Below the pieces are notes generated by a model. It worked only from the letters and a program-made list of their open reading frames with translations. It did no database searches and had not been told where the DNA came from. Both the position numbers and the translations under genes were made by a program. Below, piece after piece: positions 1-64,000 of a stretch of DNA of 64,000 nt. The stretch is from positions 292,313 through 356,312 of IMG/VR virus record IMGVR_UViG_3300023174_000036; one strand, 5' to 3'. Position 1 is the stretch's first letter. Each line of letters opens with the position of its first letter.

Positions 1-1089
1 TTTGCGTGGCGCCTTGCCAAACAGTTTCTCAACTGCTTCTTGTACTTTAGGCATACGTGTTTGTCCGCCAACTAGGATAACTTCATCAATGTCAGCGGAA
101 GTCACTTTAGCGTCCTTCATAGCAATCTTACATGGCTCAATTGATCGCTCGATAAGTTGCTCAACCATTGATTCAAACTTAGCACGACTAATAGTTACAT
201 TCATGTGCTTAGGACCGCTTGCATCTGCGGTAATGTACGGCAAGTTAACACTGGTACTTGCTGTGCTAGACAACTCAATCTTGGCTTTCTCAGCTGATTC
301 TTTCAAGCGTTGCAGAGCCAACATGTCTTTCTTCAAATCAATGCCAGAATCTTTCTTAAACTCGTCAACCAAATGATCCATGATAACTTGGTCAAAGTCT
401 TCACCACCTAGGAATGTGTCGCCGTTTGTGCTTAGTACTTCGATTTGTTTATCGCCGTCGATATTCGCGATTTCAATGATCGAGATGTCGAAAGTACCAC
501 CACCAAGGTCGTAAACAGCAATTTTCCTATCTCTTTTATCAGCTTTATCAACGCCATAAGCAAGAGCTGCCGCAGTAGGCTCATTAATAATACGGAGTAC
601 TTCCAAACCGGCAATGCGGCCAGCATCTTTAGTTGCTTGTCTTTGGCTGTCGTTAAAGTACGCAGGAACTGTGATAACTGCTTGGGTAACTTCATGACCT
701 AAATAGTCCTCCGCGGTCTTTTTCATTTTACGCAACACTTCAGCTGACACTTGCTGTGGTGCAAGTTTCTCGCCGTTAGCTTCGATCCACGCATCACCGT
801 TGTCAGCTTTGATGATTGAATAAGGCATTAGATCAATATCTTTTTGCACAGCTGATTCGTCAAACTTGCGGCCAATGAGACGCTTGCTTGCGTAGATTGT
901 GTTTTTGGGGTTTGTGACTGATTGTCGTTTTGCTGTGGCACCTACTAGAATTTCTTTTTCTGTATATGCAACGATTGATGGTGTTGTTCTAGCACCTTCG
1001 CTGTTTGGGATTACTTTAGCAACTCCGCCTTCTAGGATTGCTACACAGCTATTTGTTGTACCTAAATCGATACCGATGATTTTGCTCAT
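1..1089 (-). CDS. dnaK: Hsp70 chaperone DnaK (3' end runs off the window; missing from the ORF track)
   Basis: Manual translation from ATG 1089: [17 protein letters not shown]...[18 protein letters not shown]...[15 protein letters not shown]...[17 protein letters not shown]...[11 protein letters not shown]; AGGAG SD upstream. Confidence 0.97.
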
Positions 1090-1155
1090 AATTTTCTCCT
1101 TTAAATTAAGCAAGAATATGTAAAACCCTTACGGCGTTTTACAAATTTATTTATC

Positions 1156-1440
1156 TCAGATATTCTCTAAATTCTGAATATTTGACCATTTTTTTAGTTT
1201 TTCAATCTTAGCTTCTTGGGCACGTTCAATGTTAGTATAGCTAACAATATCCATGCTTTGTAAGATATCAATCATGGCCAGCATATCGCCCAATTCTTCT
1301 TCAAGATGTTCTCTGTTAGTTTTGGGCTTTCCTGGTTTGAAATTATCTAGTCCAAAGCGGCTGATTTTACTTACCGCTTGTATAACTTCAGCACATTCTT
1401 CTTGGAGAATATCCATTACTTCTTTAGTTTGACTGTCCAT
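1156..1440 (-). CDS. MazG-like NTP pyrophosphohydrolase
   Basis: EECAEV...EEELGDML motif. Confidence 0.8.
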   Translation of the reverse strand: MDSQTKEVMDILQEECAEVIQAVSKISRFGLDNFKPGKPKTNREHLEEELGDMLAMIDILQSMDIVSYTNIERAQEAKIEKLKKWSNIQNLENI

Positions 1441-1443
1441 ATA

Positions 1444-2028
1444 TTACCTTTGATTTGCAAATGGTGCGATATAATCGCCTGCACTGGTTGTGCTAGTGCG
1501 TAGTGTATTGTAGACATTTTGAATACCCACTGCTTGATTCCAAGCATCTTCCAATGCATGGTGGGCAGTAACTGGTGGGCGTTGTGGGTTGATACCTAAA
1601 TCAAATGCTGTACGCACATCACGCACTTCCCAAAATTTCCAAGGAATAGCACGATTAATTTTGCGGTAAACATGCTCGCAAATGATGATATCAAAGCAAC
1701 TGCCATTTGCCCAAACACGTTTAGCACCCCAACAGAATTTATACAAGCGAGCAAATGCTTCTTCTATATCAAGTCTGTCAGTAGGATCAAAAGCCGCATC
1801 CTGGGCTTCTTTGCTTTGGCTAGCCCACCAAGCAATAGTATCATCGTTAGTGGTTAGTCCAATTCGGTCACAGCTATCTGTGTCTACCTTACAATAAAAA
1901 CTATCCATTTTTGGCTCTTGTAATTCTCTGCCGAACGGATCAAATTTTACTGCGCCGATTGTAAGTATGGTTGCATCTGGAGTAGTGTTAAGCGTCTCCA
2001 AATCAATCATAACGTCTGTATTTGCCAT
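1444..2028 (-). CDS. DEDDh 3'-5' exonuclease (ExoVIII/RNase T-like)
   Basis: MIDLETL, WANGSCFD, RDVRT, HHALEDA. Confidence 0.85.
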   Translation of the reverse strand: MANTDVMIDLETLNTTPDATILTIGAVKFDPFGRELQEPKMDSFYCKVDTDSCDRIGLTTNDDTIAWWASQSKEAQDAAFDPTDRLDIEEAFARLYKFCWGAKRVWANGSCFDIIICEHVYRKINRAIPWKFWEVRDVRTAFDLGINPQRPPVTAHHALEDAWNQAVGIQNVYNTLRTSTTSAGDYIAPFANQR

Positions 2029-2081
2029 TTAAGTTCTTTCTTTATTAGGAACTTAAATTATAGCATAACACAGACGTTATG

Positions 2082-2312
2082 TCAATACATTTTTTTAGGT
2101 AATTGTTGACTTTCGAGTTTCTTGCGCCAACGAGCTTTGGCCGCACCTTTTTTACGTTTGCGTTCTGTCGTTGGTTTTTCATAAAACTCATGCTTTCTAA
2201 GGTCGTCTAGAATACCTGCTTCCTCAATCTTTTTCTTAAATCTTCTCAAAGATTGATTAATATTTTCGTTATCTCTAACAGTAATCCCTGTGCCTTTACT
2301 CTTCTTCAACAT
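2082..2312 (-). CDS. rpsU: 30S ribosomal protein bS21
   Basis: [46 protein letters not shown]; start reassigned to ATG 2312 after GAGG. Confidence 0.92.
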
Positions 2313-2706
2313 CTGTGTCGTCCTCGTCTTGTTTGATTTTTTCAATAATCCAGTCTAAATTATAAATTCTATTTTTACTAATCAACTTATAAGGAATGGT
2401 ATCATCGTTAGTTATATAGTAAGAATTAGGATGAGCCAATAAAAATGTAATAAAGTGACTTGTGATTAAATCACAATTATCAACATCAATAATTATAACT
2501 TCAACTTGTTGTGCAATACTCAGTAACCAACCAATATCGTGATCGTCTTCGTCGTACACAAATACATTTACATCATCTAAAATCTGGCTTAAAATAATTT
2601 GAAACTGCTCTTTAACTTGAGTAGATGGTTTGATTAACAGATAGCTAAGGTTCATATTGAACAACTTATCCGGCGGTGTTATCAGGGTAATTTTTCCTAA
2701 GTTCAT
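2296..2706 (-). CDS. hypothetical protein
   Basis: 136-aa ORF overlapping neighbours in an operon-like arrangement. Confidence 0.7.
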
Positions 2707-3004
2707 ATATCCTTCTTGCGAAATATTCCAGTTTATCTTTTGGATAACTATTAAACCTTGGACCGTCTGTGTTAGTTTTCTCTAAGAAATCTGCCAATTC
2801 AGGTTCCGCGATATTATCTACTGCAACTTGTTCAAATGCACCTTGTGAATAATAAGTGTACAATTCGTCGATGGGTTTCATCTCGGGTCTTGCTATTATT
2901 CTATTCCAAATTGAGTTTGATTCTTGTTGTTCTTCGTTTTGTATGTAGCCTATTCTCGAGCCTTGATCTGTATCGTCCCTGTTTCGTCCTTGATCATGTA
3001 AGTC
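2666..3004 (-). CDS. probable -1 frameshift extension of the 2950-4200 protein (ORF track: 2666-2881)
   Basis: Frame is open from the A9G run at 3004-3013 to the stop at 2666. Confidence 0.6.
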   Translation of the reverse strand, partial: DLHDQGRNRDDTDQGSRIGYIQNEEQQESNSIWNRIIARPEMKPIDELYTYYSQGAFEQVAVDNIAEPELADFLEKTNTDGPRFNSYPKDKLEYFARRIYELRKNYPDNTAG

Positions 3005-4200
3005 TTTTTTTTTGACTCTTCTGATGCGGGCTCAATAACTTCTGTCAAATCAGGTTTGATTCTGTCACCTGTTACTTCTATGAAAGTATTGTCAGCAGTT
3101 ATTGTTTCAGGATGATAGCGTTTTGCCTCTTCTTGTTTTATAGCTTCATGTTCCAACTCGCGTTCAGCTTGTTCGATCATCTTGTTCCATTTTTCTAGCT
3201 CTGACTCTTCAGTGAATGGTACTGAAGGTTCCTCCGATGCTGTTATATCACCTCCTAGTGCAGTCAACGGTGTTTCGCTTGGAACTTCTGTGTGTGTGGG
3301 TTCTATGACAGTAGGTTCGATAACTATGCTATTTCCGCTCTCCGTAGTCAGGCTGTCATCCTCTGCTGATTCTTCTTTGGGAATATATTCTTGTGGTTGA
3401 GGTACAATGTCGTTAATACTTACAGGTACTGGTTCGACTTCTTCTTTCTTCCAACCAAAAGTCATCTGTGCGGCCAGCAACATGATAACTGCTAGCGGAT
3501 CAAACACAACAACAATAAGAACAATGATCCATGTTACTGCTTTTTCCAACATGTTTTCATCTGCGCCATGATCGCCGTAGATGAATTTAGCAATATATTT
3601 TATCGGACCAACTTCCGCTTCAACTTTTCGAACTTCGGCCGCAATTGGCGCACGTTCTTCGTTGAGTCCGGCGATTTTCTTTTGAGACTCTGCAATGTCT
3701 TGAGCGATGCGACTACGTTCTTTCTGCTGGGCTTTTCGAATGGCAACGGCTTTTTCTGCGCCCTTTTCATCCGAACTGCGACCCATAACTTGGTCCACCG
3801 ATTCATCAAGCTGTTTGAGCACTTTGCGATTAGCATCTATGTTTTCTTTTTCTGTTTTGATTTTTTCGTCGTATATGGCAATCTTACTTTGAACATCGCC
3901 GCTGACTAAATTTTGATCATTGTGTGCTTTACTTAGGAATCCAAAGATGCCCATCGATGTTATAATCATTAACACAATCACCGCAGTGATCATATAATAT
4001 TTTATAAAACGTGGAGCACGTTCCCAATTGGCTTTTAACCAAGAGGCACACACAAGTTTACCAACTTCCAAAGCTGAACCCATAATGATAATTGGAATTA
4101 CTGCCGCTGAAAATATTGCGGTAAGACCTACTACTGAGTAATAGATCGCTACCGCAGATATTGTTAAGCCAGTAAGAAGTAGTAACCAGGCTAAAATCAT
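2950..4200 (-). CDS. membrane protein with three N-terminal TM helices, a long coiled coil, a fourth TM helix and an acidic tail
   Basis: Hydrophobic segments and heptad-rich middle in the translation. Confidence 0.8.
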   Translation of the reverse strand: MILAWLLLLTGLTISAVAIYYSVVGLTAIFSAAVIPIIIMGSALEVGKLVCASWLKANWERAPRFIKYYMITAVIVLMIITSMGIFGFLSKAHNDQNLVSGDVQSKIAIYDEKIKTEKENIDANRKVLKQLDESVDQVMGRSSDEKGAEKAVAIRKAQQKERSRIAQDIAESQKKIAGLNEERAPIAAEVRKVEAEVGPIKYIAKFIYGDHGADENMLEKAVTWIIVLIVVVFDPLAVIMLLAAQMTFGWKKEEVEPVPVSINDIVPQPQEYIPKEESAEDDSLTTESGNSIVIEPTVIEPTHTEVPSETPLTALGGDITASEEPSVPFTEESELEKWNKMIEQAERELEHEAIKQEEAKRYHPETITADNTFIEVTGDRIKPDLTEVIEPASEESKKKTYMIKDETGTIQIKARE

Positions 4201-4209
4201 TCGATAATC

Positions 4210-4785
4210 TTAATCAAAAAGTGTTGCTTCGTCAATAATTGAAACTGCAACAGTTCCAAACTGTTGTGTGGCTGTTGCACCTGTTGTTGTTACTGTAAGA
4301 GACATTTGGGTGTCTTCTGCTGTGGCACCGTTGTATACACGAACGTTGGCAACAGTTACATCTCTAATGCCACGTGTAATTGCATCTCTAATGGCCAATG
4401 CAGTTGTAGTAATTGCGGTAGATCCATCGACTGCTGTTCCGCTAACAGTAATTAAAGCAGGTCTGTCATACGCAACTGTAAATGCCAAACTGGTTGCTTG
4501 AGCATCGCCGTTGGTTTCGGTAATGGTGATATCGCGAATTTGACAATCACCCAATCCTGTCAAACGATTAACTACGTTACGGAAACGCATGTTTCCTCTA
4601 GCACGGGCTTTGCCTTTGGCCAGTGTGGTTGGCAATGTGGCAAAACTGTCCGATGCGCTTGGAGTAACTCCACCGTTATCGTCGCTATCTGCGGTTGGGT
4701 AATATGTGCTATTACTCATTGTAATAGTGGCTCTATACATTTCAGCTTGTAGCTGATTTGCGTCGTTTTGAAATCCTGATGGCAT
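4210..4785 (-). CDS. probable virion structural protein
   Basis: Thr/Ala-rich, TAAATA late promoter plus AAGGAG SD. Confidence 0.55.
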   Translation of the reverse strand: MPSGFQNDANQLQAEMYRATITMSNSTYYPTADSDDNGGVTPSASDSFATLPTTLAKGKARARGNMRFRNVVNRLTGLGDCQIRDITITETNGDAQATSLAFTVAYDRPALITVSGTAVDGSTAITTTALAIRDAITRGIRDVTVANVRVYNGATAEDTQMSLTVTTTGATATQQFGTVAVSIIDEATLFD

Positions 4786-4817
4786 TTTATGTGCTCCTTA
4801 ATATCTAATATTTATCG

Positions 4818-5153
4818 TTACTTGAACACTATTAGTGCTAAAAGAGCGGCCTGAACAAAGAATCCAAACCCAATTGTAACAATGTTTAATACATCTTTTT
4901 GTATAGTGGCTTTGACAAAAAAGCAAAATAACCCACTCCATGCAAACAGTACCAAATCAACAGGAGGCATTTTCTCAGTTAATCCCGTTAATACTGCCAA
5001 TAAAGTTGGAAGTGTAGCAAGATGCATGAGAACCACAGCAATCCATCCCATGGTTTCTGCTGAAATGTTGGGTGCGTGTTCTTTGATGTTTTTAACTAAC
5101 AAATTTAAATCAAATGCATCGTGCGCAATTTTTTTAATGTGTTCAATATTCAT
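4818..5153 (-). CDS. small multi-TM membrane protein (holin-like or PQ-loop-like)
   Basis: Three hydrophobic helices; directly downstream of a cell-wall hydrolase. Confidence 0.5.
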   Translation of the reverse strand: MNIEHIKKIAHDAFDLNLLVKNIKEHAPNISAETMGWIAVVLMHLATLPTLLAVLTGLTEKMPPVDLVLFAWSGLFCFFVKATIQKDVLNIVTIGFGFFVQAALLALIVFK

Positions 5154-5161
5154 ACTAGTCC

Positions 5162-5692
5162 TTAATTATAAAAAATGTGACGGCCAATCTTGGCCACAGG
5201 TTGTTTGCCCCATTTTGGGTTAATATAATCGCCATGGAAATAAAGTGCATGTTTTATTGATGGCAATCTAAATCCTTCCAGCAATACTTTTTTGGCTACT
5301 TCCATACTTTCCGTGTACACCGGACCATTCATAGGCTTTTTAGCACTAGGGCCGTCACAATACCAACTGAATTGGCAAAGGACTTTTTCGTACACTACAT
5401 TCTTTTGATATACTACTTGGCAGATGTCCGACGGAAATTGTCCACTTTCTGCTCTATTGATTGTTACTTGAGCAACAGCTACTTTGCCTTCGAAAGACTC
5501 GTAACCTGCTTCATGGTATATGTTACGAGCAAGACAGTCTAGTTGTTTTTGTCTTAATTGTGCTGTAACTGGGCTCGCTTGTTCACGAGCTGATTTCAAG
5601 GTATCGAATTTATAATTAACTGCTCTATACCCTGCAAATACTACTAGCGATATTGCTAGTAAAAATACTACTGCTTTTATGATGCGTATCAT
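5162..5692 (-). CDS. SleB/Hydrolase_2 cell wall hydrolase with N-terminal anchor
   Basis: CLARNIYHEA..E...GKVAVAQVTINR, QFSW, ALYFH, KIGRHIFY. Confidence 0.9.
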   Translation of the reverse strand: MIRIIKAVVFLLAISLVVFAGYRAVNYKFDTLKSAREQASPVTAQLRQKQLDCLARNIYHEAGYESFEGKVAVAQVTINRAESGQFPSDICQVVYQKNVVYEKVLCQFSWYCDGPSAKKPMNGPVYTESMEVAKKVLLEGFRLPSIKHALYFHGDYINPKWGKQPVAKIGRHIFYN

Positions 5693-5860
5693 TTTATTTC
5701 TCCTTTACGCTGGATCACGGAATTGCTAGTCCCGCTGTTACAAATGGCTTCGATACATCTCCTTGTGCGTTAAAAGCCTACTGCTTAATTGCCCTAAAAC
5801 CTATTAGGGCAATATATAATTATCATCTGTGTACATGGTACAAAATACTAAGTTTATAGT

Positions 5861-6244
5861 TTAACGTCTCATACGACTAATGTCAACAGCTTGTTCATCG
5901 CTAAACACCGGTACTGCGTTGCTTTTATGCATGGTTGCAATGCCTTTAACCATTGTGCCTGTATAAACTTTGGATGGAGCAAGTGTAGCATTGCCACCTG
6001 TGTCTCTACTAGGAATATGTGACGTGCCACGACCTTCTGGAATAGACAAACTATAATGACCTTTTAAGGGTTCAGCTGTTAAGCCTCTCTTACGTTTTTT
6101 ATCCTCAGCTTCAATAGCCCAACGTTTTTGTAATTCTTTCCAAGACTCATCCAATTCTCTAGCCTTTCTGGCATGCTCTGCCGAAGCAAATTTCTTTTTA
6201 CCTTTTTTCTTGCCAGTGGTACTTAGCCACGGACCTTCTAAATG
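5861..6244 (-). CDS. conserved basic phage protein
   Basis: YTGTMVKGIATMHKSNAVPVF motif; sigma70 promoter upstream. Confidence 0.65.
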   Translation of the reverse strand, partial: HLEGPWLSTTGKKKGKKKFASAEHARKARELDESWKELQKRWAIEAEDKKRKRGLTAEPLKGHYSLSIPEGRGTSHIPSRDTGGNATLAPSKVYTGTMVKGIATMHKSNAVPVFSDEQAVDISRMRR

Positions 6245-6319
6245 CATACTCAAAATAATCTCCAAAAATAATAACGATACTAGTATTATACTAATAAAAT
6301 TCGACTAAGTCAAAGGTTG

Positions 6320-6646
6320 TTATACTCGAAATGATTCACCGCATCCACAACGATCTCGTTCGTTGGGATTGATGAAATCAAAACCTTCATTGAGTCCATT
6401 GCGAACCCAATCCATTGTCAAGCCATTTAGATAAGCTAGACTTTTGGCATCTATTAATACCACAAAGTCTTTTTGAGCAAAGTTGGTTACACCCACTTCG
6501 GCAGTGTACTCGTCCACGTATTCCATAGTGTAGGCCAATCCACTACAACCAGTGGTTCTTACACCTATACGAATACCAACACCCTTGCCGCGTTTGAGTA
6601 AATTTTGTTTTATTTTTTTAGACGCTGTGTCGGTTACGGTAATCAT
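6320..6646 (-). CDS. iscA: Fe-S cluster A-type carrier IscA
   Basis: GCSGLAY and CGCGESF motifs. Confidence 0.93.
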   Translation of the reverse strand: MITVTDTASKKIKQNLLKRGKGVGIRIGVRTTGCSGLAYTMEYVDEYTAEVGVTNFAQKDFVVLIDAKSLAYLNGLTMDWVRNGLNEGFDFINPNERDRCGCGESFRV

Positions 6647-7001
6647 TTACAGCCGCTTTGATAGCATCTTCTGCTAGAATAGAACAATGTATTTTAACTG
6701 GAGGCAATGCTAGTTCTTCTGCAATTTGACTGTTCTTGAGATTAATAGCATCATTGATGTGCATACCTTTGACCCACTCCGTAACCAAACTTGAACTGGC
6801 AATTGCTGAACCACAGCCGTATGTTTTGAATTTGGCATCAGTAATGATGCCATCTTCGTCTACTTTTATCTGTAGTTTCATTACATCGCCACATGCCGGA
6901 GCACCAACCATGCCAGTACCCACGGTGGGATCATCTTTTTCAAATGATCCCACATTGCGTGGATTTTCGTAGTGGTCGATTACTTTTTCTGAATATGCCA
7001 T
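6618..7001 (-). CDS. iscU: Fe-S cluster scaffold IscU
   Basis: MAYSEKVIDHYENPRNVG, GAPACGDVM, GCGSAIASSS, LPPVKIHCS. Confidence 0.96.
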   Translation of the reverse strand: MAYSEKVIDHYENPRNVGSFEKDDPTVGTGMVGAPACGDVMKLQIKVDEDGIITDAKFKTYGCGSAIASSSLVTEWVKGMHINDAINLKNSQIAEELALPPVKIHCSILAEDAIKAAVNDYRNRHSV

Positions 7002-7002
7002 A

Positions 7003-7314
7003 TTATTGTATACAGGTCCTAGTTCTAGTTATTGTGCCATCTGAGTGCTGGGTTTCCGTCCATACTGTACAGCTTGGTTGCGGAGTTACTGAATACACGG
7101 GTTGCGACTGTATGATAACTGGTTGTTGTACAACCACAGGAGGTTCATAGTAACGTGGACGATTTAACTCGTATCCAATTACTCCTCCAATAATCACAGG
7201 TGCAATCCAATTGTTATTATAGCCGCCGCGATAGTGTCCACCATGATGATGCCATTGTGCATTGGCCGTGCCTACCATTGCCAACATTGAGATTGCTAGT
7301 AATATCTGTTTCAT
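7003..7314 (-). CDS. secreted Gly/His/Pro-rich protein
   Basis: Signal peptide ending ANA; low-complexity body. Confidence 0.65.
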   Translation of the reverse strand: MKQILLAISMLAMVGTANAQWHHHGGHYRGGYNNNWIAPVIIGGVIGYELNRPRYYEPPVVVQQPVIIQSQPVYSVTPQPSCTVWTETQHSDGTITRTRTCIQ

Positions 7315-7362
7315 AATAGTCTCCAGGCTATACTAATATAACGCCTTAGGCGCTAGTTTCGT

Positions 7363-7482
7363 TTACTCTGCCTTCTTAAACATACCCATTACTTTTGCTT
7401 GAATATTTTTGGCAAAATTTGGCTGAGGAAAGTTCCAGCCGATAAAAGCACCCAGTGCTAACCAAAATAAAGTTTCTAACAT
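7363..7482 (-). CDS. 39-aa membrane peptide (not in ORF track)
   Basis: GGAGG SD; MLETLFWLALGAFIGWNFPQPNFAKNIQAKVMGMFKKAE. Confidence 0.7.
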   Translation of the reverse strand: MLETLFWLALGAFIGWNFPQPNFAKNIQAKVMGMFKKAE

Positions 7483-7520
7483 AATACACCTCCTAAAAAG
7501 AGCGTACTATATTTATCAAA

Positions 7521-7724
7521 TTATTTTGCAACTTTTGCTTCAGATCTTGCGTTCTTAACTGCGGTAACATCGTTACGAGTTTCTTTGCACAACTTGGCCA
7601 AATCTTGACAATGTTTACGTACACGGGTGCCGGCAGCGCCAACTTCCTTGTCATAAAACTTTTCGAAGTCTGCTTCCATTGCTTCTACGATCTTTGTAAA
7701 TTCTGCGTGTTTGTTTGTAGCCAT
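7521..7724 (-). CDS. histone H1-like Hc1 family protein
   Basis: DFEKFYDKEVGAAGTRVRKHCQDLAKLCKETR matches the Hc1 N-terminal domain pattern. Confidence 0.75.
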   Translation of the reverse strand: MATNKHAEFTKIVEAMEADFEKFYDKEVGAAGTRVRKHCQDLAKLCKETRNDVTAVKNARSEAKVAK

Positions 7725-7795
7725 TTTTAATAATCCTTTATATGAAGTACAGAGTACTTATACCTAGTGTACAAGGGTTAAAAATAAATGTCTAG

Positions 7796-8101
7796 TTAAT
7801 TGGCAATAACGTTTGGAGAACCGGCAGTAATGGCACCGGCATCGGTAGAATCGCCCACCCGAGCAACACCAATACCGCCAACAAACACATTACCCGAACC
7901 AGCATTGATAGCCGCGCCATGTGGTACACAATTCCTTCCACTTTTGATTGTGTGAGCGGCTGTGGGGTTACCAATGCATTCAACAGCAATACCATTTGCA
8001 AACACTTTGGCGCCAGCGCCAGTAGGACCAGTCACAGTTGTTGTACCGTCACAACCGTGACCTGTGGTAGTTGGATCTCCGTCTCTGGCTATTGCTGGCA
8101 T
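7796..8101 (-). CDS. PAAR-repeat baseplate spike tip protein
   Basis: MPAIARDGD..TGHGC, GSGNVFVGGIGVARVGD, GSPNV. Confidence 0.9.
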   Translation of the reverse strand: MPAIARDGDPTTTGHGCDGTTTVTGPTGAGAKVFANGIAVECIGNPTAAHTIKSGRNCVPHGAAINAGSGNVFVGGIGVARVGDSTDAGAITAGSPNVIAN

Positions 8102-8109
8102 AATACTAT

Positions 8110-8400
8110 TTATTTTAAAGCAATGCCGGTAGTATTTTGAATATACTGATCCGAAGCATCTTTAGCAGTTGGTGCTAGCACCATAATAGTTGAACGCGAA
8201 ATACTAACATTAGTATCCATTTCAACTGTAAACAAAAATGGCACAAGTGCAATACCTTTTTGACCTGCTGTTAACACCAATGGCTTATTCACTGTAACTG
8301 ACATTGGATTCTCGTCAACTAATTTAGCAACGATTTCTTCGCCTGCTGTTGTTTTGATTGTTACTACTTCGCCCGTTGCGATACCTTTATTGATTAGCAT
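8110..8400 (-). CDS. conserved phage protein (Sm-like fold suspected)
   Basis: TIKTTAGEEIVAK...YIQNTTGI. Confidence 0.55.
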   Translation of the reverse strand: MLINKGIATGEVVTIKTTAGEEIVAKLVDENPMSVTVNKPLVLTAGQKGIALVPFLFTVEMDTNVSISRSTIMVLAPTAKDASDQYIQNTTGIALK

Positions 8401-8402
8401 GT

Positions 8403-8645
8403 TTACCCTTTGAGTGTGTTAAAAAATTCTTCGTCTTTACCTGCAAGGCCTTGAAAGCCGCCAGGAAGGAGAACGCCATCCTTGAAAATTTGTGGAACAC
8501 TACGCAGTCCCTGATCCATCAAGAACTCACGTGCAGTTGGTTCATCTTCCATTTTAATAACTGTGAACGGAACATCTTTACTTTCTAATAATGCTTTGGC
8601 TCTGTCACAAAACGGACAGTTGTTTTTTGAATATACTGTGATCAT
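8403..8645 (-). CDS. glutaredoxin
   Basis: CPFC, RSVPQIF, GGF; adjacent to nrdB. Confidence 0.93.
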   Translation of the reverse strand: MITVYSKNNCPFCDRAKALLESKDVPFTVIKMEDEPTAREFLMDQGLRSVPQIFKDGVLLPGGFQGLAGKDEEFFNTLKG

Positions 8646-8654
8646 TGTTTTCTC

Positions 8655-9755
8655 TTATAATTCTGGTAATGCATCATACTCTAATGTCTCGCTCATTACA
8701 CCTAGTACGTAGTTAGTACTTTCGTTTTCTTGTAATGCAGTTTGTTTCTTGCTGGTATCACTGTGTTTGTTGAACCAAGGAATTGGTGTTGACTTTGGAG
8801 CACTTGATTGATATTTGATCCCAATTTGTTTAAGCGCATCAACTGCTGTGTAGTCCACAAAGTCACGAAGGATGTTTGCATTGAGTCCAATGACTGGCCC
8901 CATCTTGAACAGATAACTGGCCCAATCTTTTTCTTCACGAATCACATCCATGTACAGTGCGTAGACTTCTGCTTCACATTCTGTTTTGGCTTCAACAAAG
9001 CGTGGATCTTCTTTGACTACTTGATTGATCAAATACGCAGTCCAACCTTTGTGCAACAGTTCGTCTTGCAAGATCAAACTGATAATATTACCATTGCCAA
9101 TAAAGATTTTATTCTCAACCATGGCCAAACTAGTGGCAAACGATGTCATAAATCGAAACGCTTCCAAAGCATAGCTGGCATGCAATGCCATCCAAATGGC
9201 TCGAATATGTTCTTTCTCTGTGACTTCCATACCAAGTTCTTTACGACAATTAATTTGATGTAATGCATCGTAGTAATTACCCACACTACTAGCCATGTCA
9301 ATAATTTCTTTAGTGTCGTGGATTGTGTTGAACACATCCTTAGGCACGTTGTAAATGTTACGGATAATATGACTATAACTTTTGCTGTGAATATTGGTTT
9401 CAAAAAATCCCCAGTTGTACATCAATGCCTCAACTTCAGGCAAGCTACACACTGGTGTGAACACTTGTGTTGGCCCACGGCCTTGCAAACTATCCAACGC
9501 TGTTTGACGTAACAAGTTGCTGGTAAAAATATGTTTCACAGCATCACTTGCTTCTTTGAAGTCGTTTGAATCTTTGGTAAGACTTACTTCTTCCGGTTGC
9601 CAAAAGAAGCCACGTGCAGTAGCATCAAAGTCTGCAATCTTTTTGTATTTGACTTCTTCAAAGCGTTGGATAGTCACCGGACCTGCTGGATCCAGAAACA
9701 TCTTACGGCTTAGGTAGTCTGTTTTTGTTGTTAAGTTATATTGTGCGGTGCTCAT
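8655..9755 (-). CDS. nrdB: class Ia ribonucleotide reductase beta subunit
   Basis: FFWQPEEV, QTALDSLQGR, IHSKSY, LEAFRF, QDELLH, ALQENESTNY; start at the TAATG overlap, 9755. Confidence 0.95.
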   Translation of the reverse strand: MSTAQYNLTTKTDYLSRKMFLDPAGPVTIQRFEEVKYKKIADFDATARGFFWQPEEVSLTKDSNDFKEASDAVKHIFTSNLLRQTALDSLQGRGPTQVFTPVCSLPEVEALMYNWGFFETNIHSKSYSHIIRNIYNVPKDVFNTIHDTKEIIDMASSVGNYYDALHQINCRKELGMEVTEKEHIRAIWMALHASYALEAFRFMTSFATSLAMVENKIFIGNGNIISLILQDELLHKGWTAYLINQVVKEDPRFVEAKTECEAEVYALYMDVIREEKDWASYLFKMGPVIGLNANILRDFVDYTAVDALKQIGIKYQSSAPKSTPIPWFNKHSDTSKKQTALQENESTNYVLGVMSETLEYDALPEL

Positions 9756-10411
9756 TAATATTTTCCTGATGCAAGTACTATCTTGCAAATATGTTCTAAT
9801 CTTTCTATGTGCTCATATGCACGCCAAGGACTAGTGTCAATAGCAACAACTCCGTGTCCTTTGATGCCTACAATGTCATAGGCAATGTTTCCCATCTTGT
9901 CTAATTGTAACATCTTATGACACTGATCCGCAAGCTCTTGACTGATAGGAGGTACATCTCCCACATTGGGTGCAACCTTGGTATAACGATTCAATTCTGG
10001 AAACGCATCGCTAATAGTGCTGAGATCGATACCGGCATGCATTGCGGCAATACAGTAAGTAGGATGAACATGTACTACTACTCGAACTTCTCCACTGTGC
10101 TGGCCCATTTCTTTTTGTAAGCCAAAATGTAATGGAATCTCACCGCTGGGTACTAGATTTTTACTGATATCGGTATACGGCAAATCTCTCCAACTATAAC
10201 CAAAGATGCCTGTGCCGTTGCCACTATTGATAGTTCTATCAATTGCAATTTTTTTGAACTGATCAGGTTGTAGAGTTTGTTTACGTACACCGCTTGGTGT
10301 AATGTAAAAGTGATCACGGTCGTGATGACGAATACTCACGTTACCATCACGACTGGTAATCCAGTTACGCTTGTAAGCGTCTACCATTATGTCACATATT
10401 GTTTCTAACAT
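9755..10411 (-). CDS. class II aldolase/adducin family protein
   Basis: DGNVS, ITPSG, PSGEIPLH, VVHVHP, GHGVVA. Confidence 0.88.
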   Translation of the reverse strand: MLETICDIMVDAYKRNWITSRDGNVSIRHHDRDHFYITPSGVRKQTLQPDQFKKIAIDRTINSGNGTGIFGYSWRDLPYTDISKNLVPSGEIPLHFGLQKEMGQHSGEVRVVVHVHPTYCIAAMHAGIDLSTISDAFPELNRYTKVAPNVGDVPPISQELADQCHKMLQLDKMGNIAYDIVGIKGHGVVAIDTSPWRAYEHIERLEHICKIVLASGKY

Positions 10412-12732
10412 TACAGTTTACAAGACTCGCAGTCTTCCTCGCTATCAAAATCTATTGGCTCCAGCATTGTAGGAGCTTCTTCTGCTTTCATCTTACTGCC
10501 TGCTTTGTTAATCAAACTATAGTAAAATGTTTTTAAACCCCACATGTGTGCTTGCATCAAATTCTTAGCAATCAATGTGGTTGGCACTTTGCGATCTGCA
10601 AAATGTGCTGGATTATAGAATGTGTTGGTGCTGATACTTTGATCCACATATGCCGCAAGCACTGCACTGGTTTTCAAATAACCGTCACAGTCTTTTTGAT
10701 CCCACATCATTTGATACTTGTTCTTGAGTTTGTGATATTCTGGTACCACTTGCACAAACGATCCTGCTTTGGATTCTTTCACACTGATCAAGCTCATTGG
10801 CATTTCGATACCGTTAGTACTGTTGATAACAACGCTTGAACTTTCTACCGGAGCGATAGCCATCAGTGTAGCATTGCGAACACCGTACTGTTTCATATTG
10901 ACTCGTAGGGTTTCCCAATCTAGTTCTGGGGTAAAGTCAGCTAGTTCATTTACACCGTTGGCTCGTAACTCCCACGGAAACGTACCCTGGCCGTATCGTG
11001 TGTGTGAGCTATGCTGACAAGCACCACGCTCTCGGGCCAACTCAACTGTTGCTTCCGTTAAGTAAAACGCTTGATGTTCCATCCATGCTTTAACGTCTTG
11101 TAATGCATCTTTTTCGCCGTAGCGTAACCCACGCTTGGCATGCCAGTAGGCAAGGTTAGTAACACCAATGCCCAATGGTTGTATTTCATCATTGCTTAAC
11201 TTAGACTGGATAGATAAGAAGTCTTGGTAATCAAGTATGTTGCATAGACTACGCTGTAAAATGCGGCAAGCACGGCGCATGTCTTCTGGATTACGGAATG
11301 CTCCCCAGTTGATCGAGCCGAGTGTGCAAAGAGCAATGCGGCCATCAGCATCATCAAGACGCTTGAAAGATTTAGTAGGTAATAGTATTTCACAGCATAA
11401 GTTACTTTGGTAAATTGTATGATACTCTGGGTCGAATGGTCCTTGTTTCATTACATTGTCAATAAACACAAGATAGATACGTCCTGTATCAGTGCGCTCT
11501 TTCAGTATGCCCGACTTGAACACTTCTTCGGCTGACATTGTTTTCTTGCGAAAACCTTTTTGTTTTTCATATTTTACGTACAATTCTTCAAACAGTTGTG
11601 TATTTGCATAAAAGGCTTCGTACAAGTCAGGTACTTCATTGGGGTCAAAGAATGTTATGTCTTCTTTGTTTTTAAATCGTCTCCAGAAGAAAGCACTAAG
11701 CACAACCCCATAATCCATATGACGGACTCGGGTTTCTTCTGTTCCTTGGTTGTTTTTAAGAACAATAAGATCATCAAACTGATGATGCCAAATAGGATAG
11801 AATACAGTAGCACTTGCATTGCGAATACCTCCTTGTGAACATGATCGCAAATCACCAAACCATTTCTTCAAGAAAGGTATCATACCAGTGTGCATGATTT
11901 CGCCGCCGCGAATCGGGGAGCCCAATGGGCGTAAGCGACCGATTTCCAATCCGATCCCCGCACGTTTACTGGCATACTTGGCCATCATTTCGCCTGACGC
12001 GAAAATACTGTCCAAATCATCATCCGAGCGAATAAGAACGCAACTACTAAATTGCTTAGTAGGCGTACCAAGCCCTGCCAACACTGGCGTGGCCAATGTA
12101 AATAGTCCGTCACTTGCGGCATTGTAATACTCCTTAATGTAACGCATACGAGCTGTATTAGGCTCTTCTTTGTGAAAGATTGTTGCTGATGCAATCATGT
12201 ACCTAATTTGTGGAGTTTCGTAAGTTTGTTTAGTACTGCGGTTTTTAACAAGATACTTTTCAATCAATTGTTCAATGGCCGCATACGAATATGTTTCGTC
12301 CTTTTCGTGATCCAACATATCGTCCATTCGATTCCAATCTTCTTCGGTATACCATTCCAGAAGTTCACTGGTATACAAACCAGTTGCTACATTTTTCTGC
12401 ACAATGGAATATAAACTGGGAACTTCATAATGACCATACACATCTTTGCGTAGCATACTCAGTCGTTGTTTGCCTGCCACATATTGATAATTAGTGTGAC
12501 CAACATCTGGATTATTTTCTACATCAATAAGGTCTACTATAGCACGGAGTGTTATACCATCAATTTCTTCTGTAGTGATTCCATCATAGAAGTGAGGCTG
12601 TGCTTTGATTTCTATCATACTCTGACTGACGTCAGCTATACCTTTACAGACTTTGGCCACCTGCGCTTGCCATTTTTCAATGGTCAACGGTTCTTTTTCA
12701 CCGTTTCTTTTTATTACTGTAATTTTATTCAT
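10411..12732 (-). CDS. nrdA: class Ia ribonucleotide reductase alpha subunit
   Basis: ATP cone VIKRNG, QFSSC, SNLCCEI, APVESSS, KTFYY, C-terminal CESC. Confidence 0.97.
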   Translation of the reverse strand: MNKITVIKRNGEKEPLTIEKWQAQVAKVCKGIADVSQSMIEIKAQPHFYDGITTEEIDGITLRAIVDLIDVENNPDVGHTNYQYVAGKQRLSMLRKDVYGHYEVPSLYSIVQKNVATGLYTSELLEWYTEEDWNRMDDMLDHEKDETYSYAAIEQLIEKYLVKNRSTKQTYETPQIRYMIASATIFHKEEPNTARMRYIKEYYNAASDGLFTLATPVLAGLGTPTKQFSSCVLIRSDDDLDSIFASGEMMAKYASKRAGIGLEIGRLRPLGSPIRGGEIMHTGMIPFLKKWFGDLRSCSQGGIRNASATVFYPIWHHQFDDLIVLKNNQGTEETRVRHMDYGVVLSAFFWRRFKNKEDITFFDPNEVPDLYEAFYANTQLFEELYVKYEKQKGFRKKTMSAEEVFKSGILKERTDTGRIYLVFIDNVMKQGPFDPEYHTIYQSNLCCEILLPTKSFKRLDDADGRIALCTLGSINWGAFRNPEDMRRACRILQRSLCNILDYQDFLSIQSKLSNDEIQPLGIGVTNLAYWHAKRGLRYGEKDALQDVKAWMEHQAFYLTEATVELARERGACQHSSHTRYGQGTFPWELRANGVNELADFTPELDWETLRVNMKQYGVRNATLMAIAPVESSSVVINSTNGIEMPMSLISVKESKAGSFVQVVPEYHKLKNKYQMMWDQKDCDGYLKTSAVLAAYVDQSISTNTFYNPAHFADRKVPTTLIAKNLMQAHMWGLKTFYYSLINKAGSKMKAEEAPTMLEPIDFDSEEDCESCKL

Positions 12733-12949
12733 TATTGTCGAAACCTAACATTCATCTTGTAATTAACCTTACGAGGAAGTATTTAGTGAGAAAATCTTAT
12801 TCGAATATTCTTCTTCGTATACACCGTTTTATGGGTGTTTTAAGGCACTAACAAAATGACATTGGGCTAGAAAAGTCCTTATCATTAGCGTAAACTAAAT
12901 TATATACGCATTTTTTAAACTTGTCTAGCCCAACGGCGGAAATATTTGA

Positions 12950-14863
12950 TTATAGGTAGCTGGAATAAGAATAGTTAAAATAACCCTGATCAGTTTGGTT
13001 ACCCCAAGCAAGATTGGTGTAATAAATTCCAATTGATGTTGGTACTTGTCCTGGTGCGCCCGTGAATACAACACCGGCAGCATCAATAAACTGAGCTTTG
13101 AAATCCAATAACATTTGGTTATTACCAGACGGGTCAGTGCCAGCAAAGTTATAGTCATCACTCAACTGTAATTTGGCATTTAGAACATCAGCCACTATTT
13201 GAATAGTGCCTTGTCTAGTGAAATTTTGTGCTGTGCTTTTATAAAAATATTTGATAGTGTGTGTAATACTTTCTGTGGGAACTCCAAATGCATCAGTTGA
13301 ACATGGCAATCTAAAAGCCAAGTCAGCAGTGGTTCGATAACCTAAAATAATTTTATTAAACATTTGAGGAGCGTAACTACCATGTCCAGCAAACTCAGGC
13401 ACATACTGAGTAGTCAGCACCAAAGAAGTTGCCATCTCAATGTGTCTATCAGATATATCATTCACACTGCCGTTGCCATATGTGGCAAAATATATTTGCG
13501 GATATCGGGCGCTGAGACTACTGGTGCCACCGTCATTGCCTACATTTTTGTATATGCAATTTCTAGTGGTATTGTTAGTGCCAAGACCTAGATACACTGC
13601 ATGTCTTTTAATGTTGTTGAATCTGCAATTGGTAATATTGGTGTTGCGCGGTCCGTACTGTTGTCCCACGGTCTGTCCATCGGCACCTTCTCCAAACACA
13701 AAACTTTGATAACCGTTATCAAAGAAACAGTTTTCAAAATCGTTATCAATTATGTCTTGTTTTGCGTATACTGCGTATGTAAAGTTTGTAAATCGAATAT
13801 TTTTAAACAAGTTAGCAGAGCAAGTGACCAAACTGCTAAAACTGTTCAATGCAATACCAACGTTTTTAGTATTGGTTACTCCGCCCCAATCGCCTTGTAA
13901 ATTTAAATCCGTAAACTTACTGTCTTTGACACAGTTCAAAGTCAAACATCCGTTTTTACCAGTAGGTGCATGAATAGTCATGCCTTCTAATTCAATGTTA
14001 CGTGGTTGATTACTGTTGGTGGTTGATGAGATGATGGACGGATTTCCAACTGTTGATGTATCATTAACAAACTCTATGGCAGACTTGGTCAATGTAACAG
14101 TAAATGTTATGGCAGTTTGTGTGACTGTGGCGTTGGCGCTCAGCGTTACACTAACGTTGGGAACAACACTAACAATAGTAGCTCCAGCAGGAATTCCGTT
14201 GCCGGTTATCAATGCACCGACCATACGTGCATTTGCTCCGCTGGTAGTTAATAAAGACTGTCCATTAGTAGTTGCACCTGTAACAGTAGATACTGGATTA
14301 TAATATATGAAAGTCTTATCGGCGCCTGCACCTACTATGCTTGCATATGCCGGAACATATAATGTAGACGATATGTTATATACACCAGGTTGTAGTACCA
14401 ATGTTACTCTAGTTCGTTTGGCAATAACCGATGTACCTGACGATTTGGTAGTGGGATTTAAAAATAACTGATTGATAGCACGTTGTAGTGTAACAGTATC
14501 GTCCGCAACTCCATTGCCAGTTACACCAAAATCGTAAGCTGAAACAACATCATCTAATTTGTCTTGTAGTAATCGTGTAGTGGGATTATTGGCTGTGGGA
14601 CCAGTAGTTATGCTGGAATCGGTAGCATGATAAATGTGTTTGATAGTGTTAAGAATGTTGAATTGTGTTTCAAGATCCTTTTGCGTAAGAATTTTTGTAT
14701 TTCCTACTGCCGGACTGCCTTCGCTGACAGCTCCGTTGCCAATGTACAATTCCTGACTATCAATGGCCCACGCCATTTCGCCCGATGCCAATTGAGGTAG
14801 CCCAGTACCACTATTAATTTTACCGCGTCGAACTTGAATTCGACTAATTTGAACCACAGCCAT
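12950..14863 (-). CDS. virion structural protein with beta-helix (pectate-lyase-like) region
   Basis: MAVVQISRIQVRRG..LPQLASGEMAW, DFGVTGNGVADDT..LQRAI, repeated NCxF strands. Confidence 0.75.
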   Translation of the reverse strand: MAVVQISRIQVRRGKINSGTGLPQLASGEMAWAIDSQELYIGNGAVSEGSPAVGNTKILTQKDLETQFNILNTIKHIYHATDSSITTGPTANNPTTRLLQDKLDDVVSAYDFGVTGNGVADDTVTLQRAINQLFLNPTTKSSGTSVIAKRTRVTLVLQPGVYNISSTLYVPAYASIVGAGADKTFIYYNPVSTVTGATTNGQSLLTTSGANARMVGALITGNGIPAGATIVSVVPNVSVTLSANATVTQTAITFTVTLTKSAIEFVNDTSTVGNPSIISSTTNSNQPRNIELEGMTIHAPTGKNGCLTLNCVKDSKFTDLNLQGDWGGVTNTKNVGIALNSFSSLVTCSANLFKNIRFTNFTYAVYAKQDIIDNDFENCFFDNGYQSFVFGEGADGQTVGQQYGPRNTNITNCRFNNIKRHAVYLGLGTNNTTRNCIYKNVGNDGGTSSLSARYPQIYFATYGNGSVNDISDRHIEMATSLVLTTQYVPEFAGHGSYAPQMFNKIILGYRTTADLAFRLPCSTDAFGVPTESITHTIKYFYKSTAQNFTRQGTIQIVADVLNAKLQLSDDYNFAGTDPSGNNQMLLDFKAQFIDAAGVVFTGAPGQVPTSIGIYYTNLAWGNQTDQGYFNYSYSSYL

Positions 14864-14890
14864 GAGAATATCCTCTATATAGGATATTTA

Positions 14891-15607
14891 TCAGTTTTCT
14901 CTGTAGTACTGCTCCACCCTATTCCACCACTGCTTTTCCCAGTGAGCAAACATGTCTGGGGTAAGAATAAACTCCTGATAAGCCGGTTCTCCCCAAACCA
15001 TAGGTGTAATTTCGGGAGGTTTTACGCACATGAATACTACACCTTTGCGAATGTTGGTCTTATGTACTTCGTTATGAGCCAGCGCATAAGCCACCATTTG
15101 CAAGTAATAGTCTTCAATCCACTCTTCTTTTTTGGGTTTGTTGGTTTGTTTATGGTCCATGATTGCACCCTCATTCAAATGAAGTCCTACACAATCAGTA
15201 GTTCCCGCATATAAACCTGGATAATACAAACCAACTTCAACACCCCACACTTCGTTAACGTTTTTAAGTCCATGTTCGATAATGTGTTTGGCCATCTTGT
15301 GACTTTGCACACTGTATGGATTTGATCCTGGATCGTTGAGTGTGCCTTGCACAATGTAATCTTCCAAATACTTGTGCATACGTGTACCGCGGCTGGCAGC
15401 TTCGGTAACAATCTCAGTGGCTTTCTTTTCGCCCACAGATCGCCGCCATGCTTGTAAGGCGGCAACTTTTTCTGCTGGTTTGGTTTTGTCTAGTATTGTT
15501 GTAACGGATGGCAGTTTGCCACCGTCTGGCGTGGCGTATAAACGCTTGCCTTCTACACTTTCTCTGTTTAGGGGAGTGTAGTCATATCTTTCAGTTAATA
15601 AGGTCAT
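14891..15607 (-). CDS. PD-(D/E)XK exonuclease (Cas4/MGME1-like)
   Basis: LPSVTTIL, RGTRMH, YAGTTD, DHKQT, YYLQMVAYA. Confidence 0.85.
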   Translation of the reverse strand: MTLLTERYDYTPLNRESVEGKRLYATPDGGKLPSVTTILDKTKPAEKVAALQAWRRSVGEKKATEIVTEAASRGTRMHKYLEDYIVQGTLNDPGSNPYSVQSHKMAKHIIEHGLKNVNEVWGVEVGLYYPGLYAGTTDCVGLHLNEGAIMDHKQTNKPKKEEWIEDYYLQMVAYALAHNEVHKTNIRKGVVFMCVKPPEITPMVWGEPAYQEFILTPDMFAHWEKQWWNRVEQYYREN

Positions 15608-15644
15608 ACAGTATGTTAAACTATATGACCTTATTTGTCAATGC

Positions 15645-15997
15645 TTATTTGCCTAATTTGGTTGCACGTTTTGCCATTTTCTCAACTTCGCCGGTTTTTT
15701 CTCCGCCTTGTTGTTGTCTGTTTTGTTGATTATTGGTTTTTAACACAATGCCTTGACCATCAAATCGATCAATGAACTTTTTCAGTAATGGGCCTTCTTG
15801 TGGATCATCCCAACGGGCAACAAATGCATCATATGCTTCAGCATCACTGTCACCCAGTGTGGGCATGTCTCTATTGGCCAATTCAGTGTTTAATGTATCC
15901 CATCGAAGATTGCCTTCGATTCCGTTAGGGCCTTGATTGTTTGCGTCTGATTGAAGAACCCAAAGAATACGTTCTAAGGGTTCTATGTTCTCAATTA
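15645..15997 (-). CDS. probable -1 frameshift extension of the 15995-16990 protein (ORF track: 15645-15881)
   Basis: Open frame from the A10 run (15998-16007) with no canonical start codon until 15881. Confidence 0.65.
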
Positions 15998-16990
15998 TTT
16001 TTTTTTTGAAGCTAACAACATGCCCAACTTGCGGCTATAGTCAATGCTTTCACGCTTCTCACGACCCACTTCAGGTGCTGGAGGAGTTTCTTCTGCTGGT
16101 GCGGCGCCTGACATGTCAGCGGCCATGCCTGCCATTGCATCACCTCCCATGGAAGGCAATCCGCCTGTTGGTGCAGGTGCGCCCATTGTTGGTGCTTCAC
16201 CGCCTGATACTAAAGATAAGCCTGTTGATAGACCGGTTCTTGAAGTTTCTAATGCTGTGTATACTGCCTCTAATGCAGGTTTAACTGCATCTTGATATTG
16301 TTGTGCAACATCACTTCCTTGAGTTTCTCTTATAGAGTCCATTAGTTCAAGCAATTGTTCTGCTTTCATTGCGGCCACATCTTCTAGCCAGCCTGTAATA
16401 CGGTCTACCATGTCTTTTGTAGCCATGATGATTTCGGCCTTGTCTTCTTCGCCTTCAGCAAGAATATAACTTGCTTGTGATTCTGTTAAGTCGTAACGAA
16501 TTGATAATTCTGCTTTGAGTTCTGCGTTGTCGCTTTCGCCCAATGTCATTCGTTGAATTGCACTGTTGATCCAATTTGATGGAACTGAAAACCCTTTAGC
16601 ACGTTGTCCAATAATGGTTGCTTTGTATTGGTTAACACTTTCATTTTTCTTTTGTTTTTTCATTGTTTCTTCTTCGTCTTGTGATTCATCAAGATCGCAC
16701 TCACATGGCGCTTTGTGGCAATCACTGCATTTGCCTTCTTCGCGTTCCATGATTTCTTGATTGATAACATCAAGCAAAGCACGAGTCTTTTGATAAGCTG
16801 GACTTCCACTCAATGAGTCAAAACTTTCATTCATTTCGAGTTGGCTCATTTCAGTGCGTAGTTTGTTTTGCACGTCTGAAAGCTGAACATCGTTGAATTG
16901 TTCCAGTTTCAATTTGTATCCAAAGTTCTTAGCTAGACTTTCGTTGAGTCTTTTGCTAGTAACAGGTTTTGATAGTTCTCTAATTTGCAT
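15995..16990 (-). CDS. probable head-internal/scaffold-like protein
   Basis: Helical and acidic, many L/M-x-E sites, MQIREL N-terminus, late promoter. Confidence 0.6.
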   Translation of the reverse strand: MQIRELSKPVTSKRLNESLAKNFGYKLKLEQFNDVQLSDVQNKLRTEMSQLEMNESFDSLSGSPAYQKTRALLDVINQEIMEREEGKCSDCHKAPCECDLDESQDEEETMKKQKKNESVNQYKATIIGQRAKGFSVPSNWINSAIQRMTLGESDNAELKAELSIRYDLTESQASYILAEGEEDKAEIIMATKDMVDRITGWLEDVAAMKAEQLLELMDSIRETQGSDVAQQYQDAVKPALEAVYTALETSRTGLSTGLSLVSGGEAPTMGAPAPTGGLPSMGGDAMAGMAADMSGAAPAEETPPAPEVGREKRESIDYSRKLGMLLASKKK

Positions 16991-17029
16991 GATGGCGTCC
17001 TAAGATATCTTATTGTGTATTTATACTTT

Positions 17030-17485
17030 TCAGCTGGCGAAAGTCCATTTAAAAGACTGTGATATTTGATTCTTGTAATGATCCGACCTATCCTGACTGT
17101 ATTCCAACTTATTTAACAATATCAAATACCTATCATAATCAATAGACTTCTTGGCAATGTTGTTTTTGAATACTAGTGTATCACAATAATGCGTCCAATA
17201 GTGCCTATCCAACTGCTTGATACTGTTGAATTTATTAAGGTCTAATCGATGATATGCTTTTGCGGCCATAAGAGCACAGGTTTTGAGATAAAACTGTTCT
17301 ATGAATGGCCCGGATTTGTAATGTAGTGCCCAGTTTTTAAATTTGTCTAATTTAATTACAAATTCTTTATAAACAATGTCGCCGTTAGGCTGTATGCTTA
17401 TAGGCAGAGTTTTTGCAAGGTCTACTTCAAACTGTCCAGCAAGTTCTTTGATAAATTTAGGTTTGGGTTTATTTGATTTTTTCAT
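17030..17485 (-). CDS. hypothetical protein
   Basis: About 150-aa ORF in operon. Confidence 0.65.
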   Translation of the reverse strand: MKKSNKPKPKFIKELAGQFEVDLAKTLPISIQPNGDIVYKEFVIKLDKFKNWALHYKSGPFIEQFYLKTCALMAAKAYHRLDLNKFNSIKQLDRHYWTHYCDTLVFKNNIAKKSIDYDRYLILLNKLEYSQDRSDHYKNQISQSFKWTFAS

Positions 17486-17723
17486 TTGCAACTACACTAG
17501 GATCGTTCATTCCTATTTTAGTTATCAAACTCTTGCGTATCATGACCTGAACTTTGAATTGATCTTGCTCACTCAGCTGACTGAGTTTAACTGGTTGTTT
17601 TAAACGTGCTAAGAGTTTAGCTTCTTCACGGGTAGTCCAAATATCAAATCCGTCAAGGATATTGTATATTTTTTCGTTCTTTGGACTGTGTTCGTAGCCG
17701 TCTAAAAGTTCGCTTATTTTCAT
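17469..17723 (-). CDS. hypothetical protein with MKISEL leader
   Basis: ORF with ATGA overlap. Confidence 0.65.
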   Translation of the reverse strand: MKISELLDGYEHSPKNEKIYNILDGFDIWTTREEAKLLARLKQPVKLSQLSEQDQFKVQVMIRKSLITKIGMNDPSVVANEKIK

Positions 17724-18526
17724 CTTAAGCCTGCGATAGTTCTCATTTTTTCTAGTAACTCATCATCAGCTTGTTTGGCCGCAGTGTCTGCACTTGGCGT
17801 CACCGGCTTAATAGATTGTGGTCTATCCGATGGTTGCTGACTTGTTGGCATATTGTCTGCTTGAGCCGCTAGTGATTTTAAGTCGTCAATCATTTTTAAA
17901 AATTCTGGATCATTAAAAACCTGAGACATTTTTTGCATAGTCAACACTATATCAACATTACCATGCCCGTCTGGAACTATGAATTTCTTTGCAGATTCCA
18001 TATCAGCTGGACTTAGATCCGTATCGTTTTCACGTGCTGTTTGTGCCAACCCTGCCATAAACTCTTCAGGAGTCATACTGAAACTGTCGTCTTGATCTTC
18101 GTAATTATAACTGCCTGTCACATGTGGTTTCACACTGACATCTTTGATAAAGTCATCAGTAGGATCTCCGCCGATATCTTCTGCGGCCGCAAGTTCAACA
18201 TTCGCTCCTATTGCCGGACCCATTGGTTTATTAGGATCTTGATTGGCATCAGCTACTGCATCGGGATTCAAAGTAAACTTGTTAGGGTCAGTGGGATCAG
18301 CCATGACAGACGCTACTTTCTCTGGAGGCAGTATGAGTTGTGTGCCGTCTGGTTTGGCCAAAGTCAAACCAGTGTTGGGGTCGTTTTGTGTAACTTTGTA
18401 TGCTTCACCATCTTCGTTGACATCAGCTTGAGGCATGCCGGGTTTGGTAGTTTGTTGTTGTGGCTTTTTGGTATAGAGCTTGGCTCTGTGGCCTTTTTTA
18501 TGTTCTACAATATCTTTAATCTTCAT
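17720..18526 (-). CDS. acidic probable head-internal protein
   Basis: MKIKDIVE leader; C-terminal LEKMRTIAGL. Confidence 0.6.
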   Translation of the reverse strand: MKIKDIVEHKKGHRAKLYTKKPQQQTTKPGMPQADVNEDGEAYKVTQNDPNTGLTLAKPDGTQLILPPEKVASVMADPTDPNKFTLNPDAVADANQDPNKPMGPAIGANVELAAAEDIGGDPTDDFIKDVSVKPHVTGSYNYEDQDDSFSMTPEEFMAGLAQTARENDTDLSPADMESAKKFIVPDGHGNVDIVLTMQKMSQVFNDPEFLKMIDDLKSLAAQADNMPTSQQPSDRPQSIKPVTPSADTAAKQADDELLEKMRTIAGLR

Positions 18527-19223
18527 CTTGTTCCCCGAGGCTTAGTTGTTTGCTTTGTAAGTGATCAATGCGTTTGCGCAATTTGTCTATCTGTCCCCTG
18601 GAACGCAATAGCTTAAATGCCAAATTCTCAATGCTGTATTCGCCGCCAGATTCTAATCCAGCTTTGCGTAAACGATAGATGTGATCCATTGTTTCTTCAG
18701 CAGTATTTAAGTCATTTGACCGTAGAGATTGGTTTATCTTTCCTGCGTAGTTGCGGGCTTTCTTTTTGATTTCTTTAGGATCTACATCAGGAGTAAGTTC
18801 TTTAGGCTCACTCAGCCATTTGCTGTCTAATACACTATAAATGCCTGCGCTATGATGTGGCTCTGCGGCATCTTGCACATACACTTCTACAGGTATATCT
18901 TTAAGTGTAATTCGGTATTGGCTGTTGTACTGATTTTTCTTAGCATTGAACAGCTCCTTGAGATCTGGATGATCCTTGGGCATGTTGGCTATCAAGTGTA
19001 GATCTATGTCGCTGTGCTTGCTGTAACCAAAGCTGGCATTGCTGCCGCTGATGGTAATGTCAGTAAGATCCAAATTGGGTATGTTGATGTAGTCTATAAA
19101 GTGCTTGGCAATTTGTAGCAGTTTATAACGGATTTCCAGTTTGAGTTCGGTGCCGTCCCACAGGCTGGGGTTTAGCTTGTTGTGCGTGGGTGCAAATTCT
19201 GATTGAGTTTCTTGAGCATACAT
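18516..19223 (-). CDS. Pol-beta superfamily nucleotidyltransferase
   Basis: ISGSNASFGYSKHSDIDLH, VEVYVQD, GEYSIENLAFKLLR. Confidence 0.8.
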   Translation of the reverse strand: MYAQETQSEFAPTHNKLNPSLWDGTELKLEIRYKLLQIAKHFIDYINIPNLDLTDITISGSNASFGYSKHSDIDLHLIANMPKDHPDLKELFNAKKNQYNSQYRITLKDIPVEVYVQDAAEPHHSAGIYSVLDSKWLSEPKELTPDVDPKEIKKKARNYAGKINQSLRSNDLNTAEETMDHIYRLRKAGLESGGEYSIENLAFKLLRSRGQIDKLRKRIDHLQSKQLSLGEQDED

Positions 19224-19242
19224 GGTACTGTATTTAACAGAA

Positions 19243-19590
19243 TCACAAGCCTAGGAACTTTAATACATGTGGAAAATTAATAGCGTTGATCCAACCAGCA
19301 CCTGCGGCAAATGCCAAACCTACCATGGCATACATGGTGTATTTGTTTTTGATCTTTTCTAAGCTGGTGATTTTGTCAGCTAGTTCTGCATGTTGCGTGT
19401 TACTGGCTGTGGCCATTTCACACAGTTTTGTGTCTAGCAAATCACGAGTGTTGTCTAGACAGTCGTGCATTTCTTTGACGCCTACTTTGAGTTCGTCAAG
19501 TTTTTCTTCTATTTGATGTACTTTGGTTTCAACTACTGCTACACGCTCTGGTAACAGTGCTAACTGTGCTACTGCTTCTTTTGTGGCCAT
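19243..19590 (-). CDS. coiled-coil protein with C-terminal TM helix (holin/XhlA-like)
   Basis: Heptads followed by MYAMVGLAFAAGAGWI. Confidence 0.55.
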   Translation of the reverse strand: MATKEAVAQLALLPERVAVVETKVHQIEEKLDELKVGVKEMHDCLDNTRDLLDTKLCEMATASNTQHAELADKITSLEKIKNKYTMYAMVGLAFAAGAGWINAINFPHVLKFLGL

Positions 19591-19700
19591 TATTAGGCTT
19601 CTCCAATGTTATAAGTCAGGGACTCGCTCCGAGTCATGTGCCTAGTGTATGATTGAATGCCTAAGTGTTTACGTGGATAAATTGCCTACAATGTTATTTA

Positions 19701-20102
19701 TTACTTTTGATGAAAAACAATGTTTTTGTTTTGGCCTTCGGTGACAAACACAGCAAAACGTTGTTCCATGAGTTCGTCAAGACCTGATATGTAGGGCACA
19801 CCGTTGAAATCGTCTTTGAGATATCCTACTGCGTCATCATCTTTCTGATATAAGAAATCACGCTCTGTACTGAAATCAAAACGCCACACTTTGACAACGT
19901 CTTCCATGTCAAATCCTATTACAGTACCTTTGACTGTGGTTGCTATGGGTTTTTGCACATACGAAATGTTAGCTCGCATGCCAAGTGTTTGTACTACTGA
20001 ACTAAAATTTTGTTCTTTCCAACGTAAGGATTCTTTACCAGCTTCATGACGATATTGTCCTGTGCTGGTTATGTCTATCAATGTGTATAGTTTATATTCC
20101 AT
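19701..20102 (-). CDS. hypothetical late protein
   Basis: YTLIDITSTG N-terminus; TAAATA 4 nt before ATG. Confidence 0.65.
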   Translation of the reverse strand: MEYKLYTLIDITSTGQYRHEAGKESLRWKEQNFSSVVQTLGMRANISYVQKPIATTVKGTVIGFDMEDVVKVWRFDFSTERDFLYQKDDDAVGYLKDDFNGVPYISGLDELMEQRFAVFVTEGQNKNIVFHQK

Positions 20103-20119
20103 GCAGTATTTAACAGTCG

Positions 20120-20147
20120 TAAAAAAGCCTACTATAAAAGTAGGCTT
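20120..20147 (-). terminator. intrinsic terminator
   Basis: AAGCCTACT/AGTAGGCTT hairpin plus U-tract on the minus strand. Confidence 0.7.
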
Positions 20148-20177
20148 AGTCTTCCCATCCCTGAGAATTAAAACAAA

Positions 20178-20585
20178 TTACAGTGTTGTACCAATTGCAA
20201 TTGTTGGAATTGAGATTGTAGTTGCGGCACTTGCATTTAAAGCGGCATTGATTGCGGCTTCTGCTAAACCAAAACCTGTACCTTGTGTATTACCACTGTC
20301 AGCACCGTTTGCTGTATCTGCGGCGATAACAGCAATAAAGCCTGTAGCTACTGGTGCGTATACTGCATAAACTTCTACAAAGTTTTGTAATGTACGAACT
20401 GCTTTGCTGTACAAACTTGCTGGTAGTGTGTAAGACAATGAGCTGGTAGCGCCGTCTTGATAACGCATGTCGTTTGAACCGCCTGTTACTAACACTTTAA
20501 TTACTGTTAGTTCACGAGTACCAAACTGTGTGCTTTCTGTTGTTTTTAGCCAATTGGCTGATGTTGTTGAGTCTACTGATGGCAT
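20178..20585 (-). CDS. probable small virion (decoration-type) protein
   Basis: Ala/Thr-rich, strong AGGAG SD, own terminator. Confidence 0.55.
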   Translation of the reverse strand: MPSVDSTTSANWLKTTESTQFGTRELTVIKVLVTGGSNDMRYQDGATSSLSYTLPASLYSKAVRTLQNFVEVYAVYAPVATGFIAVIAADTANGADSGNTQGTGFGLAEAAINAALNASAATTISIPTIAIGTTL

Positions 20586-20666
20586 AATATTTCTCCTCTA
20601 TATGCTTTTTAGAACACCCTCTGTGTCCTTTGTATATTTATTTACCTATTTTGGTAAAAACCTGCT

Positions 20667-21593
20667 TTAAATGCTAACGATTTGACGAATAGCTTTGAAC
20701 CAATCCACTGACCCTTCTTTGAGGAAACGTTCTGGGTATTTCTTCTGCATATCGCCTTTGAACTGTGCTAAACGTGGGTTGTCTATGCCTTGTGGAATGT
20801 GTTGCAGTATACGTTCCACTGTGGCTAACCAGTCCTGATTGGCAGATGGATCATTGAACAAGCGTTGTGCTATCTTATGTACATCACGCTCCAACACTTC
20901 GCCATTGGCACGACTTTTCAGTGCGCCGCCCATGCCGTAGTACAAGAACGCTTTTTCAAGATGATTGGGAATACTGTTGGCCAAGCTGGACAGCGCCATT
21001 TGCTGGTCTTGTCCGTCATATTGATAGTCTTGTGAGTATTCGTGTTCGTGATGTTTAACTGTGGTGGCCGCATGTTCTGTAGTTGGAAAATCCACTTGAT
21101 AATAAGCCGCAACTTCAGTACCCAGTGCTGGCACGTTAACAGTATAGCCTGCTGGAATTCCAAGGTGTACTTGCTCGCCAGTCTGTGTTACACTGTCAAA
21201 ACTTTGGCTGAGATACTGTGCCAATGCGCTACGGATTGCACCGTCGTCAGCATCTGCTTCTAAACCTAACTTAGGAGCAATTTCTTTACTGCTGATATGA
21301 ATGTCTATATCGCCAGCAGTTGTTTTGACACTGCCCATTTTGTAGTAAGGATGGTTTGGATGCCACGAACCTGCTGATCCGCTGGTCCAGTGTCCTTTGG
21401 TGCCAAGTGCATCCAACACTGGCTGTACTTGTTGTACAATAGCATCGTAAGCCTTGCGTGGAATACGCACAATAACACCTTTGATGTTTTGTGGATCTAT
21501 CTTCTTTTTTGGTTTGGCAGTAGGGCCTAATCGTGCGGCATTGATTTCTTCAACGCCATATAGCCCTGCTGGTTCTAATGCAAATCCGCTCAT
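20667..21593 (-). CDS. second nucleotidyltransferase-like protein
   Basis: SGSAG...TAGDIDIH...YYQVDF. Confidence 0.65.
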   Translation of the reverse strand: MSGFALEPAGLYGVEEINAARLGPTAKPKKKIDPQNIKGVIVRIPRKAYDAIVQQVQPVLDALGTKGHWTSGSAGSWHPNHPYYKMGSVKTTAGDIDIHISSKEIAPKLGLEADADDGAIRSALAQYLSQSFDSVTQTGEQVHLGIPAGYTVNVPALGTEVAAYYQVDFPTTEHAATTVKHHEHEYSQDYQYDGQDQQMALSSLANSIPNHLEKAFLYYGMGGALKSRANGEVLERDVHKIAQRLFNDPSANQDWLATVERILQHIPQGIDNPRLAQFKGDMQKKYPERFLKEGSVDWFKAIRQIVSI

Positions 21594-21841
21594 TCTTTAC
21601 TCTCTTGTATGCGCTTGATGCCACGTTTGAATTTGCTGGCATCAGCTGTTCTAATGCTGTTGATGAATCTGCGCTCTAACTCAGCGGCCGTTTCGATATC
21701 ATAGCTGGCCCTAATCTGCTCCAATAAGTTCACAGCACTTTGGATGATGTTGGAACCGCGGCTTTCGATAACCAAGTCAGTGTCTCGGTTAATGCCTAAA
21801 TCGCTTAATTCCTGTAAAATACTTCTTGTTGTTTTGCGCAT
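21590..21841 (-). CDS. conserved hypothetical protein
   Basis: MRKTTRSILQEL...ELERRFINSIR. Confidence 0.7.
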   Translation of the reverse strand: MRKTTRSILQELSDLGINRDTDLVIESRGSNIIQSAVNLLEQIRASYDIETAAELERRFINSIRTADASKFKRGIKRIQESKE

Positions 21842-21986
21842 ATATGATCTTCCAAGTGTATTTATAGTATACTATGCTTGATTAATAATATCAAATAACT
21901 TGGTAAATGTTGCAGTGCCATGTATACTTGCTAAATACTCAGTAGAAACCATGAGTAGCTACACACTTAACACACAGGAAAGTAAA

Positions 21987-22163
21987 ATGAAATACCTATC
22001 AGAAAAGATGCAGTCTATACTGGAACGTCTATCCGAAATGTTCCCAGGTAGCAGTTATCAATCAAGTCTAGATGCTTATCTAGCAGACAAAGGCATTACC
22101 GATGCCGCACAGTTGGAAAATTACATCCGACAATTCAACTCCCAAAAGGAACGATTTCTATGA
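21987..22163 (+). CDS. small DUF3563-like protein
   Basis: LDAYLADKGITDAAQLENYIRQF; AGGA SD. Confidence 0.5.
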   Translation: MKYLSEKMQSILERLSEMFPGSSYQSSLDAYLADKGITDAAQLENYIRQFNSQKERFL

Positions 22164-22401
22164 AAAACACATTAACTAAAATTGGCAATTTTTTTGTTGC
22201 TTGGGCAGAGGCCCTACACGAATACCGTAACCGTAAAGGATACCGTAATGGTGGATATTATTGAACGATTACAGCATTACGAACACAAATATGGCGAAAA
22301 AACAGCCGCAATAGCTATTGTTGCCATTGTAGTTTATCTAGTTATAGCACAGTAATCTTGCACCGTAAGGTGTAAATACATACACACAGGAGGTCTTATA
22401 G

Positions 22402-22830
22402 ATGACTACTAAGTTTTCACACGTTAAAGGTTCTGAGGTAGAATTTAAGGGTGGCGGATTACGCGACTTTTTTCTATACAAAGATCTTGGCGTAGCAGAT
22501 GCAACACACGGGCGTGTGCTTGCTCATATTACCAAAGCTAACTTACCTCCAGAAGGTTCAGGCGGTACTGGCTGGCACATTCACGTGGCTGAGTTCCAAA
22601 TCGTTTACATGTTAAAGGGTTGGGCCAAGTTCATGTATGAGGACAAAATCCATCTAGTTGAAGCAGGCGACTGCGTACAGCAACAGCCAGGTATTGTACA
22701 CTATCTATACGACTACAGTCCAGACATGGAGTATTTGGAAATCATTACTCCAGCTGATTACGGCACAGAGCCAGCTGAAGGCCCTTGCACTATACCAGAT
22801 CCCCAACCTTGGCATAAAATTTTAGACTGA
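22402..22830 (+). CDS. cupin domain protein
   Basis: GWHIHVAEFQIVYMLKGW...GDCVQQQPGIVH. Confidence 0.88.
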   Translation: MTTKFSHVKGSEVEFKGGGLRDFFLYKDLGVADATHGRVLAHITKANLPPEGSGGTGWHIHVAEFQIVYMLKGWAKFMYEDKIHLVEAGDCVQQQPGIVHYLYDYSPDMEYLEIITPADYGTEPAEGPCTIPDPQPWHKILD

Positions 22831-22831
22831 T

Positions 22832-23407
22832 ATGACACTTGTTTACATCCATGGCGCCAGTGCCACAAGCGAAAGTTTTAACTATATTAGGGGCAAGTTG
22901 GGAAAAGGCATAGACATTAACTACGATAGTCGAAATGGGTTTGAAAATAACTTAAATGAAATGCAAGCTCAATTAGAAGGCGTTAACGACATTGCATTTA
23001 TAGCACATAGCTTGGGCGGAGTATATGCCATACATCTGGCCAATGCCATACCCACACAGGTATTGGGTGCTGTTACACTGAGTACACCCTATGGAGGTGC
23101 TGAAGTGGCTGAAATGGTCAAATACTTCTTGCCGTTCAGTAGACTGATGCGCGACATTGGACCCAGTTCATGGGCCATGAAACAGGCTGATCGGATCAAG
23201 ATACAGCATCCGTGGACTAACATTGTTACTGTCAAAGGCCAAAGCCCATTCATGCATGAACCCAACGATGGTGTGGTAACCATAGCCAGTCAACGGCATC
23301 ATGAGGACATGGAACTGATAGAAGTGGACTACAACCACTACGAAGTGGTGTTGGCAGAATCAGTGGTCAAGATCATTAAAGAAAGAGTAAAGAAATTTAA
23401 GAAATAA
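22832..23407 (+). CDS. alpha/beta hydrolase (esterase/lipase)
   Basis: YIHGA, AHSLGG nucleophile elbow, STPYGG, NDGVV, NHYEV. Confidence 0.88.
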   Translation: MTLVYIHGASATSESFNYIRGKLGKGIDINYDSRNGFENNLNEMQAQLEGVNDIAFIAHSLGGVYAIHLANAIPTQVLGAVTLSTPYGGAEVAEMVKYFLPFSRLMRDIGPSSWAMKQADRIKIQHPWTNIVTVKGQSPFMHEPNDGVVTIASQRHHEDMELIEVDYNHYEVVLAESVVKIIKERVKKFKK

Positions 23408-23502
23408 CTCATTCAGCTTTACACACAGTTTTGTATACTGTATAATAAATACATGGACAGCAATAGTGCTGTTGAACACAAACATACACACAGGAGATTA
23501 AT

Positions 23503-23745
23503 ATGTTTACATCATTTGACACAATCATCGACACCGTTCAAGGTGCTCAAACTAAGTTCGTAGAAACTTACGTTACAGACAAAAAGATCCAAGCAGAGCT
23601 AGTTAAGCTAACAGAAGCACAAGCCAAGTTTGCAAAAGGATCTTACCAAACTACTCTAAGCATTGCTGAAGCTGTATTTAAAACAACCAACGACGCTGTT
23701 CAAAGCCAAGTTAAGAAAGCAACTGCCAAAAAGGAAACTGCGTAA
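23503..23745 (+). CDS. amphipathic helical protein (phasin-like?)
   Basis: Helical A/K/T/Q-rich 80 aa; strong SD. Confidence 0.5.
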   Translation: MFTSFDTIIDTVQGAQTKFVETYVTDKKIQAELVKLTEAQAKFAKGSYQTTLSIAEAVFKTTNDAVQSQVKKATAKKETA

Positions 23746-24014
23746 TGTCTGAATTCAATACACCAAAACTACCAGAAGTTAAATTCAGCAAGAACGGTTA
23801 CGAGATCCGCACAGACGTGTTGGCTATGGCCAAAGACGCTGTTATGGAAGAATACCACTCAAAGTTCCGCGGTTGGGAAATGTCAGTTGCTCGTGATGAA
23901 AAGACTGGACAAGTTGTAACCCGAGTAGGTATGCCAGAGTTTCCAGGTCTAGACAAGATCATGGAAGCCGCTGAAAAGTTCTATGGGTTTGTTAATACAG
24001 GCACAAAGAAGTAA
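23745..24014 (+). CDS. conserved phage hypothetical protein
   Basis: KNGYEIRTDVLAMAK...AEKFYGFV. Confidence 0.7.
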   Translation: MSEFNTPKLPEVKFSKNGYEIRTDVLAMAKDAVMEEYHSKFRGWEMSVARDEKTGQVVTRVGMPEFPGLDKIMEAAEKFYGFVNTGTKK

Positions 24015-24057
24015 TACATTAGCATAGCTAGTTCGCCAGAATAGCGTAACATTCACT

Positions 24058-24080
24058 AGCACCTTCGGGTGCTTTTATTT
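24058..24080 (+). terminator. intrinsic terminator
   Basis: AGCACC-TTCG-GGTGCT followed by TTTATTT. Confidence 0.85.
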
Positions 24081-24172
24081 TGGTTAAATGAATTGTCAAC
24101 TAAGTGTAACTCTAAGGCGTTGTATATATGTAGGGATAGAAATTCCTACACTAACCTAAAGGAAACTTTAAA

Positions 24173-24376
24173 ATGAAAGCTATCGCAACCGTAATCGCAA
24201 CTTTGTTTGCCGCAACTGTATTTGCCGCTGAGCCAGCTAAGGCACCAGCAACTCCTGCTTCAGCACCAGCTAAAGTGGAAGCCAAGAAGGACGAAAAGAA
24301 GCCTGTCAAAAGCGAGCCTGCTAAGAAAGACGCACCTAAAGCAGACGCAAAGCCAACTGCCCCAGCCGCTAAGTAA
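24173..24376 (+). CDS. secreted Ala/Lys/Pro-rich peptide
   Basis: Signal peptide ending VFA; low-complexity basic tail. Confidence 0.75.
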   Translation: MKAIATVIATLFAATVFAAEPAKAPATPASAPAKVEAKKDEKKPVKSEPAKKDAPKADAKPTAPAAK

Positions 24377-24553
24377 TCGCAGTTTAGATGACAATGATGA
24401 CCTCATAATAGACGATGAGGTCACATTTGGTCGTAATAGACGAGCTGAACAGTTTGGAAAACTGGTACATGATTACGATGACAAAGCACCGTTAAGTGAT
24501 TATGTGTTAGCCAGACTGGCTCAAGCTAGAGAATTAGCAATGGCCGCATATAG

Positions 24554-24581
24554 AAAAGCCCACGCATAAGTGGGCTTTTTT
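24554..24581. terminator. bidirectional terminator between convergent genes
   Basis: AAAAGCCCAC-GCATAA-GTGGGCTTTTTT. Confidence 0.8.
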
Positions 24582-24582
24582 G

Positions 24583-24993
24583 TTATTCTACTGATTCTTT
24601 ATCAAAGTAGTCTGGATGCTGTTTGCCCCAGTTGCGCATGATTACGGCGGCCTGTGCGTTAGCATCATTTTCTTGTGGTGATCCAGTCGAGCCTGCGTCA
24701 TCGTCAGCCAGCTCATCATTCAAGTCTTGTTTGAAGTGTACCATTTCGTGTGCCAATGTTCTACAGATATCGTTGATGTGACGATTCTTCACAGTAATAG
24801 TGATGTGTTCAGCACCTGGCTGATATCCACCAAATGATTTGCGTTCCACACTTTGCTTTGAATCAAACACAAAGTCAAACTTTGGCAGTGTTTTGAGTTC
24901 CAAGTGTTCAGCGGCAAAGCGCACAAAGTCCAATAGGATTGGATACGTATCCTTTTTACCAAGGCCTTCAGTGAGTATTTCTTTAACTTTCAT
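24583..24993 (-). CDS. HExxH zincin-like protein with capsid-targeting-like leader
   Basis: RTLAHEMVH...ENDANA; MKVKEILTE. Confidence 0.7.
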   Translation of the reverse strand: MKVKEILTEGLGKKDTYPILLDFVRFAAEHLELKTLPKFDFVFDSKQSVERKSFGGYQPGAEHITITVKNRHINDICRTLAHEMVHFKQDLNDELADDDAGSTGSPQENDANAQAAVIMRNWGKQHPDYFDKESVE

Positions 24994-25007
24994 ATGTATA
25001 TTTAGCG

Positions 25008-28000
25008 TTATGCGCCGCGCACCATTACGCCACTGAAATACGAAATTGTGGATCCAGCTGTGGTAGTTTTATTACTGCCACTAGTCTGTTGGATCCGAAT
25101 ATGAAAACTATCTGTAGTACCATTGGCATAGGCTATGTCAGATACCTGCATTGAATACCAATTTGCACCTTGTTCTGTGCCGCCTTCGTTAGTGCCACGA
25201 GCATATTCGTTGGCGTTTTTGTAAAGCACAATCATAATTTCGCCAGTGCTAGCCGGGCCGTCAATACGAACAGTAGCATTGAATTGATAGTAGCCTTCTA
25301 TTGTAGGTGTAAATGTATTACTGGTAAAACAGTTGTCAGTGTCAAAGTTTTCAGCGCCAAATGTTACTGTTAGCTGACTGCCTGATGAAAGAGTTTGCGC
25401 TGTAGATACATACGCTCTAAATGCTGGGCCGTTGACTGCTTTCTTACCGCTTACTTGATAATCTCCGCTAATACTTAAATTACCAGTATTACTTAAAATT
25501 AATAGAGTTGATGAGTAATCACTATTGACAATCTCTACAGCGCCTGTGCTACTCAATCGGAATGTCTTACTACCGTTAGTAACACCGCTGGTAGTATTAG
25601 TAACTTTTAAGAAGTCAAAGTATCCAGTGCCACCCTGTGTGTCTTTACCTGTGGCTAATATTGCTTGTCCAGTTGTTGACGCTGGCGTATAGGTCACATT
25701 TACAGGCGAAGATGAACTGTTGGTAACAGCTAGGCTTGTTAGTGTTCCAACTGATGTTAAACTACTATTTACTACTGTTGAATTTAATGTTACGCCAGTT
25801 AGTGTACCTGCCGCGGCTGTAACTGTAATAGCCGCAGAGCCATCAAAGTTAACACCGTTGATAGCACGAGCTGTTGCTAGTTTAGTTGCTGTTGCGGCAT
25901 TACCAGTGTAGGCAGTTGTCTGTGTCGTAGTGTCTGGAAATGTGATCTTGGTTGTATCAAATGTCCAACTGACAGTTGAACCTAATTCTGGCAAGCCAGT
26001 AGATAATGAAATACTGGCATTGCCACTTGCGGCACTGATTGCTGTTCTAAAAGGATCGCCTGGAGCAGGTGTTGAGTTAATCCAAAGTACACTGCCATTA
26101 ATACTGCCTGCTATTGTATTAGTGACTGTTAAGTTAGTTAATGTGCCAACACTAGTCAAACTACTTGTAACCACAGCTGGGGCAAGTACGGTTCCTGATA
26201 AAGCATTGGCATCAACAAAGCTGGCGGCCGATGAAATTACGCTGGCAAAACTTCTTAAGTCCCATACGGAAACAATAGTAGCTTTGGGAGTATTACTATA
26301 ACTTGTCTTAGTTTGATAAACAACTTTATACAGTGGACGGAATTCTACAACAGGAAAACCTGTTAAGTTCAAGTCATTCCACTCAATGGCTTCGGCATCA
26401 TTTTGATTAGCGTGTTGCGTTTGACTTATAACTCCCATCACTGGATAGTTTATATTGTTGGTGGCAATGATAAATGTAACACCAAACTTGTTGTTGTCAA
26501 TATCAGGAGTTGACCAAGTGCCTGCTGTGTTTAAGTTATATACTGGACGAACTGATCCTCTCTTTAACGGAAAGGTAGTTGGATTATCTCTTACCCAGCC
26601 AGTTGTTCCAGACAGATAGAATATTGGTATTTGACTTGGGCCCGTTAGATCTTGTTCCCAAGTGTTGGCAGTAGGTGTGTTAGTGCTGACAACATCCACT
26701 TGTAAATCTTCATCAAAGAATGTGCCCGAGGCAATGTCTAGTTGTATGTGCGTGTTAAGACTGCCATTGCCACCAAGTATATAATTACTAGCACCAAAGC
26801 CGTTGGCAATGGCCGCGCCACGTGTGCGGTGTAGGTATTCATGTGTTTGCCAATCTAAAACAATGCCGTGTCGTTCGTCAGCCACCATAGGTGCTTTGCC
26901 AGTGCCTGAGTTCCAATAGACATAAGCGGTAGGGGCTTGGTTAGGCCAATCAAAGTATGTTGTTTGATATTGTAATGCGCCTGCGGCATCAAAGTAAATG
27001 TAGTACAAGCCAGTTGTATTAGGAATAGTCACAGTACGAGTTGTGCTGATAACAAACTTAGCACCTTTGACCCAAACATTATAAGAACCGCTTACTGGAC
27101 TAATTGTAAATGTTCTTGTTGAATCATTAAACGAAATGGTTGACTGACTCTTATCAGCGTGTCCCATTGGTTCTGTTGTAGCAGAGAACACTTCCTGGAT
27201 TGGTCCAATGTCTGGTATAGTTGGTTTGTTCTTGATAAAGTCTAAACTGGCATTGTTAGACTGTGTCCAATCACTTTGTATCTGAGCGGCTGGAATAGTG
27301 GGCTTGTTGGTTAAGTCAGTATATGATCCACTGAATGGTGCGGCTACACTGATAACACCTGCGTTGATAGTTATATTGCTACCAATCTTGACACCACCCA
27401 ATATTGTGTCAGTTGCTGTTGGTAAAGTGTAAGCACTGGGTATTGTTGGCTTGTCTGTTAAGTCATTATAGCTACCCGAGAACAATGTGGGCTTGCCAGT
27501 TAGACTGGCGTATGCTCCATCAAACAACGTTGGCTTGTTAGTTAAGTCAGTATAGCTTCCACTGAACAATGCTGGTTTGTTTAGTATCTGTGCTAGTCCA
27601 GAACTGGCATTCCAATCACTATTAACTTGTGCGGCTGGTATTGTAGGCTTGTTAGTTAAGTCAGTATAGCTTCCACTGAACAATGCTGGTTTGTTTAGTA
27701 TCTGTGCTAGTCCAGAACTGGCATTCCAATCACTATTAACTTGTGCGGCTGGTATTGTAGGCTTGTTAGTTAAGTCAGTATAGCTTCCACTGAACAATGC
27801 TGGTTTATTAGATAGGTCAGTATAGCTTCCACTGAATCCGCTGATAACTTGATTGTTGATGGTAATAGTAGTGCCATCAATTTTCACACCACCCTTGACT
27901 GTGGTGCTGGCTGTGGGTAATGTGTAGTCGCCGCCACCTGTGCCGCCACCGCCAATAATAGTGCCGCCGGGGGTATCGTCTAACTGTATACGGAATGTGT

Positions 28001-28103
28001 TGGTTTCTGAATCGTACCAGATACGATTGAGCTGGCCGATGCGAGTATCGCCATCTGTGCGAGTTTTATAACTGGTGAATAGTTTTTGTATGAATTCCGA
28101 CAT
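25008..28103 (-). CDS. tail fibre/virion fibre with internal repeats and C1q/TNF-like C-terminal domain
   Basis: SGSYTDLTNKP repeats, ATKLATARAINGVNFDGS, PAFRAY...FTPTIEGYYQF...YFSGVMV. Confidence 0.8.
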   Translation of the reverse strand: MSEFIQKLFTSYKTRTDGDTRIGQLNRIWYDSETNTFRIQLDDTPGGTIIGGGGTGGGDYTLPTASTTVKGGVKIDGTTITINNQVISGFSGSYTDLSNKPALFSGSYTDLTNKPTIPAAQVNSDWNASSGLAQILNKPALFSGSYTDLTNKPTIPAAQVNSDWNASSGLAQILNKPALFSGSYTDLTNKPTLFDGAYASLTGKPTLFSGSYNDLTDKPTIPSAYTLPTATDTILGGVKIGSNITINAGVISVAAPFSGSYTDLTNKPTIPAAQIQSDWTQSNNASLDFIKNKPTIPDIGPIQEVFSATTEPMGHADKSQSTISFNDSTRTFTISPVSGSYNVWVKGAKFVISTTRTVTIPNTTGLYYIYFDAAGALQYQTTYFDWPNQAPTAYVYWNSGTGKAPMVADERHGIVLDWQTHEYLHRTRGAAIANGFGASNYILGGNGSLNTHIQLDIASGTFFDEDLQVDVVSTNTPTANTWEQDLTGPSQIPIFYLSGTTGWVRDNPTTFPLKRGSVRPVYNLNTAGTWSTPDIDNNKFGVTFIIATNNINYPVMGVISQTQHANQNDAEAIEWNDLNLTGFPVVEFRPLYKVVYQTKTSYSNTPKATIVSVWDLRSFASVISSAASFVDANALSGTVLAPAVVTSSLTSVGTLTNLTVTNTIAGSINGSVLWINSTPAPGDPFRTAISAASGNASISLSTGLPELGSTVSWTFDTTKITFPDTTTQTTAYTGNAATATKLATARAINGVNFDGSAAITVTAAAGTLTGVTLNSTVVNSSLTSVGTLTSLAVTNSSSSPVNVTYTPASTTGQAILATGKDTQGGTGYFDFLKVTNTTSGVTNGSKTFRLSSTGAVEIVNSDYSSTLLILSNTGNLSISGDYQVSGKKAVNGPAFRAYVSTAQTLSSGSQLTVTFGAENFDTDNCFTSNTFTPTIEGYYQFNATVRIDGPASTGEIMIVLYKNANEYARGTNEGGTEQGANWYSMQVSDIAYANGTTDSFHIRIQQTSGSNKTTTAGSTISYFSGVMVRGA
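27532..27806. repeat. perfect 114-bp (38-aa) tandem repeat, about 2.4 copies
   Basis: Identical DNA units encoding PALFSGSYTDLTNKPTIPAAQVNSDWNASSGLAQILNK. Confidence 0.9.
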
Positions 28104-28124
28104 GAAATACCCTAGTTAGAGTAT

Positions 28125-28406
28125 TTATCGGCTAATAAGTTGTTTGATTGCTTGGAGTAAGCTGTCGTCGGCAGATTTAGTTTCACTGCCAATATTATCG
28201 TCCTGCGTCATTTTGTCAATAACAGGGCTTTCTTTACCTAATTCGGCTTTGTGTAACTCTAAATGCTGTTGTAACGGAGGAACCATTACAGGATTTGATT
28301 GAAACTCTGGCTCGTTTTGTTCTTGGCCTGTTGAAATTTCAGGCTCGCCATCACCATTAATCTTAATGTTGATTGGAATATTAATAGTGAATTCTTTTGC
28401 TCTCAT
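28125..28406 (-). CDS. small protein with MRAKEF leader
   Basis: MVPPLQQHLELHK motif; late promoter. Confidence 0.65.
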   Translation of the reverse strand: MRAKEFTINIPINIKINGDGEPEISTGQEQNEPEFQSNPVMVPPLQQHLELHKAELGKESPVIDKMTQDDNIGSETKSADDSLLQAIKQLISR

Positions 28407-28439
28407 GCTAGTATTTATTAGAATCCGTTAGTGGCCATA

Positions 28440-29360
28440 TTATACGCCCCACTTACTGCTGAGGTAGTCTTCTAGAGCTATGATCTCATCATCTGTTAAG
28501 GCACGGTTGTAGGCTATCTGTTCAGCAAGGTCGCCGTCGGTTGCACTCATAGTTTCAACATAGGTCGCTGTAGTTGTAAGAGTTCCGCTTGGTGGTGTTC
28601 CACCGTTGGTTACTGTTATGTTTGTCTTAGCCCATCTAAATGTACATCTACTGGCCACAGCCGCTGTGCTGTCATAGCGCATTGTGATAATCTTCCAAGT
28701 GCCATCAGGGTCTATGTTATTAGCTACTGAGGCTGAACCTACAGGGGTATAGAATTGGTAAGCTGAATTAGATAGGTATCTAACTCCAGTTAAACTGCTT
28801 TGTGCAGAGTTGGTTATCATAAACAGGGCAGGATTAAATCCCACTGTGCTAACTGTTTTGGCCAACATAACCACAGTCCATCCGGTGATATTGTCAAAGG
28901 CCTCAGTGGTAAATCTAATATTATCGTATGAGCCAGCTGTGGCAAATCTAATCACAGGATAACCGTTGAGTGTATCGCCCACACCGTTCTGTACAGTTGG
29001 CTCTCGTCCGGCACTACTTCCCGCACCATTTGTGCCGGTCGCTCTGTTAGTTAAGGCTGTAACAGTAGTTCCGTCTGAGAATGTTCCACCGTTGATAGTT
29101 GATGCTAGAGCTGTGTCGTACCATATAGACAATCCTGAGAATAAGTTTGGAGTTTCTGATGATGCCCAAGGACGTCCAACAACTAACCCGCCACTATTAA
29201 TATTATCTACAACATCATTACCTGAATACTTAGTGGGCAGTTCTGATATATCGTAAACTGATCTACGCCCAGTTGCGGCGCGGTCAGTAGCGGCCAAGTC
29301 TAGTTTAGCTTTTTGACGCAACTCTTTAGTTGCTAGTTCTGATATTCCGTTTGCGGCCAT
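28440..29360 (-). CDS. virion protein with LamG/ConA-like C-terminal domain
   Basis: WYD..., GDLAEQIAYNRALTDDEIIALEDYLSSKWG. Confidence 0.75.
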   Translation of the reverse strand: MAANGISELATKELRQKAKLDLAATDRAATGRRSVYDISELPTKYSGNDVVDNINSGGLVVGRPWASSETPNLFSGLSIWYDTALASTINGGTFSDGTTVTALTNRATGTNGAGSSAGREPTVQNGVGDTLNGYPVIRFATAGSYDNIRFTTEAFDNITGWTVVMLAKTVSTVGFNPALFMITNSAQSSLTGVRYLSNSAYQFYTPVGSASVANNIDPDGTWKIITMRYDSTAAVASRCTFRWAKTNITVTNGGTPPSGTLTTTATYVETMSATDGDLAEQIAYNRALTDDEIIALEDYLSSKWGV

Positions 29361-29361
29361 A

Positions 29362-30363
29362 TTATAATCCGTAGTAGCTCTTGGTTGTATTATAGTTGCT
29401 CAACATTTCTGCATCTGTTAGTGCGCCGTTGTAGATCTGTATAGCACCAATACCACCTTGCATGTTTGGATCTGGAGGATTGCCCCAGTTTGACTTGCCA
29501 ATATAGCATAAGGTTCGTGTGATGTTTACTGGCTTGCCGGTTACACCTGATCCGTACGGTTGTCCATCTATGTAGATTTTAGCAAGCCCTTGACTGAGGT
29601 TGCCTACAGTGTTGAGTGTAAATGTGGCACAGATCTGATGCCAGACGTTTAATAATACTGTACTGGAGCCTGGGTAAGTTGATTGAAACTGTGATCCTTC
29701 AATATAGATGCCGGGCTTGCCTGTACCTCCATACGTGTTGGATAACAAGATGTTGTTAGAGCCAGCGCCATTACCAAAGTCTATGATTCGGTTCCAGTTT
29801 AATACTGCGCTGACATAAACCCAACTCTGTATGGTAAATGAGTTACCATCAAAATAAACGTTAGGCACACATTGAGCGTAATTAGCATCACCGCCTGGGA
29901 ACACAGCACAACTTTGTCCGCCTACTGTTCCATAGGCCACTGAGCCATAGATGGTAGCATCATTGTGATTGCTGGTTAGATCGTACCAAGTACCTGGACT
30001 GGCAGTTCTTGCTAGACTGTTGGTATTTCGACTGTCCAAGTTCAAGATTAAGGTAGCACCACTGGAACTGGTTTCAATAACTGTAATAGCAGTATCTGGA
30101 TTAGTTGTTGACCAAGGACGGCCTTTAACTAGCCCACCTGTGTTGACATTGTTAGTTATGGCATTGACGTTATATTTTGTTGGTAATAATGTTGTATCTA
30201 ACGTATTAGCGGCTCTGTAATAGTTCTTTGTTGCATCTGTACTGCCACTAATTGTGCCATCACGGGCCACAACTTTGCCCTGTCTTTTGGCAGTGGCTTT
30301 GGCCAATTTGGCTTCTTGCTTTAATTGTTTATTTGCTAGCGTTGATATCCCGTTTGCGGCCAT
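29362..30363 (-). CDS. virion protein with LamG/ConA-like C-terminal domain (paralogue)
   Basis: TWYDLT, FTIQSWV, WHQICATF, IYNGALTDAEMLSNY. Confidence 0.8.
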   Translation of the reverse strand: MAANGISTLANKQLKQEAKLAKATAKRQGKVVARDGTISGSTDATKNYYRAANTLDTTLLPTKYNVNAITNNVNTGGLVKGRPWSTTNPDTAITVIETSSSGATLILNLDSRNTNSLARTASPGTWYDLTSNHNDATIYGSVAYGTVGGQSCAVFPGGDANYAQCVPNVYFDGNSFTIQSWVYVSAVLNWNRIIDFGNGAGSNNILLSNTYGGTGKPGIYIEGSQFQSTYPGSSTVLLNVWHQICATFTLNTVGNLSQGLAKIYIDGQPYGSGVTGKPVNITRTLCYIGKSNWGNPPDPNMQGGIGAIQIYNGALTDAEMLSNYNTTKSYYGL

Positions 30364-30415
30364 TATTATAATCCTCTAGCAATATTTAGCGTTTATTATG
30401 CTGGATAAATATTGT

Positions 30416-30634
30416 ATGAATCGTATTATAAACATTGCAATAAGCCTAGCACCCATGCCCTTGTTTGTGGCAGGAGCGGTGTATTCTTATCTAAATCCCA
30501 GTATGTGTGGAGCTGCCAATGAAATGCTACTGATGTGGATTGTAATGGCGGCAGCGCATGTTTCGCCTTGGATCATGTATTTGGAACAGCGACGTTATCG
30601 CAAAATCCAACACTTGCCCCATAAACAGCAGTGA
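30416..30634 (+). CDS. small two-TM membrane protein
   Basis: Hydrophobic; start 4 nt after TAAATA. Confidence 0.6.
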   Translation: MNRIINIAISLAPMPLFVAGAVYSYLNPSMCGAANEMLLMWIVMAAAHVSPWIMYLEQRRYRKIQHLPHKQQ

Positions 30635-30822
30635 TAGTGACCCGCCAACACTGCTTGAGCTTCCCAGTACAAATTATCTAACAGATCAAAGCGGCCAGTC
30701 ATCCACACAATTTCATCCACTTGCACAGTGCCTCGGACTCCTTGGATATACACACGCCAATAATTGCCTTGAGGGTCTTGTCGCCACTTGTAAGGCTCAA
30801 CAGTTTCCCATTCCATATGACG

Positions 30823-32598
30823 TTATGGTAGGCTTGAGATCTGTTTGACGGTGATAACACCTATCATGCCACCATGTAATTGGCAGAGATATCCGTAAGC
30901 ACCTGAGATGTTCTGTGGTATCTGCCAGTACAATGTTCCTGAAGTTTTGCCTTGAGCATTAGTTCCAGTACTCACAGTGCCGTCAGTGGCCACGTGAATC
31001 AAGCCAGTGTCATAATTGGCTCCGCTGAATCTAATCAAGAACGGATGACCACTCACGTTGAGATTGAACGCAATGGTAGTTCCGCTGATAGCATACAAGG
31101 TAGGATTATTACCCGAGTACTGATTGTTGAACAAGTATGCAGTGGAACCACTGTTGGTCACATCCAAACGTGTGATAGCTGGAATTACGCTGGAGGCCGC
31201 TACAGGAGTGAAACCCAATGCAGTGGTAACGGCACTGGAGTTGATGCCAGTTATGTATCCAGCACCATTTGTCAATTGATTGTTATTGGTGGGTATTGCT
31301 GATGTGAGCGCATAACCTGTCAGTGCTGAACTTGTTATGTAACTGTTTGGGTTGGCATTGCTGTAAGGAGTGAAACCCAATGCAGTGGTAACAGCACTGG
31401 AGTTGATGCCAGTTATGTATCCAGCACCATTTGTCAATTGATTGTTATTGGTGGGTATTGCTGATGTGAGCGCATAGCCCGTTAATGCTGAACTTGTTAT
31501 GTAACTGTTTGGGTTGGCATTGCTGTAAGGTGTGAATCCCAATGCAGTGGTAACCTGAGTGCTGGTCAAAGTATTTGCACTGATGCTGGTCACTGTGGCT
31601 GCATTGCCTGACACACTGCCAGTAATGGTATTGGTCACTGTGAGATTAGTCAATGTACCCACACTGGTCAAACTGCTGGACACCACATTCGCGGCCAGTA
31701 CTGTACCAGTCAGTGTGCCGGCCGCGGCAATTCCTCCGGCAGCAATTTGTTGCCAAACTGTGCCACTGTACAACACAAAATCACCTGCAGAAAATGTTAT
31801 ATTACCAGCTCCAAAATTCACTGTGCCGCCCACGCTCACAGCATATTGAAATCCAGCTGTGCCTGTACCGTTGACCAAAGTAGGAGAGTTAGTGCTGGCA
31901 TTCCACGTGCCTTTGTACACAACAGCGCCAGCACCTGTGGCTGCAATTACGCCTGAACCATTTATTGTGATAGTTGACCCATCCACTTTTACACCGCCCA
32001 ACACACTGGTAGTAGCAGTAGGTAATGTGTAAGTGGTGTAGTTTGCCACCAATTGATTACTGCCATTCAATGTTATAGTACTACCATCTATTTTGACACC
32101 ACCCAGCACTGACGTACTTGCAGTGGGTAATGTGTAAGTGGTGTAGTTTGCCACCAATTGATTACTGCCATTCAATGTTATAGTACTACCATCTATTTTG
32201 ACACCACCCAGCACTGATGTACTTGCAGTGGGCAATGAATAGTTAATATAGTTTGCCACCAATTGATTATTGCCATTCAATGTTATAGTGCTACCATCTA
32301 TTTTGACACCACCCAGCACTGATGTGCTAGCAGTGGGCAAGGTATAATTTGAACCGCCGCCTGAAGATACTAACTGCCCGCTACCGTTGATTGTAATGGT
32401 ACTGCCATCAATCTTAACTCCGCCCAACACTGAAGTTGAAGCCGCTGGCAGTGTGTATGATGTAATTTTATTGTTTACATACGTGGCCAATGCGCTTGCA
32501 GACACAGTCTTGTTGGCTCCACTATCTAAAACTGGAATTCTTGTTGCATCTACTGGATTAGCCAGTACAGGTAGTTGTGATATCTTTATATTTGCCAT
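30823..32598 (-). CDS. virion fibre with tandem repeats and C-terminal cupredoxin-like domain
   Basis: MANIKISQLP; about 5 copies of YTLPTASTSVLGGVKIDGSTIT; two 54-aa repeats; GHPF...YLCQLHGGM. Confidence 0.78.
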   Translation of the reverse strand: MANIKISQLPVLANPVDATRIPVLDSGANKTVSASALATYVNNKITSYTLPAASTSVLGGVKIDGSTITINGSGQLVSSGGGSNYTLPTASTSVLGGVKIDGSTITLNGNNQLVANYINYSLPTASTSVLGGVKIDGSTITLNGSNQLVANYTTYTLPTASTSVLGGVKIDGSTITLNGSNQLVANYTTYTLPTATTSVLGGVKVDGSTITINGSGVIAATGAGAVVYKGTWNASTNSPTLVNGTGTAGFQYAVSVGGTVNFGAGNITFSAGDFVLYSGTVWQQIAAGGIAAAGTLTGTVLAANVVSSSLTSVGTLTNLTVTNTITGSVSGNAATVTSISANTLTSTQVTTALGFTPYSNANPNSYITSSALTGYALTSAIPTNNNQLTNGAGYITGINSSAVTTALGFTPYSNANPNSYITSSALTGYALTSAIPTNNNQLTNGAGYITGINSSAVTTALGFTPVAASSVIPAITRLDVTNSGSTAYLFNNQYSGNNPTLYAISGTTIAFNLNVSGHPFLIRFSGANYDTGLIHVATDGTVSTGTNAQGKTSGTLYWQIPQNISGAYGYLCQLHGGMIGVITVKQISSLP

Positions 32599-32638
32599 TA
32601 TATTGTCCCCTACCAATATTTAGCTTAAATAGCTTACT

Positions 32639-33838
32639 ATGATTAATCACAAACCCTTTGAAGATCTAATACAAAACCTAAAAGATTCAGGAAAATATCG
32701 TGTTTTTAACGATATCGTACGTGAAAACGGCAAGTTTCCTAATGCCATTTGGTACGGACCATACAACATCAAAAACATAGTGAACTGGTGCTCAAACGAT
32801 TATTTGGGTATGGGCCAGCACAAAGTGGTGCTGGATGCCATGCACACAGCACTGGACCATACTGGTTCGGGTTCTGGCGGTACTCGCAACATTGGCGGTA
32901 CCAGTCACTATCACGTGGCTCTGGAGCATGAGTTGGCAACGCTACACAAGAAAGAAAAGGCAGTGTTGTTTAGTTCAGCTTATGTGGCCAACGAATGGAC
33001 GCTGATTGCACTGGCTAAGATTATCCCCAACATTGAATACATCAGCGATGCCAATAATCACAACAGTATTATCATAGGTATTAGTCATAGTAAGGCAAAG
33101 AAAGTTGTGTTCAAACACAACGACTTAGAAGATCTAGAACAGAAACTCAAGATTAGTTTTGCACAAGGCAATACACCTTGCGTGGTATTTGAATCAGTTT
33201 ACAGCATGGATGGCGATGTGGGACACATCAAAGAAATATGTAGATTAGCTGAAAAGTACAAAGCTATAACATACATTGATGAAGTTCATGCTGTGGGCTT
33301 GTATGGTGCAACCGGTGGTGGCAAAGTAGAAGAGCTTGGACTTGAAAACAAAATTGACATAGTCAATGGTACCTTGGGAAAGGCCTACGGAGTTCAAGGC
33401 GGTTACATTGCCTGTGACCGGATTGTGGCTGATGCTATTCGCAGTGTGGCCGCCGGCTTTATCTTTACAACGTCAATGAGTCCAGTAACATGTGCTGGTG
33501 CAATGGGCGCAATCAAATATTTAAAAGCACATCCTGAGATCCGCGAGCGTCATCAAGAACGTGCCGCCACATTAAAACGCAGATTAAAAGAAGCATGTAT
33601 TCCTGTCATGGAGTCAAGTACTAGTCATATTGTGCCAGTATTTGTTGGCGATGCTAAACGTGCTAAAGCCATGAGCGATGCACTGTTAAATGACTATAAC
33701 ATTTATGTACAGGCTATCAACTATCCCACAGTTGATGTGGGAACGGAGCGGTTGCGATTTGCACCTACTCCGTTTCATGATGATGGAATGATTGAAGACT
33801 TAGTTGAAGCATTAACTAAGTTATTTAATACAAACTGA
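32639..33838 (+). CDS. hemA: 5-aminolevulinate synthase (PLP-dependent, Shemin pathway)
   Basis: [69 protein letters not shown]. Confidence 0.93.
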
Positions 33839-34055
33839 TCAGTTGTGTAACACCAAACACTAGAGCCGCGGTAGCTTGTTGATCTGCGGCGCCTTCTTCT
33901 AATTTCTCTGTACTGATCAAATCTTGTAAGATTTCTTTGGCTTCGCTTGGACTCAGTTGTCCAGCACCCACAGCTTCATGTACTTGTAATGCATATTGGG
34001 CACGTTCTGCGGCCCACGGATGACCACTATTCATTAGTTCTGCTAGTACGCTCAT
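33825..34055 (-). CDS. hypothetical protein
   Basis: TAATG-coupled to the upstream lipoprotein. Confidence 0.65.
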
Positions 34056-34438
34056 TAGAATCTCCCTTGTACTGAACCTGTTAAGATTTCAGTTTGTTGT
34101 TTAATAATTTTTACTTTGAGGTCGCAATACAATGGACTTACTGGACCAGTTTTCAAACGATCTTGATACTCTTTAACTGTTGTTGTCAATGTACTTGTTA
34201 ACTTGCTAATATCTCTTGTTGGTTTAGTCTTGGCGTAAATGTCAAACCACTCTACATTTAACGACAATGCATTTAACTGTGCGGCTTGGTCGCCTTTACA
34301 ATCAAAGTGATTAACTTGTACTTGTATGTCTGTAATTACTTTTGCTTGGTTAACGTCCCAACGACTTGGAATCTTTTCCATTATGCCGGCACAGCCTGTT
34401 AAACTTAAAAATGCTATAATTGTTATTAGTTTTTTCAT
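34055..34438 (-). CDS. lipoprotein
   Basis: Lipobox LTGC after hydrophobic signal. Confidence 0.75.
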   Translation of the reverse strand: MKKLITIIAFLSLTGCAGIMEKIPSRWDVNQAKVITDIQVQVNHFDCKGDQAAQLNALSLNVEWFDIYAKTKPTRDISKLTSTLTTTVKEYQDRLKTGPVSPLYCDLKVKIIKQQTEILTGSVQGRF

Positions 34439-34845
34439 TTTGCTTCATCATCCGTAATTGGTCCACCGACTACCCAAGCATCGCATGTGCGTAAGCTGGC
34501 ACATTTGAATTTTAAAAACTGGCAATAGCCTAAATCACCTGCACCTATTGTTGCTTTGGCATCTACATCGCCTATGCCTTTTTCTATACAGTCTAGAACT
34601 TTTGACGTTTGATCAAATGCCGCGCAGTTGCCGCATCTTGATTGTTTAACTGATTCTATATCATCAGTGTTCCATTTGTCAGCAATGCGTTGCCAGTATT
34701 CGTCATTGGGCAGTTGTGGATTCAATGGACCGTAGTTGTTTTCATCAATGGCCTTCTGACGATTCTTTAAATTCAGTTCAATGTCCTGTGTTGCGGGTGG
34801 ACAGCCTTTTTCCAAAGCTTCAATTAGTGTTATAAAGTTTCTCAT
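34435..34845 (-). CDS. Cys-rich conserved phage protein
   Basis: CPPATQDI, CGNCAAF, GYC..KFKCAS.RTCDAW. Confidence 0.7.
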   Translation of the reverse strand: MRNFITLIEALEKGCPPATQDIELNLKNRQKAIDENNYGPLNPQLPNDEYWQRIADKWNTDDIESVKQSRCGNCAAFDQTSKVLDCIEKGIGDVDAKATIGAGDLGYCQFLKFKCASLRTCDAWVVGGPITDDEAK

Positions 34846-35771
34846 TTGTGTTTAGCTCTTCCTGCTTTCATGTTAGCTAGCCAATGTGCCAGCTGTCCTT
34901 TACGTCCGCCTTGTTTGGCAGTTTTACGTAATGAACTTATACTTGCTTTAGTATTAATGCCGTGGCGTTTGGCATCTCCCTTGTCTTGTGGATTACGTCC
35001 ATCAGCAAAGTTCTCATCTCGTTTGGTATATACTTGCTGTGCTTTTCTATCAATTTCGCCACGTTCTATTTTATCAGGGTCTTTGGCTTTTTCTTTTTCA
35101 AAGTACTTACGCATTTCTTCCGAAGACACTTTGGGTTTCTTAGCTACCTTTGTTGGTGTTGTTAAGAAACCCATTATACCTTCGTTTGTTCTATGATATT
35201 CGCTTGCTTCGCCTTCTAGACTAACGTGCCAAGCATAGAACTTAGTCTGCGGATACTCATCTTTGAGTTCCACAAACGATTCTAAGTTAGGCACAGCATC
35301 ATCATACATGATAGCTTTTGTATAATGTCCTTGGTCCATTAACTTACGAATAATAATCTTTTTCTTTTCTTCTGTTTGCATTTTGCCGGTCATGTTGCCC
35401 GCACGGTACACATGCACTTTGCCCATGTCTACTCCATACTTGCGGAATGTATCAAGAAATAGTTCTTTATCGTCAAAGTCAGCACGGGCAGTTACCATTA
35501 CCACTTTGTTACCTGTGGCAATGTCATGCTTTAACTGATCCATCATTGGTATAATTGGTTTACTGTTATGAAAGAAATCGTGTGCGTTGCGAAAGTTTTC
35601 AAAGTCAAAAGTTTCGCCGGGTTGTAGTTTGTAGTGTGTGAAGTCGTGACTATTGAGTTCTTTAATAACTTGACCATCTTTGATTACATTTACTTTTGTC
35701 TGGGTATGAACAAGAGTGTCATCTATATCAAAGATAACCAATTTCTTTGGCTGAAACTCTTGTGCTCTCAC
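34842..35771 (-). CDS. HAD-family phosphatase fused to basic C-terminal modules
   Basis: FDIDDT, VTAR, K, MYDD; MRAQEF leader. Confidence 0.78.
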   Translation of the reverse strand: MRAQEFQPKKLVIFDIDDTLVHTQTKVNVIKDGQVIKELNSHDFTHYKLQPGETFDFENFRNAHDFFHNSKPIIPMMDQLKHDIATGNKVVMVTARADFDDKELFLDTFRKYGVDMGKVHVYRAGNMTGKMQTEEKKKIIIRKLMDQGHYTKAIMYDDAVPNLESFVELKDEYPQTKFYAWHVSLEGEASEYHRTNEGIMGFLTTPTKVAKKPKVSSEEMRKYFEKEKAKDPDKIERGEIDRKAQQVYTKRDENFADGRNPQDKGDAKRHGINTKASISSLRKTAKQGGRKGQLAHWLANMKAGRAKHK

Positions 35772-36473
35772 TTAGCAATTCCATTTACGCAGTGCTAGAG
35801 CTTTGCGTGTTGGCTTACCGTTGGGTTTTTTCATTGGGCCTTTGACTCCGCCCATTCTAGCACAGAATGATTTACGACGCTTGGCTGCTTTACTGCCTGA
35901 TTTTAGTTTGCTGGGTTTTGTTGTTACGGCCATTTGCAGTTTGCTACCTGGATTCTCTCTGCGATAGCTGGCAACACCTTTGGCATTTAGGCCGCCTTTC
36001 TTACTCTTACCTGCACTCCTACGCCAGGCAGCAGATTCGTCTAGTAATTCGTGATCATCAACTGATTCAAAGTCTTCCCAAATTTGTTCTGTATCAACAC
36101 CATGTGCTTCTGCAAGTGCTTCTACCATTTCTTCAATTATGTCAAACAGTTGGTTAGGATCTATACTTTCATTGGGCACACAGTTGCGTACCTGGCCGCC
36201 ATTCTTGCCTTTCTTAGTGCCAGCGGCATGATGTCCTGGCCAGCATTTGGTTACACCGTTTGAATCTTTGGCACCTTTTTTGATTTCATTCAGTGTGCCG
36301 TGCGATTGGCACATGCCGCAATCTTCACAAACCATCTCCATTTCAACGGATTCCGTGTGCTTCTTTTTGCCAGCACAATGAGCCTTTTGACTAAAGCCTT
36401 TAGGGTGTGAGCAGTTAATACTTTTCTTGTACTTTTGACTCCATCCTTCAGTAATAAATTCAGTTGCTCTCAT
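35772..36473 (-). CDS. modular basic head-internal protein
   Basis: MRATEFITE leader; several short Cys/Lys-rich modules. Confidence 0.7.
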   Translation of the reverse strand: MRATEFITEGWSQKYKKSINCSHPKGFSQKAHCAGKKKHTESVEMEMVCEDCGMCQSHGTLNEIKKGAKDSNGVTKCWPGHHAAGTKKGKNGGQVRNCVPNESIDPNQLFDIIEEMVEALAEAHGVDTEQIWEDFESVDDHELLDESAAWRRSAGKSKKGGLNAKGVASYRRENPGSKLQMAVTTKPSKLKSGSKAAKRRKSFCARMGGVKGPMKKPNGKPTRKALALRKWNC

Positions 36474-36611
36474 GATTTGTTAAGTCCTTTATAGTCAGTG
36501 GAATACCCGCCATTCCGCAACCAAACAACGCCAAGCCATTATATAGGGCTATAAGGATTTCTTTTAGAATCGGTTCCATCGTCTTCTGGCCACACTGGAT
36601 ATTTATCGGGT

Positions 36612-37427
36612 TCAGTCAGCTTTGCCACATTTTGCTCTTTTTGCGTTTGTTAATGCTCCAAAATCAACTGGCCATTCTTGCCCTGGCGCTAGTTCAACAG
36701 CACCAGCTGGAAATTTATAGTCAACTCCTGCTAGTTTTTCTATTTCTACAATGGGCTTGCGGAACACAGTAAGGTCATTGCCCAAATTAACGTAAGGTTT
36801 GGTATGTGGAAATACCCATCCAGCAATTTGTCGAGTTTGATTGTTAATTACAATTTTGTAGTAGCCATGCGGAACAATAACTCCGGCGCCAATTGTAGGA
36901 TCACCAGCGCCATATAATGCTCCCACGAATACGGTATAACTCTGGTTGGTTTGAACTGCCCAACCTCGGACGGATGTCTCCAACAATTTCCAAATTCCCC
37001 TGTTTAAAGAGCCGTGTTGAGGGTACATGTTTGTCATTAAAAAACTTTCATATTCCACTTGTTGGCTCCAGCTTAGGTCGCCGTCTGGAGCGGCATGTCC
37101 TTTGTCGTAACCAGTGCCAGCATAGTCATCTGGTCTAGCACCAGTTCCGCCTAGACTTTGATCAGCTACAAATGCATTGGTGCGTGGAAAACAACCCAAT
37201 GCGTTTTGTGGCAACAGTGTGTAAGCCACATAAACTGGAATCTTTACTGGAGCATCATATGCCACTAGATACGCTTCTCTGCAAATAGGTTGTGCTGTGC
37301 GGGCTGTTTGAGCAAAGCCGTAAGGGCTGTGGACAGCGCAGGCTTGTACGGGTAATGGAGCACGTTGCTCCCAGGCTTGGGCCAATCCTGCTGTAAACAG
37401 CAAGATCAAAGCTAATAATCGTTTCAT
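36612..37427 (-). CDS. secreted DNA/RNA non-specific endonuclease (NucA/Serratia type)
   Basis: Signal peptide; YDKGHAAP, TNMYPQ..LNRGIWKLLE, VPHGYYK. Confidence 0.9.
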   Translation of the reverse strand: MKRLLALILLFTAGLAQAWEQRAPLPVQACAVHSPYGFAQTARTAQPICREAYLVAYDAPVKIPVYVAYTLLPQNALGCFPRTNAFVADQSLGGTGARPDDYAGTGYDKGHAAPDGDLSWSQQVEYESFLMTNMYPQHGSLNRGIWKLLETSVRGWAVQTNQSYTVFVGALYGAGDPTIGAGVIVPHGYYKIVINNQTRQIAGWVFPHTKPYVNLGNDLTVFRKPIVEIEKLAGVDYKFPAGAVELAPGQEWPVDFGALTNAKRAKCGKAD

Positions 37428-37463
37428 GTAGTACCTCTTTAAGTACTACTATTTATGATTAAA

Positions 37464-38138
37464 TTATTGTATTATTGAGATGATTTCTTTAGCTATTTGT
37501 TGGTGCCACAAGTGTCCTGGATGCTGTCTGTCCAATGCAAAATCTAGGAATTCGCTGTGATTTTTCATAACTCTATGGTCAGTCACTGGCGAGTATTCGA
37601 AGTTCCAAGATTCAGCACCACCAAACACTTTCTTGAGATTTTTACTGTCTAAATAAAGTGCGGCATGATCCATATACAAGCAATTGGTAATTGACAAATG
37701 CCGATCACTGTGTGTTTTGTAAAAATTGTGTGCAATTTCCAATTGTTGATTGATTGATAAATTTGATTTATCTGATTGATACTTCATCAAGTCAGCACCA
37801 ACAGGATGTTTTAATATCTTTAAAGAGTCTTCAGCCATCCAAGGTTGTACGTTGATAAAATCATTATTTTCCAATATTAACGTTGCTGTTCCTAGCGATG
37901 GCCATTGCACCAATACTATATCAGTGGACTCAAATCTAAAATTTAATATTTTTAAAAGTACATCTAATGCGCCAGAGCCTGGACTACTGAGATTAATGCA
38001 CTCACATGTCAATTGTTCTGCCACTAAATTAGGGTAAGCAAACTTGCTTGGTGTTGAGCCTGGAGAATAAGGAGGAGTAAAGCAGTCTTCTAATCCATGC
38101 CCAAACATTTCGCTAGGTCCAAATGCTATTATTCTCAT
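37464..38138 (-). CDS. SGNH-like hypothetical protein
   Basis: AFGPSEMFG, INLSSPGSG, DRQHPG. Confidence 0.55.
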   Translation of the reverse strand: MRIIAFGPSEMFGHGLEDCFTPPYSPGSTPSKFAYPNLVAEQLTCECINLSSPGSGALDVLLKILNFRFESTDIVLVQWPSLGTATLILENNDFINVQPWMAEDSLKILKHPVGADLMKYQSDKSNLSINQQLEIAHNFYKTHSDRHLSITNCLYMDHAALYLDSKNLKKVFGGAESWNFEYSPVTDHRVMKNHSEFLDFALDRQHPGHLWHQQIAKEIISIIQ

Positions 38139-38140
38139 AA

Positions 38141-38575
38141 TTAAAAACTGTTATTGAACCAGCCTATCTTACGGCCTTCTGCAATACGCTTGTCATGTTC
38201 TTCTACACTGCCTGGAAAACGCCATGCCCATACAGCTACCAACAACATGAATATGCCTGTGTAGACTACACCTTTAACTGGCACAGTAAAGCTCATGATA
38301 ATCAAACTAGTGCTCATCATGGCCAGCATAAAATATTTCATCTTTGTAGGGAACACACGTTTTTCTCCCCAGTTGGTTAGAAACGGGCCAAAGATCTTGT
38401 GGTTATACAACCAGGCATGCATTTTAGGCGATCCTTTGGCAAAGCAATAGGCCGCAAATACTACAAAGCAACTGTAAGGTATGCCTGGTGTGATTAACCC
38501 CACATAGGCCATGCCTAGGCTTAAAAAGCCTAGGACTTTCCATAAAAATTGTTTTACTTTAGATATTGTAACCAT
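38141..38575 (-). CDS. YbaN/DUF454 family inner-membrane protein
   Basis: GFLSLGMAYVGLITPGIP..F...AAYCFAKGSPKMHAWL..HKIFGP. Confidence 0.85.
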   Translation of the reverse strand: MVTISKVKQFLWKVLGFLSLGMAYVGLITPGIPYSCFVVFAAYCFAKGSPKMHAWLYNHKIFGPFLTNWGEKRVFPTKMKYFMLAMMSTSLIIMSFTVPVKGVVYTGIFMLLVAVWAWRFPGSVEEHDKRIAEGRKIGWFNNSF

Positions 38576-39066
38576 TCGGTATGCCTTACGTTGAACTCTT
38601 GCTTCTTGCGCTTATTTACAAGATTGTAGTAGTCTGGCTTGTAAGGTTTGACTCTTGGCTTGATACCCAGTTTGTCGCTCTTGTGGCTGTTGCATGGTCC
38701 ACAGGCAGTTACACAGTTATCCCATGTGGTCTTACCGCCTTTAGATACTGGCAACACATGATCTAATGTAGCAACTTTGCGTTCTATTTCGCAACCGCAA
38801 TACTGGCATTGTCCATCGTCACGCAGGTATACATTGGATCTACTAAATCTAACTGTAGTTTTGATTTTCATGTAGTCGCGCAGAATGATTACGCTGGGCA
38901 CTGGTGTTTCCCAACGTGCTGAACGTACTACCCAATTGTCGTGCCAATGCAATACAACAGCCTTATCCAAGACCATGTATTTGATTGACTCTTGCCAATT
39001 GATTGTGCTTAACGGTAGTACACTAACTGGTAAACCGTCAGCGTTGAGAACTAAACAGTCTGACAT
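38554..39066 (-). CDS. HNH endonuclease
   Basis: LVLNAD, RDDGQCQYCG, TLDHVLPVSKGG...NCVTACGPCN. Confidence 0.92.
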   Translation of the reverse strand: MSDCLVLNADGLPVSVLPLSTINWQESIKYMVLDKAVVLHWHDNWVVRSARWETPVPSVIILRDYMKIKTTVRFSRSNVYLRDDGQCQYCGCEIERKVATLDHVLPVSKGGKTTWDNCVTACGPCNSHKSDKLGIKPRVKPYKPDYYNLVNKRKKQEFNVRHTEWLQYLK

Positions 39067-39135
39067 TTCTTTTCTTCTAAATGGGGTTATTACAGAAACA
39101 ATTATAACTTCACTTTGTATTTAAGTCAAGATCGA

Positions 39136-39684
39136 TTACAATAATATGTTTTGGGCAAATTCTAAACCGCTTTGGTCCAATGCACTGCACCATTGTTCTT
39201 GTTGATCGCTACCAAAAATTAAATTTAAATTTGATTTGGTCAAACACCAACTATTTTCTTTGGTCCACGGTGCTTTGCCTTCGATTTCACTGTCCAACTG
39301 TCCCACAGCCCATCCGCACATACCAAGGAATATTCTATAGTATTCGGGCCTGTCCCCTGATGCTAGTCTGTGTATCATATCACCAGTACTGCTAAGTGAT
39401 AGTTCATTGGATATGCGCAATGTATTTGAAGTACGCCATTCGCTTGAATGAAGCATGGTTAGGCTCTGACTGTTTACTGGGCCACCTACATAGATATAAC
39501 CGGGCAAATCTATGTCACAGTTCATCTGCTGGCCAAACTCAACAATACTCAGAGTGCTACGTTTGTTTAGTACAAACCCTACACTGCCTGCGGCGTGATG
39601 TTCAGTGACAGCAATTACAGTTTTATGCCAGAAATTGTTTTTTACTGCGGGTGGGGCGATTAATAAGGTACCTGCTAGATTCAT
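39136..39684 (-). CDS. YqgE/AlgH family protein
   Basis: GTLLIA, GFVLNK, GGPV, FLGMCGWAVGQLDSEI. Confidence 0.88.
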   Translation of the reverse strand: MNLAGTLLIAPPAVKNNFWHKTVIAVTEHHAAGSVGFVLNKRSTLSIVEFGQQMNCDIDLPGYIYVGGPVNSQSLTMLHSSEWRTSNTLRISNELSLSSTGDMIHRLASGDRPEYYRIFLGMCGWAVGQLDSEIEGKAPWTKENSWCLTKSNLNLIFGSDQQEQWCSALDQSGLEFAQNILL

Positions 39685-39707
39685 GTAGGTATTTATTTGT
39701 GCTTAAA

Positions 39708-41024
39708 TTAAGCAGATTTTTTATCTGTTCCTGAACCAAATAAACGCATTGCACTTTCAGCAAATCCCAATCTTTCAGGATAACTTTTTGGACTGGCCAC
39801 TTCATATTTGTTCATAATAATCTCAACACATTTTGCAAGATTATTTTTGTTAGCTTCTAATTCAGGCAATACGTGTTTGTATTTTCCAGTCAGCTCATGC
39901 CATGTGAAATCTAATTGCAATTCAAGATCATGCCATTTCTTTTTAAGTTTCTTTGCAAAATTAGCAAGATTTTGTAGCCTATCCATGCGCCATTGCACGA
40001 TACCTCTGGCATTTTCGTTTTTGTTGTGTGCGGCGGTATTAACTCTTGACTCAGTGTAAATATTTCCAACAAATGCCGCACACTGATTATCATTAAGTCC
40101 TTTGCCTTTGAAAAACTCAAATACATCGCTGGCCGAATCAACATTTCTTATTTCATATTTGCCTGAAGATCGTTTCTTGATTGGTGCAGGTGATGGTGCT
40201 GTATCTGGCTTTACATCTGGCTTTACATCTTGTTTGGGAGCTATTGCAGTACTACCACTTGATGGAATTGATATAACATCACCAGGATAAATTCGATCAG
40301 GGTTTTTAATTTGTTTATTGGCGGCAATCAAATCTGCCAATGCAACACCGTGAGCTTTGGCTATCTTAGTAAGATTGTCTCCAGATACCACAGTGTAATC
40401 GCCAGTAGAAACTTTTGGAGATTGATTTGGTTTAACAACATCAGGAGTAATTATGTCGGCTTTTGCAACATTAGAACCAGCCGCTAGCAATTTTTTATAA
40501 CCGCCATATGGGTGAATGCCATCGCCTTTTCCACTATGCATACCCGAGTCGTAGTCTTCTAATGGGCCAAGAAAAGTTGCGCCAAACGATTGTGCCATTG
40601 ATTCCAATCGTTCGTTAACTCCGGTTAAATCAACTCGATATTTTTTGCCGCCGGTCCAACTTGTTCCTGGAAATGCTATTGACTTAGTACTACCTGTTCC
40701 TACCAGTGCTACTGTTGCACCTGCAGCCTTGAGAGCTTTCAATTGGTCTTCAACTGGTTCCAATCCGCCATTACCTGTTTTTTTAATTCCACCTTCTAAT
40801 TCAATAGGAGAACTATTACTTGCTCCACTACTTAAGATAACAGTGGCACCTTTGGCTTTTCCAGATTTAATAAATGCATTAACTCGTTTTAAAACTTCAA
40901 CGGTGGATATGCCACCTTTTGCATAAGGCTCGCTGCCTCCAATACCAACAGCAATGCTATCACCTATGATAACAACAGACTGTTTATTTTCTTTTAAAAC
41001 TAATTTAAATTCTGTAAATCTCAT
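39708..41024 (-). CDS. SGNH-like + LysM + phage tail lysozyme-like protein
   Basis: IIGDSIAVG...DGIHP; YTVVSGDNLTKIA...NPDRIYPG; GNIYTES...GIVQW...QLDF. Confidence 0.82.
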   Translation of the reverse strand: MRFTEFKLVLKENKQSVVIIGDSIAVGIGGSEPYAKGGISTVEVLKRVNAFIKSGKAKGATVILSSGASNSSPIELEGGIKKTGNGGLEPVEDQLKALKAAGATVALVGTGSTKSIAFPGTSWTGGKKYRVDLTGVNERLESMAQSFGATFLGPLEDYDSGMHSGKGDGIHPYGGYKKLLAAGSNVAKADIITPDVVKPNQSPKVSTGDYTVVSGDNLTKIAKAHGVALADLIAANKQIKNPDRIYPGDVISIPSSGSTAIAPKQDVKPDVKPDTAPSPAPIKKRSSGKYEIRNVDSASDVFEFFKGKGLNDNQCAAFVGNIYTESRVNTAAHNKNENARGIVQWRMDRLQNLANFAKKLKKKWHDLELQLDFTWHELTGKYKHVLPELEANKNNLAKCVEIIMNKYEVASPKSYPERLGFAESAMRLFGSGTDKKSA

Positions 41025-42007
41025 CGTTGATTCTTCCTTGTGCCGTAGTCGGGCAAAGGCCCACCATACTTACGTCCCTTAATCTTTTTGCCGCCAACAG
41101 TCACACGTACTTTACGTTTACCAGCAGTAATTAAATGACTCTTCTCGCCGTCCCTTGCCCGGAGTCCTTGACTTTTACAACTGGCTAATTGGCTTGCACC
41201 TAACTCGTGATCAGGTTTGCCACCAGTACATAATGCACGACTTGCTTTGCCTTCTTCTGCCAAGTCATCTGGAGTATCAACACTTGCTACATATTGATCA
41301 GCATTGCCTTCAATATCCGCTTCAGCTCTTTTGTTTAGACTGGATGGTATACCTTTCTTTAATTTTTCAATATAGGCCTTAAATGCCGAAATACGTTCTG
41401 TTAATCCATTGGTGCCGCCATTAACTCTAACTGATACACCATGTATGTCGTTGGCGCGATAGTTGGGTCTGATAAATGTATTCCAGAACCACAATGCTGA
41501 ATCAGCGGCAACTTGTTTATTTGTTGCAACTAATTCAGGATTCTTAACAATATTTTTGCAGGAAGGAACTGCGGCCGCACATTTGGTATAATTCTCTCTA
41601 CCAGTCAAGTGCATGAATCCTCTGCCTTTGAATAAAGGTCCGTCGCCTCTGTATTTGTTACCAAGTATTAGTTTGCCTTCGTATGCAGAACCATCTGCCC
41701 ATTCTTCTAAACTAGTGAACCCAGCTGTTTCAACTTTGGACTGTGCCATAAAGTTAGCTAACTGTACGCCTTTGATGCCATCGGCTTTGGCTTTGGATTC
41801 AATGTATGCACCTAAGCCTTTAGGTTCCAATGCAACATGTATTGGCGGAGTTCCAGCAGGACGTTGAGGTTTAGCGTTATTAGGTTTAGGTGCGGGTGTG
41901 GCATTTTTAGACTGCGCCGTTAACCGGTTTGCTAAGTCGCCGATTGGATCCACGGTGTCTCTGGTAGGCCCATCTCTTTCAAATAAAATAAAATCTTTAG
42001 CTCTCAT
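41021..42007 (-). CDS. GH19 chitinase/lysozyme-like protein with basic C-terminal module
   Basis: FMAQSKVETAGF, FKGRGFMHLTGRENY, SALWFW, VNGGTNGLTER. Confidence 0.87.
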   Translation of the reverse strand: MRAKDFILFERDGPTRDTVDPIGDLANRLTAQSKNATPAPKPNNAKPQRPAGTPPIHVALEPKGLGAYIESKAKADGIKGVQLANFMAQSKVETAGFTSLEEWADGSAYEGKLILGNKYRGDGPLFKGRGFMHLTGRENYTKCAAAVPSCKNIVKNPELVATNKQVAADSALWFWNTFIRPNYRANDIHGVSVRVNGGTNGLTERISAFKAYIEKLKKGIPSSLNKRAEADIEGNADQYVASVDTPDDLAEEGKASRALCTGGKPDHELGASQLASCKSQGLRARDGEKSHLITAGKRKVRVTVGGKKIKGRKYGGPLPDYGTRKNQR

Positions 42008-42391
42008 TTAGACCCCGTATTGATTACGTTTTGGTTTGGATACAGGACTAACTGTATTAACATCTGTTTCTGTACTCTTACTACTGGCAATACGGGTAGC
42101 TTTAACTCCCATTAGTTTATCTGCAAGTCTAATAGTTTCTTCATCGTCGGGAGAAAATGTTATTAATGATAAGTTTTCTGCCCATGCACTTTCCTGATCA
42201 AAATCTATATCATGATCCTTGTTGGCTCTTGCCGCCGCTATTGCCATACCATAACGATATTGCATGTAAGGGTCTGTGTTACGCAAGTCTCGTTGTACAA
42301 ACGCACCAGGCAAACTGTTAGATACTTGTGCATCCACTTTGCCAAATTTACCGTGTAGTTTAGTTTCTGGAAGGAATTCTTTAGCTCGCAT
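42008..42391 (-). CDS. hypothetical protein with MRAKEF leader
   Basis: NTDPYMQYRYG, VNTVSPV..PKRNQYGV. Confidence 0.7.
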   Translation of the reverse strand: MRAKEFLPETKLHGKFGKVDAQVSNSLPGAFVQRDLRNTDPYMQYRYGMAIAAARANKDHDIDFDQESAWAENLSLITFSPDDEETIRLADKLMGVKATRIASSKSTETDVNTVSPVSKPKRNQYGV

Positions 42392-43038
42392 TATGCTGTG
42401 TTCCTCATAGGGTCTACTGGTCTACCAGCAACATGTGTTTCCCAATGTAAATGCGGTCCAGTGCTGTGTCCAGTATTGCCTGACAACGCAATCACTTCTC
42501 CAGCAGTAACCTGATCATTGGTTTGAACTAAAATTTTAGAAAGATGGAAGAATTTATGCACAACTCCGTCAGCATCCAGTATTACATAGTTGCCTTCACC
42601 ACTTTTCGAACTGCCAGCGCCGGTAACTACTCCATCCGCTGGCGCAACTACCTTGGTACCTGTAGGTACTGAAAAATCTGTACCGTTATGATTGCGGGCC
42701 GAGCCTACACTAGTTCTGTAACCGAATGGACTAGATACTGGCCCTTCAACTGGTACAATTGATGGTTCTTGTTTGCTTAATATCCTGCGAGCTGGGCGAT
42801 TCTTTTTTTCGTATGATTTAATTGCAAGAGGATCTGGTTTTTGAGTGTCTTTAGGATCTATGCCCTTGGCATAAGCATCTATAGCGGCTTGGGTATAAGG
42901 ACCTACAATGCCGTCTACACCGTCTCCATTGGGTCCGTACGGACCTAGATCATAGCCCAGATCTCGCAACTTTTCCTGAGTTTTTACAACGGCAGGGTCA
43001 CTAGTGGCTTCTAAAATAAGGAATTCTTTTGCTCTCAT
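42391..43038 (-). CDS. PG-binding domain + M23 metallopeptidase
   Basis: DGIVGPYT; HNGTD, HLS, GNTGHSTGPHLH. Confidence 0.9.
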   Translation of the reverse strand: MRAKEFLILEATSDPAVVKTQEKLRDLGYDLGPYGPNGDGVDGIVGPYTQAAIDAYAKGIDPKDTQKPDPLAIKSYEKKNRPARRILSKQEPSIVPVEGPVSSPFGYRTSVGSARNHNGTDFSVPTGTKVVAPADGVVTGAGSSKSGEGNYVILDADGVVHKFFHLSKILVQTNDQVTAGEVIALSGNTGHSTGPHLHWETHVAGRPVDPMRNTA

Positions 43039-43859
43039 AATTTATATTTATCAAGCCATTCCTCCAAAGTGATCCAACGCTGGGTTCCTATGCTGTCTTC
43101 TAACTTAGATGTGTCTGAACAAGTGTATGTTTGATAGCTGGATTTGAGAATTTCAGGCATTTCTATGTATTCTATGGAAGAATCATACTTTCTACTGATT
43201 AAATCTGCAACATGTTGAAAACTAATAGCTTTACCAGTTCCAATGTTCCATACACCAGAATCTTTGACACGTTTGATATATTCTACGTGTACCCTACAGA
43301 TATCCTCAACAGCAATAAAATCACGTAGGTAATTATCACTGTTGTGAAATAGTTTAATCTTACCAGACTCTGCTTGTTTGCTGAATTGGCTTACAGGACT
43401 GCCTTGATTACCTTTGTGTTCTTCTTGGTTGCCGTACACATTAAAATATCGGAAACCTTGTACTATATTGCCGCCTTGGTGTTGCTTGTGATAATATTCA
43501 CACAGGTACTTGCTCCATGCGTATGGCGTACGGGGATCTGGCATTGCTGTTTCTTTAAAGTCTGTGCCAAATCCGTAAACACTTGCACTACTGCTGTATT
43601 GAAAATTAACGCCGTATGTTTTACAAGCATTGAACAACTGTCTAGTAAAGTCTACATTTTGTCGCATTACTTTATCTAAATCGCGTTCTGTTGTACTGCT
43701 GATTGCACCTATATGTATTACCCAATCTTGTTCCATTACACTGGGCATGTTGCTGTCACCCCATTCATATAGATCCACACTCCAGTCTGTGTTGTCGTAG
43801 ATGTACTGCACTAAATTTTGTCCTATGAATCCTTTGTAACCAGTTACCAATACTCTCAT
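43035..43859 (-). CDS. hldD: ADP-L-glycero-D-manno-heptose 6-epimerase-like (copy 1)
   Basis: TGYKGFIG, GAISSTTE, YSSSASVYG, YAWSK, FRYFNVYG..EEHKG, YQTYTCSD. Confidence 0.85.
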   Translation of the reverse strand: MRVLVTGYKGFIGQNLVQYIYDNTDWSVDLYEWGDSNMPSVMEQDWVIHIGAISSTTERDLDKVMRQNVDFTRQLFNACKTYGVNFQYSSSASVYGFGTDFKETAMPDPRTPYAWSKYLCEYYHKQHQGGNIVQGFRYFNVYGNQEEHKGNQGSPVSQFSKQAESGKIKLFHNSDNYLRDFIAVEDICRVHVEYIKRVKDSGVWNIGTGKAISFQHVADLISRKYDSSIEYIEMPEILKSSYQTYTCSDTSKLEDSIGTQRWITLEEWLDKYKL

Positions 43860-44596
43860 TGTATTTCCTCTAGTGTAGGAGCATGTACTCCAAAATGTTG
43901 TACAGTAACCGCACTTGCCTTGATGGCAAAGTTAATTGACTGTAGCAAGTTTTTTGTGTTGATATATTGATATGCAAATGCCGCAAGGAATGTATCTCCT
44001 GCACCTGTAACATCACTGACTTCTACATTGGGAGCAGGACATGTAATATCATGATGCAGTACACTTGCACCACTTGCCCCATGTGTAACAATCAATCCAG
44101 AACATTCGCTAGTAATCTTACTGTATTCTAAATCATTAATCTTTACCCATGCGCCTTGCATACGGGCTAAGTCTGTTTTCTTTGTATCAACAAATACAGG
44201 AATTTTAGTTGCAATCAGTTCCTCTATTAGTTCGTAAGTCACTGTGCCTTTATTGTAATCGCTGACTATAATAGCATCATATACATTGGGTATAGCTGTA
44301 GCAAATGTTAATGGATCAGACTTAATGTCATTGTCAATACGAACAATCTGTTGTTTGCTACGTGCATCAATAATTCTAGTCTTGGTACTAGTTTCGCCGT
44401 GCAAATAATTAACATAGCAACCCAATGCTTCCAAATTATTGGCCACATTGCCGGCCATGCCGTCACGGGTTTCTGTGTAAGTAGGAACAAATACCGGAAC
44501 CGGAGCTTCTGGACTTAGTCTGTCTATTGTGCCGTATTGGTAGATGTCTTTACAGTTGTCACCTACTAATAATATTTTGAATTGTGTTTGTTGTTG
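43856..44596 (-). CDS. heptose-7-phosphate kinase (RfaE/HldE domain I, PfkB family)
   Basis: RLSPEAPVPV, GMAGNVA.NL, SDYNKG, DVTGAGDTF. Confidence 0.88.
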   Translation of the reverse strand, partial: QQQTQFKILLVGDNCKDIYQYGTIDRLSPEAPVPVFVPTYTETRDGMAGNVANNLEALGCYVNYLHGETSTKTRIIDARSKQQIVRIDNDIKSDPLTFATAIPNVYDAIIVSDYNKGTVTYELIEELIATKIPVFVDTKKTDLARMQGAWVKINDLEYSKITSECSGLIVTHGASGASVLHHDITCPAPNVEVSDVTGAGDTFLAAFAYQYINTKNLLQSINFAIKASAVTVQHFGVHAPTLEEIQ

Positions 44597-44960
44597 AGTA
44601 TTCGCCGACTCTGTCATAATAAATTACCTGTTTGCAATATTGTTCTGCGGTGGATTTCTTATCGTGCTTCCAGTCACTGCCTTTAACATAGACATCTGGT
44701 TTGTATAATTCCATTAGTTTAACTAGTTCTTCTGTACTGTCAAAGAACACAACAATATCCACAGCTTTGAGATTACTCAACATTATCTTTCGATCTGTTT
44801 GATTGTTGATTGGACGCTTATCGCCTTTGAGTTCTTTGACTCGTCTATCTGTATCGATAGCTACAACTAACCAATCTCCATAACTACGTGCGGTGTTTAA
44901 CAAGGCAACGTGTCCCGGATGTAACACATCAAATGTACCATTGACCATTACTGTTGTCAT
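44559..44960 (-). CDS. heptose-1-phosphate adenylyltransferase (RfaE/HldE domain II)
   Basis: NGTFDVLHPGH, LKGDKRPIN, VKGSDW, YSTT. Confidence 0.88.
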   Translation of the reverse strand: MTTVMVNGTFDVLHPGHVALLNTARSYGDWLVVAIDTDRRVKELKGDKRPINNQTDRKIMLSNLKAVDIVVFFDSTEELVKLMELYKPDVYVKGSDWKHDKKSTAEQYCKQVIYYDRVGEYSTTNTIQNIISR

Positions 44961-45371
44961 TTATGACTTTCGTTTACGATTAGTTCGTTTGACAGCTGGC
45001 GCAGTGCTTGCTGGTTTGGCTTGACTATCACCGGGCATCACTCGGTAGTTGTCTTCCACACTGTCAGGAGTACTGACTTCAATTATGATACCTTGTTTGA
45101 TACAGATCAACTGATGCGGCTCCAGTGGAAAGTTTCTCCAAGTATCACCTTCATTAAGTATCTTGCTGTGCATACTTGCATCTTTGGTATCGATATACTT
45201 TACTTCAAACTGGCCTTCTAACACAAACCAAGTTTCGTCTTTCTCATCATGAAAGTGCATACTGAACTTTGCACCTTGTTTGAAGTACATGAGTTTACCG
45301 CAATATAAATCGTTGGTGGCAAATATCAGTTCGCCGCCCCATCCTTTTTCAACTTGTCCTTCAAGTCTCAT
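44961..45371 (-). CDS. cupin sugar isomerase-like protein
   Basis: KGWGGELI, SMHFH..KDETW, EVSTPDSVEDNYR. Confidence 0.75.
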   Translation of the reverse strand: MRLEGQVEKGWGGELIFATNDLYCGKLMYFKQGAKFSMHFHDEKDETWFVLEGQFEVKYIDTKDASMHSKILNEGDTWRNFPLEPHQLICIKQGIIIEVSTPDSVEDNYRVMPGDSQAKPASTAPAVKRTNRKRKS

Positions 45372-46185
45372 AATGTAACCACTCGAATACGTTTAACCAT
45401 TTTCTTTTTCCTATTGTCTCTTTTAGTTTAGTAAGATCTGCTTGCGTCTTCCAACGCATAGACTTGGCATACTCAGCACTTACAGGTTCAAATTCAATAG
45501 AGACCTTTTCCTGCTCTGCTATTTCTTCCGCAATATCTAAGAAACTGTGTGACAGTCCAGTACCTACATTCCATATGCCCGAACCATTCACTGTTTTTAT
45601 AAAATCTATCTGTAGTCGACACACATCTCCGACCCATGTCCAATCACGTTTTACTGTTTCGGCATTTTCCCAAACTGTGATCTTGCCTTCCTTACGAGCT
45701 TGTTCTCTCCATTTGTGTATAACATTGGACCGCTTGTCACGCAGGTGCATGTACTTGCCGTACACATTGAAGTATCTAAATCCCTGCACCATCACATGTT
45801 GCTCTTGTTGGAACACCCAACGATCAAATAGATATTTGCTCCATGCGTAAGGTGTATCGGGTTTGCACGGAGCATACTCGCTGAAGTCTTTGGTGTCACC
45901 GTACACACTACTTGAACTGGCATATTGCAAGTGTACGCCATGTCTATTACATTCTTCAAACAGCCATTGGCTAAACTCATAATTTTGTATCATGACTGCA
46001 TCAATATCCTTGGCAGTCATATCGGCTACGGCGCCCAAATGTATGACCCAGTCATACTCAATTACATTTGGTTTGCTTTTTGGATCCCAGTCCCATCCTT
46101 CAACTTGCCATCCTTCTTCAGCATGGCACCAGTCCATCATGTTTCGGCCAATGAACCCTTTGTAGCCCGTTATCAAAATCTTCAT
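45361..46185 (-). CDS. hldD: ADP-heptose 6-epimerase-like (copy 2)
   Basis: TGYKGFIG, YASSSSVYG, YAWSKYLFD, FRYFNVYG. Confidence 0.8.
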   Translation of the reverse strand: MKILITGYKGFIGRNMMDWCHAEEGWQVEGWDWDPKSKPNVIEYDWVIHLGAVADMTAKDIDAVMIQNYEFSQWLFEECNRHGVHLQYASSSSVYGDTKDFSEYAPCKPDTPYAWSKYLFDRWVFQQEQHVMVQGFRYFNVYGKYMHLRDKRSNVIHKWREQARKEGKITVWENAETVKRDWTWVGDVCRLQIDFIKTVNGSGIWNVGTGLSHSFLDIAEEIAEQEKVSIEFEPVSAEYAKSMRWKTQADLTKLKETIGKRKWLNVFEWLHYET

Positions 46186-46208
46186 GTTAACCCTTTAACG
46201 CTAGGTAT

Positions 46209-46382
46209 TTATTGAGCGTTGTCTTCTTGGGACTTTTTTGTTTGGTAACGATATTCGCGTTTTAGCCAATATTTGTATTGGTCCCAATAACGCTGTTTGG
46301 TGACAGGACGTTCGTGGTATTCCATGTTCTCGTCACAATTTTGTAACCAAAGCTCGTGTACCCAATGTCTGAAATTTGTCAT
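46209..46382 (-). CDS. conserved small phage protein
   Basis: FRHWVHELWLQNCDE...YKYWLKREYR; start reassigned. Confidence 0.6.
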   Translation of the reverse strand: MTNFRHWVHELWLQNCDENMEYHERPVTKQRYWDQYKYWLKREYRYQTKKSQEDNAQ

Positions 46383-46489
46383 ATGCAAATTGTCCTTGTT
46401 TGTATTGTGTACTCGGGGATTTCTATATAACTCAGCCCAACCAAAAAGATAGCTGTGGCCAGTAGAAAGCCCAAGAAAAAGTTTTTCAT
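46379..46489 (-). CDS. 36-aa membrane peptide (not in ORF track)
   Basis: MKNFFLGFLLATAIFLVGLSYIEIPEYTIQTRTICI; ATGA overlaps on both sides. Confidence 0.55.
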   Translation of the reverse strand: MKNFFLGFLLATAIFLVGLSYIEIPEYTIQTRTICI

Positions 46490-46836
46490 GCCAATTCCAA
46501 TTCCTTAATGTGTTTGCAATTGCCTCGGAATGTATAACCTGGGCAAGTACAAGTATTCTCATCCAAGTCAACAATGTACTTTTGGCCTTTGCTACCTGTT
46601 ACTTCTTTTATGTTGCTAGGAGTAAGCACATTCATACTCATATTAAACATAGTATCACTGACCCGCTCAAACTTTCGGCCACTGCGACTAAAACCTTTGA
46701 TTGGATTTTTAAACCAAAATGGTTCAGTTGTGCCGTAACGAATGTAGGCAACCATTTTGTCGCCGTCCAGTAGATATGTGTGATTGACCGCAGTTTTGCC
46801 ATCTGCCCAAACTGTGATTTCTTTAACTGCTTCCAT
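46486..46836 (-). CDS. SWIM zinc-finger protein
   Basis: GSKGQKYIV...CTCPGYTFRGNCKH. Confidence 0.8.
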   Translation of the reverse strand: MEAVKEITVWADGKTAVNHTYLLDGDKMVAYIRYGTTEPFWFKNPIKGFSRSGRKFERVSDTMFNMSMNVLTPSNIKEVTGSKGQKYIVDLDENTCTCPGYTFRGNCKHIKELELA

Positions 46837-46867
46837 GAGTAACCCCGGGTGTGTTGTACTTGTAGTT

Positions 46868-46947
46868 ATTATATAACATATCTTCTTGATAGTCAAAAGG
46901 TTTGTTAGCCAAATTAGATTGACTAAGAACAATAGCTAATATATAAT
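46868..46947. promoter_or_regulatory. divergent sigma70 promoter pair at the strand switch
   Basis: Minus: TTGACT(46896)-17-TATAAT(46873); plus: TTGACT(46919)-17-TATAAT(46942). Confidence 0.85.
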
Positions 46948-47032
46948 AGCGACATGTACAGCAGTTCCGCTGTGCATATGGTCGTGTAAGACCGAACAAA
47001 TGGGCAAGATGCCCGCAAAAAAGGAAACTAAA

Positions 47033-48196
47033 ATGACAGCACTAACTCACGCTCAAATTGTCAATGGGCGATATCTCAACAGCACCTCTAACTTCATATC
47101 GTTACAGCAACGACTAAATGAAGCATTGAAATTTGCTCCAATGTTTGCTCCAATGTTGGTAGCAGTGGTGGACGAATTCAAACGCAGACATTCTGAATGG
47201 CAACAATTTAAAGATTTGGAACTGTGTAAGGCTATTCAGGTCAATATGGATAAAATCCTTATTGATACTACAATGCAACGTAGTTTGAATATGCGACACA
47301 TTTTGAATATTCTGCAGAACTTCCGTAGTACAATGACTATGGCTATTCAAGTATATGTAGACGAAAACAAACCTGGTTATTATATTGCATGGGATGGACA
47401 GCACACTGCCATTGCACTCTACATTATCCTTACCAAAGTGTTTGGTGAGCAAACAGCAAAGGCAATGATTCCAGTTGTTGTTTATAATGTCAAGCACAAA
47501 TTAGAAATCCGTCGTAACTTTATTTTGTTGAACGGCGAAGCCAAACAAGAATTAGATTTTATTGACATCTATTGCCAGATGGTAAATGGTGCCAAAGTTG
47601 ACGGCGCTACTGATACTGAATGGACAGACACAGCACTCAAGAACGATTACCTTGCGGCCGCAGGCTTGTTTGCCACACACAGCAAATTGGGCGATGACGA
47701 CCAGCCTGGTGCATTTACCTTGCTGGCTGACACACTGATGAGCAAGAGCTTGAAGACTCGCAAGCATCCAGAAGTTACTCGTATGTTTGCACGTTATTGG
47801 AGTTTCTTAAATGAACAGCGTCCTGTAGAACCCAAGGAAGCTAGACAGTTGTATGAGTATTTCAATCTTTGCTATGAACAGGATATTGATGTAGACGACA
47901 CATACCTGTTGGAGTTTGTTAACTTTACCAAACAAAACTTTGCCGCTGACTTTAGTCCGTCTAGTCCGTTTTGGGATAAGGTACAAACAGCATATAAGAA
48001 TTGGTACAGAGCCGCTAACAAGAACAGCACCGATGTTGATTCCAACGGTGATGTAATTGTTAGAGGATTTACAACAGAAATGCGTACAGGCATTCCGTTT
48101 TTGATTGCTCAACTCAAGAAGAGTACCAAACTCAAAGTGCCCAAGTTTATTCCCAACAATGGCTTTACTGTAGTTAACAAAGCGGACTTGTGGTAA
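47033..48196 (+). CDS. ParB/Srx-like (DGQH) domain protein
   Basis: ILIDTTMQR...IQVY...YIAWDGQHT; AAGGA SD. Confidence 0.65.
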   Translation: MTALTHAQIVNGRYLNSTSNFISLQQRLNEALKFAPMFAPMLVAVVDEFKRRHSEWQQFKDLELCKAIQVNMDKILIDTTMQRSLNMRHILNILQNFRSTMTMAIQVYVDENKPGYYIAWDGQHTAIALYIILTKVFGEQTAKAMIPVVVYNVKHKLEIRRNFILLNGEAKQELDFIDIYCQMVNGAKVDGATDTEWTDTALKNDYLAAAGLFATHSKLGDDDQPGAFTLLADTLMSKSLKTRKHPEVTRMFARYWSFLNEQRPVEPKEARQLYEYFNLCYEQDIDVDDTYLLEFVNFTKQNFAADFSPSSPFWDKVQTAYKNWYRAANKNSTDVDSNGDVIVRGFTTEMRTGIPFLIAQLKKSTKLKVPKFIPNNGFTVVNKADLW

Positions 48197-48197
48197 T

Positions 48198-48665
48198 ATG
48201 ACTACACTACGTGATCCTAGCAAAGACAAGTTAAAGGGTCAAAGTGTCCTCAAGGAACAGATTCGACACAATCGAATCTGTTGCATGGACGGATGTAAAA
48301 ATCCTCTGTCCATGTTTGAGGGCCCTGGCAGTGACATCTTATGTAGAGAACACAGCCTCAAACTTGTTGAATATGGTGGCCCTGGTAAGATTGATAGACT
48401 GCACACATTACATCGTAAATGGATTTGTGATGATTGCGGTATAGATGTATCTGAACAGGTTAGACTAAAATATCCCACACTGGAAACAACTAGCCCTGTG
48501 CTGTTTAATAGACTGTGTCGTAATCGTATTATCGGCGACCATCAAGTTAGACAAGCAGATGGCGGTGATGACTCTGAAGAGAATATTCGATCCTTGTGTT
48601 TGAATTGTAACTCGGATAAGACTATTATCAATGAAGATTGGCGCAAAGGAACTGAACCAAAATGA
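48198..48665 (+). CDS. Zn-binding HNH nuclease
   Basis: CDDCG, GDHQVRQADGGDDSEENIRSLCLNCN. Confidence 0.8.
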   Translation: MTTLRDPSKDKLKGQSVLKEQIRHNRICCMDGCKNPLSMFEGPGSDILCREHSLKLVEYGGPGKIDRLHTLHRKWICDDCGIDVSEQVRLKYPTLETTSPVLFNRLCRNRIIGDHQVRQADGGDDSEENIRSLCLNCNSDKTIINEDWRKGTEPK

Positions 48666-50926
48666 TATACATTAACTTAACGATACGCAATCCTTGGAGT
48701 GATCGTTTTGAGCACATTCGTGCTTGGTCAGGGCCCTTGTCCAAAAACAAGTATTGGGAAATAGAATGTTATCGCTCAGATACCATAGCTGAAGTAGAAT
48801 GTAAGTTCACAGTTCAAGAAGATCATGCGGGACTTACTGTTGGCTTAGGGCTGTTCAGTTACACCATTCGAGCGCAAGTGTACGATACTCGCCACTGGGA
48901 CTATGACAAACATGCCTACAGTCAATCTAACAGTTAGCCAATGGCAACGCATTAGAAAAGAGATGCACAATGAGCATCCAAAAACTGTGTTCATGTTGCG
49001 TGGCAAGATGAAACAAGTATTGGGTTTTACTGTGCGTGAACACAATGAATGGGTTATCAAACCAGATGGCGGATACGTCGAACACTCGATTAGGCTAGAC
49101 TTTTATAATGAAAGAAAGTACACTATGTTTCTATTGAAGTATAGTGAGTTTATCAACAGGGCCGACTAACATGAGAGACATAATCGAAATTAAACTAGAA
49201 AATTTAGGACTAGATCCCAAAGACTACAAACAGCTTGAAGACGAAGATTTGTTGGAGTTCTTTTTGAACACATTTGATCTAAAGAGTCCGGTTAAAAACG
49301 ATTCTGAGTTGATCAAAGAAAACGAACGTATGCGAGAAGAGCTGAGAAAACTGTTTGGCGTTGAGCGTCCGTTTGTCTGTGGTACTGCTGGTGGCACGGG
49401 TGCTGACGGCATGGCTGATTATGTGCTAGTGTGCCCTGCTTATGGTGCAGATGGTGCGGCCATGTACAAAAAGTACAAAGACTACTCAGCACCGGAATAT
49501 TGATATGAAACATGTAGAAGTTGGCATGTGGAGACTTCCAGGCTTGTCTTTTGAGGCAGGTGAACTAACTCCCGAACTAAATGAAGAAATGATTGCTTGG
49601 GCCACAGCCGAAGGTGTGGGTATGAGCATGACTGAGAACTTGTGGAGCTTCAAAAAAGAAGCACATAGAGAATGGTTTATCTTACGTTGGATTGATAGTA
49701 TTCCAAAAATTAAGGAAGATTAAATGTACAAGACAATTTATACAGAAGTTGAAGTGGATGTGGACTTGGGCGACTTTGATGCAGAAGACCTAATTGAAGA
49801 ATTAGAAAGCCGTGGTTCGGGTGTTATGGGCTACGGCGACGGCAAGGAAGTGTTGCAAGCAATTTACGAAAAGCGTAGACTAGGCCAAGACTATCAAACA
49901 GAACTACAAACTCTAATCTATCTTGGACTTGGCCGTATTGTATGACTAATGAGATCACTGTGGATATGCTGGACCACACCATTGTGTGGTGTGAGCAAAA
50001 TGCATTTTGGGGCAAAGGTTCTGCCATACAGCGTATGCAGGATTTCTACTTTGAAAAAACTCGTGCCAGTGTAACTGAAGATTGGCCTGAAAGTTTTACA
50101 TTGCAGGAACTAGCTGACACCTTGGGTATAGAACAAGTGCGTTACAGGATTTACTACAGCGAAGACAACCTCACATTAAGACTGTTTGTGTTCCGGCCTC
50201 ATTGTGTTTGGGACGAACAAAAAATCATGTTGGACTTGGGGTTTGTGGTTGCCCAAGAAGGTGATGCGGACAACATACCCAACAAACCTGTAGAGGCAGT
50301 GGAACAATGAACTTAGCTGAGTATTTTGAACAGCATCGTCCTAAACCTCGATACAAGTTTGGCGATAGAGTAGAAGGCAAGTACAAAGGCGTGCCTTATG
50401 TTGGTACTGCATATGGAGATAATATGCGTAATGAAACAGAAGGACCTATGGTGAGTATACATTTGGACTTGCCTATGAAGATTGGTGCAGAGTGGCACAC
50501 TTACATTCGTGTCACATACAAAGACATTAAAGGACTTCGAACATGATTAAAAACCTAGTAGGTGGCCCGGGTGTAGTGGTATCTGGTGGTAACACTACAC
50601 CTCAGTATATCAATCAAAACAACAGCAATCCCATGCAGGGCATGATTCGTATATGGGGCAGTGACTTTCAAGTGTTTGATGGCAATGGCTGGCAAATGTT
50701 GGCCACAGGATATCCCAGTGTGAGTTTGGATCCAGAAACACAGGATCTGTTGTTATGGGCACGTACACAACGCACACTTGAACGCAATCGTGCTACATTA
50801 ATTGAAAACAATCCTGTTCTTGAAAAAGCATACAAGGCCGTACTACGTGCAGAACAAAACTTTGACATACTCAGCAAGTTTGTTGAAAACGACTTAGATG
50901 CAGAACTAAGAGAGATAGCACCATGA
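48662..50926 (+). CDS. run of eight small overlapping hypothetical genes (48662-48937, 48914-49169, 49171-49503, 49505-49723, 49724-49945, 49942-50310, 50307-50546, 50543-50926)
   Basis: ATGA/TAATG-coupled ORFs on the plus strand. Confidence 0.65.
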
Positions 50927-51417
50927 TTATATATTTAGACATGGATGATGTAGTAGCCGATTGGCACACTGCCGCACAAGAATTTTTAAAGATGCGTTGG
51001 AACAAAGACAATGAACGTATTCCGCAAGAGGATTGGGACAAGATTAAAATGAACGCTAGATTCTATCGTCATTTGCCATTAAAAGAAAATGCACACGATC
51101 TTGTACAATATTGTCGTGATGCTGTTAGTAAAGGACGAGCAGATGGAATGGCGTTTTTATCTGCACTTCCACGCAACAACGATATGCAGTTTGCGGCACA
51201 GGATAAAGTATGGTGGGCACATGAACACTTTGAAGGCATTCCAGTATTCCTCGGTCCATACAGCTATGACAAGTGGAAACATTGTAAGCCAGGTGATATA
51301 TTAATTGATGACCGTACCAGCAACTGTGAAGAATGGATCGCGGCTGGTGGCCGCTCACACATTTATAAAACTTGGGAGGCTTGCAAGCCATGGCTGGAAC
51401 ACACCCTTGGACAATAG
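50923..51417 (+). CDS. 5'(3')-deoxyribonucleotidase (NT5C, HAD)
   Basis: IYLDMDDVVAD, KVWW, DILIDDR..NCEEW..AGG. Confidence 0.88.
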   Translation: MIIYLDMDDVVADWHTAAQEFLKMRWNKDNERIPQEDWDKIKMNARFYRHLPLKENAHDLVQYCRDAVSKGRADGMAFLSALPRNNDMQFAAQDKVWWAHEHFEGIPVFLGPYSYDKWKHCKPGDILIDDRTSNCEEWIAAGGRSHIYKTWEACKPWLEHTLGQ

Positions 51418-51428
51418 ATTTAACTGAA

Positions 51429-52308
51429 TGGATGCCCAGCCCTAAAATCAAATGGCAACGATTGCCAGGACTTAAACTGCAAGCCTATGTAGATGACATC
51501 CTACCTAGAGGATTTGAGCGAGGCTTGAATGAGTCTGATATGGATCCTGTACAGGCATGGACAGATGAATGTCGCTGTGGAGTACGCATGAGCTTTAATG
51601 TTTGGAAGTTTAAGAGTGAAAAGCAAATCACCATGTTTTTAATTAGGTGGACATCATGAAATATAACTATGGTTATTCTAACAACGTCAAACACAACGAC
51701 AGTGCTGGAGACTTGGAGTATTTTATTTCTAAGTTTGATTGTCGAATTGAAGACAGCCGCGAGTATAATCAGTATCGGAGACAAGCGCCTGCTTACCACC
51801 GCGACTTCTATGACACTGACAGTTTTAAAATGGAAACTGAGATACTGCCTATGAAAGCCATACACTTAACTTCAACCAATCTAGCAAGATTAGTGGCAGA
51901 GCAGGAACACATGCAACAGCTGGGTGCCGATGCCGAGTATGGCAAGAAATGCTGGGCCGATGAACGTAAGGATCGTATGGTGCGTGATGAGAATCCCGCA
52001 GTGGCCAAAGCATATCGTAACTATCAAATGCTGTTGGAGTTAGCACGTAAATGAATAACTTAGAACAAGAAATGCTGGATTCTGCTGGCAGTAGAATGGC
52101 CGCTGAGATAGACTTTCAAATTCTTGCAGACATGCTTTGTCAAATAGGCTGGCGTAAAATTATACTCAAACCCATGACCTGGGAAGATGGCTATGATATC
52201 GATGCATGGACTGCCCAGCACATTAAAGGTCCTTTTGAAACTATGGGACTAGTGTGGGTATTTGAACGAGAAGAAGATGCCAACTGGTTTGCACTGAGGT
52301 GGTTGTAA
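51429..52308 (+). CDS. three small hypothetical genes (about 51429-51659, 51656-52054, 52051-52308)
   Basis: Coupled ORFs; two end in F.(L/I)RW. Confidence 0.6.
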
Positions 52309-52323
52309 ACTATTAAATAGTAG

Positions 52324-53136
52324 ATGAAAAAATTATTACTATCGATCCTTATCTGTTACAGCACAGCGGCACACGCAGGTGGTGCTTATGCATTGTATGA
52401 TTACGATCAGCACGAATATCAAGTGTCGTTCAACACTTACGAAGTACGCCCCATTGCCAGTATTACCAAACTGTTCACTGCTGTCACTATATTGCGTAGC
52501 GGTGTGGAACTAACGGAAAAAGTCCGAGTAAAAGGTAAGAGTGGAGGTCGTTTCCCCAACGGTATGATGGTATCTCGCCATGATCTAATGAAGGCCATGA
52601 TGATCAGCAGTGATAATAGAGCAGCCGAAACTTTGGCCAATACTTATCCAGGTGGCTTTGACCAGTTCATCAAAGATGCAAACACCTACATAAAAGGTCG
52701 TGGTTTAATAAACACCAGCATTGAAGAGCCCACGGGTCTAAGTAAGAACAATGTAAGCACAGCAACTGAACTAATCAGTTTTATTGGTGCAATTAAAGAC
52801 AACGAAGCACTGAAATCATATTCAGACGAAAAAACTGCTGACATATTGATACCACGAGGTAAAAAGCAAGTGCATATCAAATTGCACAACACCAACCCCA
52901 GCATCTTTAAGTTTGACAACATATTGATCAGCAAGACCGGTTACACTGATCCAGCAGGCCGTTGTGTGGTCATGCTGGTTGAAAAGGGTAAGAAGTATTA
53001 TGGCATTGTGGTATTGGGACAGAAGAATGTTAATGAACGTAGTGAATTGGCCAACGGGTTGATTACCAAACCACCTTTGCCTTCCAAACCCGTTTCAAAA
53101 GAAGTTGATCCTATTGTGTTTGATTTGGCTATGTAA
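52324..53136 (+). CDS. peptidase S11 D-Ala-D-Ala carboxy/endopeptidase (PBP7/DacA-like)
   Basis: Signal peptide; ASITK, SDN, KTG; PTGL..NVSTA. Confidence 0.9.
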   Translation: MKKLLLSILICYSTAAHAGGAYALYDYDQHEYQVSFNTYEVRPIASITKLFTAVTILRSGVELTEKVRVKGKSGGRFPNGMMVSRHDLMKAMMISSDNRAAETLANTYPGGFDQFIKDANTYIKGRGLINTSIEEPTGLSKNNVSTATELISFIGAIKDNEALKSYSDEKTADILIPRGKKQVHIKLHNTNPSIFKFDNILISKTGYTDPAGRCVVMLVEKGKKYYGIVVLGQKNVNERSELANGLITKPPLPSKPVSKEVDPIVFDLAM

Positions 53137-55443
53137 TGGCGATAATAACCAAAACTAACTCGGGTTTTATGGCAGAACCAAAAGATATCGAAACCCACGA
53201 TGTTATGGTGTTTGGTGACCAGGCCTACAAAATTCACACTGTGGTTGTACACCGTTTTCGAATGGGCGATGTGGAAGATCCAGACTTGTATGCCGCTGAA
53301 CCGTTGTACCAATGGCAACAAAGTGAAATGGGACAATGGGTCATGTCTCGTGCGGTAGACACTCCGGAATGGCATAGACAAATGGATCAAATGCAATACC
53401 ATATGCAATATGCTGTTGTAGCCAAACTCAAAGATATCGATTATACCTTTTGGACTCTCAAATGGGGAAATGACGTTGACAAGCAGGAGTAAAGCTGTTA
53501 TAATTACTGTACGATAAACTAGCAGTAAACAGCAATGAAAAAAATCTACTACGAAAAGATTGGACGCAAATATGTGCCAGTTAGTGAGTACGATAACGAC
53601 TTTCTGGACAGCTTTACCCGAGGCACTCATTTGGTTATGAGCTACCCCGGAGGCTCAAGCCGCCGCTACAACATTGATCCTAACTATGCCGCTATGATAG
53701 CCGCTGGTCGTGTGGCTGAAGATGCTATTTGCAAGGCTATTAGTAAGGCCAGCGAACTACGTCCCAAACAAACTCCCATTACCCCAGGCCAGAAGCGAGC
53801 ATGGGAACGATTAGCCAAAGAGTTTGGTGACGATCTTTGCACACTGAATGGACTCAGTGTTCATGACTGTGCAGAAGCAGGTGTAAAGGCTATGATGTTG
53901 GAAGCAGATAAACTCATGGCCAATCCCATTGTTCGTAAAGCCTACGAACGTTTCCTTTTTGTTGCTGAACTAACGAAAGAACACAATGAGCAAAGCAAAA
54001 CATAAACCATATCAATGGATTGATGGAGAGACTGCTGATCGCATTACCAGTCTTAACCTAAAAGACTATCGTGCATATCTCAAAAAAGAATTAAAACAAT
54101 GGAAGAAGAATCCCAAGAGTGATTCAAACCCTGACGGTTATTGGCTACATCCAGAAGATGTGGGCCTGAATGTACAAACCATTGCGGCATTAGATTTGAT
54201 TATTAGTCATTTTGTAGTAACGGAGGATGAACATGAGTGAACAAGTATTATGCAAGGATTGCAAGCACAGTTTTAGGAAACTATCAGAGTTTCCGCAATG
54301 GGGCACTGGAATTGAATTGCGGTGTCGTTTAAACTATATTGAAAATGAAGTTGTAGAAAATCGCGTAACAGGCAATACTGTCAGGCCGCCTTACTATGAA
54401 CGATGTTCACTTACTCGAATGGATTATCTGAGCAAGGATCGTAATGAAACCTGCGGTAAAGATGGCAAATGGTGGACTCCTCAAAATAAAAAGGACTTGT
54501 TTAAGTTTATTAAACATGTAAGTGTATGAGTGGTTGGAACACAATTCAAAGAATTCGAAATCTTGAAGAGAAAATCGATCTCCTTGGCTTCAAGTTCAGC
54601 AAAAGCAAGCACGGTGATTGGACAGACAGTCACGGTGCCTTAAGCCTTGTGCCAAAAGATGCAGATGCACTACCAATGTACAGCCGCGATGCGGAACTGT
54701 TCGTGGGCAGTATTGAACGATTGGAAGATTGGCTTGCTGGAGTACAGTGGGCACGTGACTACGACCGCATGTGTAAGATCAGCACGGATAAGACTCGTGC
54801 GGCCGCAGAACAAAAGGAACGCAACAGGCAACTGATGCGCACATTAAAAGAAGGTAAGAGAATTGAAGGAGTAGTGGAATGACATTGGATTCAGCAAGTA
54901 ACTTTTTGGCCTGTACTATATTGGTGTGTTTGGGAATTGCCTGTTTGGCAGTACTCGTAGTGTTCTTAAATAACCTGTTTCATAGGTACTGGAACCCAAT
55001 AACTTGGAACCTTTATAGCTTTTTGGGCACAAAACACTATGATTTCCCGCATGATGCATTAAATAATACTACCAATCAAAAGGATCAAAATGGAAAATCT
55101 ATTTGAACTACTAATTGCAGGCGCAGTGGGCTATTACATAGGCTCTTGGGTTAAAGAACAGATCATGCTGGTACGCATGGTTCGCAATGCCAAAGACATT
55201 ATCAAGTATTTGGAACATGCCCAAAAGGTACTTGAAGAAGTGGAAGTTGAAGGCCTGCCTGAAGATGCTATCGAAGTTGAAGTTGAGCGGGTCAATGGAT
55301 TTGTCTACGCTTACAACAAAATGACTGGCGAATTTTTGGCACAGGCACAGAGTCTACACCAAGTAATGACCTTGGCGGCCAAACGATATCCTGGCAAGAA
55401 GTTTTGGCATCCTGAACTCACTGAAGATAGCCGAACAGCTTGA
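53136..55443 (+). CDS. run of hypothetical genes (53136-53492, 53535-54005, 53986-54240, 54233-54529, 54526-54882, 54879-55106, 55090-55443)
   Basis: Coupled ORFs; sigma70 promoter TTGACA(53476)-17-TATAAT(53499). Confidence 0.65.
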
Positions 55444-55513
55444 GTTTCATCTTTACCTGTAGTATACTAAGTCTAACTAGTGGATACTAGTAAAACTTAA
55501 AAGAGGAAATATT

Positions 55514-55786
55514 ATGAAATTCATTTCAAAAGAAACTAAGACCTACAAATTGTTCAATGCATTGTACAATGGTGAAAAAGTAACTGGTGCTCAAGCTGAA
55601 AAGCGTTTTGGCATCAAGAACATTGCTGCCGAAGCAAGCCGTATTCGTCAATCAGGTTATGCTGTTTACAGCCGTAGCCGTGTGGCTGGTAACGGTGTTA
55701 CTGTTACTGAATACGAAATGGGCAATGCCAGCCGCGAAATTATCGCACTTGGCTACAAAGCCAAAGCAATGGGCATCACACTTTAA
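55514..55786 (+). CDS. winged-HTH DNA-binding protein
   Basis: VTGAQAEKRFGIKNIAAEASRIRQSGYAVY; high-expression codon usage; terminator at 55807-55830. Confidence 0.7.
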   Translation: MKFISKETKTYKLFNALYNGEKVTGAQAEKRFGIKNIAAEASRIRQSGYAVYSRSRVAGNGVTVTEYEMGNASREIIALGYKAKAMGITL

Positions 55787-55861
55787 TTTTTAAAGTGCAA
55801 TCCGAAAGCTCGCTTAGGCGGGCTTTTTTATTGACTAAATATTTGTCAGGAGGACTCAACC

Positions 55862-56020
55862 ATGAAACAGAAAAAACTTTTAGTTAAACTGTACAGGGCT
55901 TGCGTCGACCATGATACAGAAACGGTTTCCGAACTGCGTAAAAAAGAGTTCGCTAAGATACTGAAACACAAGGCCGAAGGCAAACCATTTACAACAAAAT
56001 GGACGCTGGTGCAAATTTAA
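55862..56020 (+). CDS. 52-aa basic protein (not in ORF track)
   Basis: AGGAGG SD; [14 protein letters not shown]... Confidence 0.6.
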
Positions 56021-56064
56021 CACAACTGTAACATTACACACCCGATACTACGATAAATATTGCT

Positions 56065-56949
56065 ATGCAAAAAACTTATCGTAGTATTTTTGTGAGTGAC
56101 GTCCACTTGGGTACAAGAGACTGCAAGGCGGAACAACTCAATAATTTCCTCAAACACAATTCATGTGATACTCTCTACCTCGTTGGTGATATCATCGATG
56201 CTTGGAAAATACAACAAAACAAATGGCGTTGGAAACAAAGTCATACCAATGTGGTACGCAGAGTACTGGGTCATGCCAAACGCGGAACCCGTGTGGTATT
56301 CATAGCTGGTAATCACGATGAATTTCTGCGTCCCATGATACCATATGGATTCTCGTTTGGGCTTGTTGAAATACACAATCAAATAGAACACATAGGTGCA
56401 GACGGCAAGCATTATCTAGTCACACATGGTGACTTGTTTGACGGCATAACAAGATTGGCGCCTTGGATAAGTTTTTTAGGAGACAAAGCATATGATATCA
56501 TTTTATCGCTTAATAGCAAATTCAATTGGCTACGTCATCGTCTTGGTTTTGGGTACTTTAGTCTTAGTCAATATCTCAAACATAGAGTAAAACGTGCTGT
56601 GGACTTTATGTTCAAGTTTGAGGAAAATCTTGCCAACTACTGTAAAAAGCGTGGCTTTGACGGAGTAATATGTGGACACATACATCACGCAGAGATCAAA
56701 GAGATCAATGGTGTTGTGTACATGAATGATGGTGATTGGGTAGAATCATGCACAGCCCTAGTGGAACATTGGAACGGGCAGTGGGAGATAATTACTTGGA
56801 CACAGGAGAAGGATGATGTGGTTACTGATCCTAATAGCAGTACACGTGAACGATCCAACAGATCAGCCGGGAAGAGTGGAACTACAGTTCGCGGATCAAA
56901 AAACCTGCGAGCAGGCCCTAAGCACACTCAAGTGGCAACTAAAGTTTAA
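56065..56949 (+). CDS. LpxH-like metallophosphoesterase, PlcP (phospholipase C) type
   Basis: YRSIFVSDVHLG, LVGDIIDAW, GNHDEFLR, HGDLFD, LGDKAYD, GVICGHIHHA, NDGDWVESCTAL. Confidence 0.85.
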   Translation: MQKTYRSIFVSDVHLGTRDCKAEQLNNFLKHNSCDTLYLVGDIIDAWKIQQNKWRWKQSHTNVVRRVLGHAKRGTRVVFIAGNHDEFLRPMIPYGFSFGLVEIHNQIEHIGADGKHYLVTHGDLFDGITRLAPWISFLGDKAYDIILSLNSKFNWLRHRLGFGYFSLSQYLKHRVKRAVDFMFKFEENLANYCKKRGFDGVICGHIHHAEIKEINGVVYMNDGDWVESCTALVEHWNGQWEIITWTQEKDDVVTDPNSSTRERSNRSAGKSGTTVRGSKNLRAGPKHTQVATKV

Positions 56950-56992
56950 AAGTTTCAAGGTAGAAGGCAAATGTCTAAGACAATCCTCATAA
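56813..56992 (+). CDS. 59-aa overlapping protein (not in ORF track)
   Basis: GGAG SD; MMWLLILIAVHVNDPTDQPGRVELQFADQKTCEQAL...KCLRQSS. Confidence 0.6.
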   Translation: MMWLLILIAVHVNDPTDQPGRVELQFADQKTCEQALSTLKWQLKFKSFKVEGKCLRQSS

Positions 56993-57987
56993 TAACAGAC
57001 AATTTAAAGGATCAAATCAATGGCGTGGTTACCACCTACAAAAATATTGAGGCGTGTGCAACTCGTGACGGTTATAACGTTGTGGTGCTGGATCCCGGGT
57101 GGTTCAGCTACATTGATTGCCCTGGCTACAACGAAGTCAAGATTGCCTATCCCAGGAACTTGGGCAAGAAGATTGAGGAGATATCTCCGGATTATATCCA
57201 TATCGCCACAGAGGGTCCTCTTGGTCTGTGGGCTAGAGCATATCTTTCATTGGGTGATATTCGCCACAATACCGCTTATCATACTAAGTTTCCTGAAGGG
57301 TTGAAAAAGCTGTTTGGCATACCTGAAAGCCTAACGTGGCGTTTTGTACGTTGGTTCCACAAGCATTCAGGCAAGGTCTTGACCACAACACCCAGCATGG
57401 TTCGTGAACTCAAGTCGCATGGCTTTGGGGGTGAAGTTATACCCTGGACCCGTGGCGTGGATCGTGATATCTTTAACCCCAGCTATCGAGTCAAGACTGT
57501 GGTAAACGGTCCCGTATTGTTGTGTGTCAGCAGGGTCAGCAAGGAAAAGAATCTAGAAGCCTTCTTTGAATTGGACTACCCAGGTGCCAACAAGATCATG
57601 GTGGGCGATGGCCCCATGTTGGACACTTATCGAAAGGCCTACCCTGACGTCATGTTCACAGGCTTTAGGACTGGAGTGGACCTAGCACGTTACTATGCCA
57701 TGGCAGATGTGTTTGTGTTCCCCAGTCAGTGGGAAACGTTTGGCATTGTTATGATAGAAGCCATGGCCTGTGGCACACCTGTAGCCGCTTACCCATGCCA
57801 GGGTCCAGAGGATGTGATTGATGAGGGTGTAACTGGCTGTTTAAATGACGAGCTCAAGCAGGCTGTGAAAGATGCCTTAATGTTGAGCCGACAGCAGGTT
57901 TGGGAAGGCAGTGCCCGTTGGACTTGGCAAGAAGCGTGGCACATATTCCGTGACAATCTAGTGGAAATGAAATCGGGTACAAGATAA
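56971..57987 (+). CDS. GT4 glycosyltransferase (Agt-like glycolipid synthase)
   Basis: QINGVVTT, IHIATEGPLG, YHTKFPE, WTRGVD, RVSKEKN, ETFGIVMIEAMACG. Confidence 0.88.
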   Translation: MSKTILIITDNLKDQINGVVTTYKNIEACATRDGYNVVVLDPGWFSYIDCPGYNEVKIAYPRNLGKKIEEISPDYIHIATEGPLGLWARAYLSLGDIRHNTAYHTKFPEGLKKLFGIPESLTWRFVRWFHKHSGKVLTTTPSMVRELKSHGFGGEVIPWTRGVDRDIFNPSYRVKTVVNGPVLLCVSRVSKEKNLEAFFELDYPGANKIMVGDGPMLDTYRKAYPDVMFTGFRTGVDLARYYAMADVFVFPSQWETFGIVMIEAMACGTPVAAYPCQGPEDVIDEGVTGCLNDELKQAVKDALMLSRQQVWEGSARWTWQEAWHIFRDNLVEMKSGTR

Positions 57988-58088
57988 GGTATCGCTGGAA
58001 TTCGTAACCAGCACTAAAGGGCCCCGGCTCTTTTTTTATGGCTATTCACTTCTTGCATACGCCACAAGGCGGCCTGTATAATTACAGT

Positions 58089-58764
58089 ATGCTTGATAAT
58101 ATATTTAAACCCACCCTGGATTGGATACGCGATGACTACACCAGTAATAGAATACGTTTTTGTCTTGAGAGCCTTGCTTGGGCTATCTCTATTGGTTGTA
58201 GTATCACTATGGCCACAACTGTGCCCACACCTCCCTTACTTGTCTTGTACCCAATTTGGATTACAGGTTGTGCTATATACGCTTGGTGCGCTTTTAGTCG
58301 GCGTTCCTTTGGTATGTTGGCTAATTATGTGCTTCTTACCACAATCGACACTGTGGGATTGATAAGGATGCTATGATAACAGATGCCGAACTAGACACCC
58401 TGATAAACCAATTGGATGCTGTGTTGTTACAGTATAACCATTGCCCAGCCCATGAAGTAGCGGGCGCATTACTCAGCAGAATAACCTTGTTAATGACCAT
58501 GGATCCCTCAGTGGGCAAGCACATGCTGAAGTTTGTGTGGGAGAAACTGGACGAAATTGAACAAGCCAATCCGGGAGGTATGATATGATTGATATGAAAC
58601 TCAGCAAGTACTGGGTGGGCTCAAACCATCATGAATTTGAACTGATGGCAGTGTACACAGAGTCGGATACCAAATGGGCACGTTATAGAGACATCTTGAA
58701 CGACAAAGAGTACAACTGTAGACTTGAAGCGTTTTTGGCGAGATTCAGCCCCAGCGTAGATTAA
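58089..58764 (+). CDS. three small genes (58089-58376 membrane protein; 58373-58588; 58585-58764)
   Basis: ATGA-coupled ORFs. Confidence 0.6.
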
Positions 58765-58984
58765 CACACCGCGAAGCGGCTGCGAAAAAATTTTTGAGCA
58801 CCCTGTAGTCTATAACCATTCACAAGCCAATGCACAGGCCTCGGCTTGTTCTGGGCGTGGATAACCAAACACATTGACTAACCAACTGAAGTCCCGTATA
58901 CTGTGTACATGAACTTGACTCATGTTGCTTTCTTCTTACTGTTGACTATCATTGTGATAGACATACTAACACGATTAGGCTAAC

Positions 58985-59212
58985 ATGGGTCGACTCATAA
59001 TAGTGTTGATAGCAGTGTGCCAATTGACAGGCTGTGCGGCATACACAGTGGCCAATACTGTCACTTACATAGCAACGGATAAGAGCATGATGGATCATGG
59101 GTCTAGCACACTGGTGAAAGCCGATTGTGATGCAGTTCGCGTGGTACAAAAAGGCACTTATTATTGTGAAGTTCGTGATGTAAGCACTACGTATAATAGG
59201 AACGCATTCTAG
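58985..59212 (+). CDS. small lipoprotein
   Basis: Lipobox LTGC. Confidence 0.65.
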   Translation: MGRLIIVLIAVCQLTGCAAYTVANTVTYIATDKSMMDHGSSTLVKADCDAVRVVQKGTYYCEVRDVSTTYNRNAF

Positions 59213-59335
59213 TATGAAAGAGCTGATTCTGCGTATATGTGACAATGAGTTACTGTATACACTAGCATTGATATATGTATGCACTATGGCATTCACTATA
59301 AGCTTCTTGACAGCATACTTGATAGCGTAAGCTAT

Positions 59336-59671
59336 AAGACCCCGCTGTGACTGCTAGCACACTAAGCTATCAAGTCTAATTTGGGTCGGGGCACTAATAG
59401 TGTGTCTGCTAACAACGCTAGACTCAGTCGGTCTTCCCGTATGTAGAAGCGTATGCCCACGGCCATTACTGTGTATGAGTAACTACAATAGCCCAGTTGA
59501 TCCATGACATCTGGATCCACCGTATAAGAATCAAAACAGTATAAGCGCATAGTGTATATAGCAAAAGACCCCGCTGTGGGTTCATGGGTTTCCAACATGA
59601 GCGCACTGTGAACGCTTCGCTGTGCCGGAACTATACGCTAGTACACACTCGACTGAAAAGACCCCGCTGTG
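59336..59671 (+). repeat. three direct copies of AAGACCCCGCTGTG
   Basis: At 59336-59349, 59565-59578 and 59658-59671. Confidence 0.85.
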
Positions 59672-60002
59672 AGGTATAGTGATTTGGGGGTTTTTGTGTG
59701 GGAATAGTGAGTAACCATTAAAACTATGCCTCTCTGCCCCACTCGCAACCGATTTTTTCTACCCTATGCCCACGGTTGCCCGAGCAGAATATGACTCATA
59801 ATCCAGAATCTGTTGCACTTTGTCACACAATTCAACACTTTTTGACACTTTTCTAGACCAGCTCCCTCACTGTATAGCTCTATACGCAAGCGGGTGGCAG
59901 TCTACTCACACTATTCCAACAGTTCCTATACACTATATACAGTCTAGCACGGTGAAAGATAGTGTTCACTGTTAAATACTATGTCAAGACCGGAGGTGTA
60001 CA

Positions 60003-60263
60003 ATGGCAAGAGGTATAGCACAAATACGTTTTCCTACTCATCAAGCGTATATAAGTCAAACAGAAGATGGGTTAGTATGCTTTAAACACAATGACCGTAG
60101 CTGTGATATGGAAGTATTCCCATTAGATAATAACATAGCGGCCAGTGACTATCTACTAGAGCCATTAAAAAACTATGAATATCACATAGCATGGAGTGAG
60201 GAATCCGAGATGGCAAAGGAACTGTGGACTCCTATTGTGTGTAGGCGGTCCAATCAGATTTAA
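60003..60263 (+). CDS. hypothetical protein
   Basis: TAAATA promoter plus GGAGG SD. Confidence 0.6.
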   Translation: MARGIAQIRFPTHQAYISQTEDGLVCFKHNDRSCDMEVFPLDNNIAASDYLLEPLKNYEYHIAWSEESEMAKELWTPIVCRRSNQI

Positions 60264-60289
60264 ACAGTCAAAAGAGGCCGGACTCAGTC

Positions 60290-60437
60290 CAACCAAAACC
60301 CGCATTGTCAAGCGGGTTTTCTTTTTTGAGTAGCGCAAAAACAACACCAAAAGTCGTCACCGTTCTAGTTAGTTGGCGCACACTAACTTAATACCTTTCG
60401 CCGCAGTCGCCGTCCACCCCCACTATGTTCGAACGAT
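60290..60437 (-). ncRNA. candidate small RNA
   Basis: TTGACA(60472)-17-TATAAT(60449); internal stems; terminator-like hairpin 60295-60320; no credible ORF. Confidence 0.5.
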
Positions 60438-60562
60438 GCTTATATTATACGTCTTTTAAGCCGTGCTGTCAACAGGGTCTTTCCCTAGTGTTGTGAAAAA
60501 GCCACGGGGCGAGTGCGGGGCGTTTGGTTGACTGCCTCGAGCTTCTGCGCTATAATTATGGC

Positions 60563-60889
60563 ATGAAGACAAAAAGAACTGCCCGCAAAGACTCAAACTA
60601 CATCATCTACGAAGCCGTTTCGGAGCGTGGAGAAAACTACATTGGCCTAACCCGCAAGGGAGATGTCACAGTAGCCAAGGCTGTGAAAGAACGCTGGCGC
60701 AAGCATCTAAGCCGTGCCCGTAACGAAAACAGACTGTGGGCACTCTACATCTACTTGAAGTCGGGTGGATTAGACATGGCTTGGGAGCATAAGGTCATCA
60801 CTGTGATTAGGGGTCGTGCTGAGGCTTATGCATACGAGCGTAGCCTAGTCAAAGAGCTTGGCCCTTCACTAAACGATCAATATCAATAA
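60563..60889 (+). CDS. GIY-YIG-like nuclease
   Basis: YIIYE...ENYIGLT...RWRKH...E...LN; apparently leaderless. Confidence 0.75.
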   Translation: MKTKRTARKDSNYIIYEAVSERGENYIGLTRKGDVTVAKAVKERWRKHLSRARNENRLWALYIYLKSGGLDMAWEHKVITVIRGRAEAYAYERSLVKELGPSLNDQYQ

Positions 60890-60958
60890 CCCAGCGGTTG
60901 ACTGGGTCTTTGATTCCTGCTATAATTATGGCATACACTAACAAACAAGGAGCGAACC

Positions 60959-61663
60959 ATGTTTAAATTGCTTTCAACGGCGAACCCCAAAATCCAAAAA
61001 GGAACGAAACTTGGATACCTATCATTCATCTTACACCTTGCCCCAGCTGATCTCAGCGGACGCGAGACCTGCCCTAAGCGTACTCCAGGCTGTACCGCCG
61101 CTTGCCTTAACACTGCCGGTCGCGGTGGCATGTTCAAGCGTGGGGAATCCACTAACACGATCCAGCGGGCACGTATACGTAAGACCAACGAGTTCTTCAA
61201 TAATCGCGAACAGTTCATGTTCGACTTATACCACGATATAGTCAAAGCCAAGAAGTTCGCTGACAAGCAGGGTTTGATTCCAGTGTTTCGTTTGAATGGC
61301 ACTAGCGATTTGAGCTGGGAGAAGTACACCGTAGGCACTACGGACATGAACTTGTTTCAATTGTTCCCCACTACCCAGTTCTATGACTACACTAAGATCT
61401 TGGGCCGTAAGGTTAGCCAATACCCCAACTACCACTTGACGTTCAGCAAGGCAGACGGCAATGACGCTGATGTTGCAGAAGCATTAATGCAGGGTATGTC
61501 AGTGGTTGCGGTATACGATGCTATCCCAGAGGGTGTTCCGTCAGCTGATGAAACAGACTTGCGCTTCTTAGACCCTAAGGGCATTATGCTTGGTTTGAAG
61601 GCTAAGGGTCGTGCTAAGAAGGACTACAGTGGGTTCGTAATCCGTTTGAAGGAGGTTGCATAA
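60959..61663 (+). CDS. Gp88-like protein (radical-SAM-like Cys motif)
   Basis: CPKRTPGCTAACL..AGRG, FRLNGTSD, FYDYTK, NYHLTFS, DLRFLD. Confidence 0.8.
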   Translation: MFKLLSTANPKIQKGTKLGYLSFILHLAPADLSGRETCPKRTPGCTAACLNTAGRGGMFKRGESTNTIQRARIRKTNEFFNNREQFMFDLYHDIVKAKKFADKQGLIPVFRLNGTSDLSWEKYTVGTTDMNLFQLFPTTQFYDYTKILGRKVSQYPNYHLTFSKADGNDADVAEALMQGMSVVAVYDAIPEGVPSADETDLRFLDPKGIMLGLKAKGRAKKDYSGFVIRLKEVA

Positions 61664-62958
61664 TGGCTCAAGTAGACGGCGTCACAGTTCGAATTGGTGA
61701 CTGGGTAGGCTTTAAGAGCGACATTGAGCAGAGTGGCCGTATTGTAGCCATCAAGCAGACCTATGCGGGTACGAGCTTGACACTGGAAAACGAGTGCGGG
61801 TTCAGTGGGGACTACATTGGCGGAGAAACAATAACCACAGAGCTAGCCAGGGATTGTTGGATAGACGGTTGACGTCAGACCCAAAAGGCAGTATAATTAA
61901 GACATAGACACACAAAGGAGCGATACTTATGTATGACATAGTCAAAAACCCAATTCCCCGTAGCGGATTGTTTGCTACGCCCACCCTGGATCAGATTGCC
62001 AATCAAATTGATGGCTTCCCAGCAGAGACCAAAGCCCAACTGTATTTGGTAATGCAATTGACTCTCAACGCTTGCCACAAGATTGTGGAAGACGAGATCC
62101 TTTCAAAAGAGGTATTTGCACAATGATGTTCACACTGGAAATCTACAAGAAGGATGCTCGCAAGAAAACAGGCGAGCGACTGGTTGGCAAGTACGACTAT
62201 GACCGTAAAGATCGTGAGGCCATGTTGCGTGAGAGCAATGAGCTTTATGATGCTTATCCACCCAAGTTGGGCTACAGGTTTGAAATACACGAGACTTATG
62301 TGAAGAAGCATAATTTAATGGGTGGGGGTGAGTTCCAGGAACGTTATGACACTCCTCACTATTGTAGCCCGGCAAGCGAATCTTATTGGAGCATGTGATG
62401 TTGACTACAGTACTTAAATGGGTAGGGACGATCCTTACAGTGGGTGGCGCATTAATGACAGCTATTGATGTGGACCCTTTGAACATCTACTTGTTCAATG
62501 CGGGTGCCCTGGCTTGGCTCGTTGCGGCCGTCCGTATGAAAGAGCTTTCATTGATTGTGGTTAATGGTGCTCTGTTGACAATCTACGTGATTGGCTTTAT
62601 ACTACGTATACCAACTTAAAAAGGAGCGAAGATGTTATCAATCAAAGAAGTGAATCAGGCGATCATGCTACAGACGTGGACGGACATTGAACTCCGTAGC
62701 ATGATTGATGCGGTACAGTGGAACAGGGCCCAGCTGGCCAAACGTGTCAAACGTTCAATCAGTGTAGGCGACAATGTAGAGTTCACGAGTAGCAAGACAG
62801 GCAGACTCACACGTGGGTTCGTAACCAAAGTGGCCATCAAGTATGTCACAGTGGACACTGGCATGGGCCTGTGGAGAGTGCCAGCGAACATGTTGTCAAA
62901 GGTTGAGGATGATCCAATGGATGACTTCAACTATGTGGGATCCAAGCATCACTATTAA
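61663..62958 (+). CDS. early small genes (61663-61872, 61929-62126, 62123-62398, 62398-62619 membrane, 62632-62958)
   Basis: AAGGAG SDs and coupled ORFs. Confidence 0.65.
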
Positions 62959-63012
62959 CCCGCCAAAGTGAATGGGAATTGACAGGGATCAGTTCATGTG
63001 CTATAATAAGCA

Positions 63013-63125
63013 CATGAACAGTTAGAAAGCAAGGCGATCCTCAAATGCAAGGACCCACGCAGAAATGCAAAAAGGGTCGTAGCCAAGGGATACGAAGAGA
63101 GTTTGGAGACTCTGCCTAAGCAAAA
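63013..63125 (+). ncRNA. structured leader/ncRNA 1
   Basis: AGGC/GCCT, GACCC/GGGTC, GCA-GAAA-TGC and AGAGT/ACTCT stems after a sigma70 promoter. Confidence 0.55.
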
Positions 63126-63141
63126 CAAAGAAGGAGCGAAT

Positions 63142-63282
63142 ATGTCAAAAGAGATGTATGAGATTCTAGCGCACCTAGACCGTGCCGCAGAGCTGATGTT
63201 TGAGTATGGCCTGAATGGCTATGCCGAAGATGTTGGCATCTTGATGGGCCAGCTAGAAGCAGATGCACTAGAAGTTGAGTAA
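63142..63282 (+). CDS. 46-aa acidic protein (not in ORF track)
   Basis: AAGGAGCGA SD; MSKEMYEILAHLDRAAELMFEYGLNGYAEDVGILMGQLEADALEVE. Confidence 0.7.
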   Translation: MSKEMYEILAHLDRAAELMFEYGLNGYAEDVGILMGQLEADALEVE

Positions 63283-63328
63283 TCCGTAGGGTTATTGACA
63301 AAATCTGTTTCATGTGCTATAATAAGCA

Positions 63329-63618
63329 CATGAACAGTTAGAAAAGAGTTAAAGGTTACCTACACCGTTAGGTACTACGATATCCCTAAGTGGCGGCGAC
63401 GGCTTCCGGGGACCGGAGTACATGAAACAGGAGCAATCCGGAGAAGCGGCGGAGTATGTAGGCAGTAATGACCGTGCAGGCCTATACGAGACGTTCGTAT
63501 AGGTAGACATAGATGTACAATGGTTCCGCTAGTTCTTTTCTAACTGATTAGGGGCGCTCAGGTGCAAGGCCGGTGCTTAAACGAGAGACTTACTTCTCAC
63601 GCCCAGTCGGTTCTACCA
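63329..63618 (+). ncRNA. large structured ncRNA 2
   Basis: 13-bp closing stem 63335-47/63534-46, several hairpins, own promoter, no ORF in track. Confidence 0.65.
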
Positions 63619-63718
63619 AGAATAACCATGTTGTCAACCAGGTTATTTTTTTAAGCGAGTTGACGTTTTGGTTCTTTTGCGTTATAATACATATACACAG
63701 ACACAAAAGGAACCCAAA

Positions 63719-63973
63719 ATGCTTACAAACTGCATAGCAAAAGCAAAGCTCGTTTTTAACAAAAATTTAAAAACATACAAACTCGTCGTAGCCTTTAACG
63801 CACACAAAACAATTAAGCCAAACGGGCAAGTCAAATATGCGTTCCCTACGCAAGCAAAATGCGCTTATGTTAGTGGAGACTTACTTGCAGAAAACTTGCA
63901 AGCAGAGTTAACAAAAGTACTACCTACAGTCTACAGCACACTACGCACAAACAGCGTAGAATTTGTAGAATAA
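63719..63973 (+). CDS. early hypothetical protein
   Basis: Promoter at 63660; AAGGA SD; start reassigned. Confidence 0.65.
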   Translation: MLTNCIAKAKLVFNKNLKTYKLVVAFNAHKTIKPNGQVKYAFPTQAKCAYVSGDLLAENLQAELTKVLPTVYSTLRTNSVEFVE

Positions 63974-64000
63974 CCCTACAGCCCGTAAGGGCTTTTTATA

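What the first reader, a model, noticed from the sequence alone, without database searches (positions are those of the whole stretch)
63295..63618. Large structured non-coding RNA under a consensus early promoter
Seen: TTGACA-17-TATAAT followed by about 290 nt without a credible ORF. CAGTTAGAAAAGA (63335-47) pairs perfectly with TCTTTTCTAACTG (63534-46). Inside are TACCTA/TAGGTA, TCCGG/CCGGA, GGA-GCAA-TCC (GNRA loop), CCTATACGA/TCGTATAGG and possibly GCGGAG/TTCCGC. CCCTAA (63384) could pair with TTAGGG (63548), and a GGGCG/CGCCC domain follows, ending near ...CTACCA. I cannot assign it to tRNA, tmRNA, RNase P or a known ribozyme. Inference: an early-expressed phage RNA (decoy/sponge, RNAP-binding or catalytic).
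Basis: partly seen in the sequence, partly recalled or inferred. Interest (0 to 1): 0.72.

Follow-up and report, generated by a model that had tools for sequence, protein, structure and literature searches.

The report
New abundant structured jumbo-phage RNA
The flagged stretch is a real non-coding RNA of about 210 bases, folded into two branched domains closed by one long stem; it belongs to a previously undescribed family in uncultured freshwater jumbo phages, usually heads their tRNA gene arrays, and is far more abundant in lake RNA samples than the genes beside it, but its function is unknown.

Summary
Confirmed and extended. Window 63335-63546 (+) encodes a structured ncRNA under a perfect sigma-70 promoter (63295-63323). 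It matches no Rfam 15 family.

More than 230 homologous loci exist, all in uncultured freshwater phage or metagenome contigs. There are none in 185,579 prokaryote species genomes and none in four cultured relatives.

Covariation is very strong. In 73 sequences, 93.5% of cells pair (40-46% when partners are slid), and 49 of 64 pairs show compensatory changes.

The fold is a 21-bp closing stem P1 (14-28 bp in relatives) and two three-way-junction domains (P2-P5 and P6-P7).

In relatives the RNA opens tRNA operons. Some have an rrn-like leader (tandem promoters, boxA-like GTTCTTTAAAAA), and a tRNA, mostly Asp, often starts within 15 nt of P1.

In three lake metatranscriptomes, assembler depth over the core is roughly 10-100 or more times the flanks. 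Two runs hold head-to-tail contigs joined inside P1, and no such joint was found in the DNA searched. This implies ends within P1 (RNase III-like), and either circular RNA or a library artefact.

Best reading: a trans-acting stable phage RNA tied to the tRNA/translation module. That role is inferred, and the function remains unknown.

The parts
63295..63323 (+). Sigma-70 promoter: -35 TTGACA 63295-63300, 17-nt spacer, TG 63315-16, -10 TATAAT 63318-23. The predicted start is near 63330-63332 (inferred).
   Evidence: 12/12 match, TG extension. A 29-nt identical copy including the first transcribed bases lies at 63000-63028. In 47 of 124 relatives the -10 ends 15 nt or less before P1.
63335..63355 (+). 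P1 5' strand (closing stem). It pairs with 63526-63546: 19 standard pairs and 2 mismatches in the window.
   Evidence: Thirteen of 15 modelled pairs show compensatory changes. Relatives carry entirely different P1 sequences. Many G-U pairs fix the RNA to the + strand.
63356..63369 (+). P2 5' strand: P2a UUA (63356-58), P2b CCUACA (63359-64), P2c CCGUU (63365-69). Partners are 63466-68, 63457-62 and 63448-52.
   Evidence: P2b fifth pair is CG:61 / GC:12. P2c pairs are GC:62 / AU:11, UG/CG/UA and CG/UA. All cells pair (96-100%). P2a never varies, so it is inferred.
63372..63421 (+). P3-P4 arm: P3 GUACU 63372-76 with AGUAC 63417-21, and an apical hairpin GGC-GACG-GCU (63395-63404). This arm is divergent in the window.
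   Evidence: P3 and P4 covary strongly in relatives. The window's inner fold comes from MFE and suboptimal folds. P4 loop is YGAYGG in 62 of 101 sequences.
63422..63447 (+). Conserved junction AUGAAACA (63422-29), P5 hairpin GGA-GCAA-UCC (63430-39) closed by C63428-G63441, and junction AGAAGC (63442-47).
   Evidence: A82, G84, A85 and A86 of the alignment are invariant. P5 pairs are GC:27 AU:17 CG:13 GU:8. Hairpin length varies by non-multiples of 3.
63448..63469 (+). P2 3' strand: GGCGG 63448-52, internal loop AGUA 63453-56, UGUAGG 63457-62, bulge CAG 63463-65, UAA 63466-68, linker U 63469.
   Evidence: GUAAUGA is nearly invariant across the family.
63470..63525 (+). 3' domain, type A. P6a GACC 63470-73 with GGUU 63522-25. 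P6b GUGCA 63474-78 with UGUAC 63514-18, AAU bulge 63519-21. P7 GCCUAUACG 63480-88 with CGUAUAGGU 63496-504, 7-nt loop AGACGUU 63489-95. Conserved internal loop AGACAUAGA 63505-13.
   Evidence: P6b and P7 pairs show 3-6 pair types each. The P6a fourth pair is CG/UA/AU. P7 loop is AGACGKU in 87 of 101 sequences. A second 3'-domain type (B) exists in relatives.
63526..63546 (+). P1 3' strand.
   Evidence: As for the P1 5' strand. The head-to-tail RNA contigs join at 63527 plus 9-22 nt of P1 sequence.
63551..63605 (+). Downstream small structured module: GGGCG 63552-56 with CGCCC 63600-04, enclosing two hairpins. It may not be part of the mature RNA.
   Evidence: Only near-identical copies occur in L003 and L211, with a variant in L035 and L041. 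Depth is 0 to about 1.6 in all four RNA runs over 63529-63639.
63621..63652 (+). Intrinsic-terminator-like hairpin AAUAACC...GGUUAUU followed by a U run (63646-52). It ends the transcription unit in this phage.
   Evidence: Sequence and fold. It falls below the G-C threshold of the scan. Terminators after the RNA are rare in relatives, 5 of 124.
62979..63138 (+). Upstream duplicate promoter (62979-63007) and a roughly 100-nt leader. In several relatives this leader directly precedes the RNA.
   Evidence: In L006, L013, L025, L044, L088 and L206 the leader abuts the RNA, so the 47-aa ORF (63139-63282) plus the second promoter looks like an insertion or duplication.

Best explanation
Window 63335-63546 encodes a member of a previously undescribed family of stable, highly structured phage RNAs, 190-240 nt long.

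Shown:
- The fold: a long closing stem P1, a three-way junction from which P2 leads to a second three-way junction (P3/P4 arm and P5 hairpin), and a P6/P7 arm.
- The + strand is the RNA strand.
- The RNA does not code for protein.
- The family is restricted to uncultured freshwater jumbo-phage contigs.
- Homologues sit promoter-proximal and lie on the same strand as phage tRNA arrays.
- The core is strongly over-represented in lake metatranscriptomes.

Inferred mechanism:
- Host sigma-70 RNA polymerase transcribes the RNA early and at a high rate.
- In many relatives it is the first product of an operon built like a bacterial rrn operon: tandem promoters, a boxB-like hairpin, a boxA-like antitermination box, a long processing stem, then tRNAs. 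On this reading the RNA occupies the slot of 16S rRNA.
- It is released by double-strand cleavage inside P1 (RNase III-like). The neighbouring tRNA's 5' processing then trims the rest.
- It accumulates as a compact stable RNA with about 15 bp of P1 retained.
- It then acts in trans as part of the phage's tRNA/tmRNA translation-takeover module. Its invariant junctions and loops (GUAAUGA, AUGAAACA, GGUAGAGAUAGA, and two apical loops showing GAY) would bind a protein or RNA partner. This last step is the least certain.
For: Structure:
- 91.6-93.5% of cells pair against 38-46% when partners are slid. 39-49 of 64 pairs show compensatory changes. 0 of 500 shuffles reach the observed values.
- an unbiased MI scan recovers exactly these helices.
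- the constrained fold is within 3.3 kcal/mol of the MFE.

No known family:
- Rfam; ARAGORN.

Not coding:
-.

Distribution:
- more than 230 loci, one copy each.
- a single copy in the window's own genome.
- absent from four cultured relatives and from 185,579 species genomes.

Context:
- 55 of 124 unique loci have a same-strand tRNA downstream. In 21 it starts within 15 nt, and 15 of those are tRNA-Asp. No locus has an opposite-strand tRNA.
- 79 of 124 have a promoter within 110 nt upstream.
- a boxA-like GTTCTTTAAAAA sits at a fixed distance upstream in 37 of 172 contexts.

Expression:
- core depth reaches 1069, 194 and 82 in three runs, against 0-12 on the flanks.

Ends in P1:
- two head-to-tail contigs whose linkers are truncated P1 strands.
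- the X16 joint matches the flanks of the L237 gene.
- no such joint in DNA.

Trans rather than cis action:
- The window copy is a stand-alone unit with its own terminator.
- In 37 of 124 relatives the next gene has its own promoter straight after P1.

Translation module:
- The same genome carries 29 tRNAs and a two-piece tmRNA.
Against: - No function is demonstrated and no partner is identified.
- Logan contigs carry no strand. Depths are assembler word depths summed over several related phages, so abundance is semi-quantitative.
- Run X7, which holds this exact phage on both flanks, shows no contig over 63125-63645. The tool warns that such a hole proves nothing.
- RNase III cleavage is inferred only from helix length and from two junction contigs. 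The implied 3' overhang (1-3 nt) is not resolved.
- The phage encodes no RNase III of its own. That fits use of the host enzyme but adds no support.
- The window copy has no boxA leader and no adjacent tRNA. The nearest tRNAs are about 2.2 kb away, across the contig ends, if the ends adjoin.
- The boxA resemblance rests on the E. coli consensus as I recall it.
Confidence: 0.6

Rival explanations
1. It is a cis-acting 5' element of the transcription unit. It would be an RNA that modifies the transcribing polymerase (as the put RNAs of phage HK022 do), or an rrn-leader-like folding or processing cassette that secures read-through, processing or stability of the downstream tRNAs or mRNAs, with no role of its own in trans.
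For: - It is almost always promoter-proximal.
- Terminators after it are rare, 5 of 124 loci, so transcription usually runs on into what follows.
- It is associated with boxA-like leaders.
- tRNAs begin within 15 nt of P1 in 21 loci.
Against: - The downstream content is not conserved: tRNA, a promoter plus ORF, other RNA modules, or a terminator as in the window.
- 37 of 124 downstream genes bring their own promoter within a few nt of P1.
- The core accumulates far above both flanks, which is typical of a stable end product.
- About 200 nt with around 50 invariant unpaired bases is far more than processing stems need.
Confidence: 0.15
2. It is an anti-defence decoy or sponge. The abundant early RNA would mimic a host or phage nucleic-acid target, or titrate a defence protein such as an anticodon nuclease, a dsRNA sensor or a toxin.
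For: - Consensus early promoter and very high abundance.
- Co-location with tRNA arrays, which are often interpreted as counter-measures to tRNA-targeting defences (my own knowledge).
- A long dsRNA stem, and apical loops showing GAY in 94 or more of 101 sequences (P7) and 62 of 101 (P4).
Against: - No resemblance to any known target or antitoxin RNA.
- The loops show the Asp codon GAY, not a tRNA anticodon-loop mimic.
- No defence or anti-defence gene is linked to it; the neighbours are small DUF proteins.
- This is pure inference.
Confidence: 0.1
3. It is a self-processing or circularising RNA. The head-to-tail contigs would reflect covalently closed circles made in vivo, either by a ribozyme activity of the conserved core followed by ligation, or by a host ligase after cleavage in P1.
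For: - Two independent metatranscriptomes have contigs joining 63527 back to 63354 or 63349 through 9 or 22 nt of truncated P1 strands.
- One joint matches a known gene's flanks exactly.
- No such joint occurs in IMG/VR DNA or in the about 390 loci fetched so far (of which about 270 belong to this family).
Against: - Unitig depth does not give the depth of the junction words themselves. A few template-switch or chimeric reads of a very abundant linear RNA would produce the same contig.
- No ribozyme family matches.
- RNase III ends (5'-P, 3'-OH) do not suit RtcB.
- The phage encodes no RtcB or Rnl2-type ligase. The Rnl1 search is uninformative because its control was silent.
- The joints lie at different distances from the core in the two variants.
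Confidence: 0.07
4. It is a diverged member of a known family that Rfam failed to detect (for example a GOLLD or ROOL fragment, a minimal RNase P RNA, 6S or Y RNA), or it is not an RNA at all (a small ORF or a DNA-level repeat).
For: - GOLLD and ROOL share the context: phage-encoded, near tRNA islands, abundant (PMC12286853).
- A 26-aa ATG ORF exists at 63422-63502.
Against: - No Rfam hit up to E = 10 in 63295-63660.
- At about 200 nt it is far shorter than GOLLD (over 800 nt in many members) and, as I recall, ROOL (about 580 nt).
- No P4-type pseudoknot, no 6S-type bubble, no Ro gene.
- The ORF is not conserved.
- Invariant G-U pairs (UG in 73 of 73, GU in 71 of 73) would be C-A mismatches on the other strand or in DNA.
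Confidence: 0.03

Closest known systems
GOLLD and ROOL RNAs (Rfam; Kretsch et al. 2025, PMC12286853)
   Same: - Encoded by phages and prophages.
- Often next to tRNA islands.
- Elaborate covariation-supported folds.
- Very abundant (ROOL is reported to be as abundant as 16S rRNA).
- Function unknown.
- GOLLD was first found in lake metagenomes.
   Different: - No sequence or structure match.
- Three to four times smaller, about 200 nt.
- A simple two-domain fold closed by a 21-26-bp stem.
- No pseudoknot detected.
- Oligomerisation was not tested.
- Restricted to one lineage of freshwater jumbo phages.
Stable 'species 1 / species 2' RNAs (rnaD, rnaC) of the phage T4 tRNA gene cluster (recalled from memory; not retrieved here)
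   Same: Small stable phage RNAs of unknown function, co-located and co-transcribed with phage tRNA genes and matured by host RNA-processing enzymes.
   Different: The phage group and size differ, and no homology could be tested with these tools. The T4 RNAs are not known to sit in a long RNase III-type stem or behind a boxA-like leader.
16S/23S rRNA precursors in bacterial rrn operons
   Same: The operon grammar in relatives matches: tandem sigma-70 promoters, a boxB-like hairpin, a boxA-like box (GTTCTTTAAAAA against the E. coli GCTCTTTAACAA), then a product enclosed by a long stem formed by its flanks, followed by tRNAs.
   Different: - The enclosed RNA is about 170 nt with no similarity to rRNA; Rfam SSU and LSU models are silent.
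- The window copy lacks the boxA leader.
- RNase III cleavage is not demonstrated.
phi29 pRNA and HK022 put RNAs (phage RNAs transcribed directly from strong early promoters)
   Same: Structured phage RNA that starts within a few nt of a strong early promoter, near a genome or contig end.
   Different: No match to the Rfam pRNA model (I did not check whether Rfam holds a put model). Different size and fold. Linked to tRNA genes, not to packaging or terminator read-through functions.

Membership tests
GOLLD (Rfam) | Match to the family covariance model, in particular its conserved 3' domain | tested here: not met
   No hit at gathering score in the 64-kb window, and none up to E = 10 in 62900-64000.
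ROOL (Rfam) | Match to the family covariance model; a multi-pseudoknotted fold of about 580 nt | tested here: not met
   No Rfam hit. The RNA is about 200 nt, and the MI scan finds no non-nested pairs.
GOLLD/ROOL-like context class (phage RNAs at tRNA islands) | Phage-encoded, adjacent to tRNA genes on the same strand, abundant transcript | tested here: met
   55 of 124 loci with same-strand tRNAs downstream, 21 within 15 nt; core depth 10-100 or more times the flanks. In the window itself no tRNA is adjacent.
tRNA / tmRNA | Cloverleaf or tRNA-like domain, with a tag ORF for tmRNA | tested here: not met
   ARAGORN finds nothing in the window. The phage's real tmRNA lies elsewhere in the genome.
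RNase P RNA | P4 pseudoknot with conserved CR-I and CR-V sequences; match to the Rfam RNase P models | tested here: not met
   No Rfam hit up to E = 10. No long-range non-nested covariation. I recall GGAAAGUCC and ACAGAA as the CR motifs; neither is in the sequence.
Y RNA / YrlA | Ro (TROVE) protein partner encoded nearby; Ro-binding stem plus a tRNA-like module | tested here: not met
   No TROVE gene in the phage genome and no Rfam hit.
Riboswitch or cis-regulatory leader | A conserved downstream gene class and an expression platform overlapping a short P1 | tested here: not met
   Downstream content varies. P1 is 21-26 bp. The window copy ends at its own terminator.
Known self-cleaving ribozymes and group I/II introns | Match to the family models; conserved catalytic cores | tested here: not met
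   No Rfam hit. The junction AUGAAACA / AGAAGC / UA does not fit the hammerhead core CUGANGA / GAAA / UH on direct reading. Catalytic activity itself cannot be tested with these tools.
RNase III-processed stable RNA (rRNA-like maturation) | About 20 bp or more of dsRNA formed by the flanks, with mature ends inside it showing a 2-nt 3' overhang | tested here: inconclusive
   The helix length criterion is met: 14-28 bp, mode 21-26. The junction contigs place the ends inside P1 with a 1-3-nt 3' overhang. These are assembled contigs, not mapped ends.

The most novel reading that the evidence does not exclude
The RNA is matured like a miniature rRNA. It would be transcribed behind a boxA-type antitermination leader, excised from a 21-26-bp processing stem, and then covalently circularised in vivo. 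That would make it the first stable circular non-coding RNA class of a bacteriophage. It would act in the phage's translation-takeover module, possibly through its two GAY-displaying loops on tRNA-Asp or a factor that binds it.
Probability: 0.15. Interest if true: 0.88.

Novelty: categorically new. Interest (0 to 1): 0.78.

Why it matters
Structured RNA classes of 200 nt or more with this much covariation are rare finds. Past ones (riboswitches, GOLLD/ROOL/OLE, HEARO/omega RNAs) each opened new biology.

This family is abundant in nature, compact enough for biochemistry and cryo-EM, and single-copy. It is tied to the least understood part of jumbo-phage genomes: the tRNA/tmRNA arsenal.

It also shows that some phages copy the grammar of host rRNA operons (boxA leader, processing stem, trailing tRNAs) to make a non-ribosomal RNA.

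The head-to-tail molecules, if real, raise the possibility of circular stable RNAs in phage infection.

It gives a concrete, testable entry into the long-standing question of what the non-tRNA RNAs inside phage tRNA clusters do.

Tried and rejected
- Rfam at gathering score and at E up to 10 gave nothing relevant; the only hit was mir-153 at 63665-63720, E = 0.63, which is chance.
- blastn of the region against 50,697 GenBank phage records gave no match.
- The single-sequence fold z-score is only -1.05, so thermodynamics alone would not have supported the finding.
- The coding reading of ATG 63422 was rejected.
- The local hairpin TACCTA/TAGGTA was rejected in favour of the distal P2 pairing.
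The stricter pattern gave one chance hit.
- Phage-encoded RtcB, Rnl2-type ligase, Ro, RNase III and CCA-adding enzyme were all absent. The Rnl1 search is uninformative because its control was silent.
- The covariance model found nothing in XacN1, RAS14, Xoo-sp13 or Tunturi_5.
- The four pattern hits in prokaryote genomes are chance.
- The MI scan for pseudoknots found none.
- Neighbouring proteins gave only DUF or unknown families.
- A hammerhead-like reading of the inner three-way junction was considered and dropped, because the core does not match.
- Similarity of GGUUACC/GGUUCC to the antisense of 16S helix 45, and of AGAGGAC to the sarcin-ricin loop, was judged coincidental.
- The supplement of the 10,006-candidate viral structured RNA survey (PMC10690425) is not held, so I could not check whether this motif is among its unnamed candidates.
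- No paper describing this RNA was found.

Full report
**Where the window lies.** The window is the last 64 kb of a 356,312-bp IMG/VR jumbo-phage record that is 96% complete and has 39.9% G+C. One neighbouring protein (Pfam GP88) has its best GenBank phage matches, 46-49% identical, in Stenotrophomonas phages CM1 and RAS14 and Xanthomonas phages XacN1 and Xoo-sp13. The genome carries 29 tRNA genes and a two-piece tmRNA of the betaproteobacterial type. No tRNA lies in the window.

**The observation.**
- A perfect TTGACA-17-TATAAT promoter with a TG extension lies at 63295-63323.
- Its core and the first transcribed bases (29 nt) are an exact duplicate of 63000-63028.
It forms the outer part of a 21-position helix.
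- No ORF is credible. The only ATG frame (63422-63502) changes length (2-46 aa) and frame among homologues.
- Rfam gives nothing at gathering score or up to E = 10.
- Folding the single sequence is not exceptional, z = -1.05. The case therefore rests on comparison with homologues.

**Homologues.**
- A neighbouring 108-aa protein and an exact promoter word led to related IMG/VR contigs. These carry 72-79% identical copies of the region.
- The invariant word GGTTACCTASAYYRYTAGG then hit 116 viral contigs and at least 120 metagenome contigs, all freshwater or lake samples.
- These yielded 152 distinct sequences.
- A covariance model built from 37 of them (R1, 203 positions, 64 pairs) gave the following results:
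  - exactly one copy in the window's genome;
  - one copy in 73 of 76 sources tested, 50-206 bits;
  - none in XacN1, RAS14, Xoo-sp13 or Tunturi_5.
- The same word occurs four times among 185,579 prokaryote species genomes. None of those places scores with the model.
- The family is therefore known only from uncultured freshwater phages.

**Structure.**
- On a plain MAFFT alignment of 37 sequences with a structure I specified, 91.6% of cells form standard pairs, against 38-45% when partners are slid by 1-3 columns. 39 of 64 pairs change on both sides, and 0 of 500 shuffles reach any observed measure.
- On the model-aligned set of 73 sequences the figures are 93.5%, 49 of 64 and 0 of 500.
- An MI scan that ignores the model returns the same helices as its top pairs and finds no pseudoknot.

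The helices in window coordinates are:

| Helix | 5' strand | 3' strand | Note |
|---|---|---|---|
| P1 | 63335-55 | 63526-46 | closing stem |
| P2a | 63356-58 | 63466-68 | invariant, inferred |
| P2b | 63359-64 | 63457-62 | |
| P2c | 63365-69 | 63448-52 | |
| P3 | 63372-76 | 63417-21 | encloses the P4 hairpin, GACG loop |
| P5 | 63430-32 | 63437-39 | GCAA loop |
| P6a | 63470-73 | 63522-25 | |
| P6b | 63474-78 | 63514-18 | |
| P7 | 63480-88 | 63496-504 | AGACGUU loop |

- All pairs except two in P1 are standard in the window. This fold is within 3.3 kcal/mol of the MFE.
- P1 is 14-28 bp in relatives (mode 21-26) and has completely different sequences in different clades.
- Invariant G-U pairs (UG in 73 of 73, GU in 71 of 73) put the RNA on the + strand.
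- Unpaired segments are nearly invariant: UUAGG, AUGAAACA, GGAGAAGC, CAGUAAUGA, GGUAGASAYAGA.
- The 3' domain comes in two forms. The window has type A.
TACCTA/TAGGTA, TCCGG/CCGGA, GCGGAG/TTCCGC and CCCTAA/TTAGGG are not supported.

**Context.**
- In 111 of 244 loci ARAGORN finds tRNA genes within 1.5 kb.
- Among 124 unique loci with a strong P1:
  - 55 have a same-strand tRNA downstream;
  - in 21 it starts within 15 nt of P1, and 15 of those are tRNA-Asp;
  - none has an opposite-strand tRNA;
  - 79 have a sigma-70 promoter within 110 nt upstream, and 47 of those are as close as in the window.
- In 37 of 172 upstream contexts a boxA-like word (GTTCTTTAAAAA and variants) lies at a fixed 60-70 nt before GGTTACC. 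It is preceded by tandem promoters and a hairpin.
- From established knowledge of E. coli rrn operons (boxA GCTCTTTAACAA, RNase III stems around 16S and 23S, spacer and trailing tRNAs), this is the grammar of an rRNA operon with this RNA in the 16S position.
- Downstream of P1 there is a new promoter in 37 of 124 loci and a terminator in only 5.
- The window copy is one of the rare stand-alone units. It runs RNA, a small non-conserved module (63551-63605), a terminator-like hairpin with a U run (63621-52), then the next promoter at 63660.

**Expression.** Logan contigs of four freshwater metatranscriptome runs were laid on 62900-64000.
- Word depth over the core (63344-63528) reaches 1069 in X16, 194 in X18 and 82 in X19. 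The flanking ORFs show about 0-12, and 63529-63639 shows essentially zero.
- The contigs carry family-specific variant sequences, so they come from this RNA family in several related phages.
- Caveats: contigs have no strand; depths are assembler word depths summed over relatives; and run X7, which holds this very phage on both flanks, has no contig over 63125-63645.

**Head-to-tail joints.**
- X16 (depth 189.7) has a contig running from 63527 back to 63354 through 9 nt. X18 (depth 14.9) has one running from 63527 back to 63349 through 22 nt.
- The X18 linker is a truncated P1 3' strand joined directly to a truncated P1 5' strand, leaving about 15 bp of P1.
- The X16 linker equals the 3' and 5' flanks of the short-P1 gene in L237.
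- A pattern for such a joint in DNA finds only one unrelated place in 2.9 million viral contigs, and none in the about 390 loci fetched so far, of which about 270 belong to this family.
- The joints are therefore made at the RNA level. They are either circles or head-to-tail chimeras of a very abundant linear RNA, for example from reverse-transcriptase template switching.
- Either way they place both ends inside P1, with the 3' strand 1-3 nt longer. That fits RNase III but does not prove it.
- The phage encodes no RtcB, Rnl2-type ligase, RNase III, Ro or CCA-adding enzyme.

**Interpretation.** The best-supported account is a new class of stable, trans-acting phage RNA. It is made at a very high rate from host-type promoters, excised from a long processing stem, and linked by genome organisation to the phage's tRNA/tmRNA module.
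- A cis-acting role is less likely because what follows the RNA is not conserved and often has its own promoter, and because the RNA greatly out-accumulates its flanks.
- Decoy, ribozyme and circular-RNA readings are not excluded.
- One lead is unexplained: both apical loops show GAY, the Asp codon (P7 AGACGKU in 87 of 101, P4 YGAYGG in 62 of 101), and tRNA-Asp is the commonest immediate neighbour. The loops do not vary with the neighbouring tRNA.

**Comparison with known RNAs.**
- GOLLD and ROOL are the nearest by context: phage-encoded, near tRNA islands, abundant, function unknown (PMC12286853). Membership is excluded by the Rfam tests and by size.
- The stable RNAs of the T4 tRNA cluster are a second analogue, which I cite from memory only.
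- I found no publication describing this RNA. I could not check the unnamed candidates of a large viral structured-RNA survey.

Noticed in passing
G000:C1 about 278207-278644 (outside the window; L397:16226-16644, minus strand): The phage encodes a circularly permuted (two-piece) tmRNA that matches the Betaproteobacteria model (RF01850 126 bits, RF04321 136 bits). It sits next to a 27-gene tRNA array at 264-276 kb. This hints at a betaproteobacterial host.
   Followed up: partly
window 63311-63332 and 62995-63016: The -10 hexamer of both promoter copies sits inside an 8-bp inverted repeat, CATGTGCT-ATAATA-AGCACATG. This has the geometry of an operator for a dimeric repressor and overlaps the transcription start.
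   Followed up: no
window 62979-63282: The first promoter copy drives a conserved leader of about 100 nt (63030-63125) and then a 47-aa ORF (63139-63282). In relatives L006, L013, L025, L044, L088 and L206 the same leader runs straight into the RNA, so the ORF plus the second promoter looks like a recent insertion or duplication.
   Followed up: partly
L050:1-330, L059:740-1080 and similar loci: Upstream of the RNA, relatives carry tandem near-identical sigma-70 promoters, each followed by a hairpin on AGTTAGRAA, and then GTTCTTTAAAAA. This is an rrn-like boxB/boxA antitermination leader inside a phage tRNA array.
   Followed up: partly
L237 and L044 (3' end of the RNA): In some relatives the P6b 3' strand reads TTGACAATGG and serves as the -35 of the next gene's promoter, with 17 nt to GTGCTATAAT. 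The RNA gene and the downstream promoter therefore overlap.
   Followed up: no
L037:467-636 (minus strand), L017, L018, L059 downstream of the RNA: Other recurrent small modules follow P1 in relatives. One is about 75 nt, GTCCC...CTGAGTTCGCAACTCAG...GGGACGCCA, with an acceptor-like stem and an encoded GCCA end that neither ARAGORN nor Rfam calls a tRNA. Another is AAGGCATTCAGGTAGACCCTGATGTAAGYCCAATCTA. These may be further uncharacterised small RNAs or processing signals.
   Followed up: no
window 58000-64000: The region is dense in strong sigma-70-like promoters, nearly all on the + strand: 20 found against 10.2 expected, with eight at 11-12 of 12 matches (seven of them on the + strand). They separate very small ORFs of unknown function. 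This is the layout of an early host-takeover region at the contig end.
   Followed up: no
G000:C1 1530-1689: tRNA-Met and tRNA-Arg lie on the + strand at the very start of the contig. If the contig ends adjoin, they lie about 2.2 kb downstream of the RNA, as in relative L025 (tRNA-Met, Leu and Arg at +1.1-1.4 kb). No terminal repeat was found.
   Followed up: partly
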